NCBI GenBank assembly: GCA_030295235.1
Contig: AP026169.1
Coordinates: 372,001-436,000, forward strand
Origin: Fistulifera solaris
Lineage: Eukaryota
Length of the DNA stretch: 64,000 bases
Direction of reading: 5' to 3'
A program made the translations under genes and the position numbers. Below, in pieces: positions 1-64,000 of the stretch. The notes beneath the pieces are model-generated. The model did not search any database, had not been told where the DNA came from, and saw nothing but the letters and a program-made list of their open reading frames with translations. Position 1 is the first letter of the stretch. Each line of letters starts with the position of its first letter.

Positions 1-2681
1 GACGGAAGAAGAAATCTATGCCGATAGTATGAAGCCATCGCAAAACTTTATCTTCCTTAAATCCTATCTGGCCCCGACTTCAAAGGAAGTTGAGAAGATG
101 GATGCGCCTATAGCTGTGTCTCAGTTGTTTGGGTCACCACAAGAAGACGCACGTATTGGTGCTCTCAGGGTTGAGGTACTGGGATGCATCGCTCTGCCAC
201 GGACAAAGCCGGATATAGCGGTGTATATGGTTTGCGGCGATGCAGCTTTCGCCTCTGACGTTCTTTCAGGCTACCGCTCACCTATCTGGCCGTCGCTTTC
301 CAGACGAGCAGCGGTCTTTCCGCTGCACCACGCGTTTGCTCAACTTTATGTTGGAGTTTTTGATGTGCGAGCGAACAAGAATAAAGAGAATGACGTGTTT
401 TGCGGGAGGGTTTCACTTGATATTGCTGCTTTGAGATCAGACACGGAGTACGACGTGACATTCCCTCTTCGTGCGTCTACTTTTGTTTACGATAGAAGAA
501 AGCGAGGAGTAATTCGGTTACGATTTTCGGTTCATTGGTTTAGTGAGAGGGCTGCACTCGTTTCTTATTTCAAGAAACCAAAAAGTCTGACCTCTTGTGC
601 GCCTTTGTATCACGGAAGTCCAACTATTCCCTGCGCAGACCCGAAGACTTTCCGCAATGTTGCTTTCACTGTATACGGCCAAGATCTTCCAGGAAAGTAT
701 TCTCGAAATGCTTTCAAGTCAACAATGCGAGAATACACTCTCTACCAGCAGAACACAACTTTGCTGGCCCAAATGCTAGCTTTGGATGCAATTTTCTATG
801 AGCGACCGCACATCTCTTTATATCTCTTTCTCTCTGGCATGTACTGTATTTCGTCGAATTCTATAAGTCTGGTACCCGCTGTATTTGTTGGGTACATCAT
901 CATTTTGTTCATTGAGAACTACATGCATTACATCGACGGAACAAAATTCAATATGGGATACAGACCCCACACCTTGCAAGAAATTCTAAATGGTTTAATT
1001 GGCCATGCTTCCGGAGCTGGTGGATTTTTCGAACCGGCGCTGGTAGAGAAGAAAACGAAAAGGAAACGTGGGTACGAGTGCGACGCGAAAGACGACAAAG
1101 ACGAGGTTGAAATCGAGCCATTGGATCACCGCGAGTTTCCCTTCTCTGACCGCGATGCATATCCCAAATGGTCTGTTGAAGACGCTCTGGCACCAAGCTC
1201 AAATAAGAAAAATGGTAAGTGCATGAGCGGAAGCTTTGGTTGAATATTCTTTCTTTCATCTCAATCTCACCGCCTCGGATCTACCAACAGGAGGAAACAC
1301 GAGGCTTCACGGACGTCTGTCGGTATATTACACTGCTGCCCCACCAACAGGAGGAGACAAAGCTCGGGGCGAGGACGAGGACGATGCGAGTGAAGATAGC
1401 GAAAACGACGATGAAACTATTGACACAACAGACACCATGTTCAATCTTGATTATGACGTCGACGACGACCTTGACGAATCTGAGCACGAAACTCTGCACA
1501 ACGCTTACCAACACCAAGACAATCTTTTGAATCCAACCGTAACGAAAACTCGGTACAAACTTGGCCCGCCGCAGGACGTAGATAAAAGAGGAGCCAAGGT
1601 ACCCCCACAACTCCAGCTGCAAAAAACTGAACGAAGGATACACGACTATTCCTTCAAAATTGCGGTAGAGCCAATTTTCGCTCCTACAAATATTGAAACC
1701 GGCTTAGACGTCGGTATCACCAAAAACACTACAGTTGAAAGTCGAGAGATGATGATGTTGAACGATCAGAATTCCGCTTTGAAGAAGCGAAAAGCAGTCT
1801 ACGACGAATTCGATAAACTTCTTGGGTTGAAAAGTCGCTCTGCGAATCCATTGAATCGAATCATGTCGTCATTTCTTGGACCGCTAATGCGAATGTGCCG
1901 TATCAGTCTCTATGCATTCCGAATCTCCTACCATACCTTTAGCTGGAGAGATCCATTCTTCTCTTTCTGGTCTTGGTGGCGCTTTGCGCAGTTTGCCTTA
2001 TTTTGGTCGCCTTCCCGTGGCGACAGTTCTTTTCTTGATAGTGCTTGGAGCACTCGGCCCTCAGGTACGTCCGTTTCTTGACAGAAATGTAAGCTCAAAT
2101 ACTCGTAAATGTCCTCTAACTTATCGTGCTATCACAGAATATCTTTGTCAGACGATATCTTGAGAAAAGGCTAAAAGAAAAAAGCTCTCAAGGCCATTGA
2201 GGAAGAGGAAAATTTTTCTTTAATCGAAAGTAAGGACAGTATATCGAGTCGCCATAACGCATCGGTAAACGACATAACCTCGGTCGATGAAATGAGAAAA
2301 AGTGCGTGGTTCGCGACAAGTACAAAGCACAAAAAGAAGCAAAAGAACGAAGCGGAAGCTGAGCTTGTGGACGAGAGACCGCCTTTTCTTCCAAATCATC
2401 ACGCCAACGCTTCAAAGAAGGTCCAGCCGCGTTCGGTCGTTATACCATACAGTCGACTGAAAAAAGATCGTTTTTACGATTGGCCTCCGGATCCTACCGT
2501 CTCCAAAGCTACTCCACTATCCTTTCGCACGGAATCTAAATCAAATACAAAATTGCTGGCTCGTTCCGATAGTAACGATTCGAAGGGACCCCTAATTGAA
2601 GCTTCAACTCCAGATGATGATTTAGTGCCAAAGGACTCCGTCGTCGCCCGCAACCGACTATACAAAGCGAGCTTCCAATGA
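1..2681 (+). CDS. C2-domain / MCTP-like membrane protein, probably 5'-partial, multi-exon
   Basis: C2-like segment (LRVEVLGC...LYVGVFD...DVFCGRVSLDI), hydrophobic stretches, PRT_C-like WRDPFFSFW. Introns 1215-1290 (GTAAGT..CAG) and 2065-2137 (GTACGT..CAG). Apparent frameshifts near 1975 and 2170-2290. Confidence 0.7.
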
Positions 2682-2976
2682 ACCTATACCTCTAGCCTCT
2701 ATCTACAACGCACATCAATTGCTTGGTGTCATCAGTCCTTCAAAGTTTTAAACGTCAGCTTGGGTGCACTTAGTAGCAGGTGCGCTCAGTTTAAGCTAGG
2801 AAGGGAATTATGTCCTTGAATTATATGCATAGGACGTGGAACCCGACTCGTGATTTAACCTTCACTCGTGATCTACTCATAGCCATCGTGGCGCAGCGAA
2901 GTCGTCTCTCGATCACCCATCTTTCATCGCAATTCAAATTAACTCTTGCCAATCACCTTTCGCGACATGTCAAATA

Positions 2977-4429
2977 ATGGTTACCATATCAGTAAGCGCT
3001 AACGGCATCCGAATGGGATACAAAGTGTGCGCTAGGCAGATACCCAAAGTTGTGTCGTCCTCAGTCAACAAACAATGTTGTGTGTCAGCCATTTTTCACC
3101 GGCACTTCAAATACTTCTCCATGATTTCAGCTGCTGTTGAAGGAAGATTACAGAGTATGAAGTCACGGCATGACGAGATTATGGAGGAAATGAAAAGCGC
3201 GGGGCACACTTCTCCTGCCATTGGGAAGGAGTTATCAAAATTGATGCCGGTGGTGAATTTAATGGAAAAATGGGAGGCCCTTGTTGCCGAGGAAGCTTCG
3301 CTCCGTGATTTGCTTGCTGAATTGAAAGAAGATGAAATCGAAATGAAGAGCGAGTGTTTAGAAGAACTGGATCTGATTCATCAAAAACAAGCAATGCTTA
3401 CAGAACTCATGATGGACGCGGCAATCCCTCAGGATGAGGACGAAAGTGACTCGGATGCCATCGTTGAAGTTCGAGCCGGAACCGGCGGTGATGAGGCCTC
3501 TCTTTTCGCCGCGGAGCTCGTTGCGTGCTACATAAATGCGGCGAAATTGTTAAGCTGGAAAGTGGAAGTTTTGAGTGAAAGCAGGACAGATATCGGTGGC
3601 TTGCGAGAAGCGTCACTTTCTATAGTTGCAGGGAATGGACCACCCTATCGCCTAGCTCGAAAAAGCGATGATGAAGTCCCATTAGATGATGGCTCAGAGA
3701 CTTTTTTTACTTCGCTAGGTCCCTACGGTACATTCAAGTTTGAGAGTGGGGTCCATCGTGTTCAGCGCGTCCCGGTAAATGATTCAAGGATTCACACTAG
3801 TGCATGCTCCGTTGCGGTCCTACCATCGTTACCAGATGACAGTAAAGAAACAGATCTTCTACCAATGTCGGAATTAAAAATTGAAACGATGCGAGCGTCT
3901 GGGGCTGGTGGGCAGCATGTAAATGTATGTACAATCTTTGTTGTTGTCGTTGGAATAATTGATTGGCCGAGATGGTTGCCATCTTAATCCAGCAATGATC
4001 GTGATTATTTCTTCTGCCGATACTGATATCCTTTTCTTGCAGACTACAGACAGCGCCGTTCGTATTACTCATTTACCCACCAAAATTACGGCGTCTATCC
4101 AAGACGAGCGCAGTCAGCATAAAAATAAGGAAAAGGCACTTCGCCTCGTTGCTGCTCGTGTCCGTGACTTTCGAAAGTCGACAGAGGAAAAGGCTCGAGG
4201 AGAGACTCGTAGTAGCTTAATGGGTGGCGGAGATCGAAGCGAGCGTATTCGTACGTACAATTTCCCCCAAGACCGAGTGACAGACCACAGATCAAAGGAA
4301 TCTCACTTTGGAATCAATGCTTTACTCAATACTGAAGCCAACATTGTCTTGGCATTTCTTCCCTTACTTCATAAACTTCACAGAGAAGAGAAAATTGAAC
4401 GATTAGGGGAGACTAATACTAGCGCTTAA
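2977..4429 (+). CDS. prfA: Organellar (probably mitochondrial) class I peptide chain release factor RF1
   Basis: [39 protein letters not shown] joined by intron 3925-4042, [28 protein letters not shown]-terminal presequence-like extension; start codon uncertain. Confidence 0.92.
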
Positions 4430-4578
4430 TAACATCGCAAACACACCAGGTACTTTTCGCAAGGTGAACAAAATAGACTCGAGAATAAAGAAGAATGAAC
4501 GACCCCAAAAAACGTCAGGTGTCGACGATTCCCGTCTCGATAGAATATATGCCATAAACATTAGGTTATCTAGTTAAG

Positions 4579-6867
<2,289 letters not shown>

Positions 6868-7041
6868 TTTCTTTTGATAAATATTGATGCTTGATTATCT
6901 TTGCTAATTGATGCTTCTGTTATTGTTGTTGTCTTGCTTTTGCACCTCGTTTCGGACTTCAAGGATGCTTTTTCTGCGAAAGGATGAATGGAGGAAGATC
7001 GAGTGCCGAGTATGCTGAGAGCTGAGACCCGTTTGTGCATA

Positions 7042-7140
7042 GTACCTGCTACCAGGTACCGGTACCGTACCGGTACTGCGCGCAGGTACCGTATCTGGTA
7101 CCGGTAGGATAATTTCGCCGCGAGCCATATAAAGTACCGT
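7042..7140. repeat. GGTAC/GTACC-rich low-complexity palindromic tract in the divergent PRP43-RPS18 intergenic region
   Basis: About ten GTAC cores in ~100 bp (e.g. CAGGTACCGGTACCGTACCGGTAC). Confidence 0.6.
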
Positions 7141-7289
7141 CTGTCATGCACCCCTTTGGAAGTTACCGCTTTACTACAACCAAAGTCACCCCCTCGTCGC
7201 TGGACATTCAACGAAGAGATGTTACATCGTTGTGTGCTACCGAAATTGTCTCGATCGCTGCTATATAACAAGGAATACAAACAATCAAG

Positions 7290-7957
7290 ATGTGAGTCAA
7301 CTTAACATTAAGATGAAGAGGATTTTTACTAGCGACGAAACAGCCGACTACTAGTATACAGCTGACGTTCTTTAGGAACGTTTGGAGGATACCGCCGACC
7401 TATGTCCTTCAATGCCATGGCGTGTTGTTCGTTTATTTTTTCGTAGTTGAGGGGATTGAAAGCTGTTAATATTCAAAACGACGTATCTCATTTTATTTAA
7501 CTCTTTTTTTCGTAACAACAGGTCGACTTCGTTGATGCAAGGACCGGAGTTCCAGCACATTTTGCGTATTCTAAACACAAACGTGGAAGGAAAGCGCAAT
7601 GTTGTGTTTGGTTTGACCAAGATTCCCGGTATTGGGCGCCGTTTCTCCGATTTGATCTGCAAAAAGGCTGAAGTGGATGTCAACAAACGTGCTGGTGAAC
7701 TGACCGCCGATGAAATTGAAAAAGTCGTTGCCGTTATTTCGAATCCTCGTCAATTCAAGATCCCTCTCTGGTTCTTGAATCGGCAAAAGGATTTCAAGAC
7801 AGGAAAATACTCGCAAGTTTTCGCTCAAAACATTGCCGCCAAATTGCGTGATGATATCGAACGCTTGAAGAAAATCCGTGCCCACCGCGGTTTGCGTCAC
7901 TGGTGGAACGTTCGTGTTCGTGGACAGCACACTTGCTCCACAGGACGTCGTAAATAA
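7290..7957 (+). CDS. RPS18: 40S ribosomal protein S18 (uS13)
   Basis: [14 protein letters not shown]...KRAGELT...WFLNRQKD...HRGLRH.W..RVRGQHT. Start codon split AT|G by intron 7292-7521 (GTGAGT..ACAG), giving [11 protein letters not shown]. Confidence 0.96.
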
Positions 7958-8224
7958 ATATAAAAACTTGTTGACCCATAGTCTAGCGCTACATTCATGC
8001 CTTAGTTATTTTAATCCTTGCCACAGTATAACATAGTAATAAAGTTTCCTGAGACATAAACCACCGTGATCCGTGATGGACTAAGCCTCCGTGATTGCCA
8101 ATCAACTGGCTTATGAGTTATGAAACACTTTGATTTAGTTAAAGATTAGTTTATTCGCGTCAAATGTTGTAAACTACAATTTCGCACAACAGACACCGTG
8201 AAACTAGCTTCTCCCGGCTGCAAT

Positions 8225-8620
8225 TTATTTCTTTTTCTTCGACCGAGCACCGGAACCCTTTTTTGGCGGCCCTTTCCTTGTCGTCTCCGTTGCACTAGCT
8301 TCGCCTGTTGCCGTTCTTCTAATTCCGTCATGAATCCTGGTATTGCCTGTAAAATTTGTTATGTGATGCGTGAGAAACCGACAAATCTTATCATCGCTCC
8401 GCCTATGATTGTGCTACAAGTAACTTACTTGTCGCGCGGACTTGGCGATCGGATCTGTATAATATTGATTCAAATATACACCTGTCAATTGTTTCTTGGC
8501 GAATTGATAGCCTGTGCGTTCCTGTAGTTGAGGAACATGGCCCAAAACGTCACGCTTGACTTGCGCAATACCCTTGCGAATTGCCGGTGAGAATGAAATC
8601 GATTTGCTCAGGCTACTCAT
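8225..8620 (-). CDS. Mitochondrial small-subunit ribosomal protein mS33 (Rsm27-like)
   Basis: RTGYQFAKKQLTG...YY, and C-terminal RRRQGKG(P)PKKGSG.RSKKKK after restoring one base near 8270. Intron 8347-8428. Confidence 0.8.
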
Positions 8621-9459
8621 CCCGTCAAATTTTCTTCTTTTCAATAAACTCGGGTAGGAGGAACTTAGACGACTGGTTTCAATAAACGGCGTTGAAAATG
8701 GTTTTGAGTTGCTGGCTTTGCTGCTCGAAGGTGCGGGAAATTGTGCAACTTTCACGTCGGCCCCCGTAGCTTCTAAAAGTTACCTAGCTGTCTTACCAGT
8801 TCTTATCTCGCCTAATATAAAACCTCCATCTACTATGGACTTACGGAACTAAGGAAAGAACTCCAGAAGAGGAATTCGGCTGGAATTTGGAACCCAGTTT
8901 CTTTAAGTTCAACTCCTACTAAAGAAAGAATGAAGAAAGGTTAGTACCTAGTACCTGGTTCTGTGTCGTATCGGGTAGAAGACTTCAATGACTGTCTACC
9001 AATAAGATAAAAACCAATTTCAAAGCAGCCAATCAAAATGGTTACCAAAGTTCAATTGGTGGCAGATGCCAACTATCTTCACTATTGTGCGCTGTCACCT
9101 CTCGAACGATATTCTGGCTGATAACACCCATACGTCACTACCTCGGTACTACTATACTATAGAAATTTTTGGTCCTTTTCTGCCTTTCGATTTCCCCAAG
9201 TTCTGACGACTTCGTGCTACTTTTTATTCCACTAAACGTTGCTCCTCCGCAATGACATTTTCGGCTGAAGGTTAGCGAGCAACCAGCCAATCATCGCCTG
9301 CAAGTGTGCAAGGGATGTTCGAAGTCGAAGCCAGATGGGCTGTACCAAGCGGCGTACGAGTCTACGCCCACAAATCCGAGCAATCGCAGATGGGCCGTTT
9401 CGATTGTATTTTGAGACCCCCCTCACCCTGTTTTTTCAATCATTCGAACATAAGTTACG

Positions 9460-10398
9460 ATGAAAGGATACAAAGATCAAGCTAACGATACGATCACCGA
9501 GGGTCGTAGTCGTGCCAACACATGGTTTGTGAATCGGCTCTTCGACATGCTTGAAAACACTGACGCCGACGGCATCTCCGATATTATTTCGTGGCAACCC
9601 CACGGTCGTTGCTTCATCATGCGAGATCAATCCAAATTGCAAGAGATACTTCCCAACTTTTTTAAGCAAACGAAGACTTCTTCATTCCTTCGCCAGCTCA
9701 ACATATACGGCTTTTGTCGGATTGCTCGAGGCCGAGATCGCGGTGGATATTATCACGAACTGTTTTTGCAAAACAGACGCCATCTGGCACAAAAGATCAC
9801 TCCCATCAAAATGAAAGGAACCGGCGTGCGTACGAAAGGACCACAAGAGCCCAACTTTTGGGAAATGGAGTGGGTCAACATGCCGAATAAAGCGGATGAA
9901 GTACTCCCTTCGAAGGCCATGACACGATCGATGTCAATAGTGTCACATGACACGAAAGAGGTAGAAGACGCAACCACGAGCACCGAAGAAGAGAGGGAAT
10001 CGTCTGAACAGGAGTGCACTACAGTGGCTCCTACTGTCGTCAAGATCAAGAAGTTTCATGAGGTGGCGTCACCTCTTTCAGCACCCCAAGCAATTGCAGA
10101 TGATATGGAAGACTTATTTGAAATGGTCGGATCGAAGCCCTTTCTTCATGAATTTGTGTTAAATGGGAATGGGGTGTTTTTACTGGATCACGGTTTAGAT
10201 TCTGTGCTCGATCGTGATATCACAGCTTCGGATCCTTCGACAAGTCAAGAAGTAGATCATGACGACAACGCTTTCATTGTTGCTGCTCCTGAACTTAACG
10301 ACAACGACTTGGAGCTTGTTATGCATGACTTTCAAGATGAGTCGGTGGGACTCGGATTCGACGCTTTTCTTCAGTCCTACGATGAAGAAAGGTATTGA
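9460..10398 (+). CDS. Heat-shock transcription factor (HSF DNA-binding domain), copy 1
   Basis: IISWQPHGRCF...FFKQTKTSSFLRQLNIYGF...GGYYHELF; acidic C-terminus. Confidence 0.92.
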   Translation: MKGYKDQANDTITEGRSRANTWFVNRLFDMLENTDADGISDIISWQPHGRCFIMRDQSKLQEILPNFFKQTKTSSFLRQLNIYGFCRIARGRDRGGYYHELFLQNRRHLAQKITPIKMKGTGVRTKGPQEPNFWEMEWVNMPNKADEVLPSKAMTRSMSIVSHDTKEVEDATTSTEEERESSEQECTTVAPTVVKIKKFHEVASPLSAPQAIADDMEDLFEMVGSKPFLHEFVLNGNGVFLLDHGLDSVLDRDITASDPSTSQEVDHDDNAFIVAAPELNDNDLELVMHDFQDESVGLGFDAFLQSYDEERY

Positions 10399-11162
10399 AA
10401 CTGTACATAAAATTTTGAAAACACTATATCAAGGTCGAGCGACCGAACAAGCCCGCAAAGCAACCAACTGTTATTCGACTGACCTGCTGATAGCACAAAA
10501 TGTTTAATTATCAGCCGCTATTAATCCACAATATACTAGTTGAATCCTATATTTGAGCATGATAGTCTTGAAGACCACGTAGTCACTTTCAATTGAAGGT
10601 GTCAGAAATTCGTAAAGCAAGTGTGGTTATAGCCTGCGCAGCACATAGATCAGTAAATTAGCTCATGCAATGTATTAAGATCTCTTAAAAGGTGCAGACA
10701 GGAATACTACGCTTTACCTGATTCGGAGTATTTTTGCTATCGGGATGGCGGGACTTACTGAAAAGACAAAGCTAACCAGATTCATTCACTCGCCATACTA
10801 TCAATAAAACTGATCAAGTGAAGTACTTATCGTATCAGTTAAATTAATTAATATAATTGCTAGGTTCTCGTGCAAGAGCATTACGAGGAGATTGTTGGAC
10901 TTGTTTGCAATGAAAAGTTTAGCACGATAGATTTAGTCGTCCGGCGCCCAACTGTCACTGCGAGTGGCGCACTTGACGTCATCGGGCTCTGGATACATTG
11001 AAGTTGAACGTCACACAAATTTACGCTCACCTCTTTCCGTGTTCCGGGTTGTCCACCGATGAGATTGATTGTTTGAGCCATAAACGATCGTTCGAACATC
11101 CTTTTTCTTCACAGGCTGCTCGTAAATAAGAAGGAATTGTAGCCATTCTTCTTCGTTCAAAA

Positions 11163-12521
11163 ATGAGATTTCTCTTGCTCACCACAGTTTCGTTGGCGTA
11201 CGCATTCACTCGCCCATCACTGCCGATCCGACCCGCTTCGGTACGATCCCCCCTTGTTTGCGGTCAGCCCCGAAGAAGATCTTGAAATGACAATTAAAAT
11301 CATCATGGGTAGCCTCGAGAAACAGAATAATAATGACATCGAGACTCCGGTGACAGCTCCAGTTGTGACGAAGACGTACAAACAACCAGCCATTGAGGAT
11401 CGTCCGCGAAATGACTTGATGATGCGTGCCGCGATGGGCGAAGTCACCGAAAAGACTCCCTTGTGGTTGTTCCGTCAAGCAGGCCGTCATTTACCGGAGT
11501 ATCGTGAATACAAAGACAAGACGGGAAAGAACTTTCTCGAGTTGCTGTCAGATCCTTTGTGCGTCGCCGAGTGTACCCTGCAGCCGATCAGACGTTACCC
11601 AGTGGATGCTGCCATTTTGTTTTCCGATATTCTGGTGATTGCGGAAGCGCTGGGAATTGAAGTGACGATGCCGGGTGGAGTGGGCATTCAGGTACCTCAT
11701 CCCTTGAAGGACGCCAGGGAAGTCGACACTCGTCTTCCTGGTGTATCGGAAATTTCACCAGCATTCATTGAAGATAAACTAGGTCACGTCGTGGAAGCAG
11801 TCCGCGAAATTCGCCGACAAATGAAAAAGAAGATATTTCCATTCCGTTGATTGGCTTTTCAGCGGCTCCCTGGACGTTGTTGTTTTACATGGTAGGAGGC
11901 TCATCCAAGAAGAACACCGCGAGTGGCGTGCAGTGGCTGGAACAAAACACGGATGCGTCAAAAAAGTTACTACAGTTGCTGACCAAAGTCGTCATTGAGT
12001 ACATGTCGGCCCAAGTGGAAGCGGGATGTCACATGTTGCAAATATTTGAAGCCATGGGCATGATGATCGACGACGCAAACTTTGAAAAATTTGCTTTGCC
12101 CTGTTTGGAAGAGATGGGCCGAACACTCAAGCAACGTTTCCCCGACACACCCCTCATGGTATTCTGTCGAGGAAAGTGCTCTGCGAACGACAAAGTCGCT
12201 GCATTGGGGTATTTTGATGTAATAACGATTGACGGATCGGTGGATCGCAAGTCCGTTCGATCGTTTGTCGGAGACAAAGTCACTCTACAAGGAAACTACG
12301 ATCCGCGTGAGCTGATTCCAAACGCAGAAAACACGAAAACGCCCGAAACGGTACGGGAAACGGTTAGAGAAATGCTGGAAGCGTTGGGACCTAACAGACT
12401 GATTGCTAATCTTGGAGAGGGTCTGGGTGGAAACGAGAGTCCCGAACTTGTACAGGCGTTTGTGGACGCCATACACGAAGAAAGCGCGCTGATGATGGAA
12501 AAGAAAAACTATTTCTTCTAG
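11163..12521 (+). CDS. hemE: Uroporphyrinogen decarboxylase, plastid-targeted
   Basis: [53 protein letters not shown] 11163 gives a signal peptide [14 protein letters not shown]^F. Frameshifts at a C-run (~11250) and an A-run (~11826). Confidence 0.93.
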
Positions 12522-12572
12522 AATCTCCAGTTTCGCTACACCTAGTCTCTCCATGACGCTTTAACATCGTAG

Positions 12573-13981
12573 TTAGTCATTAGCGATATTGTCGTTGGTG
12601 TTAACGTTCTCGTCGTTATCACGATTGATCTCTTCACGCACAACCGTCTCAATATGTTTGTTCTCGTAGAGCCACGTGCCAAATGCAAATACACTGTGAA
12701 AAAAGGACCCCCAAAGACCAAAATAAGCATTGCTCAACCCATTGATAACCCCATCCACACCACTGTACTCCAGAATCGCCCAAAACTTGGCACCCATCGA
12801 GACGAGAATGATGATACCTTCGATTTGTCGCCATCCAAATTCGAAACGAAACATACTTTGCTCGCGTCGAAAACGACAGGGAAAGTGCCATAGGATCAAG
12901 TACACTTCGTTGAGAGCAACGGTCAAGCAGCAAAGTGCCACTTCAGACCAAATTACGGAAAGAATGAGAATCCAGTCCTCATCCGTCAAGGTCAAACGCT
13001 CTCCACGAAACCGTAATCTCACGAGTTCCCTGTTGTAGTAAATGTCGGTAGCAGCACCCGCAAAAATGCTAGAGCAAATGCCAGTCCAGATCCAATTATA
13101 AGTCGTTTCACGATGGAATTGGTTTATCATTGTTTCTGTGGTGACCAGTCCTGCCGAATCACGCCACACTCCATAATTCAAAACCATAGCCGCAAAGCCG
13201 ATCCATGACGTGAAGTAGACGTTGGGTTGATATTCGCCCACCGAAAGAACACTGGTGGATACATGCAAAGCGGCTATCCAAACAATTAGCAAGAAAAGAA
13301 TCCAGTTCCGTTCCGCCAGACTCCCATCTCGAAATACCGCGATCCATAACGTGGGAAAAATCACCGTGTCAAAGTGCACGAGCAATGTGCCGAAACTCAA
13401 CGCCACAGCCCCCGCTGAAAGGTAAATAGCTGCCCACAGCTTCCATCGGAAAACAAGACCGGTAGCTGTACTGTAATACTTGTCGGGTTCGATTCCGGAT
13501 TCGGTGGCAGAAGAGGATGGGTCCAGTTGTTCAATCTCGTTACGATAAAATCTGAGAAAAGAAGACAAATGAGCGATCCGGGAGATAGGGCGGAAGCTAG
13601 CTAAGGCACGTTGACTCACTGAAAAACCGAGACTAGCATGACCGCGCCGGTCGTCATGGCAAAAAGGTAACCCATGAGACGCGGAGATGCTCGAATGTCA
13701 TCGGAGGAGAGTCGACGCGTACTTTCGCCTGGTGTAGATGCCACACTACGATCGAAATTGAATTCATCTTTGAGTTCTGCGGATGCAGCTTCTCGTAGCA
13801 AGGATGAAGGAAAAGTGACAACAGAGCGTTTTCGAGATGATTTTCTCCTTGCTGTCGACAAGGACGGCCGCGTCGTTCTTGCCGAAAGTTCCTCGGACTG
13901 ATCGAGAACTGCAGATCTTCGGCTAGTCGACGCCGTTGGCGTTCGAGCGGCGGCTTTATTTAGAACTATCTTTGTAGGCAT
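12573..13981 (-). CDS. Multi-pass membrane protein of unknown function
   Basis: Two ORFs joined by intron 13552-13619 (GTGAGT..CAG). About 8-9 hydrophobic segments; N.YF..W motif occurs twice. Confidence 0.7.
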
Positions 13982-14635
13982 CTATACACTAAGATGACGA
14001 TAAGAAAAAGTCAGATTTTTAAATGAACTTCTACAGGTAGTTTCAACTTTCGATGCACTGCTGGAAAGGACGTTAAAATTATGCCTCTCGTACAAGATTC
14101 TACGTAGCATCCACGACGTGGCAGAATTTTAACGCCGTTTCCTACTGGATGAATTAAAAACCGTTGTGTCCGTACCGGTAAGATAGTGGCTTCTTTTTAA
14201 TTCATTCGGGACAAGATTGAGACACGAGAAGAACGTGCAGTAGCCAGTAGCATTAGCATCGGAATGGAAACGGAATGCAGTGCGCCACAAAAGGACAAAA
14301 CAAAAGAACACGGTTCGCATTTCGTGGCATTTTTACGCCATTTCTCCGCATCTACTTCAATTGAGTTCACATTTAGGCTGTTTGGGGATATAGGCCCTTA
14401 CTCTGTTATCGTTTCGAAGCAAGCAGCGAATGTAACATCTGCCGCGTCGCTTTCTAGCTTTCCGATGTTGATACCACAACATCATGCACGTCAGATGCAT
14501 CAGCGAGAATTAGTGGCACCAATCCGAACCGGAAGAGTTTGCTTTGAGGTGCTTTCGCCCGATCTTTTCATAAATTAACTATTTTTTCAAGAGCGTAAAC
14601 CCAAAATCAGACATAATTAAGTTGCAGTCGCCACA

Positions 14636-15685
14636 ATGTGCCGCCCACCAGTGATTGCATCGTCGATCAGAACGAGGTCGACAACAGATTTGGCTTCGCT
14701 TTCCGATATATTCGCTCTGATTGATGAGGCCACCGAAGAATTGCAACAGGCCGTCGTCACCAACAAACAAAGTCAACCCAGCATATCTGCCGAGGCCAAT
14801 TTACATCGATCAAACCCACGTCTTGTCTCTTCCGATGACGTAAGGTCAGCAGTATTCTCGTCCAACAAGCGAGGACGTCATCAACGCAGACGCAACAGTT
14901 CATCACATCGTCGCAAGGAATATCACGAGCACGGTACCGTACAGCATTTGTATCATGATTATTCACGGGTATCTCCCGAAGCACAAGACTTCTTTGCGTT
15001 ACCTCTCAAAGGAGCGCACGGTGGGACCACGATTGCATTTCCAGTCGTTCTTCACCGTTTACTCACCGACGCTACCGAGGAAGGTTTTGAAGAAATCGTA
15101 GCATGGCAACCACACGGTCGAGCGTTTCTAGTTCATGATCACCATCGCTTTGTGGACGAGGTCATGCCTAAGTATTTTCGGCAAACTCGCTTTTCTAGTT
15201 TCCAACGCCAACTTAGCCTATACGGCTTCCTTCGATTGACCAAAGGCGCCGACAGTGGAGCCTATTACAACGAATGGTTCCTTCGGGGGTTGCCTCATTT
15301 GTGTGCACATATGCAGCGAACACGAGTGAAAGGCTACGGAGTCCGCCAGTCTTCCTCACCGGAAACAGAACCGGACTTTTACGGGATGGATGCTGTGAGT
15401 GCTCCTCAACAGGGACTACACACAGGAACGATACCAAGTAACTCGGTTGGAAGCACAACTTTCGTGCCGGCTCCGAAACTTTCGATCGAAGACTTTCCAT
15501 TCGAGAGTCTAGAACTTTACCCCGCTACCATAGATAATACTTTCGAAGAACAAGAAGCAATGGCAGATTTTCTATCCGATGTTGACCTTGACGACGAAGA
15601 CTCTTATTACTCGAGTCAGCCTTACGAGGGCGAAGATAGGTTTGCCAAGATCTACAATCACGTTATATATGCACATCCCGTTTGA
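14636..15685 (+). CDS. Heat-shock transcription factor, copy 2
   Basis: FPVVLHRLL...IVAWQPHGRAF...YFRQTRFSSFQRQLSLYGF...YYNEWFLRG. Confidence 0.94.
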   Translation: MCRPPVIASSIRTRSTTDLASLSDIFALIDEATEELQQAVVTNKQSQPSISAEANLHRSNPRLVSSDDVRSAVFSSNKRGRHQRRRNSSSHRRKEYHEHGTVQHLYHDYSRVSPEAQDFFALPLKGAHGGTTIAFPVVLHRLLTDATEEGFEEIVAWQPHGRAFLVHDHHRFVDEVMPKYFRQTRFSSFQRQLSLYGFLRLTKGADSGAYYNEWFLRGLPHLCAHMQRTRVKGYGVRQSSSPETEPDFYGMDAVSAPQQGLHTGTIPSNSVGSTTFVPAPKLSIEDFPFESLELYPATIDNTFEEQEAMADFLSDVDLDDEDSYYSSQPYEGEDRFAKIYNHVIYAHPV

Positions 15686-16388
15686 AAAAATATAAATTAG
15701 AACACGTTCATGCATCTAAATCAAGTGTGTCGAATATGTCTTTCTGGTACGAGGGTTGGCATGTACGGGGTACACCCTAGTCAAATTCTTAAAGTAATTT
15801 TCGTGGGTCAATCGATGGTTCGACGAGTCTTTTGGTTCATGGTTCAAGATAGACATGGACCAAGGACAATAGATGTAAGGCTCAGGCTCTAGCTTGAAGT
15901 ATCTAGACTAAAATGACAACGATTGTTTGTTGCTTTTGTCTGTGAATTCCTAGTTGCAACTCCTAACCTTACTGCAACTCCTCCTTATTATGAGAAACAA
16001 GTAAATCAATGTAAAAACTTTGACGTTTGCCGGACAAGTTGTCCTGCGTTTCCTACGACGTCCGTATTGCAACCGGTTACACAAAAGCAAAAATTCTTAA
16101 ACCGTAACCATATTGGTTCACATTGTAAGGAAATTACTGCTACGACGACTCATAAAGTATCCAAGTCATCTCAAAGTGCCTATAGTAACCTTCCAATCAG
16201 CATAATACACCTCCGAGTATTTCAGCCTTTACCATTGCGGAGAAGCACGCTTATTCACTTTGACAGATTGAAGACGCAGTACCCCGTAGTGAGAAGAGGC
16301 CACAAAACACTTAGGTGTATTGAATTAGGGCTAGGGCCAACCATATTATGACTCTCCCTTTTGACTGATCGGAAACTTTACGTATTAG

Positions 16389-16442
16389 GAATTTCTGGAG
16401 ATGCAACTTTAGGCGTTAAGAATTTCTGGATATGCAACTTTA
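16389..16442 (+). repeat. Two-copy direct repeat, period 31 (GAATTTCTGGA[G/T]ATGCAACTTTA)
   Basis: Copies at 16389-16411 and 16420-16442, one mismatch. GCAAC cores recur over 15955-16470. Confidence 0.8.
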
Positions 16443-16614
16443 AGTCTTCAGAAAATCTGGAGACGCAACGATACGTGTTGAGAACTTCTGGGTGGAACGC
16501 TCCTCTTTTGGTAGAGTGCATGAGACTCATCCTCCAGCGGAGACAAGACATTTCCCGTTCAAAAAAAATCATTTCAATTCATTCATTTAGTCAGTTACAT
16601 TTCCTACATTTACA

Positions 16615-19600
16615 TTACTCCTTTGCATTTTTGCATGCAAAGGAACAGTACATGTTTAACTCGTTGTTGTCACTTGTAAGCCCAGCTCCCTGCGCGCACA
16701 AATTGTGCACGAACTTTGAACATGTGTCGTTGTAACATGGATGATCTGCGACGAGATTGTCGAACGCACAATTTTCGATTGGGCAAAAGCCTTTCTCTCT
16801 TCTTGTGAAAGCTCTGTCAAGCAACTGCGAATATTGTTGTCTTTCAATCAACGAGTTGCATCCGTGGTTCTGTCGCGTGCCACGTTGAGCGTTGTTGATA
16901 AATAAACCAGAATTTCTGGAGGAGGTACGAGCATCACTTCTTTCATGTCCCTGGAGATCTTCCACGGCCTGTATTGCAAGCTGTGTTTGCAGCTCTTCGT
17001 CTCTAAGTGCCTGGGTGACTGTCTTCTCAATTTGGAGTGGAACATCTCGAAAAACTTCTTGAAACGACGGACCGACAATATCAGCTCTTTCAACAGCTCT
17101 CTGGCTTTGACGTCGTGAGCGTGTTTGGCTTGTTGTCTTTGTCTGTCGAGTGCGAGAACTTGTTGTAGCGGATCTTCTTGCAGTGTGTGTGTGTGAGGTT
17201 CTTCTATTCAAGGCGTGCAATCACTGGATTATTGACTGTCACCACTGGAGCTGGCTGTCGATGTGGAATCTGTCCAGCCGGAGCATTTTGCTTAGCTGGA
17301 TCTTGTGTTTGACTGGGACTATTGCTGAGCTCATTCTCATTGCGCCTGCGCACTTTGTTGCGAATCTGTCGAACAAGTGTCCGCCATTTCCATTGTTCGA
17401 ATCGTGGTGAGCTTGGAAAGTATTGTGTTTTCCATGATGACGTAACCGCTTTGAAAGCCATCATCATGTTTGCATTATTGATCTCGGTAAAACCATGATG
17501 GAGGCGGGCTAGGTCCTCAATGTGCGTGCAGATATACTTTACGTCTGAAAATGTTTTCCTCGTAGGGCGTCGGCTTTCCGTCAGATGCTTTTCACGGCGG
17601 CACTCTCCTTCCGATAATGGCATTTCGTCGATAAATGAAAAGTCTTCGCTTGTGAGGTTCTTCAAAGGTGGTACTGCCCTTGAAGCGTTACCAACATTCC
17701 ACTGCGTCCAGACGTCGAGGATTGTTTGGGAAGGAAATTGATAGTTGGAAGGCAAGCTTGTTGCTGTTATGGTGTTTACTGTTTGTTCTACTGCCACGCC
17801 CCGTCCCAGTCTGCTCAATCCTGAATGAACGGAACAATTCGTTAAAGTGCTGCTGCATGCCAGCCCTTGCTGTAGCTGTGGCCTCTACAATAAGCTCCTT
17901 TAGTCGTTCTTCTGTTATTTCCCCTCCTCCTATCGCCGCGTTTCAAAGTAGTGCTTTGTACTCTCCATTATTCTGTTAAAGAGTTCTTCTGCCGACGTCT
18001 TAAGCTGTTCCTTGAGCTCCGCAAGGTCGGTAAGTTCTTTGACGTGCGGGGGTACACCTGAAATGTGGTTTGTAGTCTCCCACATGTTATCTACGCCGGA
18101 TCGAATTGGAAGCTGTTTCTAGAATTTGAACGTTTCGGAAGATGCTGATACAGTGTCTAGCAGGGTGATTTGGTTCAAAATTCAGCACTATGTTTCGATG
18201 ATGGACCAGACTAGCTAGACACTGCTTTAGAATTCGATTCATGCCTTGCAGCTCATAAAAGCATGGGAAGTTTGCAGCTATGCAGCTATTGATGAACTCT
18301 GTGGACACAACATCCATATCAAAGTAAGCAGGTGACTTTGCAAAATCACTGGACATGAAATTCAGCATTGATAAAGAGCGACCAACAAACTCGTCACCTG
18401 ACTGCAGCTGCTGAAAATAAATGTCGAGCACCTTGCCTGTGCTCCAGCCAGCCCTGTGACAAATTGCAACGGAGATGGCCCAGCAGGCATCGATCCGAGA
18501 TAAGATGCCGCTTCTTTCGAATAGAATGCAAACCAATGTCGTCTAATTTGTCATATCCCATGCCGATGACTTCCTGCTCATGTAGGCGTAGAATCTTATG
18601 CATTGTGTCCCGTACACGCTTTGTTGTTGCTTGGTGGCTTCCGGGAAACAAGTGGTAACCGCCTCCTTGTTCTGATGTCATCGTGAAAGAGAATGACAAA
18701 TAAAGGCCTAGAAGAAATGGGAAGTCAACGTAATACTCATTGACATTAGAGTAAAGGTTTCTTTGCTTCCGCTTGTCCTTCCCTTCGGCATCTGTCTTTG
18801 TATGGCGGAAATTGATTTGCATGCAATCAAATTTTGTCCACGACATGTGGCTAAATTGCAGCTCTGCTGTGTTGTGGCTCCGACAAGCCAAATTCCAGGT
18901 GAGGCAAATAAAGCAGGCAGAAGCAATACTCTCCTTTGAACCATAATCAACAAGCCATTTGCATACAGAACGATACAGTTGTGGTGACATGGCAACTTTT
19001 CCTTCTTTGAAGTCATCGCTGTCATCTTCTTCTTGGCCGACATTGTCCTCGACATTATCTGGTCCGCGCTATGCCGGGTTTGTCAAGCGGCTGAACCCTT
19101 TCCATAATGTGTTCATCTGTTGCAAGTATTCCTCTTCAGGGCCCTTCCCGTTATGACAACGGCACAGATGAAAGATTGCCGCTCGCTTGCCGTTGTAGCC
19201 ATCCATTGATAACTGCTGGCCAGTTCTTTGATTGGCGGATGAAGCAATGTATTCCATTACAGCACTTGCATCAATGCGATCAACATGGATGAGTGGTTCA
19301 GTTTGTGCTAGTGGGAGACAATGAAGCCAAACAGCCTTGATCCTTGCACGGCGTTCTTTTTTCCGACTTCGCCTTCGATTGTTTTATCGGTAGATTTAAC
19401 TGTTTCCTTTCCAAGTTCTGTAAGCCAAGGTAGGGCTAAATCAACGTCGTGATCAAGCACCCAATTCATAAAATGAATGATTTCATTGCAATACCTTTCA
19501 TAGACAGATTTCTTGACAACACCATCCCGCATCTCTTTGACAGTCACAGGGACAGAAAGGGTCTTACGCTTCTTTGAAGGACGTTCGGGTTCAGCAGAAG

Positions 19601-19625
19601 GCTCTGCGTTATATTCCTCTTCCAT
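16615..19625 (-). CDS. Crypton tyrosine recombinase (~1000 aa if frameshifts are corrected) with C-terminal Cys/His finger
   Basis: Catalytic motifs in order: WNLACR, HTKTD, LFPG, GLHSIRK (HxxR), RAGWS, VLDIY. Then ISGVPPHV, FP...VWTQW.VGN...PPLK, and CPIENC...HPC...C...HNLC...YCSFAC. Many frameshifts. Confidence 0.8.
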
Positions 19626-20618
19626 TTCTGCACGATTATCCTCTTCCACTCTTGCCAATTTGAATGTTGCTCGTAAGTTCAACAAAGAGACGTTTGATCA
19701 AAGTACGCTTTAGTAACAACAGCGGTAGATGTTTACTGCTTACTTAATGACTGCGGTCTAGAGCGCTCGTAGAAATACTACCAGGCAAATGCTGTCCTGC
19801 AAACGTTTCTGGTGTTGGTTGAAATTTCAAATGATCAAAAAATGTCTGGTCTAGTAAAGTTGAATCATTTTCCGTTGACTAGCCAAGAAAAAACATTTGC
19901 CGGACAGAAATGTCCTGCAAAAGAGGCTGCGTATGTAGAAAATGTACTGTCTATATTTAGTCACGAACTTCTTGTCCTGCAAAAGTAGAACACTGTCTAA
20001 TGTCTAGTAGGAAGTAGCTTGAAGAACGTTTTCTTCGGAACTGTTTGGACATTCCACGGTTTAGGGCTATAATATGATTAGTCAGTCACGAGTTGCCGTT
20101 CCCAAATAGTACAAGCAGTGCCGAGTGCCAACCATCAACCATTCACATGGTGTACATTAACAACCGCTATACTGAATGGTTTGACCCGTGACTTGCTATT
20201 GTGTGCCGTGTGAGTCTCACTATATAAATTAAAGTAGTGGTCGGAGTAACGCGTCAAAGTCACCATCGTCACGTCGGTCATTCCATGAATTTCTGAACAA
20301 CCGTCACCCAGACGTACTCTATCCTATCAAGCCTGACACGAACCTTCGAACGCTTCGAGCCTCCGAGTCCAAAGAGTGAACTGCAGAACACAAAGCGGCA
20401 ATCAGCAATTTGCAATCCCATCCTTTTGGGTTCGCGACGAGGAACGTAGAAGCTCTACTTTTCGATATCTTTCGAGCGGAACGTGATGAATGAGGATTTC
20501 GATGTTATCTTCCGGAGGCGAATTTTAATTTGTGATTTCGGTAGGCACACAATTATTTGACTTTTGAGTGCCATGATTTATGGAATCTTGATCAAATGCG
20601 ACATTGGCATCAATAACC

Positions 20619-21742
20619 ATGAACGAAGAATCCTTTGAAAGTTTGAGCTCGCCCACAACAAGGTCCTCTCGACGACGAGGATCTATTGAGACACATCATC
20701 GCCATGTCAGTCCAGCTAGGCGAGTGTTGGTGGATCACACTTACACCGATCACATGCACGATTCTATCGCCCCTAGTATCGAGACGATTGACATTCATGA
20801 TGGCAAGAACGCCCCCAAAAGGACCTCGCGGGGGCGTTACAGTAGCTCTTCCAGAAAAGCTTCACCAAATGTTGTCACAAATTGAAGAGGAAGGATTGTC
20901 TCATGTCGTTTCGTGGCAGCCCCATGGGCGTTGCTTTCTCGTCCACAGGAAGAGAGAATTCATCGATGATATTATGCCTAGGTGAGCAATAACCTTACAA
21001 AGTAACATTTGGCTTATTGGTTTCGCGGTTTCGACTCACATTTATCGGATTTAGACATTTCAATCAGTCAAAACTGACAAGCTTTCAGCGGCAATTGAAT
21101 TTATACGGCTTTGTCAGACTAACTGCAGGCCGTGATAGAGGCGGGTAAGTCTCTATTGCTGGTTGAAGCCCGATTACTGAAGTGCGATCCCATTTCTAAT
21201 ACAAAATGTTGTTTCTTTTAGATACTATCACGAACTCTTCATCCGTGGTCGGCCCGACTTGTGTCGTAGAATGGTACGGACGCGTGTCAAAGGAAATGGC
21301 ATGAAAGCAGCTTCGAATCCGCAGAATGAACCTAACTTCTATGCGATGGAAGAGTGCAAGTCGACCTATGAGTACGAAAACGCACCGGTTACGATGTGTA
21401 CGGAAAGTCTCGACAAGACTCTACTCGATATTGACAAGCCACCGGAAATGAGTTCCCCCGTTCAAAAAGCCAATTGTGACTCCTATTCAATCGCCACGAC
21501 AGTCACTTTCTTTGGTACACAATCCCCCCGAAAGCATCATGATGCTAGAACTCGGTGAGCCCCCGAAAGTAATGGACTTTATAGACGACATGTTCTTGGG
21601 ATCTGTTGTGAGTGAAGACAACGAGCCGCACAATGGAGACGAAATATTTTTTGAGGGGCACAAGTTTTGTTACCTTGACCATATGGAACCGGAAGAGACG
21701 TACGACACCACGATGCTTGGGGTTCCCGACAACATCATTTGA
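20619..21742 (+). CDS. Heat-shock transcription factor, copy 3
   Basis: LPEKLHQML...VVSWQPHGRCF...KLTSFQRQLNLYGF...GYYHELF. Introns 20982-21054 and 21145-21221. Frameshifts near 20815 and 21470. Confidence 0.92.
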
Positions 21743-21891
21743 GGACATGGAAGGCACTACATCTTTGCATAGATCATACATACCATACTTGTCGAATTAG
21801 TGATAACTTAGCGATTAATGTTATACATGTAGCAGATAGCTTGGAGGAATGGAGACGAATAAAGTGTATTTTGAGCTCACGATTGCTGCCC

Positions 21892-22410
21892 TCACCAAGT
21901 AATTTCGAGATTCGGATTGATCGGATACTCTACTCCAATCAACTTATCTTTTTCTACGTAATACAGTAACTCACTCTCCTCCCCGTGTGGATTTCCCGGA
22001 CCCTTTCCACCGCCAACTTGACGACTCCCGTAAGATAAGCTCTTCGGGTCTATCAACGCGTGAACAACCACATCATCTTCTGTGAGACCTGGGAAACGAT
22101 TCTCTTCGTCTACAACAAACTCCACCGAGGTCCCATAGACAGGCTCGTCCGACCAAGCGGAAACGGGTGCCAGCGTCCCATCTTCCTGCAAAGCGCCTAT
22201 TCGTTTACGTTCCAAATCGTCTTTTTTCGAGAAAATTACAACATCCATGTCCATCAGTGAGTTGAATTCAATAGCAAAAAGATGGGGGTCGTTTCTCTGG
22301 TGATAAGATGGAATCGTTGTAGACTGCGTGTGCCTTGCTATAGCACTAGGCCGAAATGCCGAGGCCATACAACCGGAAGATACAATAATTTTCATCACCA
22401 AAACTACCAT
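21892..22410 (-). CDS. Hypothetical plastid-targeted protein
   Basis: Hydrophobic N-terminus ending MASA^F; globular body with conserved-looking SYGSRQVGGGKGPGNPHGEESE. Confidence 0.7.
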   Translation of the reverse strand: MVVLVMKIIVSSGCMASAFRPSAIARHTQSTTIPSYHQRNDPHLFAIEFNSLMDMDVVIFSKKDDLERKRIGALQEDGTLAPVSAWSDEPVYGTSVEFVVDEENRFPGLTEDDVVVHALIDPKSLSYGSRQVGGGKGPGNPHGEESELLYYVEKDKLIGVEYPINPNLEITW

Positions 22411-22803
22411 TTTGCAGTAGGTTATCACAATTGATCTTTCCTTACAGCTTGCTAAAGATCGATTACTTTGAGATTTAACATGATACAATAATCAAGAATT
22501 CTTTTCATTCTGCTTGTGTGAAAACGGGTTCGTTGTGTTTCGTATGTGCTGCTTGCGATGTACTGTTGGGAGCAAAACGTGCTCTTGTCGTAACAAAAAG
22601 CTGTGAAACGCTGTGAGCTACTGCGAGCAGAGCGCCCGACAAGCTTTTTCAATGACCTATGACGATCCCTGAGTGGGCAACAAGCTAAGCTTACTGGTAC
22701 GGTTTCGTTAGAATGTTTCATCTACCGGTTGACAAAAGTTTATTTTATGGTCTACAGCAACAGGAAATCCACAACAAAAGAAACCGGGCCCCATTCCACC
22801 GTT

Positions 22804-24521
22804 TCAATAAGGACGAAAAGAAGGGGCGGAATTTGGGGTTTCGTCGATTGACAAATCAGGGAGCTCCCGTGATGGCTCTGATTTGCTGCGTGTCAGTGCA
22901 CTTCGCGTACTCGCTGCCAAGTTGCGGATCTTGGAAGCAAGGCCTATGCGTTTCTTTCGTTTCTGCAAGGATTCCAAAGCTTGACTTCGCAGTTGAACAT
23001 CATGTACCGAAATCGCGGTGGATGGTACGGGAGGCATTTTCTGAAATCCATCGACAGTGTCGTCAAAGGACAGTTCATTGTCGGATGTTAAAAAAGTCGA
23101 CGTGCCCGCCCTCTCATCGAACGCTCCTAAAAGCATAACTACCGTAGCGGAGTCGGATAGAACTTGATATCCTGGTTCCGGAGTTTCCATCAAAAACGGC
23201 CTCCCCAGTGCGATTGAACCGTTTCTTGCATTTGTAGCACAATTTCTTTCCTCTCTTGATGTGAGGACTTTTTATAACGTTCCATTTGCATGCTCATGTA
23301 AATATTCAGTCGATTGTTTCCTGTGTGTTGCTGCATAGAAAACAACGTTGACTTTGGTTGACGCTGATCAACATTCTGAAAAATGACGTCTAAGGGTTCG
23401 GCCGTGGTCACCACATTGCTTCTCGGGGCTTCAAATGAATCTGATCGCTTCAGAAAGCTTGTGAATGAGTCATGTCTACCTGACCTTCGTTTTTCCCGGA
23501 GTGGATTTATGCTACTCTCACTCTTCGATAATATTTCGTCGAGAAAGGGATCCTCGGTTTCCAAAGACTCCTGTTCTGCTTCTAGCAGATCGAAGAATGA
23601 AGACACAGAAAAGGCATTGTGATCCATGAGTGAGTGTTTTCGTAAAGATTTCTTGTGGTCGAAATCGAAACTATCGGTGGAACTCGCATTACTTAATAAC
23701 AACGATTCCGAAGCCGAACGTCGCAGTAAAGATGAGCGCCGTCGCCGTTTCTTTTCGCCATCTCCGTCAATAATGGTAATATTTTCTCCAATCGGCACTG
23801 GTTCAAGTGCCAGGAGCAAATCCTCATCGTCTTCTAAATTCAACGCGTGGGTCGCATTCACCATAGCGGGCATGCTATTACGAAAATCGATATGGGTGGG
23901 CGTTACTGGCAGTGCGCTCACAGCGGGCAACATGTTCTGCATACTGCTTCGCATGCCATAGTGTGACGGATTATAGACATGCATTGGAACAGAAGGACCA
24001 TCCATCGAGGAGTGCAGGTAGGTGGAAGAAGGACCCGGAGTCAGTGTTGCCTGCGCCGGTGCATGGCTCGGCACTGGCGGAGGCGCGGGAGGTGCTAAAA
24101 TTTCTTGAATGGAAGATTTAGGTTTGTTTTCATCCATGATAGCATTCAGTTGTCGCTGCACAAACACTTTGGCATTCTCTCTCGACAAGACTATCCAATT
24201 TGAATGATTCTTGACCAGAAATCTCCCGTTGGGCACAACTTGGCGACACACAATGTCAATGATTCGGTCGACGACCGGGTCGCTTTGCGCGCCCATTTTT
24301 ACATTTTCGGCGTATTGTTTCGCGTTCATTGTTACAAGCACTTGAAAGCGGTTGTTGCCGACGTGCATTCTATCTTGCAGTAGACAAACATTGTGCGCAC
24401 TGTCGCCTGTCAACAAGACATCGAAGTTGCCTATGTTGGTGGTCGTTTCAAATTCCAGAAAATGACCAGCGTCGCTTCCGTTGCTACCAAAATCAAACGA
24501 CGAAACAGCTAAGGGATTCAT
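22804..24521 (-). CDS. Protein with two DUF6824-like domains
   Basis: FDVLL...H.GNNRF..LV...GRFL and a second DVIF...HTGNNRL...GGRF unit. One frameshift near 23192. Confidence 0.7.
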
Positions 24522-25164
24522 CTTCTCATTATTTTAGTGAAAAAGTAAATTTATTTAATAGTCTGGCGTCAAGCGAAAGAAAAGACTGTGTGACGAGGTT
24601 GAGAAAAAGGTTTCAAGCTTTCAACCAGAACGGCGAAGGCGTTGTCGTGTGTCGCGCTGAACGCCGCGAACGCCGAACGCCGAAGGCATTCTACGGATAG
24701 AGAGTACTGTAAAAATTCAAGTTTGAATAGCGACAACTGTACAACGACTTTGACAATACAATTCTAGTCATAAAGGTCGGGACTCGGGACACGGGACTCC
24801 AATAAAAGCTCGCTTCGAGCAAGCCTATTCTCGAACAGGACGGCAACATTTGTATACAAAATTGATGTATTTCGATTGCAATTCAAGCACCTGTAAGCAT
24901 GTAATGATATTTGATCACACAAACCATTCAACATTCAATACTGCGTTGCGTGGTCTTTTTTGGTTGGTTTTGAATGTCTTCCAAGATCTCAGATCCTACT
25001 TAAAGAAAGAAGCTCATCTACACAACGAGGAACGAGGAGTAAACATTAAGCGCCATCTAGCGGTGTAAATAGTTGGGACCGCTCTCATCTCGATGTTAAA
25101 GAAAAGTTTCCTGAAAACAGTTGGGTGATGTAGCGACATGAGCCCTGGTTCCAAAATGTGACTT

Positions 25165-25250
25165 TAATCACGGAGGGACTCGAACCCTCAACCTTTGGTT
25201 AAATCCTCACGGTTCCGAAGACCAATGCTCTACCATTGAGCCACGTGATC
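25165..25250 (-). tRNA. tRNA-Arg(TCG) with a 14-nt canonical intron
   Basis: GATCACG/CGTGATT acceptor stem, GCTC/GAGC D arm, TTGGT-CT-TCG-G[AACCGTGAGGATTT]A-ACCAA anticodon arm, GAGGG-TTCGAGT-CCCTC T arm. Confidence 0.93.
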
Positions 25251-25701
25251 AATGTGATTGTGTTGCGGATAATATGATAAACAAAAGCAGTTAATTATCG
25301 GGACATCGCTTTCGAATGTTTTATCACGAATTTACTTGTAGGGCGGTTACCAGTAGGCTAAGAAAAGGGAAAATGAGGTAAATCAAACAATCTAGGGTCT
25401 AGCTGCTTACCACGGAGAACGGGTCATTTAAAATGTCAAAATCTTTGTACTACTTACAAATAGCCCATTCACAAACAACTGGGCAAGTATTCTGAATCAT
25501 CATCTGAAATACCAGGTACTCAGAAAAGTCCCTAGCTAGAGACACAAAGATGGGTCGAAAAATCCTCAAGTACGGCATGTGAAAAACAATAAATGCGTAT
25601 CGACCAAAAATCAAACACGATTATTTGGACTGCAAAAGTAATATCCCCTATCCCCTATCTTTGAAAAATCCATCATAGAACGTCTTTATTCGTAAAAATA
25701 C

Positions 25702-27175
25702 TCAATAAGGGCGATCACGCCGTTGGAAACGCTGATGATTCGCTCCACTGCCCCCGCGGCCTCTACCGCCATGTGAAAATTCTCCTCGTGCCCCACCGCC
25801 GTGTGAAAATCCTCCTCGTGCCCCGCTGCCGTGTGAAAATCCTCCTCGTGCCGCGCCGCCGTGTGAAAATCCTCCTCGTGTCCCGCCGCCTCTACCGCCG
25901 TGCGAAAATCCTCCTCGTGCTCCGCCGCGAAAATTACCCGAGTTTGGTCGGTACGAGCCATGGCCATCAGGTGCTCTAGAATCCAAATGATCGCTTGCCG
26001 AATGTCTATCATCATGTGGATATGCATAGTTCGGGTCGGCGTAATCCTGCCGTGAGTGATAAGAAGCTTCGGCCGGCTGTTGATTGTGTGAATACTCATA
26101 ATGTACTTTCCTGTCCAGCGACACCGTGTTGTCGCTGTGGATGCGAGTAGGCTTCACTAGAGTGTCTCCCTTCATAATATTCTCCTTGTTGATAATTTTC
26201 CGCCTCGCTGTATTGCCCGCCATCGTAGTATTCAACTTGTTCGTTGCTGTTCGGATAACCCTGCTCCTGATCGCCGTAACCATGATGAGAATGTTGATGA
26301 CTATATTCCTGCTCGGGATGTCCATGTGTATACTGATTGTAACCGCCAACCTCGTCGTGGGATTGCGGATAGTCCTCGTACCCTCCCGTGGGACCGTAAT
26401 GACCAGCAACAGCGTGTTGATCGGGATAATACTCGGCAGTCGGTGGATCCAGTTCGTCATAATAGCCACTATCATAACTCCGCGGATCGGACTGATAACC
26501 GTAGGGTGCATGACTATCGGGCTGAAACCGAGGGTGCCGTGGGGGACCATGCCGTGGATGTGGGGGAAACGGCCCCGCCGGATGCCCATGACGCAATCGA
26601 GGAGAAGTACCGGGTCGCAGGGGCGGCAACTCCTCCACGTTGCTTTGGACTCCGGGAGGAAGCCGCGGAGGCCGAGATTCCCTCATAGGACGTCTTCTCG
26701 TCTTGTCATTTCGCTGCAGATGAATTCTCGAAAAATTCGCAAACCGAATGCGAAAATTGTTGCGCACCGAGTATTCTTCGACGCGTCGATCGGTTTCTGC
26801 GTCCATCAAATACAAGAATCCGTATCCCATGGAAACTCCCGTCGATTTGTTGTAAATTAGTTTAACAAAACTTACGTTTCCGTACGACTGCAAGAAAAAG
26901 AACAAGTGTGCGTGACTTCAAGAAAGTGCAACGAATACGCAAGCACAACAATGACCCCTCACCTCAAAGTGCCGCCGCATTTCGAGAGCCGTTACGCTAG
27001 GTGGTAGATTGGCAAGAAAGAATTTGAATTGTTCGTTTAATGGGCCGCGCGGATGATCCATTTGGGAATCATCATCGTGAGGACCGGAACGAAACGGCGG
27101 TTTCTCGACGCTTTCTGCGCGGTTCGAAGACGGCGCTATCGCGTCCGCTTCTTCTACTTTGATTGCTTGAGACAT
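25702..27175 (-). CDS. RRM protein with Tyr/Gly/Gln/His-rich low-complexity region and RGG tail
   Basis: RNP2 FFLANL and RNP1 MGYGFLYL. Intron 26888-26962. One frameshift near 26120 leads into the RGGFSHGG repeats. Confidence 0.85.
25765..25925 (-). repeat. Coding tandem repeat, ~30-nt unit x5 (ARGGFSHGGG)
   Basis: GTGAAAATCCTCCTCGTG recurs near 25773, 25803, 25833, 25863 and 25902. Confidence 0.9.
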
Positions 27176-27891
27176 GAGCTATTCTATCTTGCGATGAATG
27201 AAAGTTCGGAACATGTTTCTCGTCGTTCGTCTCTTGTGTTGGGGTTGCAAGCGTTGCGTTGCTCGCTCATCATGTCGCATGGTTAATGGTCATTTTCTTG
27301 TTCAAGCGAAGCGCGCGCCGGCCGGGTGAACGCTACGAACGCGCGTGTACTTTCTTGCATGGTCCAATACAATATTGTAGTACAACGTATAACCACGTCA
27401 CGGCCGGTACATTCAGGCGTGACAGGTGACAGGTAATTTTGTACTATGGCGTAGGCCCCGTAGAGAAATGTAGCAAGCAGGGGTGCATTTCCACGAAACA
27501 CAGACTTTTGGAGAGAAATGTCAAACCTCGTGTCTTGCGATGGCGAGGAGCAACGAGCGGCAGACGACAGACACAACACCAGAGGGAGACTAGCTAAGAC
27601 AGACGACGAGAGCGAGAGCGAGCGCTCCAGCATGCAGCCGCACCGTTTTTACCAGTATTTTCAAAGGCGCCAAAAATGGAACTATTTGGGCATTATTGCG
27701 CAACTGTGAATCAAGTGGGTCTATTGTTTATTTCAATAGAGGAATCTTTTACTCCGTGTCGAATGCCATTATAGCCATATCCTTTTTCCTCGTTTTACAT
27801 GATCTGAGAAATGATATAGGAATTACAACGCAGCTGCATTCGCTTTTATTAGCTATCCTTTATTTACAACAACAAACGCTGTGCGGGCATT

Positions 27892-29028
27892 ATGAATCAT
27901 CATCACCTCCCCGAATTGGACTTGCACGGTCTCACGAGAGAAAAGGCAATCCGTGCCGTGACCGATTTCATTGAAGACAACAAACGAAATCACGTGCGGA
28001 TCATTACAGGTACCGGAAGTCACTCAACCCATGGTCCAGTCTTACGCACCGCGGTTGAAAGTTTGTTGACACGCCGCCACATGAATTTTCAACGTGACAG
28101 TGCTGGGAGCTTTCTGGTGAATTGTGCGTCGGGAGAAACCTTTTATCCGCCAGAATCACCACAAGACACCAAAGTGGTCGTGGTCGCGTCCGCCGTTCCG
28201 CCCCCGCCCATCATGCAACGCGCGGTCTCCATCCCGCAATCGTACAGCATTCCTCCGACGCGGACACGACGCGTCGTGTCCACGACACGCATCCGCAACG
28301 TCGATGGTAGTATGGAAGAAACCACGTCCATGGAAGAGTTAATTACGGAAAGGAACAATGAGGAGGAGCAAGTGTACGCGGAATGCACGTACGCGGACGA
28401 GTCCTATTACGAGCCAACAAAAAATGCTCCGTGGTTGACGGCCGCAAAGAAGACTGGAGAATCCGACTATTACAAAGCTTTGGAGGGTTCATTGCAAGAT
28501 TATCGCCTTCAAACCAAGATGAGTGAGCAGGATTCAGATGAACTGGATCTTGTGTTGCAAATGTCGTTACAAGCGCACGAGGAACAAGAAATGAAACGAA
28601 AAAAGCAAGAACTAGCTGAAATTGAAGAAGCGATCCGATTATCCGAAAAGGTTGCCGTAGAAGAAAATCAAAAGAATATGATGGAGACTGAAGAAGACAA
28701 ATTCTTTCTTATGGCTCTCGAACGCTCCAAATCGGAAACCCAATACAAGCCTTTTGCTGCAGAGGAGGAAGACAAAGAGTTGAAGCGGATACTGGAGCTT
28801 TCGAAACAAGAAACACAAATGCTGCCTCTGGAGCAAGACGACGAAGAGGAACTGCTACAGAAAATTCTCGAAGAATCCAAGGCCCTGTCACGCAGCGAAA
28901 CACTTCCGGATCGCGAACTGGAAAAAGCCATTCGACGTGCTATGGAACAATCACTAGAAGAAGAACGAAAGCAATGGGAAGAAGAAAATGAACTGTTGCA
29001 ACAAGTGCTACGAATGAGTATGAGATAG
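27892..29028 (+). CDS. Smr-domain protein with multiple UIM-like motifs
   Basis: ELDLHGL...VRIITGTGSHS...GPVLR (Smr). Then repeated acidic-L..A/I L..S helices such as IEEAIRLS, LMALERS, LKRILELS, RRAMEQS. Confidence 0.85.
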   Translation: MNHHHLPELDLHGLTREKAIRAVTDFIEDNKRNHVRIITGTGSHSTHGPVLRTAVESLLTRRHMNFQRDSAGSFLVNCASGETFYPPESPQDTKVVVVASAVPPPPIMQRAVSIPQSYSIPPTRTRRVVSTTRIRNVDGSMEETTSMEELITERNNEEEQVYAECTYADESYYEPTKNAPWLTAAKKTGESDYYKALEGSLQDYRLQTKMSEQDSDELDLVLQMSLQAHEEQEMKRKKQELAEIEEAIRLSEKVAVEENQKNMMETEEDKFFLMALERSKSETQYKPFAAEEEDKELKRILELSKQETQMLPLEQDDEEELLQKILEESKALSRSETLPDRELEKAIRRAMEQSLEEERKQWEEENELLQQVLRMSMR

Positions 29029-29382
29029 CCGGCAAAACTTGCATTTTGCTAAATTCAAAATCTCATTAGTAAATAATGACAAATAGACATGTGTCTCTTG
29101 TTCAACAAGTTGTAGTCTTTTCATGTTGAGATGAATTTTATAATCGTCCCGTTGCGTTGTTGCTTATTGGAACCGCCGTGAATCGATAGTTGCAACCGGT
29201 AGCCCTAGCTCAAAACCTTACAAATTTTTGTGAAGACGCTTTGATGACGTGAATGACGACGTTGCAACGAAAAAAACGAAGCAGAAACCAACTCATTCAA
29301 AACAAAGTAACATCAAAAGAGGAAAAGAAAAAACTAATACGAATCATCTCACGTCAATCACAAAAGCTTTGTCGTTGTTAAA

Positions 29383-30681
29383 ATGGTTCGACTGCATGTT
29401 TTATGCTGTACCTTGCTAGCGAGTGGTCTTCGCTTCCACGGCCAAGGGTTCGCGTTGGCTTTCTCTTCTTCCGTCTCATCGATCCGCTCGAACGGTGTCG
29501 CCCTTTCCGCTACTGAAACATCGCAGCAACAATTGCAAAGTAATGTTGATCAACTGAAAAAAGTATTAGCGCGAGAATATGTATCGTTCTTCAATCCAAT
29601 GGAAAGACAATACTACAGCTCGGATGTCACATTCCAGGATCCTTTGACGTCCCTGGCCGGTATTGACAAATATCAAGACAATGTCGACATGTTGTCGGGA
29701 CGAACTTTGTTAGGGTCGATTTTATTCTCCGATGCTAGCATCAATTTACACTCGGTACGAGGCGGTGAAATTTCCGTGGATCCACAGGGGACCCAGATCT
29801 CGGACATTGTCACACGGTGGACCTTGCGCTTTTGCTTTAAAGCTCTGCCCTGGAAGCCTACAGCTCGGTTTTCGGGGATTTCCGTTTATCGAGTGCGAGT
29901 CGGAGGATCTGAAGGAGTGGAGATTGTTCAACAAAACGATTATTGGGATTCCATCAACTTGCAATCCGACGGAACGTACCGAGCAGTCGACAAATCGGTG
30001 GGCTTGTCCGATTTCTTGGATCAGTTGAAACCAAGCGATATCAATGCTCCATCGGCTGGACCTGAACTACCGTTTGAGCTATTGCGACGAGGAAATGGAT
30101 ATGAGGTTCGAAGATATCCGCAATACAGTGCTGCTAAACTAGCGTATGAGAGACGCGATGAAGGATACAGTGTTTTGGGGAGCTTTTGCAAAGGTAAGAT
30201 GTTTTTTGGTCACGTAGAATCGAAATTCAGATGCTTGGCATATTCGTGCGGTGACTCACATGGCCACTTTCGTCTTTGTGAATAAGGGCTTCAACCAATG
30301 GCACCAGCCATACTTACTGTTGATTCTCAAAAGGATGAAAAATCCATGATGTGGCCCCTGACGTTTGCTCGACCAGGGCAAACGTTTGAGCTCCCGTCCA
30401 CGAACAATCGAGCAGGACGAGGTGTAGAGGTGGTGGTGATACCGTCATCCGTCGTGGCCGTAGCCCGGTTCTCCGATGCTAGTGTGGAGCCAGTGGTTCG
30501 AAAAGCGACCAACTTGCTTCGCAATGCATGCGAACGCGACGGCTTGAAGCTGTCCAGGAGTGAAGCTCTGCAGTTTTGTCAATACGATGCCATTTTTAGC
30601 ATGGGGAAGCGAAGGGGTGAAGTTTGGATCCCTCTCGATGATGACAATCCGTGGAACCAAAGCGCGGATACGTTAAAATAA
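29383..30681 (+). CDS. DUF2358/SnoaL-like plus SOUL heme-binding protein, probably plastid-targeted
   Basis: YSSDVTFQDPL...DYWDS, YEVRRYP, VAVARFS, QYD...RRGEVWIPL. Signal-peptide-like N-terminus with ALA^F. Intron 30194-30286. Confidence 0.85.
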
Positions 30682-30841
30682 TAGCCGTTCGAGTATTCAA
30701 AAGGACTAGGCAAACATAGTTTGTAGCAAAAATATTATAGCGAAGGGTGGCATTTATTTTCGCGAGCAAGGATCTTCGTAAGCATCGATTAAGCCACTTG
30801 ATAGTGTCGACGACGCTAGAAATTTGCGCATTAGTATCCAA

Positions 30842-31561
30842 CTACCCTCGCTGAATTCGGATGGTGTTGACCCCTCCAACTCTCTTTGAATTCCAGGAAC
30901 ACTCATTGTGCTCGTCCTCATTGTCGTATTCCTCTTCCTCTCTGTGCAGTACATTGTGTGCCACCAATAAACGAACCAGAGCCGACATAGGAAAGTCAGG
31001 AGTCCCACCCAGCTCATCAAACCCACGAACATGATGAACAGCTTTTCGCTTGTGAATGAGGACGAGCGTTGGCATGACAATAATTCCCAGTTTTTCCACC
31101 AAGAACGAAGCTCCCTTTCCATCTTCGTTGTCACAATCTTCCACATTTATCCGAACAAATCTGGATTCTAGGTGATTATGAGCAATTTTTTGTAAATGCT
31201 TGTGAAAGACGTCCGACAGAGCGGTGGATGGCCGATAAAAATGAACAATAACGCGATCGGATTCCTTCGTCACGCGAAAAAACTCTTGCGCCACGTCTCG
31301 GCTATCCTGACGCGATGCCGCCAGCTCTTCGTAGCTCCCGTGTCCAGCAGCACGCCATTGCTTCTCTTGTGAATGTTTCTGTTGAAGTTCCTGTAATCGA
31401 TTGGCACGGAATCTGGAGAGCGCTTCCTCGTCATTGAGGAGATCGTCGAATTGATCGAGCTGGTCGTCAACCGTTAACTCTTGCACTTGTGCGACTTTGA
31501 GTAGAACGGAAGCCGCTGCGCTTCCGACCCGTTGATTGGCGTTTCCGAAACCTAGATCCAT
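30842..31561 (-). CDS. Phosducin-like protein 3 / TXNDC9-like
   Basis: R..RLQEL...GHGSYEEL, VIVHFY, FLVEKLGIIVMPTL, GFDELGG. Confidence 0.9.
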   Translation of the reverse strand: MDLGFGNANQRVGSAAASVLLKVAQVQELTVDDQLDQFDDLLNDEEALSRFRANRLQELQQKHSQEKQWRAAGHGSYEELAASRQDSRDVAQEFFRVTKESDRVIVHFYRPSTALSDVFHKHLQKIAHNHLESRFVRINVEDCDNEDGKGASFLVEKLGIIVMPTLVLIHKRKAVHHVRGFDELGGTPDFPMSALVRLLVAHNVLHREEEEYDNEDEHNECSWNSKRVGGVNTIRIQRG

Positions 31562-32525
31562 TATTCATGAAAGCTGTTTGCTAAACTGTCAATGTTAAGT
31601 TGGATTGAAACACGAAACGATGAAAAAAAGGAATGTGTGTATGTGTGCGGAGTGCGGAGTGCGGAAGCGCAGTGCAAAAATTTCGTCCGTTTCTGGTCGG
31701 GGCGGTGACAAATACGGACGGTCTATAGTAGTGTTTCACTGTTGTCGTAGCAACATTAGTGAATAACTACATGGATACCGGTAAGCTTTATGGAATTGCC
31801 ACTTTTCTATCCCTTTCGGAAATTTGAACAGTGAAGAATGGCCTGCGTGCTATGTGACAGACAGCCCATCCTGGTGTGCCGGTATTTACTGTAGGCTGTA
31901 TACAACAGATTGTAACTCAATGTCCTAAATAAAAGTTGACAATGACTTTGAATGTACTTTTTCGTCCTTGTCATGACTGAACGCCGCAAAACATGATGCC
32001 CGCAGTGAATTTCCGGACGCCGCGGAGAAAGTTCACCGTGAGACACAAAAACGAAGCGCACGATCGTTCTCGAATTCCGTAAGCTGGGATAATAACGATC
32101 ACATCAGTGAAACAAGTCCAGTGCTTTGTTGAAAAGGTGCTTGCTTTGAATGGTAAACGACTGGTCGGTCTAGATTGGGAAGACAATTTTGTTTAGAGCA
32201 AAAGGTAAGCCAGTGTTGTTTGAATGACTCCAGTCCTGGTTTCTCTGTTGCTGCTCGTCCGTGGAGCTGTGCGTAATGCACACATTCGCTCAATAAACAG
32301 AATTTTTCACGCAAAATATTAAAATTGATCGCCCTTACAGTCGTAAATGCTCTTGAATTTCGGACCAAATGGAAAAGGACGAAGGGAATGTTACGTGCGG
32401 ACGCATATTGCTCTTGAAGCTTCTTCGCTGTTTGATAGTTCCCTCTCACTTACGTTCGTCGTTACATATTATTTTCCAAATGCTTACTGATCCTTTTTTG
32501 CGCCACAATTTTGATTCACCAGAAT

Positions 32526-33923
32526 ATGGAAAACACAAGTGCGCAACGACTTTTACCGGCTAATTTTCCATCTCCGCAATCTATGAGCGTTCCTGAGCTG
32601 ACTCTCAGCACTCTTATGGCGACTAACGTGCACCACCGCGATCCTTCTAGTTCGCAATTTTTCTCACAACTAATGGCTTCACAAACACGCTCGTCGCTCC
32701 AACGAGCGTCGTCTCTAACATCCACGACAGGAGTCGCGCCCCTCCAGCGATCGGCATCCTTTACTTCGACGTCTGGTGTCGAGCCCCATTCGACTGTAGC
32801 TTCTTCGCCATCCACACCGCTTTCCGATGCACCTAGATTCAGTTCCAATCGTCTTAGCTTCGCCACACATCAGTTGAATCAATATGGCGCATTTTCGCCG
32901 GGTGATTCTATCATCCCTTCGCCGAATGCTCTTCAAAGCTTCCTTCCCGCGCGTGGATTGCAGAATGGCTTTACAGCGTCCGCTTCTGTGAGCTCATCAA
33001 CACCACTTCGTCGATCACGTCGATTAGCTCGCACAGAAGACACCCCTCACGACGAAGTTGATCCTTCTCCTGCTACAAGCTTGCCTCGCAAACGCAAACC
33101 AGCAACAAGTTCTAAGAAGACGTCGACTCGAAAGCGCCAAAAGGTTCTGAAAGAACCTCCCTCAAGCTCACCTCATTCGCTCGACTATTTAGACAAGAAG
33201 CCTTCAGCAGTTGAGAGCACGTGTACTATTTGTTTGTGTGAACCTGACAAAGAGGAGGTCTCTGCTCTTGATGGTTGCAACCACTTTTTTTGCTTTTCTT
33301 GTATTGAAAAATGGTCAGAACGGGAGAACTCGTGTCCCCTCTGCAAGTGCCGCTTCTCTCGTATCACGCGGATGAACCCACCGCGGCGGCGCAAAGGTGC
33401 ATCCACCCGAAATACGAAGAAAGTCAAGACACGCGATCAGCGCGCCGACATGCCGACTAGCGCGGCTATAGAAGGATTGCTGGCGAGCTTGGCTCAAGGG
33501 TCTGCATTCCCTGGTTCGACTCGACTAGGGCGAATGTTTGCTACACAACTTTCTGTTCCCGTCGTTCGAAGTCGCACGTCGCGCGCAAATGCTTCTTCAA
33601 GTGCTGGTAGGTTTGGAGTGACTATGATTCATCCTTCGATGAATTTGGAAGATGATGAAGATACTAGTCTGCTTGGCTTCATGCAAGCGGTTCTCCGATC
33701 ACACCGTGAAGGCCATCATGGCGACATTCCAGGCGAGTTACACGTCTTTCCTGCGGGGGGAAGTGTGTTTTCCGGCTTTGGAGTGACAAGCTCGTCCTCT
33801 TTCGCGAGAACCGCCCGTTCCCATGCCTCGAATGAAAACGATGTTTCGGCTGGTCGAGCCCCTGACAATCCCTTGGAGATTGACGATAGCGACGACGAAG
33901 TGGAGTTAATTCATATCTCATGA
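32526..33923 (+). CDS. RING-finger (C3HC4) protein, putative E3 ligase
   Basis: CTICL...GCNHFFCFSCIEKW...SCPLCK; flanks are Ser-rich and disordered. Confidence 0.88.
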   Translation: MENTSAQRLLPANFPSPQSMSVPELTLSTLMATNVHHRDPSSSQFFSQLMASQTRSSLQRASSLTSTTGVAPLQRSASFTSTSGVEPHSTVASSPSTPLSDAPRFSSNRLSFATHQLNQYGAFSPGDSIIPSPNALQSFLPARGLQNGFTASASVSSSTPLRRSRRLARTEDTPHDEVDPSPATSLPRKRKPATSSKKTSTRKRQKVLKEPPSSSPHSLDYLDKKPSAVESTCTICLCEPDKEEVSALDGCNHFFCFSCIEKWSERENSCPLCKCRFSRITRMNPPRRRKGASTRNTKKVKTRDQRADMPTSAAIEGLLASLAQGSAFPGSTRLGRMFATQLSVPVVRSRTSRANASSSAGRFGVTMIHPSMNLEDDEDTSLLGFMQAVLRSHREGHHGDIPGELHVFPAGGSVFSGFGVTSSSSFARTARSHASNENDVSAGRAPDNPLEIDDSDDEVELIHIS

Positions 33924-34306
33924 GGAAGGTGGATAGATGAAGCCGTGCTGCACTCGTTGTTTGGCATCCATGGAAGAACCAGATGCGTGCGTGAGATGTG
34001 AGAAGCAGTGTGGGGTCAACGACTTCACACGTAATGCTATAACCCAAAGCTTTTGTTAGTTTTACTTTTGAAACTTGTTCTTTAGAGTTTCTTCTTTACT
34101 TGTCAGTGACGGAGGAACGGCTATTAGTCCAGTCTTATCAGGTAAGCTGTAAGCTCAGACGGAAGATCGCGAATATTAAGAATTTGGTAAGTAGATAGAT
34201 AGACGATAGACTAGCACCATCTAACCGAAGCGGATGAGAGCTAAGGGGCAAACCGCTACGTGGGCTGAGGAATTTTAGTTTTACTAGCAATGGTTACTTG
34301 CTTAAC

Positions 34307-35678
34307 TTAGAAAATCTTTGTGTACTGGCCTTTCTGCAAATAGGCAACTGGTTTCTGGCCTCCTGCCATGATCCATTTGTTTAACTCGATTTTCGCAACC
34401 CCGGTGCTGGCGATTTGTTCTACAACGACACCTTCTCCATACTGGGTGCTGACCTTATCTCCTACCCGCGCCCAAGCACTTCCTTTGGCGATTTGACTGT
34501 GCGCATCTGCTTCGTCAGCTGCGGCCAGAGCGTTCTGAGTGACGCCCATTTTGTCGAGAATTCCATACACGACTTTCTCCAGATTTAAAGTGTAAAAATG
34601 AAGAACGGGTGTGGTTTTAGAATCTATCAAACCTTGACACATTTCGGCACCGAATGTGACGCCAAATTCTTTCACCGCTTCAGCGTCATCTTTGATGGCT
34701 TCCATCTTTTCGTCCAAGGATTGCGGAACGCGAGTCTTGCAAAATTGTGTCATCTTTCGGAAGCCAGCATAAGCGTTGATGCACATGATCCCGGGGACAA
34801 TCGGACACTGGATTCCCCATTTGCGGCAGTCGGCAACGAAAGTTGTAAAAATGGTGACATCAAAGAACATTTGTGTGATTATGAAATCTGGAAATGGGTC
34901 GGAATAATGGTGAGTGTTTCTGTATTCATGAAGTACTTGGATACAAATTTGATAATTTGCTACTAACCTGCTCCCGCATCAACTTTCTGCTTCAAATAAT
35001 CCATCTCTTTCTTGTAGTCAGCTTCTAGGCAGCAGTATGTTTTCCCATCAAAATGGCTCGACCGGGCTAATTCTTCCGGTGTCAATGTCGACGGGTCGGC
35101 GATTTCGGTAATAGCATTTGGGTGACCTTCCGGATACCCAGCTACAGAAATACCGAAGTCATCTCCAAACTTCTCCCGAATAAACTTCACCAGATCCAAG
35201 GCACAGTTAAAACCTCCTTCGGCCGCTTTCCATTCGGTCTCGCCGGCCGGTGGGTCTCCGCGCAAAGCCACAATATTCCGGATACCACCATCCTTCGCCT
35301 TCTGCAACGCTTTGTAAATAGCTTCCTTCGGATCGACATTTTCACCCAAATTGGTGCAGGTCATGTGTAGATTCGCCAAATGGCCCGTGTTTTGTGCATG
35401 AAGAGCGAGATCGAGACTGAGTTCCGCCGTGCTTCCGCCGGCACCCCACGTCATATCGGTAAATGCAGGACTCAATACATTCTTCATACGATCCATACGA
35501 CTGTGTAGATTCTAAGGGAACAGAGAAAATCGTGAGAACATATTATGAATGTAGTAGGCCCTCGTACAATGATGCAACCCACCTGGACACCGACATCGCT
35601 TCGCGGCGGAAAATATTCTAAAGAAATCAAAGGCTTATCACCGTCGTGGTTTGTAAGAATGTCAATAATCTTTGTCAT
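34307..35678 (-). CDS. MTHFR: Methylenetetrahydrofolate reductase
   Basis: SLEYFPP, TWGAGGST, HMTCTN, NIVALRGDPP, VAGYPEGH, DFIITQMFFD, LHFYTLN. Introns 35512-35582 and 34888-34967. Confidence 0.95.
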
Positions 35679-36078
35679 GGTAGTTATTTAGCTTCCTGTG
35701 TTTTCAGTCAAAGAATAGATGGATGGATTGAATGAAATGGTTGATCCTTTGGTCGAATGTCCAATGCCGGTAGAAAGGAAAAAAATGGGGAACACTCGTC
35801 GTCTTCAATCATCGTGAGGGTTATGCGTGTGAGCTCGCGGTAGTCTGTCTTCCACTCAAAATGTACAATCTGCACTATTGCACGTTCCAAGCCGAAACCC
35901 GGATATGGATATCATGCTCGTGAATGAACTATCAGTCGTGGGTGGAACGTATTTCGCCTACGTATTGTGAACGCGCATCCATCATAGTGAAAAACACTGA
36001 CTCCCAGATGATGCATCAAGAAATTGTAAAATACTCCAAATTACTTTCGACATGAAGTCTCGTATTCTTCTAAGTATC

Positions 36079-37727
36079 TTATCTTGAATCAAACGGCAAA
36101 GAGCCGTCCGATTTTCCTTGAATTCTTGACAGAATCGCTTTTTGAACTTGATCGTAGGCATCCAACGCACCCAATGCTTCCAGATTTTGTAAGCCTTGTT
36201 CATTGAGTCCTCCCGGAGTTTGTTCGGCAATGAGTTGATCAAACCCATTGGGGTCCTTTTGTACTTGCACGGCATCCTGTACCATCGAGTCGTATAAACG
36301 ACCCACGAGGAAACTCGCTTGATCGCGAGCAATGCCCTGACGAACCAAAAACTCCCGATTGTTTCGCAAGACGCCGTAAAGGATCCCATCAGGCACGTCG
36401 TGACCATGAGAGCCGACATTTGTTGCGCATCACTCGCCTGTACACAACCACCGAGTGCTTCGCACAGGTCCGTCAGAACCGGTGGATCTTTTTGTGTGGG
36501 AGTCAATAAAATACATATACCATTGCATCGGGCGACAGCAGGCAAACAAATCATTTTGAACACGCGTTCCGTAGGCAACTGGGCGTCACGGCAGAGGTCT
36601 TCGATGGTGGATGTGGAAACGAGCGACACGAGAATGTGTCGATTGGCATCGAATTTCAACTTTTGTAACACAGAAGAAGTTTGCTCCGGCAAGACACAAA
36701 GAAAGATGATATCAGCCGTGTCGACGACTTGTTGATTGTCATCGTGAATCGACACCAAATCAGGGAACGATTTTTGCAGTGCCGAAGAACGTTTCTCGGA
36801 TCTTCGCGAAACGGCCAAATGAGATATCGGTACACAGTGTTGTGTCGCTAAACCTGTAGCGATTAGAGGTGTGGCTTTTTCACTAGAACTAGTCACTTCA
36901 CTAGAGTTGAAAATTTCACTTTTTCACTTCACTCACTTTTTACTCCACTTGATTCACTAGAAGTGTACCATGTCTACGTAACGCCTACGTGTGACATGAA
37001 CGGTGCAAAAAACTATGGCAACATGACACAAATGGAATAAGAAGCGATAGCAAATAATAGCTACTTATCTAGTAACTTAAATTGCTTCGCCTATTTTCAC
37101 CAATGGTCAGTCCACAGGGTGCCAGGTTATACTTCAATTTCAGCTGAGTCTCCAGTGTGGTCCCTTTCAATTTTGTGCGAGCTTCAAAGCAAGGCCACAA
37201 CTCGAGAACACTCTCTCCGAAGCTGTTGATGTAGCGCAAACACCTAGCCATTTCCTAGCAACCATTGAGAGGAGGGAACTCTTTCCTATTACTCCCGGGA
37301 GTATCGTGCATCCGGTGTCAGGACACAGCTAATGACTTGTACACTTTACACTATACAGATATCAGTACCACTTTTCACTTTTTCACTTTTCACTTCACTA
37401 GAATGACTTGGCTCACTAGTCACTTCACTAGAGTCCATTTTTACCTCTAGCCACACCTCTAGTAGCGATAGCGGAAGCAATCGTTCCAAAGCCCACAAAG
37501 CCGATCCGCTGAGGTGAGGTGCTTTCGCTGTCGTCGGACGGTGAATGATATAGGGTTGTGAATTCCGCTTCAGGAGGAGACATTTGTGGACGAGGTAAGG
37601 TTCGTGTATGGATGTGAAAGGCTTCTTGTTGAGGGATGAATGATGCTAACAAAATTACCAGAAAAGCGCACGATGAGCTTATCAGAGGAGTCATGGTCGA
37701 AACGAAACGAATCGAAGTCTTCTGCAT
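36079..37727 (-). CDS. Pyrroline-5-carboxylate reductase-like protein, plastid-type presequence, interrupted by a hAT-like element
   Basis: Rossmann motif IGFVGFGTIASAIAT|GLAT, split exactly at the insertion; ADIIFLCVLP; EQTPGGLNEQ. Presequence ends QEA^F. One frameshift near 36385. Confidence 0.85.
36864..37461. mobile_element. Non-autonomous hAT-like DNA transposon (MITE-like), 598 bp
   Basis: Perfect 13-bp TIR TAGAGGTGTGGCT (36864-36876 / 37449-37461), 8-bp TSD GTAGCGAT (36856-36863 / 37462-37469), dense subterminal TCACT repeats at both ends, no transposase. Confidence 0.93.
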
Positions 37728-37952
37728 TGTTATTCTCTTTTTCGATTTTTTCAATTCGAGGGTTTTGGGGGAGGCGAAAAGTTGAAGTTCCCATGTCGGA
37801 TACTATCGCTCGTACCGGCACTCGACAAAGAAGTTCAGCTTTGTTGTTTGTTGACATAGAACCCCTATTTCTAGCCCACCAAGAACAGTGTATGGGAATT
37901 CTATTTTACAAATTATGAGTGGCAGTGAAAATCATAAAGACTGAGAAGCTCT

Positions 37953-38996
37953 TCAATCTTGACTTTCCGTGAAGCGCTGGAATTCCAGCTCTTTGGGGAG
38001 CAGGCGATTGGCTCCTCGTTCCGCTAGGTACTTGCACCAATCGCCATACTGTGCAGGACGCGCATAGTCCAACGGTGTGAACCCTCTCTTGTCTTTTGTG
38101 TATAATAAATCGGGGCAAGCGTCGAGTAGCTCATCAATCACTTGAAAGTTGGGACTCGAAGTCCAGCACGCATCGTGCAAGGAGGTTCTTCCGTAATCAC
38201 AACACACTTTGCAGCTGAGACCGGCCTCCTTCAAAAGAAATTGAACGATTTCCAGGCAGCCTCTCCGACAAGCCGTGTGAATAATCGAATCGCCAAATTT
38301 GTTCGCACATTGCAACTGTCGACCCGCATTGTAAAAGTCTCGCAAGGTCTGAAGATCGTTCTCGCGCAGAGCTTTTATCACATCCATTTCGTAAGCTTTG
38401 ACCACATCCTCCGTTACTTCGACAAAAAAGCCTTTCATATTGAGAGCCTCAAACGTTTCGTACACGTAACCCGCCTGCTCTATCATTGCTTTGAGTACAG
38501 AATCGGGCTTGGGTGCGGTGTTTGTTGGAGCGCTCGAGCGTGGAGATTGGTGTATGCAGGTAAGGCCGTCGCTGATTTTGGGCATGGATGTTGTGAGTCT
38601 GGAGCTTTTAAAAGCATGTAGTTTTGCGCGATGTGCTATAGCCGCAGATTCGGAGGCGAGTGAAGCAGTAGAAGCGCTATGACTGACTTTTCTTGAGGCT
38701 AGCTCGATGGCTCGGTTCAACTCGCTTTGGGGTACAGCAACGCCAAAGTTGGCTCTTTCCAGAGCTTGGGAAGCCATGTTTTCGGCTTCTCCTTCTGAAC
38801 TACTCGTATCTGATTCATCAGAGAGGGATGAACCGCACGATGAGGTATCGGCCCGAGGCTGCTTACGTCTCATGTTTTCCACCAATTGCTCGACAGCCAG
38901 TCGTCTCTTGCGAGCCGCCACGGAAGAATTCATCGATGTACCAGTTATTATTGCGCCAGGCTGGAATTCGGGTAGACTAGCATTGCGATACATCAT
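37953..38996 (-). CDS. Ankyrin-repeat protein
   Basis: NKFGDSIIHTACRRG, DYGRTSLHDAC, DKRGFTPLDYA. Confidence 0.9.
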   Translation of the reverse strand: MMYRNASLPEFQPGAIITGTSMNSSVAARKRRLAVEQLVENMRRKQPRADTSSCGSSLSDESDTSSSEGEAENMASQALERANFGVAVPQSELNRAIELASRKVSHSASTASLASESAAIAHRAKLHAFKSSRLTTSMPKISDGLTCIHQSPRSSAPTNTAPKPDSVLKAMIEQAGYVYETFEALNMKGFFVEVTEDVVKAYEMDVIKALRENDLQTLRDFYNAGRQLQCANKFGDSIIHTACRRGCLEIVQFLLKEAGLSCKVCCDYGRTSLHDACWTSSPNFQVIDELLDACPDLLYTKDKRGFTPLDYARPAQYGDWCKYLAERGANRLLPKELEFQRFTESQD

Positions 38997-39605
38997 TCGC
39001 AATAGATTATGGTTTCGCTATTCTGTTTTCCAGCAGCAATGGTGAAGCTGAGTACGCAAGTCATGGAGTAAAACAATTAAACGGCGTATGTCAAGACCGA
39101 GTGCGCGTGGTGTGCTGTCTGACATGTGGCATGGAACACGTAGCTCACAAATTATGGAACTCTGCTTTGAACTGTACAAAAACGTTTGGCTCTTCACTTT
39201 GCTGCTGGATCGACCGCCGAACGGGCCGAACGCCGACACGGCAATTGACAGATGGTTGTACTACACCGAAATTGATAGCCTAATTAACACTATGCAGTGG
39301 AAAGAGAAAATTGCCGAACCAGATGTAAGACTGATGTTAAAGTTCCCTACGAAACATTCTGCATTCTGTCAATGGGTCTGCAGTCTACAGTCAGCATTCA
39401 GTAGTAGTTGTAGAAGACCCCGAGAGAAAAGCTAAATGATAGAGCGTATCATCTATTGCCCTCAGGCTGTAGAGACGAATGACGACGAGCACGTCAAACT
39501 TCGGGGGGGCCATAATCCATGAAGCGAAGTTTCCCACGTAAGCAACCTTTCTTTGTTGCGGATCGTAGATTGGTCTGACGTCAACCAAGCAAATGACTTA
39601 AACGC

Positions 39606-39827
39606 TGCCGTGCCCTACGATAAGGACAATTGCGAAATGAAAATTGTAAGCTAAAGATGAGTTACTCTATTTGACGAGCGGATCCAGGAGGATTCGCTAG
39701 GAACAATGAAGATTCATGCAAGTCTGGAGCCTTCGCTTGTTCCCGTGCTTCCAAGACTAATACGTAGAGATGACGTCAGCAACTCATGGAGACAGAAAAG
39801 GTTAGGGATGAGCCGTAGGCCAGCGCA
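39606..39827 (-). repeat. gypsy 3' LTR (222 bp)
   Basis: Matches 46226-46449 except two 1-nt indels and one substitution. Purine-rich GAGAGGCAGTA precedes it on the minus strand. Confidence 0.95.
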
Positions 39828-39894
39828 TACTGCCTCTCAAGGGGGGTCTGAGATGAAACGGGAGCAGAGGAACCTTGTAAATAGGAGAAAACCT

Positions 39895-42800
39895 CTACTG
39901 TCGATATGGTTTAACGCGACGAATGGAAATTCGTTCGATCGTAAAGGCATTTCGTCGAATGCTGATGGTACCATTGGTATGGACTTGGACAATCGTAAAT
40001 GGTCCGTACGCACGAGGCTTAAGTTTAGAAGGATTGTCGGCTAATTTTAGCACTTTATCACCAATACGATAATCGTACGAAAATCTTTTGCGATTAGCTA
40101 GAATCATACGCTTGTCAATAAGTTGTTGACGATGTTGTTGGATATTAATCCAATCTGCAACGACCGGTAGGTCGAGAAGCATGTCCCGGCCAAAAACAAG
40201 TGACCCAGGTGTTGCTTTTAAACCGCTGTGCAACGAAGCGCGTATTGCATACATGCAATTGGCCAAGGCAGTGTCGACCATTTGTTTACCACTGGTAATG
40301 CCTGTGGAAGTGGCTAAGCGCGTCATGGTGCGAAGGGTGTTACCGACGACCTGATGCATGCGCTCACAAATTGAATTCCCTTGGGGATTTTTGACCGTAG
40401 TAGGACGTGGAGTGATATGATTTTCCGCAAGTAGTGTTTGAAAACCGTTACCGGTAAATTCAGTACCGTTGTCGTAAGTAACACTTACTGGTTTTGGATA
40501 GCGTGATAACCACACGTTATTGAATTGCATAGCAACGTGGTCTGACGTTTTATTGTCGAGTCGGACGAGCTCCGTCAGATGTGTGACTGGGTCGATCATT
40601 GTCAACGCAATAAATGTTTCATCGTAACCATGAAGATTGAGAGTCCACGGACCAATCAGGTCAACGTGAACTTCACGCCATGGATGGGCGGAGGCTTCGC
40701 GGGGCGCAGTTTCGCCATAGCCACGGAAGGCGGTTTAGCCATTTGGCATTCGTCACACTTGGCAACAATTTGCTCGATGACATCACGAAGTTTCGTGTTG
40801 TACAAGTGGATGCCGATGGTGTCTTCAAGACGCCGCTGGCCAAGATGACCAAGAGTGTGATGATACCACTCGACTGCCGGACGAAGTAATTCGTCTGGAA
40901 GGTAAACCTTCCAAGGTTCTGAGGGTGCTGGGATGTAACAGCAGAGCTCGAGGTCAGGGGCAAGTTGATTCATCAGAAATTTTTCTGGATGTTTTTCGCG
41001 CAGAAGGTTTAGCCGGGCGTCCCTCAGCTGTGCTTCGCGGATTGTTCGGTAGTCGACTACGAACGGAACCACCTCGGTGGGTGGTAGGTTGACAAAACAA
41101 TCTAAAAGATCAGAGTCGCCGAGTGCCATGGAACTTTGTGTGTCTCGCGCAGGCAAGTCTGCGCCGGAACCGGGATTTTTGTTTTCATCGAATGAAAGCC
41201 GTGACAATGCATCAGCAAGAGGGTTATCAATGCCCTTTATGTGATGGAGTTTGATACCAAACTCTTCCAAGAAGAGTCCCCAGCGAATTACTCGCTGGGA
41301 TTGTGTTGACAAATCGGATGAACCGACGTTGTTGAGGTGGTCTGTATAGACATGGAGGTCAGGGCAACCGTAGAGCATAGTTTTAAATTCTTTAAGAACT
41401 TCAACAACTGATAGTAACTCTTTTCACCAACGGTGTAGTTGCGTTGAGCTGCATTGAGCTTCTTTGACCAGTAGGCGACTGGAGCGCCTTCTTGCATGAT
41501 AACAGCACCCATTTGGGTGTCGCTGGCATCTGTATAGATGTGAAATGGTTTGTTATGATCCGGGTATCGGAGGAATGCATCTTTGGCGAGAAGAGCTTTT
41601 ATCTGCGCCGAATGATTTGTTCATTGCTTCCGGTCCAGATGAGTTTTGCGTTACCGCTAGAAACAGCAGTTAATGGAGCCAGAACTCCAGAGCGTTGTCG
41701 CCACATGTCGCGATAAAAGTTTACCGCGCCGAGGAAAGAGCGGAGTGCTTTCTTTGTTTTTGGTTTGTTGATCGCGAGGATCGCATTGATTTTCTTACGC
41801 CAAGGCTTGAGCCCTGTCGGAGTAAGCCAGTAACCTAGCCAGTCGGTTTCTTGAACCCCCACTCACATTTGAGTGGATTCACAGTGAAGTTATTATCTTG
41901 TAAGATAGTTAAGACTTTATCAAGCGATTTGATATGATCAGTCCAGGAATTGGAAAAGCAGCCTACATCGTCGATGTAGCAGTTGACTTCGTCGAGTTGA
42001 CGGAAGAGATCTTCCATGACTTCTTGAGCGATGTCAGGGGCCATTGATATGCCCATCGGTAGACGATTATATCTATAGTTGCCGAAAGGCGTGCAGATGA
42101 CGCAAAGGTCCTTGCTTTCTTCGGTGAGTTCGAAGGTGTAGTAATGCATTGAGACATCAATTTTGGAGAAAAAACTGTAGCCCGATCGTTGCGACAAAAT
42201 GTCGGTTATTTTTGGGATAGGATAAACCTTTCGTTTAATAACTTTATTAAGTTCTCTGAAATCAGAAATCCAGCGAACGCGACCGTCCTTTTTGGTATAA
42301 TAAAGGATGGAGCGAGCCATTCGTTTGCTCCGCAAGGAGACAAGACGCCAATTTGGACGAGCCGTTCGATTTCGGCTTTGAACGTTTTCAAATGATAACG
42401 AGAAACGCCGTAAGGTCGTTTTGCGACGGGTGTTGCGCCGGGTTGGAGTTCGAGATGAACTTTTTGCGATGATATTTACCGAGCTGTCCGGAGAAAAGCT
42501 TTTTATATTTTGAAAATAGTTGCGCGAGGTCCTGCCTCTGTGAAGGTGTGAGATGTTTTTGTTGCAAAGCAACGGAAGTCGGATCGACTGATTCGTATTT
42601 AGATTCAAGAATATCTTTGGATTTATATCCTGCCTCTCGGGCAATCTGTTCACGAAAGGTGAGGCGATCGTTAAAGGATCATCGGCGTGTTCGGAAACGA
42701 ACGACGCGGAAGGTTGATTTGCGAAATAATCGGCAGGCCGAAATGGTATCATTTCGTCGAGCCATCGCACAGTGAGAGTAGAACTCAAAATGTCTATACC

Positions 42801-44342
42801 CAATGGGATAAGAACGTCATTACCTAGAATGATATCGTAGATAGAAGTATCATTATTGAAAACTGTGGCTTTGATATTGCCGTTTATTTTCAACGAAGTT
42901 GAGAATTCAGGAAGCATCATTTCTGATAAAATGACTTCGTGGCGATGTACTTCAGTACCGTGAATGCCCTGGACTTTACGTCCGGGGACCGTAGTTGGTT
43001 GTGTACCCTTAGGTAAAGCGCGACGGTTGATAAATGTTTTATCGGAACCTGAGTCAAAAAGAATTCGAAGAATTCGCTGATTCGGTAGATTTTGAATTGT
43101 TTTACAATACATAGTGGTGATTGGACGGACAGTCGTTGAGATGTAGTTGATACTACCAGTGTTAGGCATTAGACTAATGTCGGAAGTACCCGAATGGTAC
43201 ATTGTGTCACATAGTGCAGCGAAGTCCGGGTGGACCTTTTTGTCATTTTCCTCGCTAGGAGGCGGAGCCATTTGATTGGCTGAGGAATAGGACAGAAAAA
43301 TTTGTTCACTCGAGGTGAGGAAAGCATGCTCATTCGACGACACGTCTGAAAGGCTGGTGATGATATGCGCGCCGAAATCGGCTGCATTGGAGTAAGTTGA
43401 TCCATAAGGGTCGATAAAGACTCGTTGGTCGATTGATGAGGCGTGGATAACATCGTTATCGCGAGGGATGAATGACGATTCCCACGTTGAGGTGGCGATG
43501 TCCCAACCAGTTAATCTGGCCACGACATGCGCCGTGTCGGTCGCAACGTTTGTTGCATTAATGAAATTATTGGACAAAAACGTTCCATGAATATCCACTA
43601 ATGTGGAGGGAGGGGCATTATTATGCTGATGCGCGACGTTATTGTTCGATGCTCGCGACTGAGTTGCAAACGAAGCTGTCGACAATGCGATTTTTGTCGA
43701 ATCGCGTCGACTCGTTTTCTTTTAACATTGTTAAAGTTGTGCCCTTTAAGGTGCTTTTTAGTTCGAATAATATTCTTTTGATTTTTGTGTTTATTTGTAT
43801 ATTTGTTTGTAAGTTTACGGTGACCGTGTTTTGCTTTTGATTTGAAACGAAGTTTGTGATGATGCGGTTCTGTCGCGAGAACGGATGAACAAGGAGAAAA
43901 ATACTCCGCAATGAAGCAATCAATAGTGTTGTTGAACGATTCAACGGATGTTGAGGGCTGGTTGTCCACAATGGAATGCCAAGTGCGATTGAGGTTCGAA
44001 GCGGAACCAGAGTGCGAGGAAAGACCTCGAAAAGCCGATCCAATGGATGCGACTGGAACAACGGACGTGATAGTCGCGAGAAATTCGATTGATGTGATCC
44101 ATCAAGGTTTCAGAATTGACTGGTTGGTCCATAATAAGAGGAAATTCGCGTTCATAGGACGTCTTGTTGATTGTGAACCGAATGTTCTGGGTGATCTCCA
44201 TCGGGGAGGCGTCGTCGTGAAGACTGTTGTTGATGTTTGGTACATGTTCAAAGAACGATGTGTTCATTGTAGAACCGTTGTTGGTCTGTGAAAGACTTTC
44301 TTTGTTTATGCTGTTCATCGCGGAACGGGGGATATTTCTCAT
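39895..44342 (-). CDS. gypsy gag-like region plus pol polyprotein (frameshifted)
   Basis: Protease ILFDSGS; RT DFRELNK...RLPMG...YIDD; RNase H YTDAS...YTDH...ADALSR; integrase [27 protein letters not shown]. Gag-like part 44342-~43600 is short and only weakly recognisable. Confidence 0.9.
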
Positions 44343-44370
44343 GTTAGAGATGAATGTTTTGAAAAAAAAA

Positions 44371-44793
44371 TGACAGATTTTGGGAAAGAATGAGTACTGC
44401 ACTACTGGTACTCAATGTTTTCAATGGTAATTTCTCAGTGGTACTCAGTGAGACATTTCCGGTTCATGTTTGAATATCTCAGTCTTGGATACTTTTGGAT
44501 GAGAATTTCAGTGCCACATCATGTTCTTCTCTTGCCACGTCGACAGAAAGGCAGATGGCACGAGTTCAAATCCTACGTGTTCAGTACATTCTGATTTTCT
44601 TCTCTTCTGGTTCATGTGAAACAAGCAAAATCACCGTAGTGCTCACAATAATAGAATAATGAAATTGAATTGAGTTCCATCCTCTTTTTTGGTTTCTTTC
44701 TACCATTACATTCTGCCCCATCAAAGGCAGAGTGTGCACAAAGCTTTTTATTTCATTCCGGGTGAGCTATCTGTGCGCTCCCGGAATTTGTCA
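44371..44793 (+). repeat. Nested element 5' LTR (423 bp)
   Basis: Identical to 45781-46201 except two T-run length differences. Confidence 0.95.
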
Positions 44794-44922
44794 GTTTAAC
44801 AGTCGCAAGTCTCTTGTGTGATTGTTGATTGTTTGTTGCTTGTCATCATTGGTGTTGTGTTTGTCAAGCTTCTTGTTTGTGGTTTGTGAACAATTTCGCA
44901 CCGGTCCGTGCTTGTGTCACAA

Positions 44923-45803
44923 ATGTTGTTTCCGGTACTCCCACCTTCCGCCGCAATGGCTGCATTCGACCACGTCATTGATAATGTACTGCTTGGTCCT
45001 GATAATGACAGTACGTTAAAGATGTCACTTCTTTCCGTTGGTCGTACTGATATCTACGCGCTGCTTTCGATGACATCGTCAGAAATAGATGCTCTTCTTC
45101 CAGTCAAACGGGGAGAGAAGAAATTGCTGACGTGTTTTCTACGTTTCGTCGTTGCACGCCACTCCGATAATGACCCGATTGGAAATGACTGGTTTTCGAT
45201 TACTATGGAGCAGTTCGACAACTTCCGTTGTCGTTCTGTTAAGCCCTTCGTCCGTAGTACTTCCTACCATGTTCTTCAGCAGGAACCATTCGATACTATG
45301 GCCCCTCCTCTCTCTACGACCTTCCAGTTGAGAGTGTATCACCGATAGATGTCATTTCTGTTAACGATCCTAATCCTTCCAAAGAAAGTGTACACGACAA
45401 TTCAATCCATGTTCCTGTTGTTGTATTCAACAATTCTTATCCGGACGGCGATGATACTGAAGTTGTTTTCGATGAAACATGCTCCGATAACATTGTGGTC
45501 TTGGATACTTGTTCTTCGGATACGGATACTTGTTCTTTGGCTTACAGTCATCGTTCTCTTGGTTTCTTGAGTACTGAGTCAGTTGTTTCTTTCTTGGATG
45601 ACGTTTTACCTGACTGTACTGGATATTGTACGCCAGTTGTCTTGCCTCCCGGGGAGCCTCCGCCAGTTATGTTTACTACTGTTGGAAAGTCTGTTGGTAC
45701 TGATTTCAACAATATTCTTTGTGGACGGGGAGATGCAGTGAAAGCAAAAGTGTACAACGTGCCTGCGAGAAGACGGGGAGTGACAGATTTTGGGAAAGAA
45801 TGA
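44923..45803 (+). CDS. Truncated CoDi-like Gag N-terminal domain protein (~290 aa, one frameshift near 45340)
   Basis: AFDHVIDNVL...LKMSL...DI..LL...ID.L...G.KKLL.CF...RH...DPIGNDW.SIT.EQFD.FR resembles diatom copia Gag N-termini as recalled; PPGEPPP motif. Stop lies inside the 3' LTR. Confidence 0.65.
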
Positions 45804-46201
45804 GTACTGCACTACTGGTACTCAATGTTTTCAATGGTAATTTCTCAGTGGTACTCAGTGAGACATTTCCGGTTCATGTTTGAATATCTCAGTCTTGGAT
45901 ACTTTTGGATGAGAATTTCAGTGCCACATCATGTTCTTCTCTTGCCACGTCGACAGAAAGGCAGATGGCACGAGTTCAAATCCTACGTGTTCAGTACATT
46001 CTGATTTTCTTCTCTTCTGGTTCATGTGAAACAAGCAAAATCACCGTAGTGCTCACAATAATAGAATAATGAAATTGAATTGAGTTCCATCCTCTTTTTG
46101 GTTTCTTTCTACCATTACATTCTGCCCCATCAAAGGCAGAGTGTGCACAAAGCTTTTATTTCATTCCGGGTGAGCTATCTGTGCGCTCCCGGAATTTGTC
46201 A
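45781..46201 (+). repeat. Nested element 3' LTR (421 bp)
   Basis: Direct repeat of 44371-44793. Confidence 0.95.
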
Positions 46202-46225
46202 AAAAATTTCAGCGAGTGATCACTA

Positions 46226-46449
46226 TGCCGTGCCCTACGATAAGGACAATTCGCGAAATGAAAATTGTAAGCTAAAGATGAGTTACTCTATTTGACGAAG
46301 CGGATCCAGGAGGATTCGCTAGGAACAATGAAGATTCATGCAAGTCTGGAACCTTCGCTTGTTCCCGTGCTTCCAAGACTAATACGTAGAGATGACGTCA
46401 GCAACTCATGGAGACAGAAAAGGTTAGGGATGAGCCGTAGGCCAGCGCA
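46226..46449 (-). repeat. gypsy 5' LTR (224 bp)
   Basis: Direct repeat of 39606-39827; followed on the minus strand by PBS-like TAGTGATCAC. Confidence 0.95.
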
Positions 46450-46856
46450 AACGCAGAAGCAAGATCAAGATTCCTCCGCGATGCGACCAGGCGAATTCCG
46501 ACGGAGGGAGAATACCAGGTACAGTACAAGTACTCCTGCAGGGTTGAAACGGAACGCCCACAACGAAAAACTAGGATGGCTAAGAGACCTAATTACAAAG
46601 ATATTTATTTAGCCTTGAATTACACTGGAACTTCCATGACAGTAAGCATTAACGGCTCGCGTCTCGTAGCATTCGGTGCTCCAGATTACTCACAGTGTGG
46701 ATATAGTACCAGTAGGGCAAAAAAAGCAGCAAGGCAAATGATGTAACTCATGTTAAACTGCTTCTTAGTCGTTTGCGTCGAAACTTGCGAGTACTATTAA
46801 TTGCATTTTCTAAATAACTCCTCTCTAATAGTCATTACGTGAAAACGAAACGTTAA

Positions 46857-47515
46857 CTAACCGGCAAACGTACGACGACTCCAGCCAACGTTGGCGCGAG
46901 GCATATCGAAAAAGTTGATGTAAATTCGAGCTTCGTCCACGCCGAAAGGCGCCAGGAGATCTGTAACAGCCGCCGTAATCTGTCCGTTGGACTCCACACC
47001 GATGGCACCGATGCTGTAGAGACATCCTAAAGCGGTGGGGGCATCCGATCCCCCAAAGATGACATCTGCCTTGTCGGTGATCGAAACGGCTGCAAGGCAG
47101 TACAAGAATCCAATATGGGTTGATTTAAGGAAATAAGATAATTAAATTTGAATTGAAGAAAGGCCGACATACACTTACCAATGTAAGATTCTGGCTTTCC
47201 AGTGCTGACGCAAATGGCTTTTGAACATGCTACAGAGAAGATAATGAAGCGATGAGAGGTGAACACAAAAGGGAAAATAGCCGACTCTTTAATTATCTAA
47301 CCTTTCATAATTTCCATCTTCTTATCTCCAAGGTCAACGTTAGTGGTCAAAATGAGCGAAGGGTCTCCTGGAAGTAAGCAGAACGGATGAGGTTCGTTGG
47401 AGCTTGAAGGAGCCATGGCGAGAGACGTAGAATATTCTTGGACGGCGTTCACAATGAAGGAATGAGCGTTTATAAAAGTAAATGCAAGAACGAGAAGTGA
47501 TTGCCAAGCCCACAT
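46857..47515 (-). CDS. MIF / tautomerase-family protein with N-terminal targeting extension
   Basis: PSLILTTNV...TGKPESYI...FGGSDAP.A...SIG...RIYINFFD...VGW...TF. Introns 47230-47301 and 47090-47178. Confidence 0.9.
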
Positions 47516-47832
47516 AATGGAAATGGTCTTTCTTAGGCCTCGTCGAAGCGTGTGAGTTGTGTGTGAAAAAGATCTGAAACTGTTTCGATCTTTGAACACT
47601 TACTATAGCGAAGAATAGTACGCTTGTTCTGTCGCGGCGAATGATTGCAATCGTACGTACTCATGACTGCGGTAAAGCAAAAGCTAAACAGACATAGTTG
47701 CGCAAATATGCGCTATTACTTCTAAAACTAAATCATTCGGCTAAAGCCCTTTCCCAAAGCAAAGCGGCATTATATGAGTTTCGAAGCGTTCATGCGCCGT
47801 CATGATAAAAACCTAAATAAGAAAATTCTGGT

Positions 47833-49536
47833 TCAGCCAAAGACAGGAGCCTCTCCAATACCGTCGCACAGGCGAAACACAATTTCGGCGGCTTTCGTTG
47901 CCAGCTGATTTGCCAAAGCGCGAGTAGGTGCTTCGGCATATACGCGGACTACATCTTCCGTTCCACTGGGACGAATGAACGCACGGCCCTTTACTTCCGC
48001 CATGGCGATTTCGAGTTCTTCTTGTACTTGAACTGGTGATAAGCACTTGGTTTCGTTTTCATTCGTCTGGATGATATTGCGGTCTTTGACCAAGACCTTG
48101 GCTTGGCGCGATGGCAAGTCCGTGTAGATGGCATCCCAATCGGGCGGTGACCACCCCTGGATTTGCAAAATGGCGTCGACGAGTAGCAAATCTGAGAGGG
48201 CGTCGCCGACGGCTTGGTTGACCAAAGCTGGTAAAACGGACAATCGCTGAAGTGCTACGGAACCACGGCATCTCTTTCCTCGCAAAACAGTATCTGCTTG
48301 AGCCATGCATTCATAAAATGCCGGTCCAAACAGGACTGTCCCGTGTCCATTCGCTTCAAAGTAGACACCAACATCAAAATGCTCCGCGGCCGCGTGGTGC
48401 ACGTATTTCACTCCCGTTTTGGCGATGACAATCCCTTCCGGACCCAGGACCTGTTCCAAGTAGTGTGTCGACGCTCCGTTGGCATACGCGGTTTGAACCA
48501 CACCCAAGCGAATCGGGGGAAGACTCGGTGCATCGGCTTGTAACGCCTGATACTCCGCTTGCAAGAATCGACACAATAGACAAGCAATTTTGTCTCCATC
48601 TTGCAATCGCATTTGATCGTCTCTCACGTTAAAAAAGACAATCCGATCGGCATCTCCATCCAACGAGGCACAGTACTGCGTCGATAGATCGGCGGTGGCA
48701 TCGTAAAAGGTCGGCGGTTGCAAGGCTTTCTGCACATGCTCCGAGCCGCACTTTTCATTAAGTGGTCCGGTTCCCGGTGCATTGAGGACAAGGAGTGGTC
48801 GATGGGTGGGATCGAGATCTTGAATGGCTTGGTGCAAGGTTTGAGCGTGGGCGTATCCGACACCACAGGCTGCGTCTACTACCAAGGGCGCACGGCGGTC
48901 TCTTGCGGTATGAGAAGTCGCCAAGAGCGCGTGATACGATTGCGCCAACAGAGAAAAGTAACCGGTGACATCGGGACGTGGAGGAATCAAGAGTGGCAAA
49001 TACTCCCGATTCCCGTGCAAGACAGCATGATGGAGCATGGGGGTGGTAATGATGCCGTGATCGATTATGGCACTGCCCATGGCCCGCGCGGTTTGCACTA
49101 CCAAATCACAAAGTGCGGGAGAGTGTGTGCGCGTATCGCGTCCCACATGAATGATCGGAACAAAGTCACTCTTCGTTTTGAACTGCTCAATTTTCTGCAA
49201 CAGGCGTTGGATATCACGTTCATTCGCCATTTCGACCGCCAGCGTTTCGCCATCACTGGTCATCATCCCTCCGTCCGGATCCGCTATTTTGACACCGTTA
49301 TAGGACTCATCATTGTGCGAAGCCGTCACCATGACTCCCACCGGAGCTTGTTTTTGCCAGGAACGCAATGTGGCGACGATTCCGACGCGCACCATAATGG
49401 GCGATAGAATCGCGGCATCGTAACGGAATCCGGCCGTTCCATAATTTAGAAAGGTATCACCCGGTGGGTGTTCCTGCAGGAGTTGTAAAAGCTTCTCGGG
49501 GGATACTTCAGGTGGTAATTTCGTAGGAAGGTGCAT
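47833..49536 (-). CDS. PGM3: Phosphoacetylglucosamine mutase
   Basis: YGTAGFR, VTASHN, SLDGDADR, VQTAYANG, GVYFEANGHG, RPSGTED. Confidence 0.95.
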   Translation of the reverse strand: MHLPTKLPPEVSPEKLLQLLQEHPPGDTFLNYGTAGFRYDAAILSPIMVRVGIVATLRSWQKQAPVGVMVTASHNDESYNGVKIADPDGGMMTSDGETLAVEMANERDIQRLLQKIEQFKTKSDFVPIIHVGRDTRTHSPALCDLVVQTARAMGSAIIDHGIITTPMLHHAVLHGNREYLPLLIPPRPDVTGYFSLLAQSYHALLATSHTARDRRAPLVVDAACGVGYAHAQTLHQAIQDLDPTHRPLLVLNAPGTGPLNEKCGSEHVQKALQPPTFYDATADLSTQYCASLDGDADRIVFFNVRDDQMRLQDGDKIACLLCRFLQAEYQALQADAPSLPPIRLGVVQTAYANGASTHYLEQVLGPEGIVIAKTGVKYVHHAAAEHFDVGVYFEANGHGTVLFGPAFYECMAQADTVLRGKRCRGSVALQRLSVLPALVNQAVGDALSDLLLVDAILQIQGWSPPDWDAIYTDLPSRQAKVLVKDRNIIQTNENETKCLSPVQVQEELEIAMAEVKGRAFIRPSGTEDVVRVYAEAPTRALANQLATKAAEIVFRLCDGIGEAPVFG

Positions 49537-49993
49537 GATGTTGCTGCTTTCTATCTTGACTTGGATACAATTAACGATGTCGATGTCTATTGCCTATTGC
49601 AAATTTTGCAAGGCAGGCAAGATGGATGCACGAATTTTTGGCGGACGCGCGAAATAATAGGTGAGGCACAAAACGATCGAAATGACCAAATACCGGATCG
49701 ACACACACTATTTCCACAGTACTTCTTGGTTTTCATTCCCGCCAAATGTCCCTTCACGGTCTTGCATGTTGACTGAATGAATCATGAACGAGTGTGTACT
49801 TTTTCCAGCACAAACGGAGAACATACCCGTCGCAATAACAAAAGGAAGGATGGTAAAGGATGATGATATTCATGTTCATTATACTTTCTCTTCATTCATC
49901 ACCTCGAAGGACATGAGAGCACTCTTGCTCTAGGAAAACACAACAATTATCATTTCATAGGCGGAACGGCTCTACTTTTCGGACCGCGGAAAA

Positions 49994-52900
49994 ATGATCA
50001 AAAATTGGCAGGGCATGCTCAGCCCCTCCAAAAAGAAGCGTTCATTTCAACCCGACCAGCATTCCGTCGTCGATGAATATTCGCGAACTGCTGAAAACAA
50101 TACACCGGAGGATCGAAAAAATGGGAGATTGATGCGAATGAATGTTCTTAAATCACCTCCGATCGACGCAGAAGTAGAAGACTCGTCATCGCCGGGGGTA
50201 TTTGCGAGGAGACGGAGGTCTATCACGGGGGACGAGCCCCAAATAGGAGCGTCACCTTCGTATGAAGATGCGGAAAAGAAAGCTGGATTAAAACAAAATA
50301 TTCGTGGCTTTTTTTACGCGAAAGAAATCCATGTCGAAAAAGGAAAGTGAAGAAATGATGGTGCATTCACCCAGCAACATGGTGGATGACGATGATAGTG
50401 AAAATGATATCGAACAAAGCTACCTCGAAGAGATTTTCAAGCGGAAACAAGCCGCCATGCATTCGTTGGATCAGGAGGAAATATCCGAGAGTCAATACAG
50501 TGCGGCGGAAAGTAATGTCGTGGGCGACAACAAGTCACGGCGCGGAAGGAGAAGGTCGGTGACCAAGTTGATGGCCGAAGCACGCCGGCGTGACGAAGAA
50601 AAAAAGTGCTTTGGACGGCATCTCTCCTGGGGGTGGGTTGCCGGTCGTATTAGACAATGTATCGCGGAGACGTCGAAGATCATTGCATGCTCGACCATTG
50701 GACGCACCTTCTGGTAGAGAGGCCACTGACGCGATGGATGGACGAAAGGAGCCGAACATGGTGCGACCACTCAAAGCTAGCGTTTCGTCTGTAGATAATG
50801 CTACCGCGGAAGCTACTGAGAAAAGGACGTACACGTATCGTGGATCAGCAGACGTTCAAGCTAGTTCTAATCGGAAAAGCCATACGACAGAAGATGTTGA
50901 CGAGAGAAAAGGGGTGAGAGGGCGTGAATCACAAATTAGCCGCAATGATGATGAAAATGATGTATTGAAGAATGACAGGAGAAAAAGTCACAGTGAAAAA
51001 GTAATTCGCGATTCTGGTGACAATTATCCGTATTCTGAAAGCGAAGCGAAAAGAAAATCAAATGTATCACGTAAAACAGAACAGCAAAGGATGTCTCCTG
51101 AAGACAAACGGATGAGAGACAGCGGCGACAACTTCACGAAATCCCGTGGAGATGGACATGAACAAAGGCGGAACAGTGTCGTCAGTGATAAAGGAATAAG
51201 GAAAGACCGTTATGCAAGGGACCGCTCTCGGAGCCCGGCCTCTGGACCGAAAGGTCGTTCACGATCGAAAGGTCGAAATCATGCCAGGTCACCCACACGC
51301 CATAGGTCCAAGAGTAGAAGAAGGAGGCCGGAGTTTGACGAATTTCGCGAGAGAAGGCGGTCGAAAAGTAGACATCGTTCTTCACTGGTTTCCCCGAAAA
51401 ACAATGATGATGGACATAGACGGCGCGGAAGTAGCAGCAATATGAATAGAGACCCGGATGGAGCCAGGGAACGCGGTATTGGTGATAAAGAGAAAAAGCT
51501 AAAGCGTGATTCTCACAACGTCAGGGAGGGTACTAAAGGGAAAGATCATGATCGACAGCATGAAAGAGACCGTGAAGAAAATAGGAGAAGCCCCAAGGAT
51601 GACCGCGTCCCGAGAGATCCACACGGTAGGGGAGTCAGCGAAGGGGGTCAGACGATCTCGTCGAGCCAACGATGACCACTCCTCTGCGCGTTCGTTCTTA
51701 TCGGACTCTGCGTCTTCTTTCGATTCTTTTTCGCAGCAAAGTAGGAATGGGTCGACGTCTAGCAATAGGGAGGAAATAATCAGGGGTGGGCACACGTCAC
51801 CACGTCGCAAGATGTCGAGAAGCAAGGACAAGCTAAAAAGCTACCTTCCGTCTGATGAGAGGACTAGGTCCAAGCAGAGTCGTGATTTAAGGTCACCGTC
51901 CACTATCAGCAGCAAACAAAAGATTGACTTACGCAAATCCAGAACTGAGGGCAGTGGAAAACATACGAAATCGTGGACGGAGAAGGATTTGTCTGAGGCA
52001 CAAAGTCATCACTCCCGCAATTCTGAGGCATGTAACGAATCATTTTCAGAAAAAACTGGTGCCGCTGTGGCGAAAAATGTGATTCTTCCCGAAAAGACCC
52101 AAGAGGAGAGTAAAAATGAAGCATCCAATGCGATTATCTCTGTGGCTGCGGAACCTTCTTCGGAGACGGGTCGTTTAGTTGCCCAAGATAAGAATGGGGC
52201 AATAGGCGGAGCGGAAAGGGCCAATGATGAACACGTCGTTTCTGGTCCTGATCCTCCTTCAAATGGGAAGCGCTCACGTAATCGACGTGTTGCGCTGACC
52301 TCAATACTCTGACAGCGACGTCGGAGGGGGAGCGAGAGGCGGACATACTGTCACTTTGCTCATCTTACAGCAAACCTTTGGTGCCTGCACGGACTTCGTA
52401 TCACTCTGAACTGTTTATTAAGGTACCTGACGATTGCAGTAACATGATAAGTTCAGATCGGCATGATTTAATTTACGATGATAGTGGGACGGGTGTTCCT
52501 TGGTTGCACCATTTGGAACAAGTCGTGCCAAATTCATCTGTTGACAAGCCACAAGAATGTCGCAACACTGCAAATGACTCGTCATCATCGTTTAATCACG
52601 ACGAGATAACTGTCACGAAGCAAATAAATGAGACCGATCATAACCATGAATATCATGATGAAAACGTTACGGTGGTGATGCAGGCGGATTATTGTGAACC
52701 AGCCTTTTTTGATGTTGCTGATGATGAGGCCAAAGTGAATCTTGTTCGAGATGGAACATCAAACAAGGTATTACAGTCACACGAAATTGATTCGCAAGCG
52801 AAGCAATATTATTATGAGAACGACAAATTGAGTGCTAATTCAGAAACATTTGATGATGCCTTGTCGATTGGGGCGAAGAACCTCTGTTGGCCGTGAAGGA

Positions 52901-53902
52901 AACAGAGCAGAGTGAGATGACTGCATCTTTTAAAGAGGACAAACCTGAAAAAGGTCAAACTGGCACGAGCCCTCCTCCCGCAAACCTCGGTGCGGATAAA
53001 GATATGGACAATCCACGCGACTGGGAAAAGATGCAACAGGATTATCATAGTGTCGATTTCGAGGGGCAAGTGAATCCAGACAAGTCGTCAAACCAATCGT
53101 ATATGACAAATCGCTTAGTGCATGATGACAAGTCAGAAAAGTCACTTGAGCTCGAGCTGCCTTCGGAGACGAAGATTAGACTTGAGGGTCCTGATGATAG
53201 TACTCATGATGTCTCCTCGACAAGAGATGTTGGCATCACGTCCAGTGCTACCCACCCCGTAAGCAAAGAAACAATTTGGCGACAACAGCTATCGATTCAG
53301 CGAATCAAGAATCGACGTCCATAGTAGATTGGTCTCGCGACAAAAGTCACGAGTCGGCTGGAGCCTGGATAAGCTGCGAAGTAACACCCAGCGAACCATC
53401 TCAGAATTCTATTTTGTCTTCTCCCGTGTCTAGCCGAGGCCGCGACAGATCGAGGAAGTCGGTGAAGGGATCGTCAAAGAAGGGTGACGAACATAAGCGA
53501 ACAAATCTACGGAACAAACAAGACCACCACGATGCATCCGACAATCGCAGTCTCTCGCCCATACGAAGAAACTCAGAAAACAGAGTTTCCAGTGATGCCA
53601 GTTCACGTGATAGTAAGATTTCTTCGTGGAGACCCCCCAAACCAAATGAGATGGGCACCGATGAAAGCAACAAGACTTTACAGATGCGAAGGAGGCGCTC
53701 ATCTCGCCGAATGGATAGTCATCGCGAAGTAAATAAGAACGACGCGACCTCTGTTGAGTATGACGAAGAGGATGTTTTCACACTATACAAATGGTCAGGG
53801 AATCGGCAAGATGAAAGTAAGATTCGAGGAGAGAGACTTGCTTTGAGAAAGTCGATAAAGGCGCTGTCTTTTTTAAGTGCTTTCGAGACCGTTGGTATTT
53901 AA
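49994..53902 (+). CDS. Large disordered Ser/Arg/Asp-rich hypothetical protein, split by about 5 frameshifts
   Basis: Chain of overlapping or near-abutting + ORFs (49994, 50304, 50590, 51506, 52378, 52887, 53276) of similar composition; RS-rich block 51210-51380. No domain recognised. Confidence 0.55.
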
Positions 53903-53986
53903 AGGAATGAGACTAAGGTACTAAACATGCACCAGATATTGACCAATACTTTCTCGCTTTTATCCAGGCTACATTTACAGTATTAT

Positions 53987-55960
53987 TCAGTTTTCCAGCA
54001 TTACATCGTCACCGTTGTTTTCGCTACTCGGTTCGTCACATAATCCAAAGATCCCACCACCGCTACTACTCGATCTCATAAAACTAGCATGAGCAGCTGT
54101 GAAAAAGCTCCGCTTCTTTCGTGTGTCCGATTTCAGCATTAGCTCTACCCCGTCGCTACTAAAACTCCGTTGAACGTCACGAAGTTTGCGACCAATCTGA
54201 CTAAACCGTGATTTTATCCCGTGTTCTGGCCGAACTTGCCGATCCTGATCGGTCGCGTCATCCTCGTGCTCCAAGTTACCGGCATCAGACTCTTCGAAGT
54301 TTATTGCTGCACTTTCACCCAGATCATACACTGGTAAGTGTGGCACATCGCTTTCTGCTACAGCTCTTGCCAATCTCAAGGTGCTCTCGCTTTCAACATT
54401 ATGATCCTTGGACAATTCTTGAACAAATCCTTTCTCGTTCAATGTAAACTGCATGAACGTGGCCGCAACCGCATTTGTGTCGTGTGACGACGTATCAGAA
54501 GCTGAGCTCAGCGATTTTCTTGATGCGCCATAATCCAGCGCCGATACATCGGTGGAACCACTTCTGTTAAGATAAGACCTTTTGGATCGAGGCGAAACTC
54601 TTGCCTTATGAGACCTACTAGTCGTAGGTGGGGGCTTGTTTGCATGATTTCTTCGCCCCCGTCTTGTGGGTCTTACTTCCAAACCGGAATCTTCCGAAAT
54701 TCGACTGTCAGCAAGGCTTACTTGCGCGGAACCCAGTGTACGTCGGTGTATGGAATCATCAATGGCTCTTGGAAGGAAGTTCGCCAGAGGATCGATGCTA
54801 AAATCATCGCTATTGCTGAATACCGTACTTGTAAGTTGAACATTGCCGATGCTGTTATCGTCGTCGGCGCTCCGTTCCGAGTCGGAATGAGATCTTGTAA
54901 AATAGCGATCCGTTGAATCACTGGGACCTTTCAGTGGCTGTTTGATAGAATGGTCCTTATTTTTCTTCTCTCCAGAAACGCGACGTGGTGTAACACTATC
55001 ACTTTTGCTGCTTTCATTCGGATGGTTCTTTTCACCCGAGGTCCGTCGTGGTGTAGCTCCCTGCTCGCGATTTTTATCGCTAGAGGTCTGCCGCGGCGTG
55101 TTGCTCTCACTGTTGCTGATTTTCAAGTTATCTTTTTCTCCCGATGTCCGTCGTGGCGCAGCAGTCTCCGTTTTGCTTTTACCCAAGTTGTTCTTTTCTC
55201 CCGAGCTCCGTCGCGGAGCAGTAGTCTCACTTTTGATATTTCCTACATTGTTCTTTTTCTCCCGAAATCCGTCGCGGCGCAGCAGTCTCCGTTTTGCTGT
55301 TGCTCGGATTGTTCTTTTCTCCCGAGGTCCGCCGCGGAAGAGCCCCTAACTCCGTTTGCCCCGTTTCTCCGGACGTACGTCGTTGGGTTGCTTTCTCTAG
55401 TTTGTTGCTCATACCACTGTTTTCTCCCGAACGCAGCGCTGTTCCATTGTTTCGATCCACTTTTTCTCCCCGAACTACGTCGTTTCGTTGGGCTGGTTTC
55501 GTTTCGTTTTATTATTCGTTCTGGCATGGCGGGTTGGAGAGCATTATCTTTCATAATTACATCCTTTGTTGAATCCACCGGAACGGCTGTTGCTATTTCC
55601 TCATTCAACGATTCAATACCCGTGACGATATTCATTCTCTCCTTGCCATGACTGAAGGGAGTATCGAATACAATAGTCCAAGTAATACCGGCACGTTCCC
55701 CTTGCAAGGACTTTCGAGCCAGAATATTCCGCGAAAGGGGGAGACCCCGCTGCCGGACGTTTCACAGCCTTTGCAGCCGGTGGATCCTCTTTACGTGTCG
55801 TCGGTCGACTATCATCCCTGCTCCGAGACCGTCGCCGCGGGGAAGCATCCGCCGGTGCTCGCAGATTACTTGTGCTGCGTCGTGGCGGTGAAGCCCTCGC
55901 GACTCTCCGTCGCCGTCCGGGAATAACAGGAGAGGCTGTGTATGGATTCGACTCCCCTCA
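53987..55960 (-). CDS. Disordered hypothetical protein with PRR(T/S)SGEK repeats; start uncertain
   Basis: Overlapping minus ORFs ending at 53987; open frame extends to ~55950; frameshifts at T-runs. Confidence 0.55.
54955..55500 (-). repeat. Degenerate coding tandem repeat, ~50-63 nt unit, about 10 copies
   Basis: Recurrent + strand TTTTCTCCCGA..CGTCG(C/T)GG, encoding PRRxSGEK. Confidence 0.8.
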
Positions 55961-56502
55961 TGGTGTTCATTGCAATAAAGTTGACAGCCTACGTTCTTAT
56001 CTTTCTTCTTGCATCTTCATGCTCTCTAGTTGTTTATTATCACTATTCGTCCGGAAGTTCATTGTTGTCGTCGTGTTTTGCTGGCACTATCCGTTCGTGA
56101 CTTGCAAGTCGGGAAGTATTCTTTTGTATCCGCGGCTTTTGCAGTTTGGCGCACTCCGTAGGTCATGGTCATAGAACGTTCCATAAGTCATACCAGTAGA
56201 GTTGTTCCTACTAAATGTCTTCTGTAGTACTGTACGTGTGGCCAGAACCAATAAGGCCTTTCATGCACGCTGGTTCCCATATACATACCTGTCTCTCCGT
56301 TACTCATTTGACTCGACATTGAATAATGGAAATTTGAAAATGCCAATTTCCCGGCATTTTAAGTTTACCTACATTTCTCACTCGATATAGGAAGCCCACA
56401 TGAAATAATGAAGTTGGCAACAAGCAACCAACACCTTAGAAAGAGCAACAATTTGTTTCAAACGTCATTTAAACCTCAATTTTCTTTGGAAACCCTGGAA
56501 CA

Positions 56503-57561
56503 ATGATCGGAGACACGACGAGTGAGTCTCATTCACCGAGAAAGACAAAACGAAGGACTATCTTTGGTTCGTTATTCGCTATTGCAGCTTTCTCGTCATG
56601 TCGGTTACGAGACACCTTTACCCGTGGAAACTTCGTCGACTTTTTATCCGAACCAGAAAACAAACGATCCCCTTTCTTCGGAGCTTTCCCGAATGTTGAG
56701 ACTGCCGAAAAACTCCACAACTTTTCCGATTTATCCGATCTCGTACAATTACAAAATCTGCCCGTACCTCACAATCTCAATATTCTATTCATGGGAGACT
56801 CTTTGACTCGGTATCAGTACCTTGACTTGGTTTATTTCTTATCCCACAATGGCACGTGGCCATCACCGGACGATACTCCGAATATGGTGCTGGAGAATAC
56901 GCACAAAAACGGCTGGGTCCAATTTTTCAATTTTACGAATGCAGCGTTACGACCGTATGAACAGTGCGATTGTTTTCGTCTCCACTCGGCCATCAAGGCC
57001 GTTGAGAATCGGTACTTTTATGATCCCGAACGCAACAACTCTGTAACATATTTGCAAAAGTTCGGAATGTATCCGTTCAAAAGTTCGTGGCATGTCACGG
57101 ATGTATACAAGGAACATGAGTTGGTACAACTGCCGTTGGCATTGTCGTTTGTACACAAAGACTTGGACTGGGCAGACGCCATTCGGGATTTCGTTTGTCA
57201 CATGTCTCCCAAACCGTCGGTATTCATTTTTAATGCGGGCATTTGGGCCGACCATGATTTGGTGAATGTTCAAATGCAAGAAAGGATTGTCGAGGCGCTC
57301 CAAGAATGCCAAATCGTGAGCATGTATAAGACCACCACCAAAATGAGTGATCAACTCAATCAGACTTGGGATGAGTACGAGCAACAGTTGTGCAATCTCA
57401 CGGACTATTGCATGGACTTGAGATGGACCGCAATCATTCCCGAGGAACATTTTTGGGATACGAAACACTTCCGTGAACCTATATATTCGATGATGAATAT
57501 TCAGCTGCTATCATTGCTCACTTCCAGCAACCTCATCGAATCCTTTGAAACGGTATCATGA
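56503..57561 (+). CDS. SGNH/GDSL-like (TBL/PC-esterase-like) acyltransferase or esterase, type II membrane topology
   Basis: ILFMGDSLTRYQY, FNAGIW, C-terminal DTKH (DxxH); short N-terminal hydrophobic anchor. Confidence 0.7.
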   Translation: MIGDTTSESHSPRKTKRRTIFGSLFAIAAFSSCRLRDTFTRGNFVDFLSEPENKRSPFFGAFPNVETAEKLHNFSDLSDLVQLQNLPVPHNLNILFMGDSLTRYQYLDLVYFLSHNGTWPSPDDTPNMVLENTHKNGWVQFFNFTNAALRPYEQCDCFRLHSAIKAVENRYFYDPERNNSVTYLQKFGMYPFKSSWHVTDVYKEHELVQLPLALSFVHKDLDWADAIRDFVCHMSPKPSVFIFNAGIWADHDLVNVQMQERIVEALQECQIVSMYKTTTKMSDQLNQTWDEYEQQLCNLTDYCMDLRWTAIIPEEHFWDTKHFREPIYSMMNIQLLSLLTSSNLIESFETVS

Positions 57562-58021
57562 AGCCTCAAGTTGCTTGAAAGAAATCAAACCACCGTAGCT
57601 GAGGTTTTTTATCCTATCTTAGACGCCAAAAACTTGCTTCGCACGACGCACAGACGTTTCTTGATCAAGTTGCTAAAACTAGCTAGGTTTATCACCAGAC
57701 AAAGCGAAAGAATTACTCGATATACTTCATCATGCATGAATTCATGACTCATCAACATGTGACTTGACGGGTTATAATTATTTTTTGATCGCATTGCCGA
57801 CAGTTTTGTCCTACCGAAACTCACCCAATGCACATCGTCAATCAAAAAAAGTCGTCGCCGTCGTCAAACAATTGCGGGCAAGCGAAACAATGAACTATAT
57901 TTTGACTTCTAATATCTTTAAGTATACACCAAAACTGCTTTTCCTCCCATTGCTGCGATGACATAAAGTAAACATTTCTTTCTTCAATCCTGCATACCAA
58001 CACAACCGCCATTCGCTCCGA

Positions 58022-59320
58022 TTATTCCTCTTGTACTGAGATCCCATGCAAACCGTCCACATAGTGCAACCAAGGAGCCCAGTGCTCATCATGGAAGAGT
58101 GTAACGAAACCCTCATCGTTCTTGGCATACGCTTGTGGGAAGTTGTGGAAATCAAAGTTATCCGGGGCACTAAAACTGAGCCGATCCTGGTGCATCACTG
58201 CGGGCACAGGACGAGGAGAAAAGAAATCTTTCCATTCTTTCCAGTGACCTTGTGTGGTGGGGATTAATAAAGCGCCTTTATTGCGGAGAGCATGTGGCTT
58301 ATACAATGGATTGAGAAAGCCGTGCTGGTATACCTCGTGGTGAATTTGGGGTCGCACCAAAACTTTGGACCGTCCTTTCCAGGATGGACACTGCGTTCCA
58401 CCTGGGAAACACTGATTGGGCGGACAAGGCGGCAGTCCCTTGGCACTTGTACAAAACGAACCGGCAGTGTACGAGTACACTTCTAGACCAAACAAACCCG
58501 ATTGCGGATCTCGAATAGGTACTCGTGTCGATCGGGGCAATTCGTTCAACGATAGAGGAACTTGGTGATCAAAGGTGTGCATAAACTTTCCCAAACTGAT
58601 CGAATTGTAGTCTTGATGCTCCCAAAGAAACTGCTTTAGCGTCTGATTCCGAGACAGCCACAAATACTCATCTACGTCCAACGGGAGAGCCCATGTGAAA
58701 TCTTGAGCATGATCACGCAAACATTCCTTTTCGACTTGATTCTGCCCATAATGTGTTCCTCGGGTCGAATTGGCCTTGATATGACCGGTATACAGGCTCA
58801 CTGTGACGTACGACAGGGCAATAAAGTCAGCCCAGGCCGCCGACTGCGTCACGGGCCAATCGGACAAATACCAGAAGAAGAAATGATCGACACCTAGGGC
58901 ACGGTAATACTCCATCCACAACAAAGCCTTGTTCAAGGAAAAGGAACCAAACATTGTTTTGTAACATATCGCAATCGAAATGTCTTCTGGGTGCTCATCG
59001 CGGGCAAATGTTGCGTTGGCAAGGCGTTCTTCCATGGTGTTACCGTAGACGACCTGCCGTTCGAGAGTCTGTCGACGCTGCAGATGTGCAGGCTTTCGTG
59101 TGATTACTGGATGCTTGCCGGTCGCTCCGGTAAAGTCGTTATCGCTGCGTTTGTATTGAATGCTTTGCAAGATATTCAAAATGGTGAATACAGCCGATAC
59201 TAAGACGCAGCAGACTACGCAGTACTTGCTAGCGGTACGAAGGAAGCGGAAAGAAAGGGGACTATCATTTGCGTTTTGGAAGGAATCTTTCCTTTCGATT
59301 TGGATATTGCTTTGGATCAT
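58022..59320 (-). CDS. GT92/DUF23-like glycosyltransferase (GT-A), type II membrane protein
   Basis: TM anchor, IAICYK, WMEYYRALGVDHFFFW, Q....ECL, WALPLDVDEYL, RSKVLVRP. Confidence 0.8.
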   Translation of the reverse strand: MIQSNIQIERKDSFQNANDSPLSFRFLRTASKYCVVCCVLVSAVFTILNILQSIQYKRSDNDFTGATGKHPVITRKPAHLQRRQTLERQVVYGNTMEERLANATFARDEHPEDISIAICYKTMFGSFSLNKALLWMEYYRALGVDHFFFWYLSDWPVTQSAAWADFIALSYVTVSLYTGHIKANSTRGTHYGQNQVEKECLRDHAQDFTWALPLDVDEYLWLSRNQTLKQFLWEHQDYNSISLGKFMHTFDHQVPLSLNELPRSTRVPIRDPQSGLFGLEVYSYTAGSFCTSAKGLPPCPPNQCFPGGTQCPSWKGRSKVLVRPQIHHEVYQHGFLNPLYKPHALRNKGALLIPTTQGHWKEWKDFFSPRPVPAVMHQDRLSFSAPDNFDFHNFPQAYAKNDEGFVTLFHDEHWAPWLHYVDGLHGISVQEE

Positions 59321-60308
59321 GGCTTGACGAAGCGTACCAGGTAAAGAGGGAAAAAGCGTGTTAATTTGTGAAAAATTGGGTGAACTAATTTCAAAGAAAT
59401 TGAATCGCTCCGCTCTTTCAAGTTTACCGTTTTTGTGGGATGTGAGACGGGTTGAACGGTTTTTGGTGCGAGGCAATACAATACTAGCCCAGATCCCAGA
59501 GAGCAGTCATTCTCGCCTGCGCAAGCTCGCAAGTCGCTTTTAAAAAGCATGATCGGCCCTATGGTCCTAATGGTGTATAGCTGCGAGATGTACGATGTAC
59601 CTGGTCGGCTGGTAGTTGGAGAGGTTGCAGGCGAGCTTATAAATTATAAAGCTAATTTTATTGTATCACTAGTCGAATATCGATATTTGTCGAACTATAG
59701 TTATCGCCCACAACAAACAAGAGACATGCACTTCGTAGATCATACTGCGTATTAATTATCAACTCCCCTTTAATCCCTACTGTAGCTGTTACCCGTTTCT
59801 TCGATTTTTCTCTTCAAGCTTAAAGCATTGTTCTGTAGATTGGACATGGGACATTGTAGCACAGAAATCAGAAACAATGCATAGTCACACCCGTGTTCAT
59901 TCAATCAAAAACCATACCGATAATTATTGGTGTGGCGTTTTTCATTTGATGGCAACGCTAAAGACTAAAGACGCTAAGGCTACCTGACATTTGACAACAA
60001 AGTATAAACCACGGATGCCGAATGTCCAACTAACGCGTAACGCCCTACACCTCCTCTTGCTGTGTCCTTCGAAATACGAACTGCGAGAAGCGAGACGCAT
60101 GACACCTTCCTTCATGCATGATGCATGATGCATGATCCAAGTGCTTCTTAGAGCCCACTTCCTAAGACTAGAGAGTAGAGAGGTATTTCGCACTTCGTTG
60201 TTCTTATCTCCAACCTCATCGTTTCTTTTGTATAAGGTCTACGGTGAAGTTTTCGTTTGGTCCTTTGGCCTTTTCGGTACTTGATTAAAGTACCAAAAGC
60301 CAAAAACG

Positions 60309-62744
60309 ATGAGTGCACGGTCCGAAGTCTTTGAAAATAATGTTAGCATGAATGTTATCTTTGTTTCTTTCATCATGAGTCGCTTAAGATTGACGGAAAC
60401 CAAAGGACGACGGTGGGTTTTTGCCGGCTTGTTGTTAATTGTTTTGGTTGTTTCCTTTGGATTGCAATTGTGGCATGCATCTCGTGTAACAATTCGAACA
60501 AATGCATCGACAACCAGCGCCGACCGCACCATTCCGTTGGTGGAAAACCTCGCGACACGCCTTCCGTCGGTCGACACTGCACATCTCCTACCAAAAGATG
60601 CCCAGGAAACTTCTCCCGCAGCTCTCATCTTCGACATTTTAAGCATAGGTTCACTGTCGCGTCCTGACTTTTGCAAGCACAACGCGAAACGATGGGACGA
60701 TATGCACGTCTCTTCGTTGGTGTCACTGAAGAAGACGATCATAGTGAACCGAATTGTTTGCTTACAAGAGAAGATGCTGAACAAATTACAACGTTCTGCA
60801 AAGTGGGTCGAAACAGTGTCCGAAATCTTCCACTGGATCAACCATATACAGCCTTGTATATAAAGAGACAAAATTATGGTGGTAACTTGAGCAAAAGAAT
60901 AACCCGGGAGGATGGTTGTGTGCCCAGAAGCGTGCGAATGATGGATTACAAATTGTTTTGCAGAAATTGCGACAATCGACGCTTCCCGATTACCTTGTGA
61001 TGATCGACGACGACACATTTGTGGATCTACCCCAACTTTCACACCACTTACAAACCATATATCCCGACTCATCAAAACCAGTCGTGATGGCAGGATGTTT
61101 GATACGATTCGGAGAAACATTTACCGTTCCGATTGGTGGTTCCGGGGTAATTCTGTCCAAAGGTGCCCTGATACGATTGTTGAAACCCATCTTGTGCACC
61201 AATACAACCTCCAGCAACGACGATGAGTTTCTACAAAATGCTTGTTTTCGTCTGCAGCAAAACTTATTCGGAGAGCGACAGTATTTTCGCGAAAACATGT
61301 CATTGGCTGACCTTATGCACGCCTACGTGTCCACCAATCGATTCGCCAACCACGCATCGTGGACAAAGGAATCATCATTCTGTCTCCATAGTGATTGGAT
61401 CTGGGGCATCTTTTTAATTTCTACAACGTTGGCGATGCGCTGGATCATCCCAGGCACCCGCAACCATACAATCGCATTACTTCGTATCGATTATCTGAGG
61501 ATAACTTCCGAGACCTCCCAAATGCGCAAACTCGGCCACTGCTAGGCCAATGTCGGTACGTGAGATCATGTCCACCGGAAGCTCATATATGTCATTATGT
61601 TACAGCCGATCAGATTCGTCAGGAAGGAAAACGCACCTTTACCGAACCGAAGTGGGTCAAACTTGATGCCCAAACACCAATTTTCGTTTTCTTGTATCCC
61701 GTTTTGAATCACACACTAGAGCAGAAGCAATTTCTCCATGACGGCATTCAAGAATCATCCCAGCTCACGCTGACTGACGATCCTTCGGAAGCGTCCTTTT
61801 GGATGGTCGATGTTCATCAGGCCGGATTGAATTTGCAACCTCTTTGCAACGATTTCCTCCAACTTGTACGGTCTGTCAACAGAGAAAAACGCGCCGTCAT
61901 TTTTGTCTACTGGAGCGATGAGCCCGTGGATTATTTCTGGGATTGCTATCAAGCCACGCGATTACTCGATAGTACCACGGTCTTTCGTTACAAGCGGTCC
62001 ATTGTGCAAGGACGACAGTGGAACGAGACGTTGCAGTTTGTGGAAAACGGGTCAATAATCAAGTTTGGCAATTGGAGGGACCATTCGGGCGGCCCAGTTC
62101 GACACATTGGATACGGGGTACGATCGGATCTTGTGCAAGGTCTGGAGTCCATATTGGACCATGCTAGTGTCTGGGGAGTCGAGCGGTCGGTGGATCTTTC
62201 CCATTTCTGGCCCTTACCGGAACCTAACGTTACAGGCAACAGGATGTATGAGCTGCGATTTGCAGTTAGTCAAGTCATTCATGACAAACTCTCCCCGACG
62301 CAAACAGTATTTGTAGGAGTGACTGAACCAACCAACGAAACGGACCCTGCTACAGCCCAGCCATCCTACTTGCGTCAACTCTTGCAATCAAAGATTGTTG
62401 TGGTTTCTCAAACCGATAGCTGGGAAGATAATTACCGCCTCATGGAAGCTCTTGTCTCGGGTGCTATGGTGATGACAGATCCTATGCTGACATTGCCCGT
62501 CGAACTTCAAGAGGACGTTTCAGTCGTCTACTACCGCAACCTTGATGAGCTAGTGACAAAGGCTCAACATTATTTGAATCATGAAAACGAGAGGATAGCA
62601 ATAGCCATGGCTGGATACAACGTTGCTATGAACCATCACCGGAGTTGGCATCTGGTCGAGCGAATGGTGTCAGAAGTGCGCGGAGTATTAACCGAGCGCA
62701 AAGCGCTCAATTCGTTGGATGCTTTTGTTACTGCTTCGCTTTAA
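60309..62744 (+). CDS. Two-domain glycosyltransferase: Fringe/GT31-like N-half plus Glyco_trans_1_2 (GT-B)-like C-half; frameshifted
   Basis: TM anchor; CAQKR...PDYLVMIDDDTFVD...GGSGVILSKGA...HSDW; then SKIVVV...WED.YRLMEAL.SGAMV...L......YL.H..ER..IA..GY...HH. Frameshifts near 60670, 60900 and 61410. Confidence 0.72.
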
Positions 62745-63050
62745 AGTGTTTTCTTTGCATTTTTGAAACTTAAAATCAAGCATTGGACACAGTAATACAA
62801 TAAGGATGAACAAAAATATACTCGTACGTAGTAGTATAATGCTGAGGATGTCACGGAGAGATTTCGCATATTTTTATTTATGTCGCAACGCGAATGAAGA
62901 CGTTTCGCTGTAGCGTTCCAAGTGGAACGTTTCGACGATGACAACGACAACCGCTCGCATACATTGCGCTGACACAAAAGCCGATGCACTATTATTCTTA
63001 TTCGACCGACAAAGAGCGGTGAATAAGTGCAAAAGAAAAGTCGTCAGGAT

Positions 63051-63907
63051 ATGAAGAGGTCAATAAACTGTTGCGTCTTGATTGTAGCGAGTCTCTTGGT
63101 ATCGAGCTCTGCTTTTTCGACGCCGCAACGTCCTATCGGCGCGTTTTCCGCACAGCAAACACGTCGTTCGCATCTCTTTGCCAAACAATACACAAAAGAG
63201 CGTCCAAAACTATTCTCTCGTGTCTCGAAATCGTTCCGGCGGAGATGCAAACTGACGGGGGCTTCACTGTTGTTCGCGGCGAGTGTCTTTTGGCTCCACC
63301 CAAACCGGCTCACGCATCGGTAGCACCATCAGTCGTGTTGGAGAGTATCTTGGAAAAGACTTCGCCCTCTTTGGATACCATCATTGATCGTTATGTGAAG
63401 GAACACATGTTCAACGACGATACCTATGATCCCATCGAATCGGCCTACCGCGAAGCGTACGATGATGCGGTCCACGGGACGTATCCCCAAGCGTTGCGCG
63501 AAGTCACCGGAGTCGGCGCCGCATCCATGGAAACGACGACGAGCAATAATCCTGTATCCAACTGGTTATCCAAGATCGATCTAAGTGCCTTAGTGACGTC
63601 CATGTTGACTTTCATTCAAAACAAATTGCAGTTGAATGAAACTTCCGCCATTATGGTATTGGCGGCCATTTTTGTGGTGGGTGGACCGTTCGCCTTTTTG
63701 TTCACGGGTATGGTGATTGGTGGCATGTCCAAACGAAACATGAATCGTTTGATGAAGAAGCGTTACGGAGACTCGTACACGTTAGACGCCACCATGAAAA
63801 CGGAAGAGACGATCGAGGCACCCGACGACGATGACGATGAGGAGGATGGAGACGGCGAGAATGACAGCGCAAACGACGACGACGATGATGATGACGACGA
63901 CGAATAA
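63051..63907 (+). CDS. Hypothetical plastid-targeted membrane protein with acidic tail
   Basis: Signal peptide ending SSSA^F, one TM segment near the C-terminus, poly-D/E tail. One frameshift near 63290-63300. Confidence 0.7.
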
Positions 63908-64000
63908 GAAAATAATTTGCTATGTTTGAAACAAAACAAATGGAACGCTGTGTTATTGGATGATCAAAGAATGAATAATGTATGCATTTACGATGATAAT

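Follow-up and report, generated by a model that had tools for sequence, protein, structure and literature searches.

A recent non-autonomous hAT insertion probably truncates one of the two P5CR-like gene versions in the diatom Fistulifera solaris

The present study suggests that a P5CR-like gene of the raphid pennate diatom Fistulifera solaris, located in a 64-kb window (the whole stretch of DNA analysed, to which all coordinates refer), has been interrupted by a recent, non-autonomous hAT insertion that truncates one of two versions of the gene and is tolerated by redundancy, a reading to which we assign a probability of about 65%. Specifically, a 598-bp element would have arrived recently by cut-and-paste transposition, its target being the first third of the P5CR-like gene's coding sequence. 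The window gene copy would then encode a truncated, inactive protein, and a second, ~8% divergent, uninterrupted version of the gene would make the insertion tolerable. The features of the element are as follows.

36864..37461, minus strand: non-autonomous hAT element of 598 bp, an internal-deletion derivative; the strand is that of the transposase remnant and of the host gene
36864..36876, unstranded: low-coordinate terminal inverted repeat (TIR), TAGAGGTGTGGCT on the plus strand, by exact match
37449..37461, unstranded: high-coordinate TIR, by exact match on the minus strand; its sense strand bears the candidate donor G/GTGTGG (a slash marks a cut or junction throughout)
36856..36863, unstranded: TSD copy 2, GTAGCGAT on the plus strand and ATCGCTAC in the sense direction, by repeat search
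37462..37469, unstranded: TSD copy 1, identical to copy 2 at 8/8 positions, at a spacing of 606 nt
36888..36907, unstranded: 20-nt subterminal motif ACTAGTCACTTCACTAGAGT, with an exact repeat at 37415..37434
37096..37271, minus strand: remnant of a hAT transposase C terminus, roughly the last 60 residues, spread over two frames, the shift lying near 37180-37184

The 13-bp sequence TAGAGGTGTGGCT has exactly two matches within the 64-kb window, both perfect and mutually inverted, and the perfection of the TIRs and of the 8-bp TSD that they abut indicates a canonical and recent insertion. Close to both ends lie arrays of CACTAG- and GTGAAG-type repeats, of which the copies of ACTAGTCACTTCACTAGAGT form part. 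The element itself is present as a single copy within the 64-kb window. Its TIR starts with TAGAG, in agreement with the YARNG consensus with which the short TIRs of hAT elements begin. The consensus target preference of hAT elements is nTnnnnAn, and GTAGCGAT agrees with it on either strand through its T2 and A7, which, for a single site, is a weak indication.

The interior of the element points to the same superfamily. In tblastn comparisons of three PF05699 proteins (P0049, P0054, and P0055) with the window, two HSPs were obtained, one at 37271-37185 with 90–93% identity over 29 aa and one at 37179-37096 with 57–64% identity over 28 aa, giving a combined E of 5e-17 to 9e-17; these three queries found no further significant hAT similarity in the 64-kb window. 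An internal ORF at 37167-37328 on the minus strand encodes 53 aa that include ARKWLGVCATSTASERVFSSCG. Its Pfam score for PF05699 (19.9 bits, E 6e-4) falls just under the cut-off of 21.4. A database search with this ORF returned 11 proteins of 131–725 aa, every one of which carries PF05699; across ~29 residues they share 79–93% identity with it, and for one of them the named source is Fistulifera solaris. The PF05699 proteins that match the remnant at 90–93% over 29 aa range in length from 446 to 725 aa. The 725-aa relative, P0059, looks full length and has an N-terminal Cys/His pattern, CELC...H...H, which by eye resembles a zinc finger.

Because it contains no intact transposase, the element is non-autonomous. 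With both termini, the subterminal arrays, and the 3′ end of the transposase gene kept, it is an internal-deletion derivative of an autonomous hAT element, equivalent to a maize Ds-del. Together, the TIRs, the TSD, and the transposase remnant make up a transposon structure far above chance. Thus the original prediction, which had described a 598-bp hAT-like element with TIRs and an 8-bp TSD in a coding exon, is borne out in its coordinates, its inverted ends, and its direct repeat, all of which were found again, and its hAT assignment is strengthened by the 8-bp TSD, the TAGAG terminus, and the PF05699-type C-terminal remnant. Metagenome scans with the left-end 20-mer and with the 20-nt subterminal motif returned 0 loci each.

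The gene that received the element occupies the following positions.

36079..37727, minus strand: gene for a P5CR-like NADP oxidoreductase, by Pfam and homologues
36378..36380, unstranded: A3 homopolymer at which the window is one base short, giving an apparent frameshift in the host gene, by contigs and homologues

Its coding sequence opens with an ATG at 37727 and reaches 37462, where the element breaks it; from 36855 it carries on down to a stop at 36079-36081. The N-terminal NADP-binding Rossmann domain (PF03807) is detected at 37.4 bits (3.9e-9; cut-off 21.6), while the P5CR dimerisation domain (PF14748) scores 19.2 bits, below its cut-off of 25. Homologues number 48, the best at 93–94% identity; those with a named source belong to Seminavis and Fragilariopsis, both raphid pennate diatoms, and the JGI name for the relatives is pyrroline-5-carboxylate reductase. 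We use the label P5CR-like because PF03807 passes, PF14748 is under its cut-off, and the relatives bear that JGI name.

The insertion point lies inside GFGTIASAIAT/GLATQ, a conserved Rossmann motif region. All seven of the homologues fetched are uninterrupted there, following the pattern G-x-G-T-I-A-[AS]-[AS]-I-A-[TK]-G-L, and homologues read GFVGFGTIASAIATGLATQ unbroken; IATGLATQ is likewise unbroken in the closest database proteins (93–94%) and in all seven. The site therefore lies within a conserved coding motif and the insertion is lineage-specific; the original prediction had placed the split of the Rossmann motif at IAT/GL, and it is at exactly this point that the homologues are unbroken. 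Read through in the sense direction, the sequence becomes ...GCT ATC GCT AC/T AGA GGT GTG GCT AGA GGT AAA AAT GGA CTC TAG, in which the TAG, the first in-frame stop, starts 31 nt inside the element. Since a read-through transcript meets a stop so soon, a truncated, inactive product is most likely, and the window copy would thereby have lost its function.

Apart from the element, the host gene copy is intact. A true frameshift near 36378 was considered and rejected, since the contigs that cover this position all have the extra base (after 36377/36378, at depths of 28/28 in run X1, 13.4/13.4 in X2, and 27.8/27.8 in X4) and the homologues agree, reading GSFYGVLRNN there. With this 1-bp homopolymer discrepancy, which the contigs contradict, as its sole other defect, the gene has not decayed in the manner of an old pseudogene. 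A protein database search in the range of 172–548 aa gave nothing identical to the window copy (best 94%), the N-terminal ORF reading into the element yielded 7 candidates but 0 significant matches among proteins of 68–217 aa, and neither a truncated nor a spliced gene model was present among proteins of these two size ranges.

Four public sequencing runs (X1–X4) were compared with the window as contigs, 28 of 84 aligned pieces being listed. We treated X1 as genomic DNA because it covers all 30 bins, intergenic ones included. A poly-T loose end at 36053, and another loose end at 35513 that marks an exon junction, led us to regard X2 and X3 as RNA-like; X4 is a metagenome. The X1 contigs contain a second version of the host gene, with 28 differences in 341 nt (~8% divergent). 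It is on this point, and on the closest proteins reading through the site, that what the original prediction offered as a caveat, namely that the window copy may simply be a knockout allele, becomes the better-supported reading. The two gene versions may well be homoeologues, because F. solaris has been published as an allopolyploid with homoeologous gene pairs, of which 9007 are given in that account (PMC5935921). The redundancy of such a pair would explain how the insertion came to be tolerated.

The 3′ portion of each gene version appears to be transcribed. X2 and X3 contigs with 0 differences to the window copy span 36053-36712 and carry a poly(A) tail at the 36053 end; because these identical RNA-like contigs end in poly(A), the 3′ part of the window copy is transcribed. 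Other X2 and X3 contigs over the host gene show 9 to 14 differences. The cover of both runs is blank over 36742-37813, that is, over the element and exon 1; X3 returns in bin 37814-37947, and X2 has none upstream of 36741. The blank speaks neither for nor against splicing or expression. All RNA-like contigs stop short of the insertion, and the contig joints across the element number 0 in X1–X4.

A different outcome of the same insertion would be that the spliceosome removes the element, from a GT in or near its TIR to a host AG past the TSD, leaving an in-frame mRNA and a working, or partly working, enzyme. The sites on which this would depend are listed below.

37443..37457, minus strand: candidate 5′ splice sites GAG/GTGTGG (intron start 37456) and GAG/GTAAAA (intron start 37444), by sequence
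36848..36866, minus strand: candidate branch-like CTAAT (36866-36862), followed by the candidate acceptors CTACAG/ (last base 36854) and TTTAG/ (last base 36848), by sequence

These are the donors and acceptors named in the original prediction, and all are present on the minus strand. GT donors occur at offsets 5, 7, and 17 of the element in the sense direction; the first candidate donor GT lies within the TIR, and both candidate acceptor AGs are host bases beyond the TSD. The branch-like motif, described in the prediction as YTRAY-like and built from TIR plus TSD, does span both, CTAAT starting at the end of the TIR and running on into the TSD. Recomputing the four GT/AG pairs gave candidate introns of 603, 609, 591, and 597 nt, which would alter the coding length by a net +3, −3, +15, and +9 nt, respectively; every pair is stop-free and, as had been claimed, frame-keeping; joining across the 603-nt one gives ...ACT AGA G/GT TTA..., or IAT-R-GLAT, with the single added Arg that had been foreseen (IATRGLAT). 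The caution that had accompanied the prediction also holds, in that the branch-type A lies 9 and 15 nt from the two AGs.

How much these sites mean was gauged by shuffling the mononucleotides of the element 5000 times, while the host flanks stayed unchanged and the same end windows were used. At least one in-frame, stop-free GT..AG pair appeared in 3112 of the 5000 shuffles (62%). The observed number of in-frame pairs, 8, was reached or exceeded in 338/5000, and the observed number of pairs that change the length by ≤15 nt, 4, was reached in 232/5000. Moreover, that all four pairs keep the frame amounts to one 1-in-3 coincidence, because the donors belong to an AGAGGT repeat with 12-nt spacing and the acceptors are 6 nt apart. 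The splice-like sites are thus close to chance and only weakly meaningful, and the GT/AG sites at the ends of the element are probably incidental.

For comparison, three local introns were available as references, one RNA-supported and two inferred from ORFs; pairs of ORFs gave 2392 GT..AG combinations, too ambiguous for a profile. The RNA-supported one, 35582->35512, belongs to the neighbouring MTHFR-like gene, is 71 nt long, and is marked by exon-junction loose ends in two contigs of X2 and one of X3. Its donor, CAG/GTGGGT, is non-consensus to a degree comparable with the candidate donors, which speaks for removal by the spliceosome, as do the presence of GT/AG sites in four stop-free, frame-keeping pairs, the otherwise intact host gene copy, and the RNA-like contigs identical to the window in its 3′ part. 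Other comparisons point the opposite way. The pyrimidine fraction at −20..−3 is 0.65 and 0.59 for the candidate acceptors, as against 0.82 for the RNA-supported intron and 0.76 and 0.88 for the other two, so that the acceptor tract is weak, and the distance from the branch-like A to the first AG is just 9 nt. At 591–609 nt, the candidate intron would be ~8x longer than the three local introns (68–80 nt). When the sense RNA was folded, the 13-bp TIR stem was found in both the MFE and the centroid structure (the z-score of the whole sequence, −0.99, is not significant), and in this model the stem would bury the TIR-borne donor. It may also be that the Rossmann motif, in its first helix, does not tolerate an inserted Arg. 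With in-frame pairs expected in 62% of shuffles and 0 contig joints across the element, we regard removal of the element by the spliceosome as unlikely. Less likely again is its most demanding form, in which efficient splicing between the GT of the TIR and the host AG beside the TSD would yield a functional reductase with one additional Arg, so that a single intron gain by a hAT element would have been caught essentially at birth.

Several observations nevertheless count against the disabling-insertion reading. The element aside, this copy is intact and transcribed in its 3′ part. Four GT/AG pairs would recover the reading frame at a cost of ≤5 residues, and the observed pair counts fall within the upper tail of the shuffles (338 and 232 of 5000). 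Maize Ds insertions that are spliced from exons, according to the titles of reports cited in PMC3260210 and PMC2586383, belong on the same side.

Intron formation by hAT elements is in fact already on record, both in hAT-type introner families and in spliced maize Ds insertions, and each bears in favour of splicing here. The maize cases, dating from 1988–1994, concern spliced hAT (Ds) insertions in exons, one title speaking of “de novo synthesis of an intron” (titles as cited in PMC3260210 and PMC2586383). The present element resembles Ds-del and Ds1 of the maize Ac/Ds system (alleles adh1-Fm335, sh2, and wx) in being a hAT element with an 8-bp TSD, in a coding exon, with candidate cryptic splice sites at its ends. 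In contrast to maize Ds, its host is a diatom, its TIR sequence is another one, and its splicing is a candidate, whereas that of Ds has been demonstrated. According to a 2025 survey (Gozashti et al., PMC12130899), intron-generating transposable elements come from most superfamilies, and Dataset S2 of that survey includes hAT families, among them Salvia splendens fam1 (24 copies, PF05699) and Panicum virgatum fam14 (12 copies, 16-bp TIR, 8-bp TSD, “co-opt both”), the latter being an example of a catalogued hAT-type introner family with 8-bp TSDs.

The operational definition of introners is that of similar introns, spliced and spread over unrelated genes, with a family needing at least four of them; copy numbers run from 5 to over 2,000 (Gozashti et al. 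2022, PMC9860276). The element shares with them the architecture of a genic TIR/TSD DNA transposon that has a GT close to one of its ends and an AG either at the TSD or past it. It differs in that introners are families of spliced introns, whereas here there is a single exonic copy for which splicing is a candidate only. In the strict sense, an introner family would mean that this transposon family has made many introns genome-wide and that the present one is fresh. Further copies with other flanks do exist. X1 contigs have loose ends at 36864, 36857, and 37461, at or ≤7 bases from the termini of the element, that continue into unrelated flanks, from which at least two further copies follow, and several X1 contigs over the element show 2-nt indels relative to the window. 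In the metagenome X4, both ends of the element are joined to other flanks and the internal sequence is different. Against an introner family stand the single copy in the 64-kb window, the few flanks among the X1 loose ends listed (two distinct ones at the low end and one at the high end), and the survey itself, supplement file 6 of which gives Fistulifera solaris 0 introners and 0 families (PMC12130899). We therefore hold a strict introner family to be very unlikely.

Removal from the mRNA might also proceed by spliceosome-independent excision guided by the pairing of inverted repeats. Such “SOS splicing,” triggered by paired inverted repeats, has been reported in C. elegans and human cells (PMC12779559). 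Its substrates are like the present case in being exonic DNA-transposon insertions with terminal inverted repeats that pair, as the 13-bp TIRs are predicted to do in both folded structures of the sense RNA, MFE and centroid. The system described there is unlike the diatom hAT insertion in belonging to animals, the only hosts given, and to other transposon families (Tc1, Tc3, Tc4, and HSMAR2), the word hAT being absent from the main text (PMC12779559). The TIR is short here, and contig joints across the element number 0 in X1–X4. Excision of this kind is extremely improbable for the element.

The disabling insertion favoured here has consequences of its own. It serves mainly as evidence of recent activity of a hAT family in this diatom lineage, and the element is a marker that tells the two gene versions apart. 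Should the element be spliced in frame, it would represent a clean, datable birth of an intron from a DNA transposon in a stramenopile, for which the uninterrupted second gene version would be the built-in “before” state; even so, it would add to what is already known of maize Ds and the catalogued hAT introners, and overturn nothing.

All of the foregoing takes the element to be where the assembly places it. A misplacement of the element into the gene by the long-read assembler could draw on the imperfection of the assembly, which has 1-bp homopolymer errors in the window at 36378-36380 and at 37746-37751, the latter being a T6 run and the second such discrepancy between window and contigs. 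Yet an independent X1 contig, 37432-37701, which is identical to the window, continues from exon 1 into the first 30 nt of the element and so confirms the upstream junction of exon and element, and a perfect TSD is the signature of genuine transposition. Under the bridging rule of 31 letters per side this contig is one letter short, and it breaks off where the sequence becomes repeated; the low-coordinate junction of the element is absent from the 28 of 84 contig pieces listed. An artefact of this kind is hardly credible. The chromosome-scale assembly of F. solaris is nanopore-only, was treated with nanopolish, and has a GC content of ~46% (bioRxiv 10.1101/2021.11.10.468027); that of the window is 46.2%.

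In the genomic-like sequencing run X1, which, like the other public runs, was compared as contigs, the region comprising 36100-36750 and 38100-38550 is present in two versions, one identical to the window and the other differing from it by ~8% (28 of 341 nt). Both versions are also represented among the contigs of the RNA-like runs X2 and X3, and their existence is consistent with either two subgenomes or very divergent haplotypes.

At two homopolymers the window departs from all of the run contigs found there, being one base short in the A3 run at 36378-36380 and one base long in the T6 run at 37746-37751. The base missing from the A3 run creates a false frameshift in the gene for the P5CR-like NADP oxidoreductase, the host of the hAT element, and other genes in the window may carry similar homopolymer errors. 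Slight overlaps are common between neighbouring same-strand ORF pairs in the window.

The neighbouring MTHFR-like gene has the following introns:

35512-35582, minus strand, 71-nt intron, from exon-junction loose ends (points at which a contig leaves the window for other sequence) in X2 and X3
34888-34967, minus strand, probable second intron of 80 nt, from ORF joining only

The 71-nt intron has the donor CAG|GTGGGT and an acceptor ending in CCCTTAG|, and the second is probably bounded by CAG|GTTAGT and TTTCCAG|.

At its N-terminus (37560-37727, minus strand), the host protein bears a hydrophobic stretch, …CAFLVILLASFIPQQ…, upstream of its second Met, the residue at which the related database models P0001 and P0002 start. 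This stretch might serve as a signal peptide or a plastid-targeting peptide, in which case both models lack it.

Within the hAT element, an exact 20-nt motif lies near each end (36888-36907 and 37415-37434), the two copies being on the same strand, in direct rather than inverted orientation. Both copies are embedded in arrays of repeats of the CACTAG and GTGAAG-like kinds, possibly subterminal repeats bound by the transposase.

Contigs from the metagenome X4 match the element ends only (36864-36992 and 37331-37461); their flanks differ from those in the window (loose ends at 36863 and 36864), and from the breaks at 36992 and 37331 inwards their sequence differs as well. Such copies could represent either further deletion derivatives or full-length elements, carried by relatives in the environment. 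One X1 contig also derives from another copy, and its alignment to the window starts at 36857. Its flank appears to have up to 7 bases (36857-36863) in common with the window target-site duplication before diverging completely, a similarity that may reflect chance plus hAT target preference.
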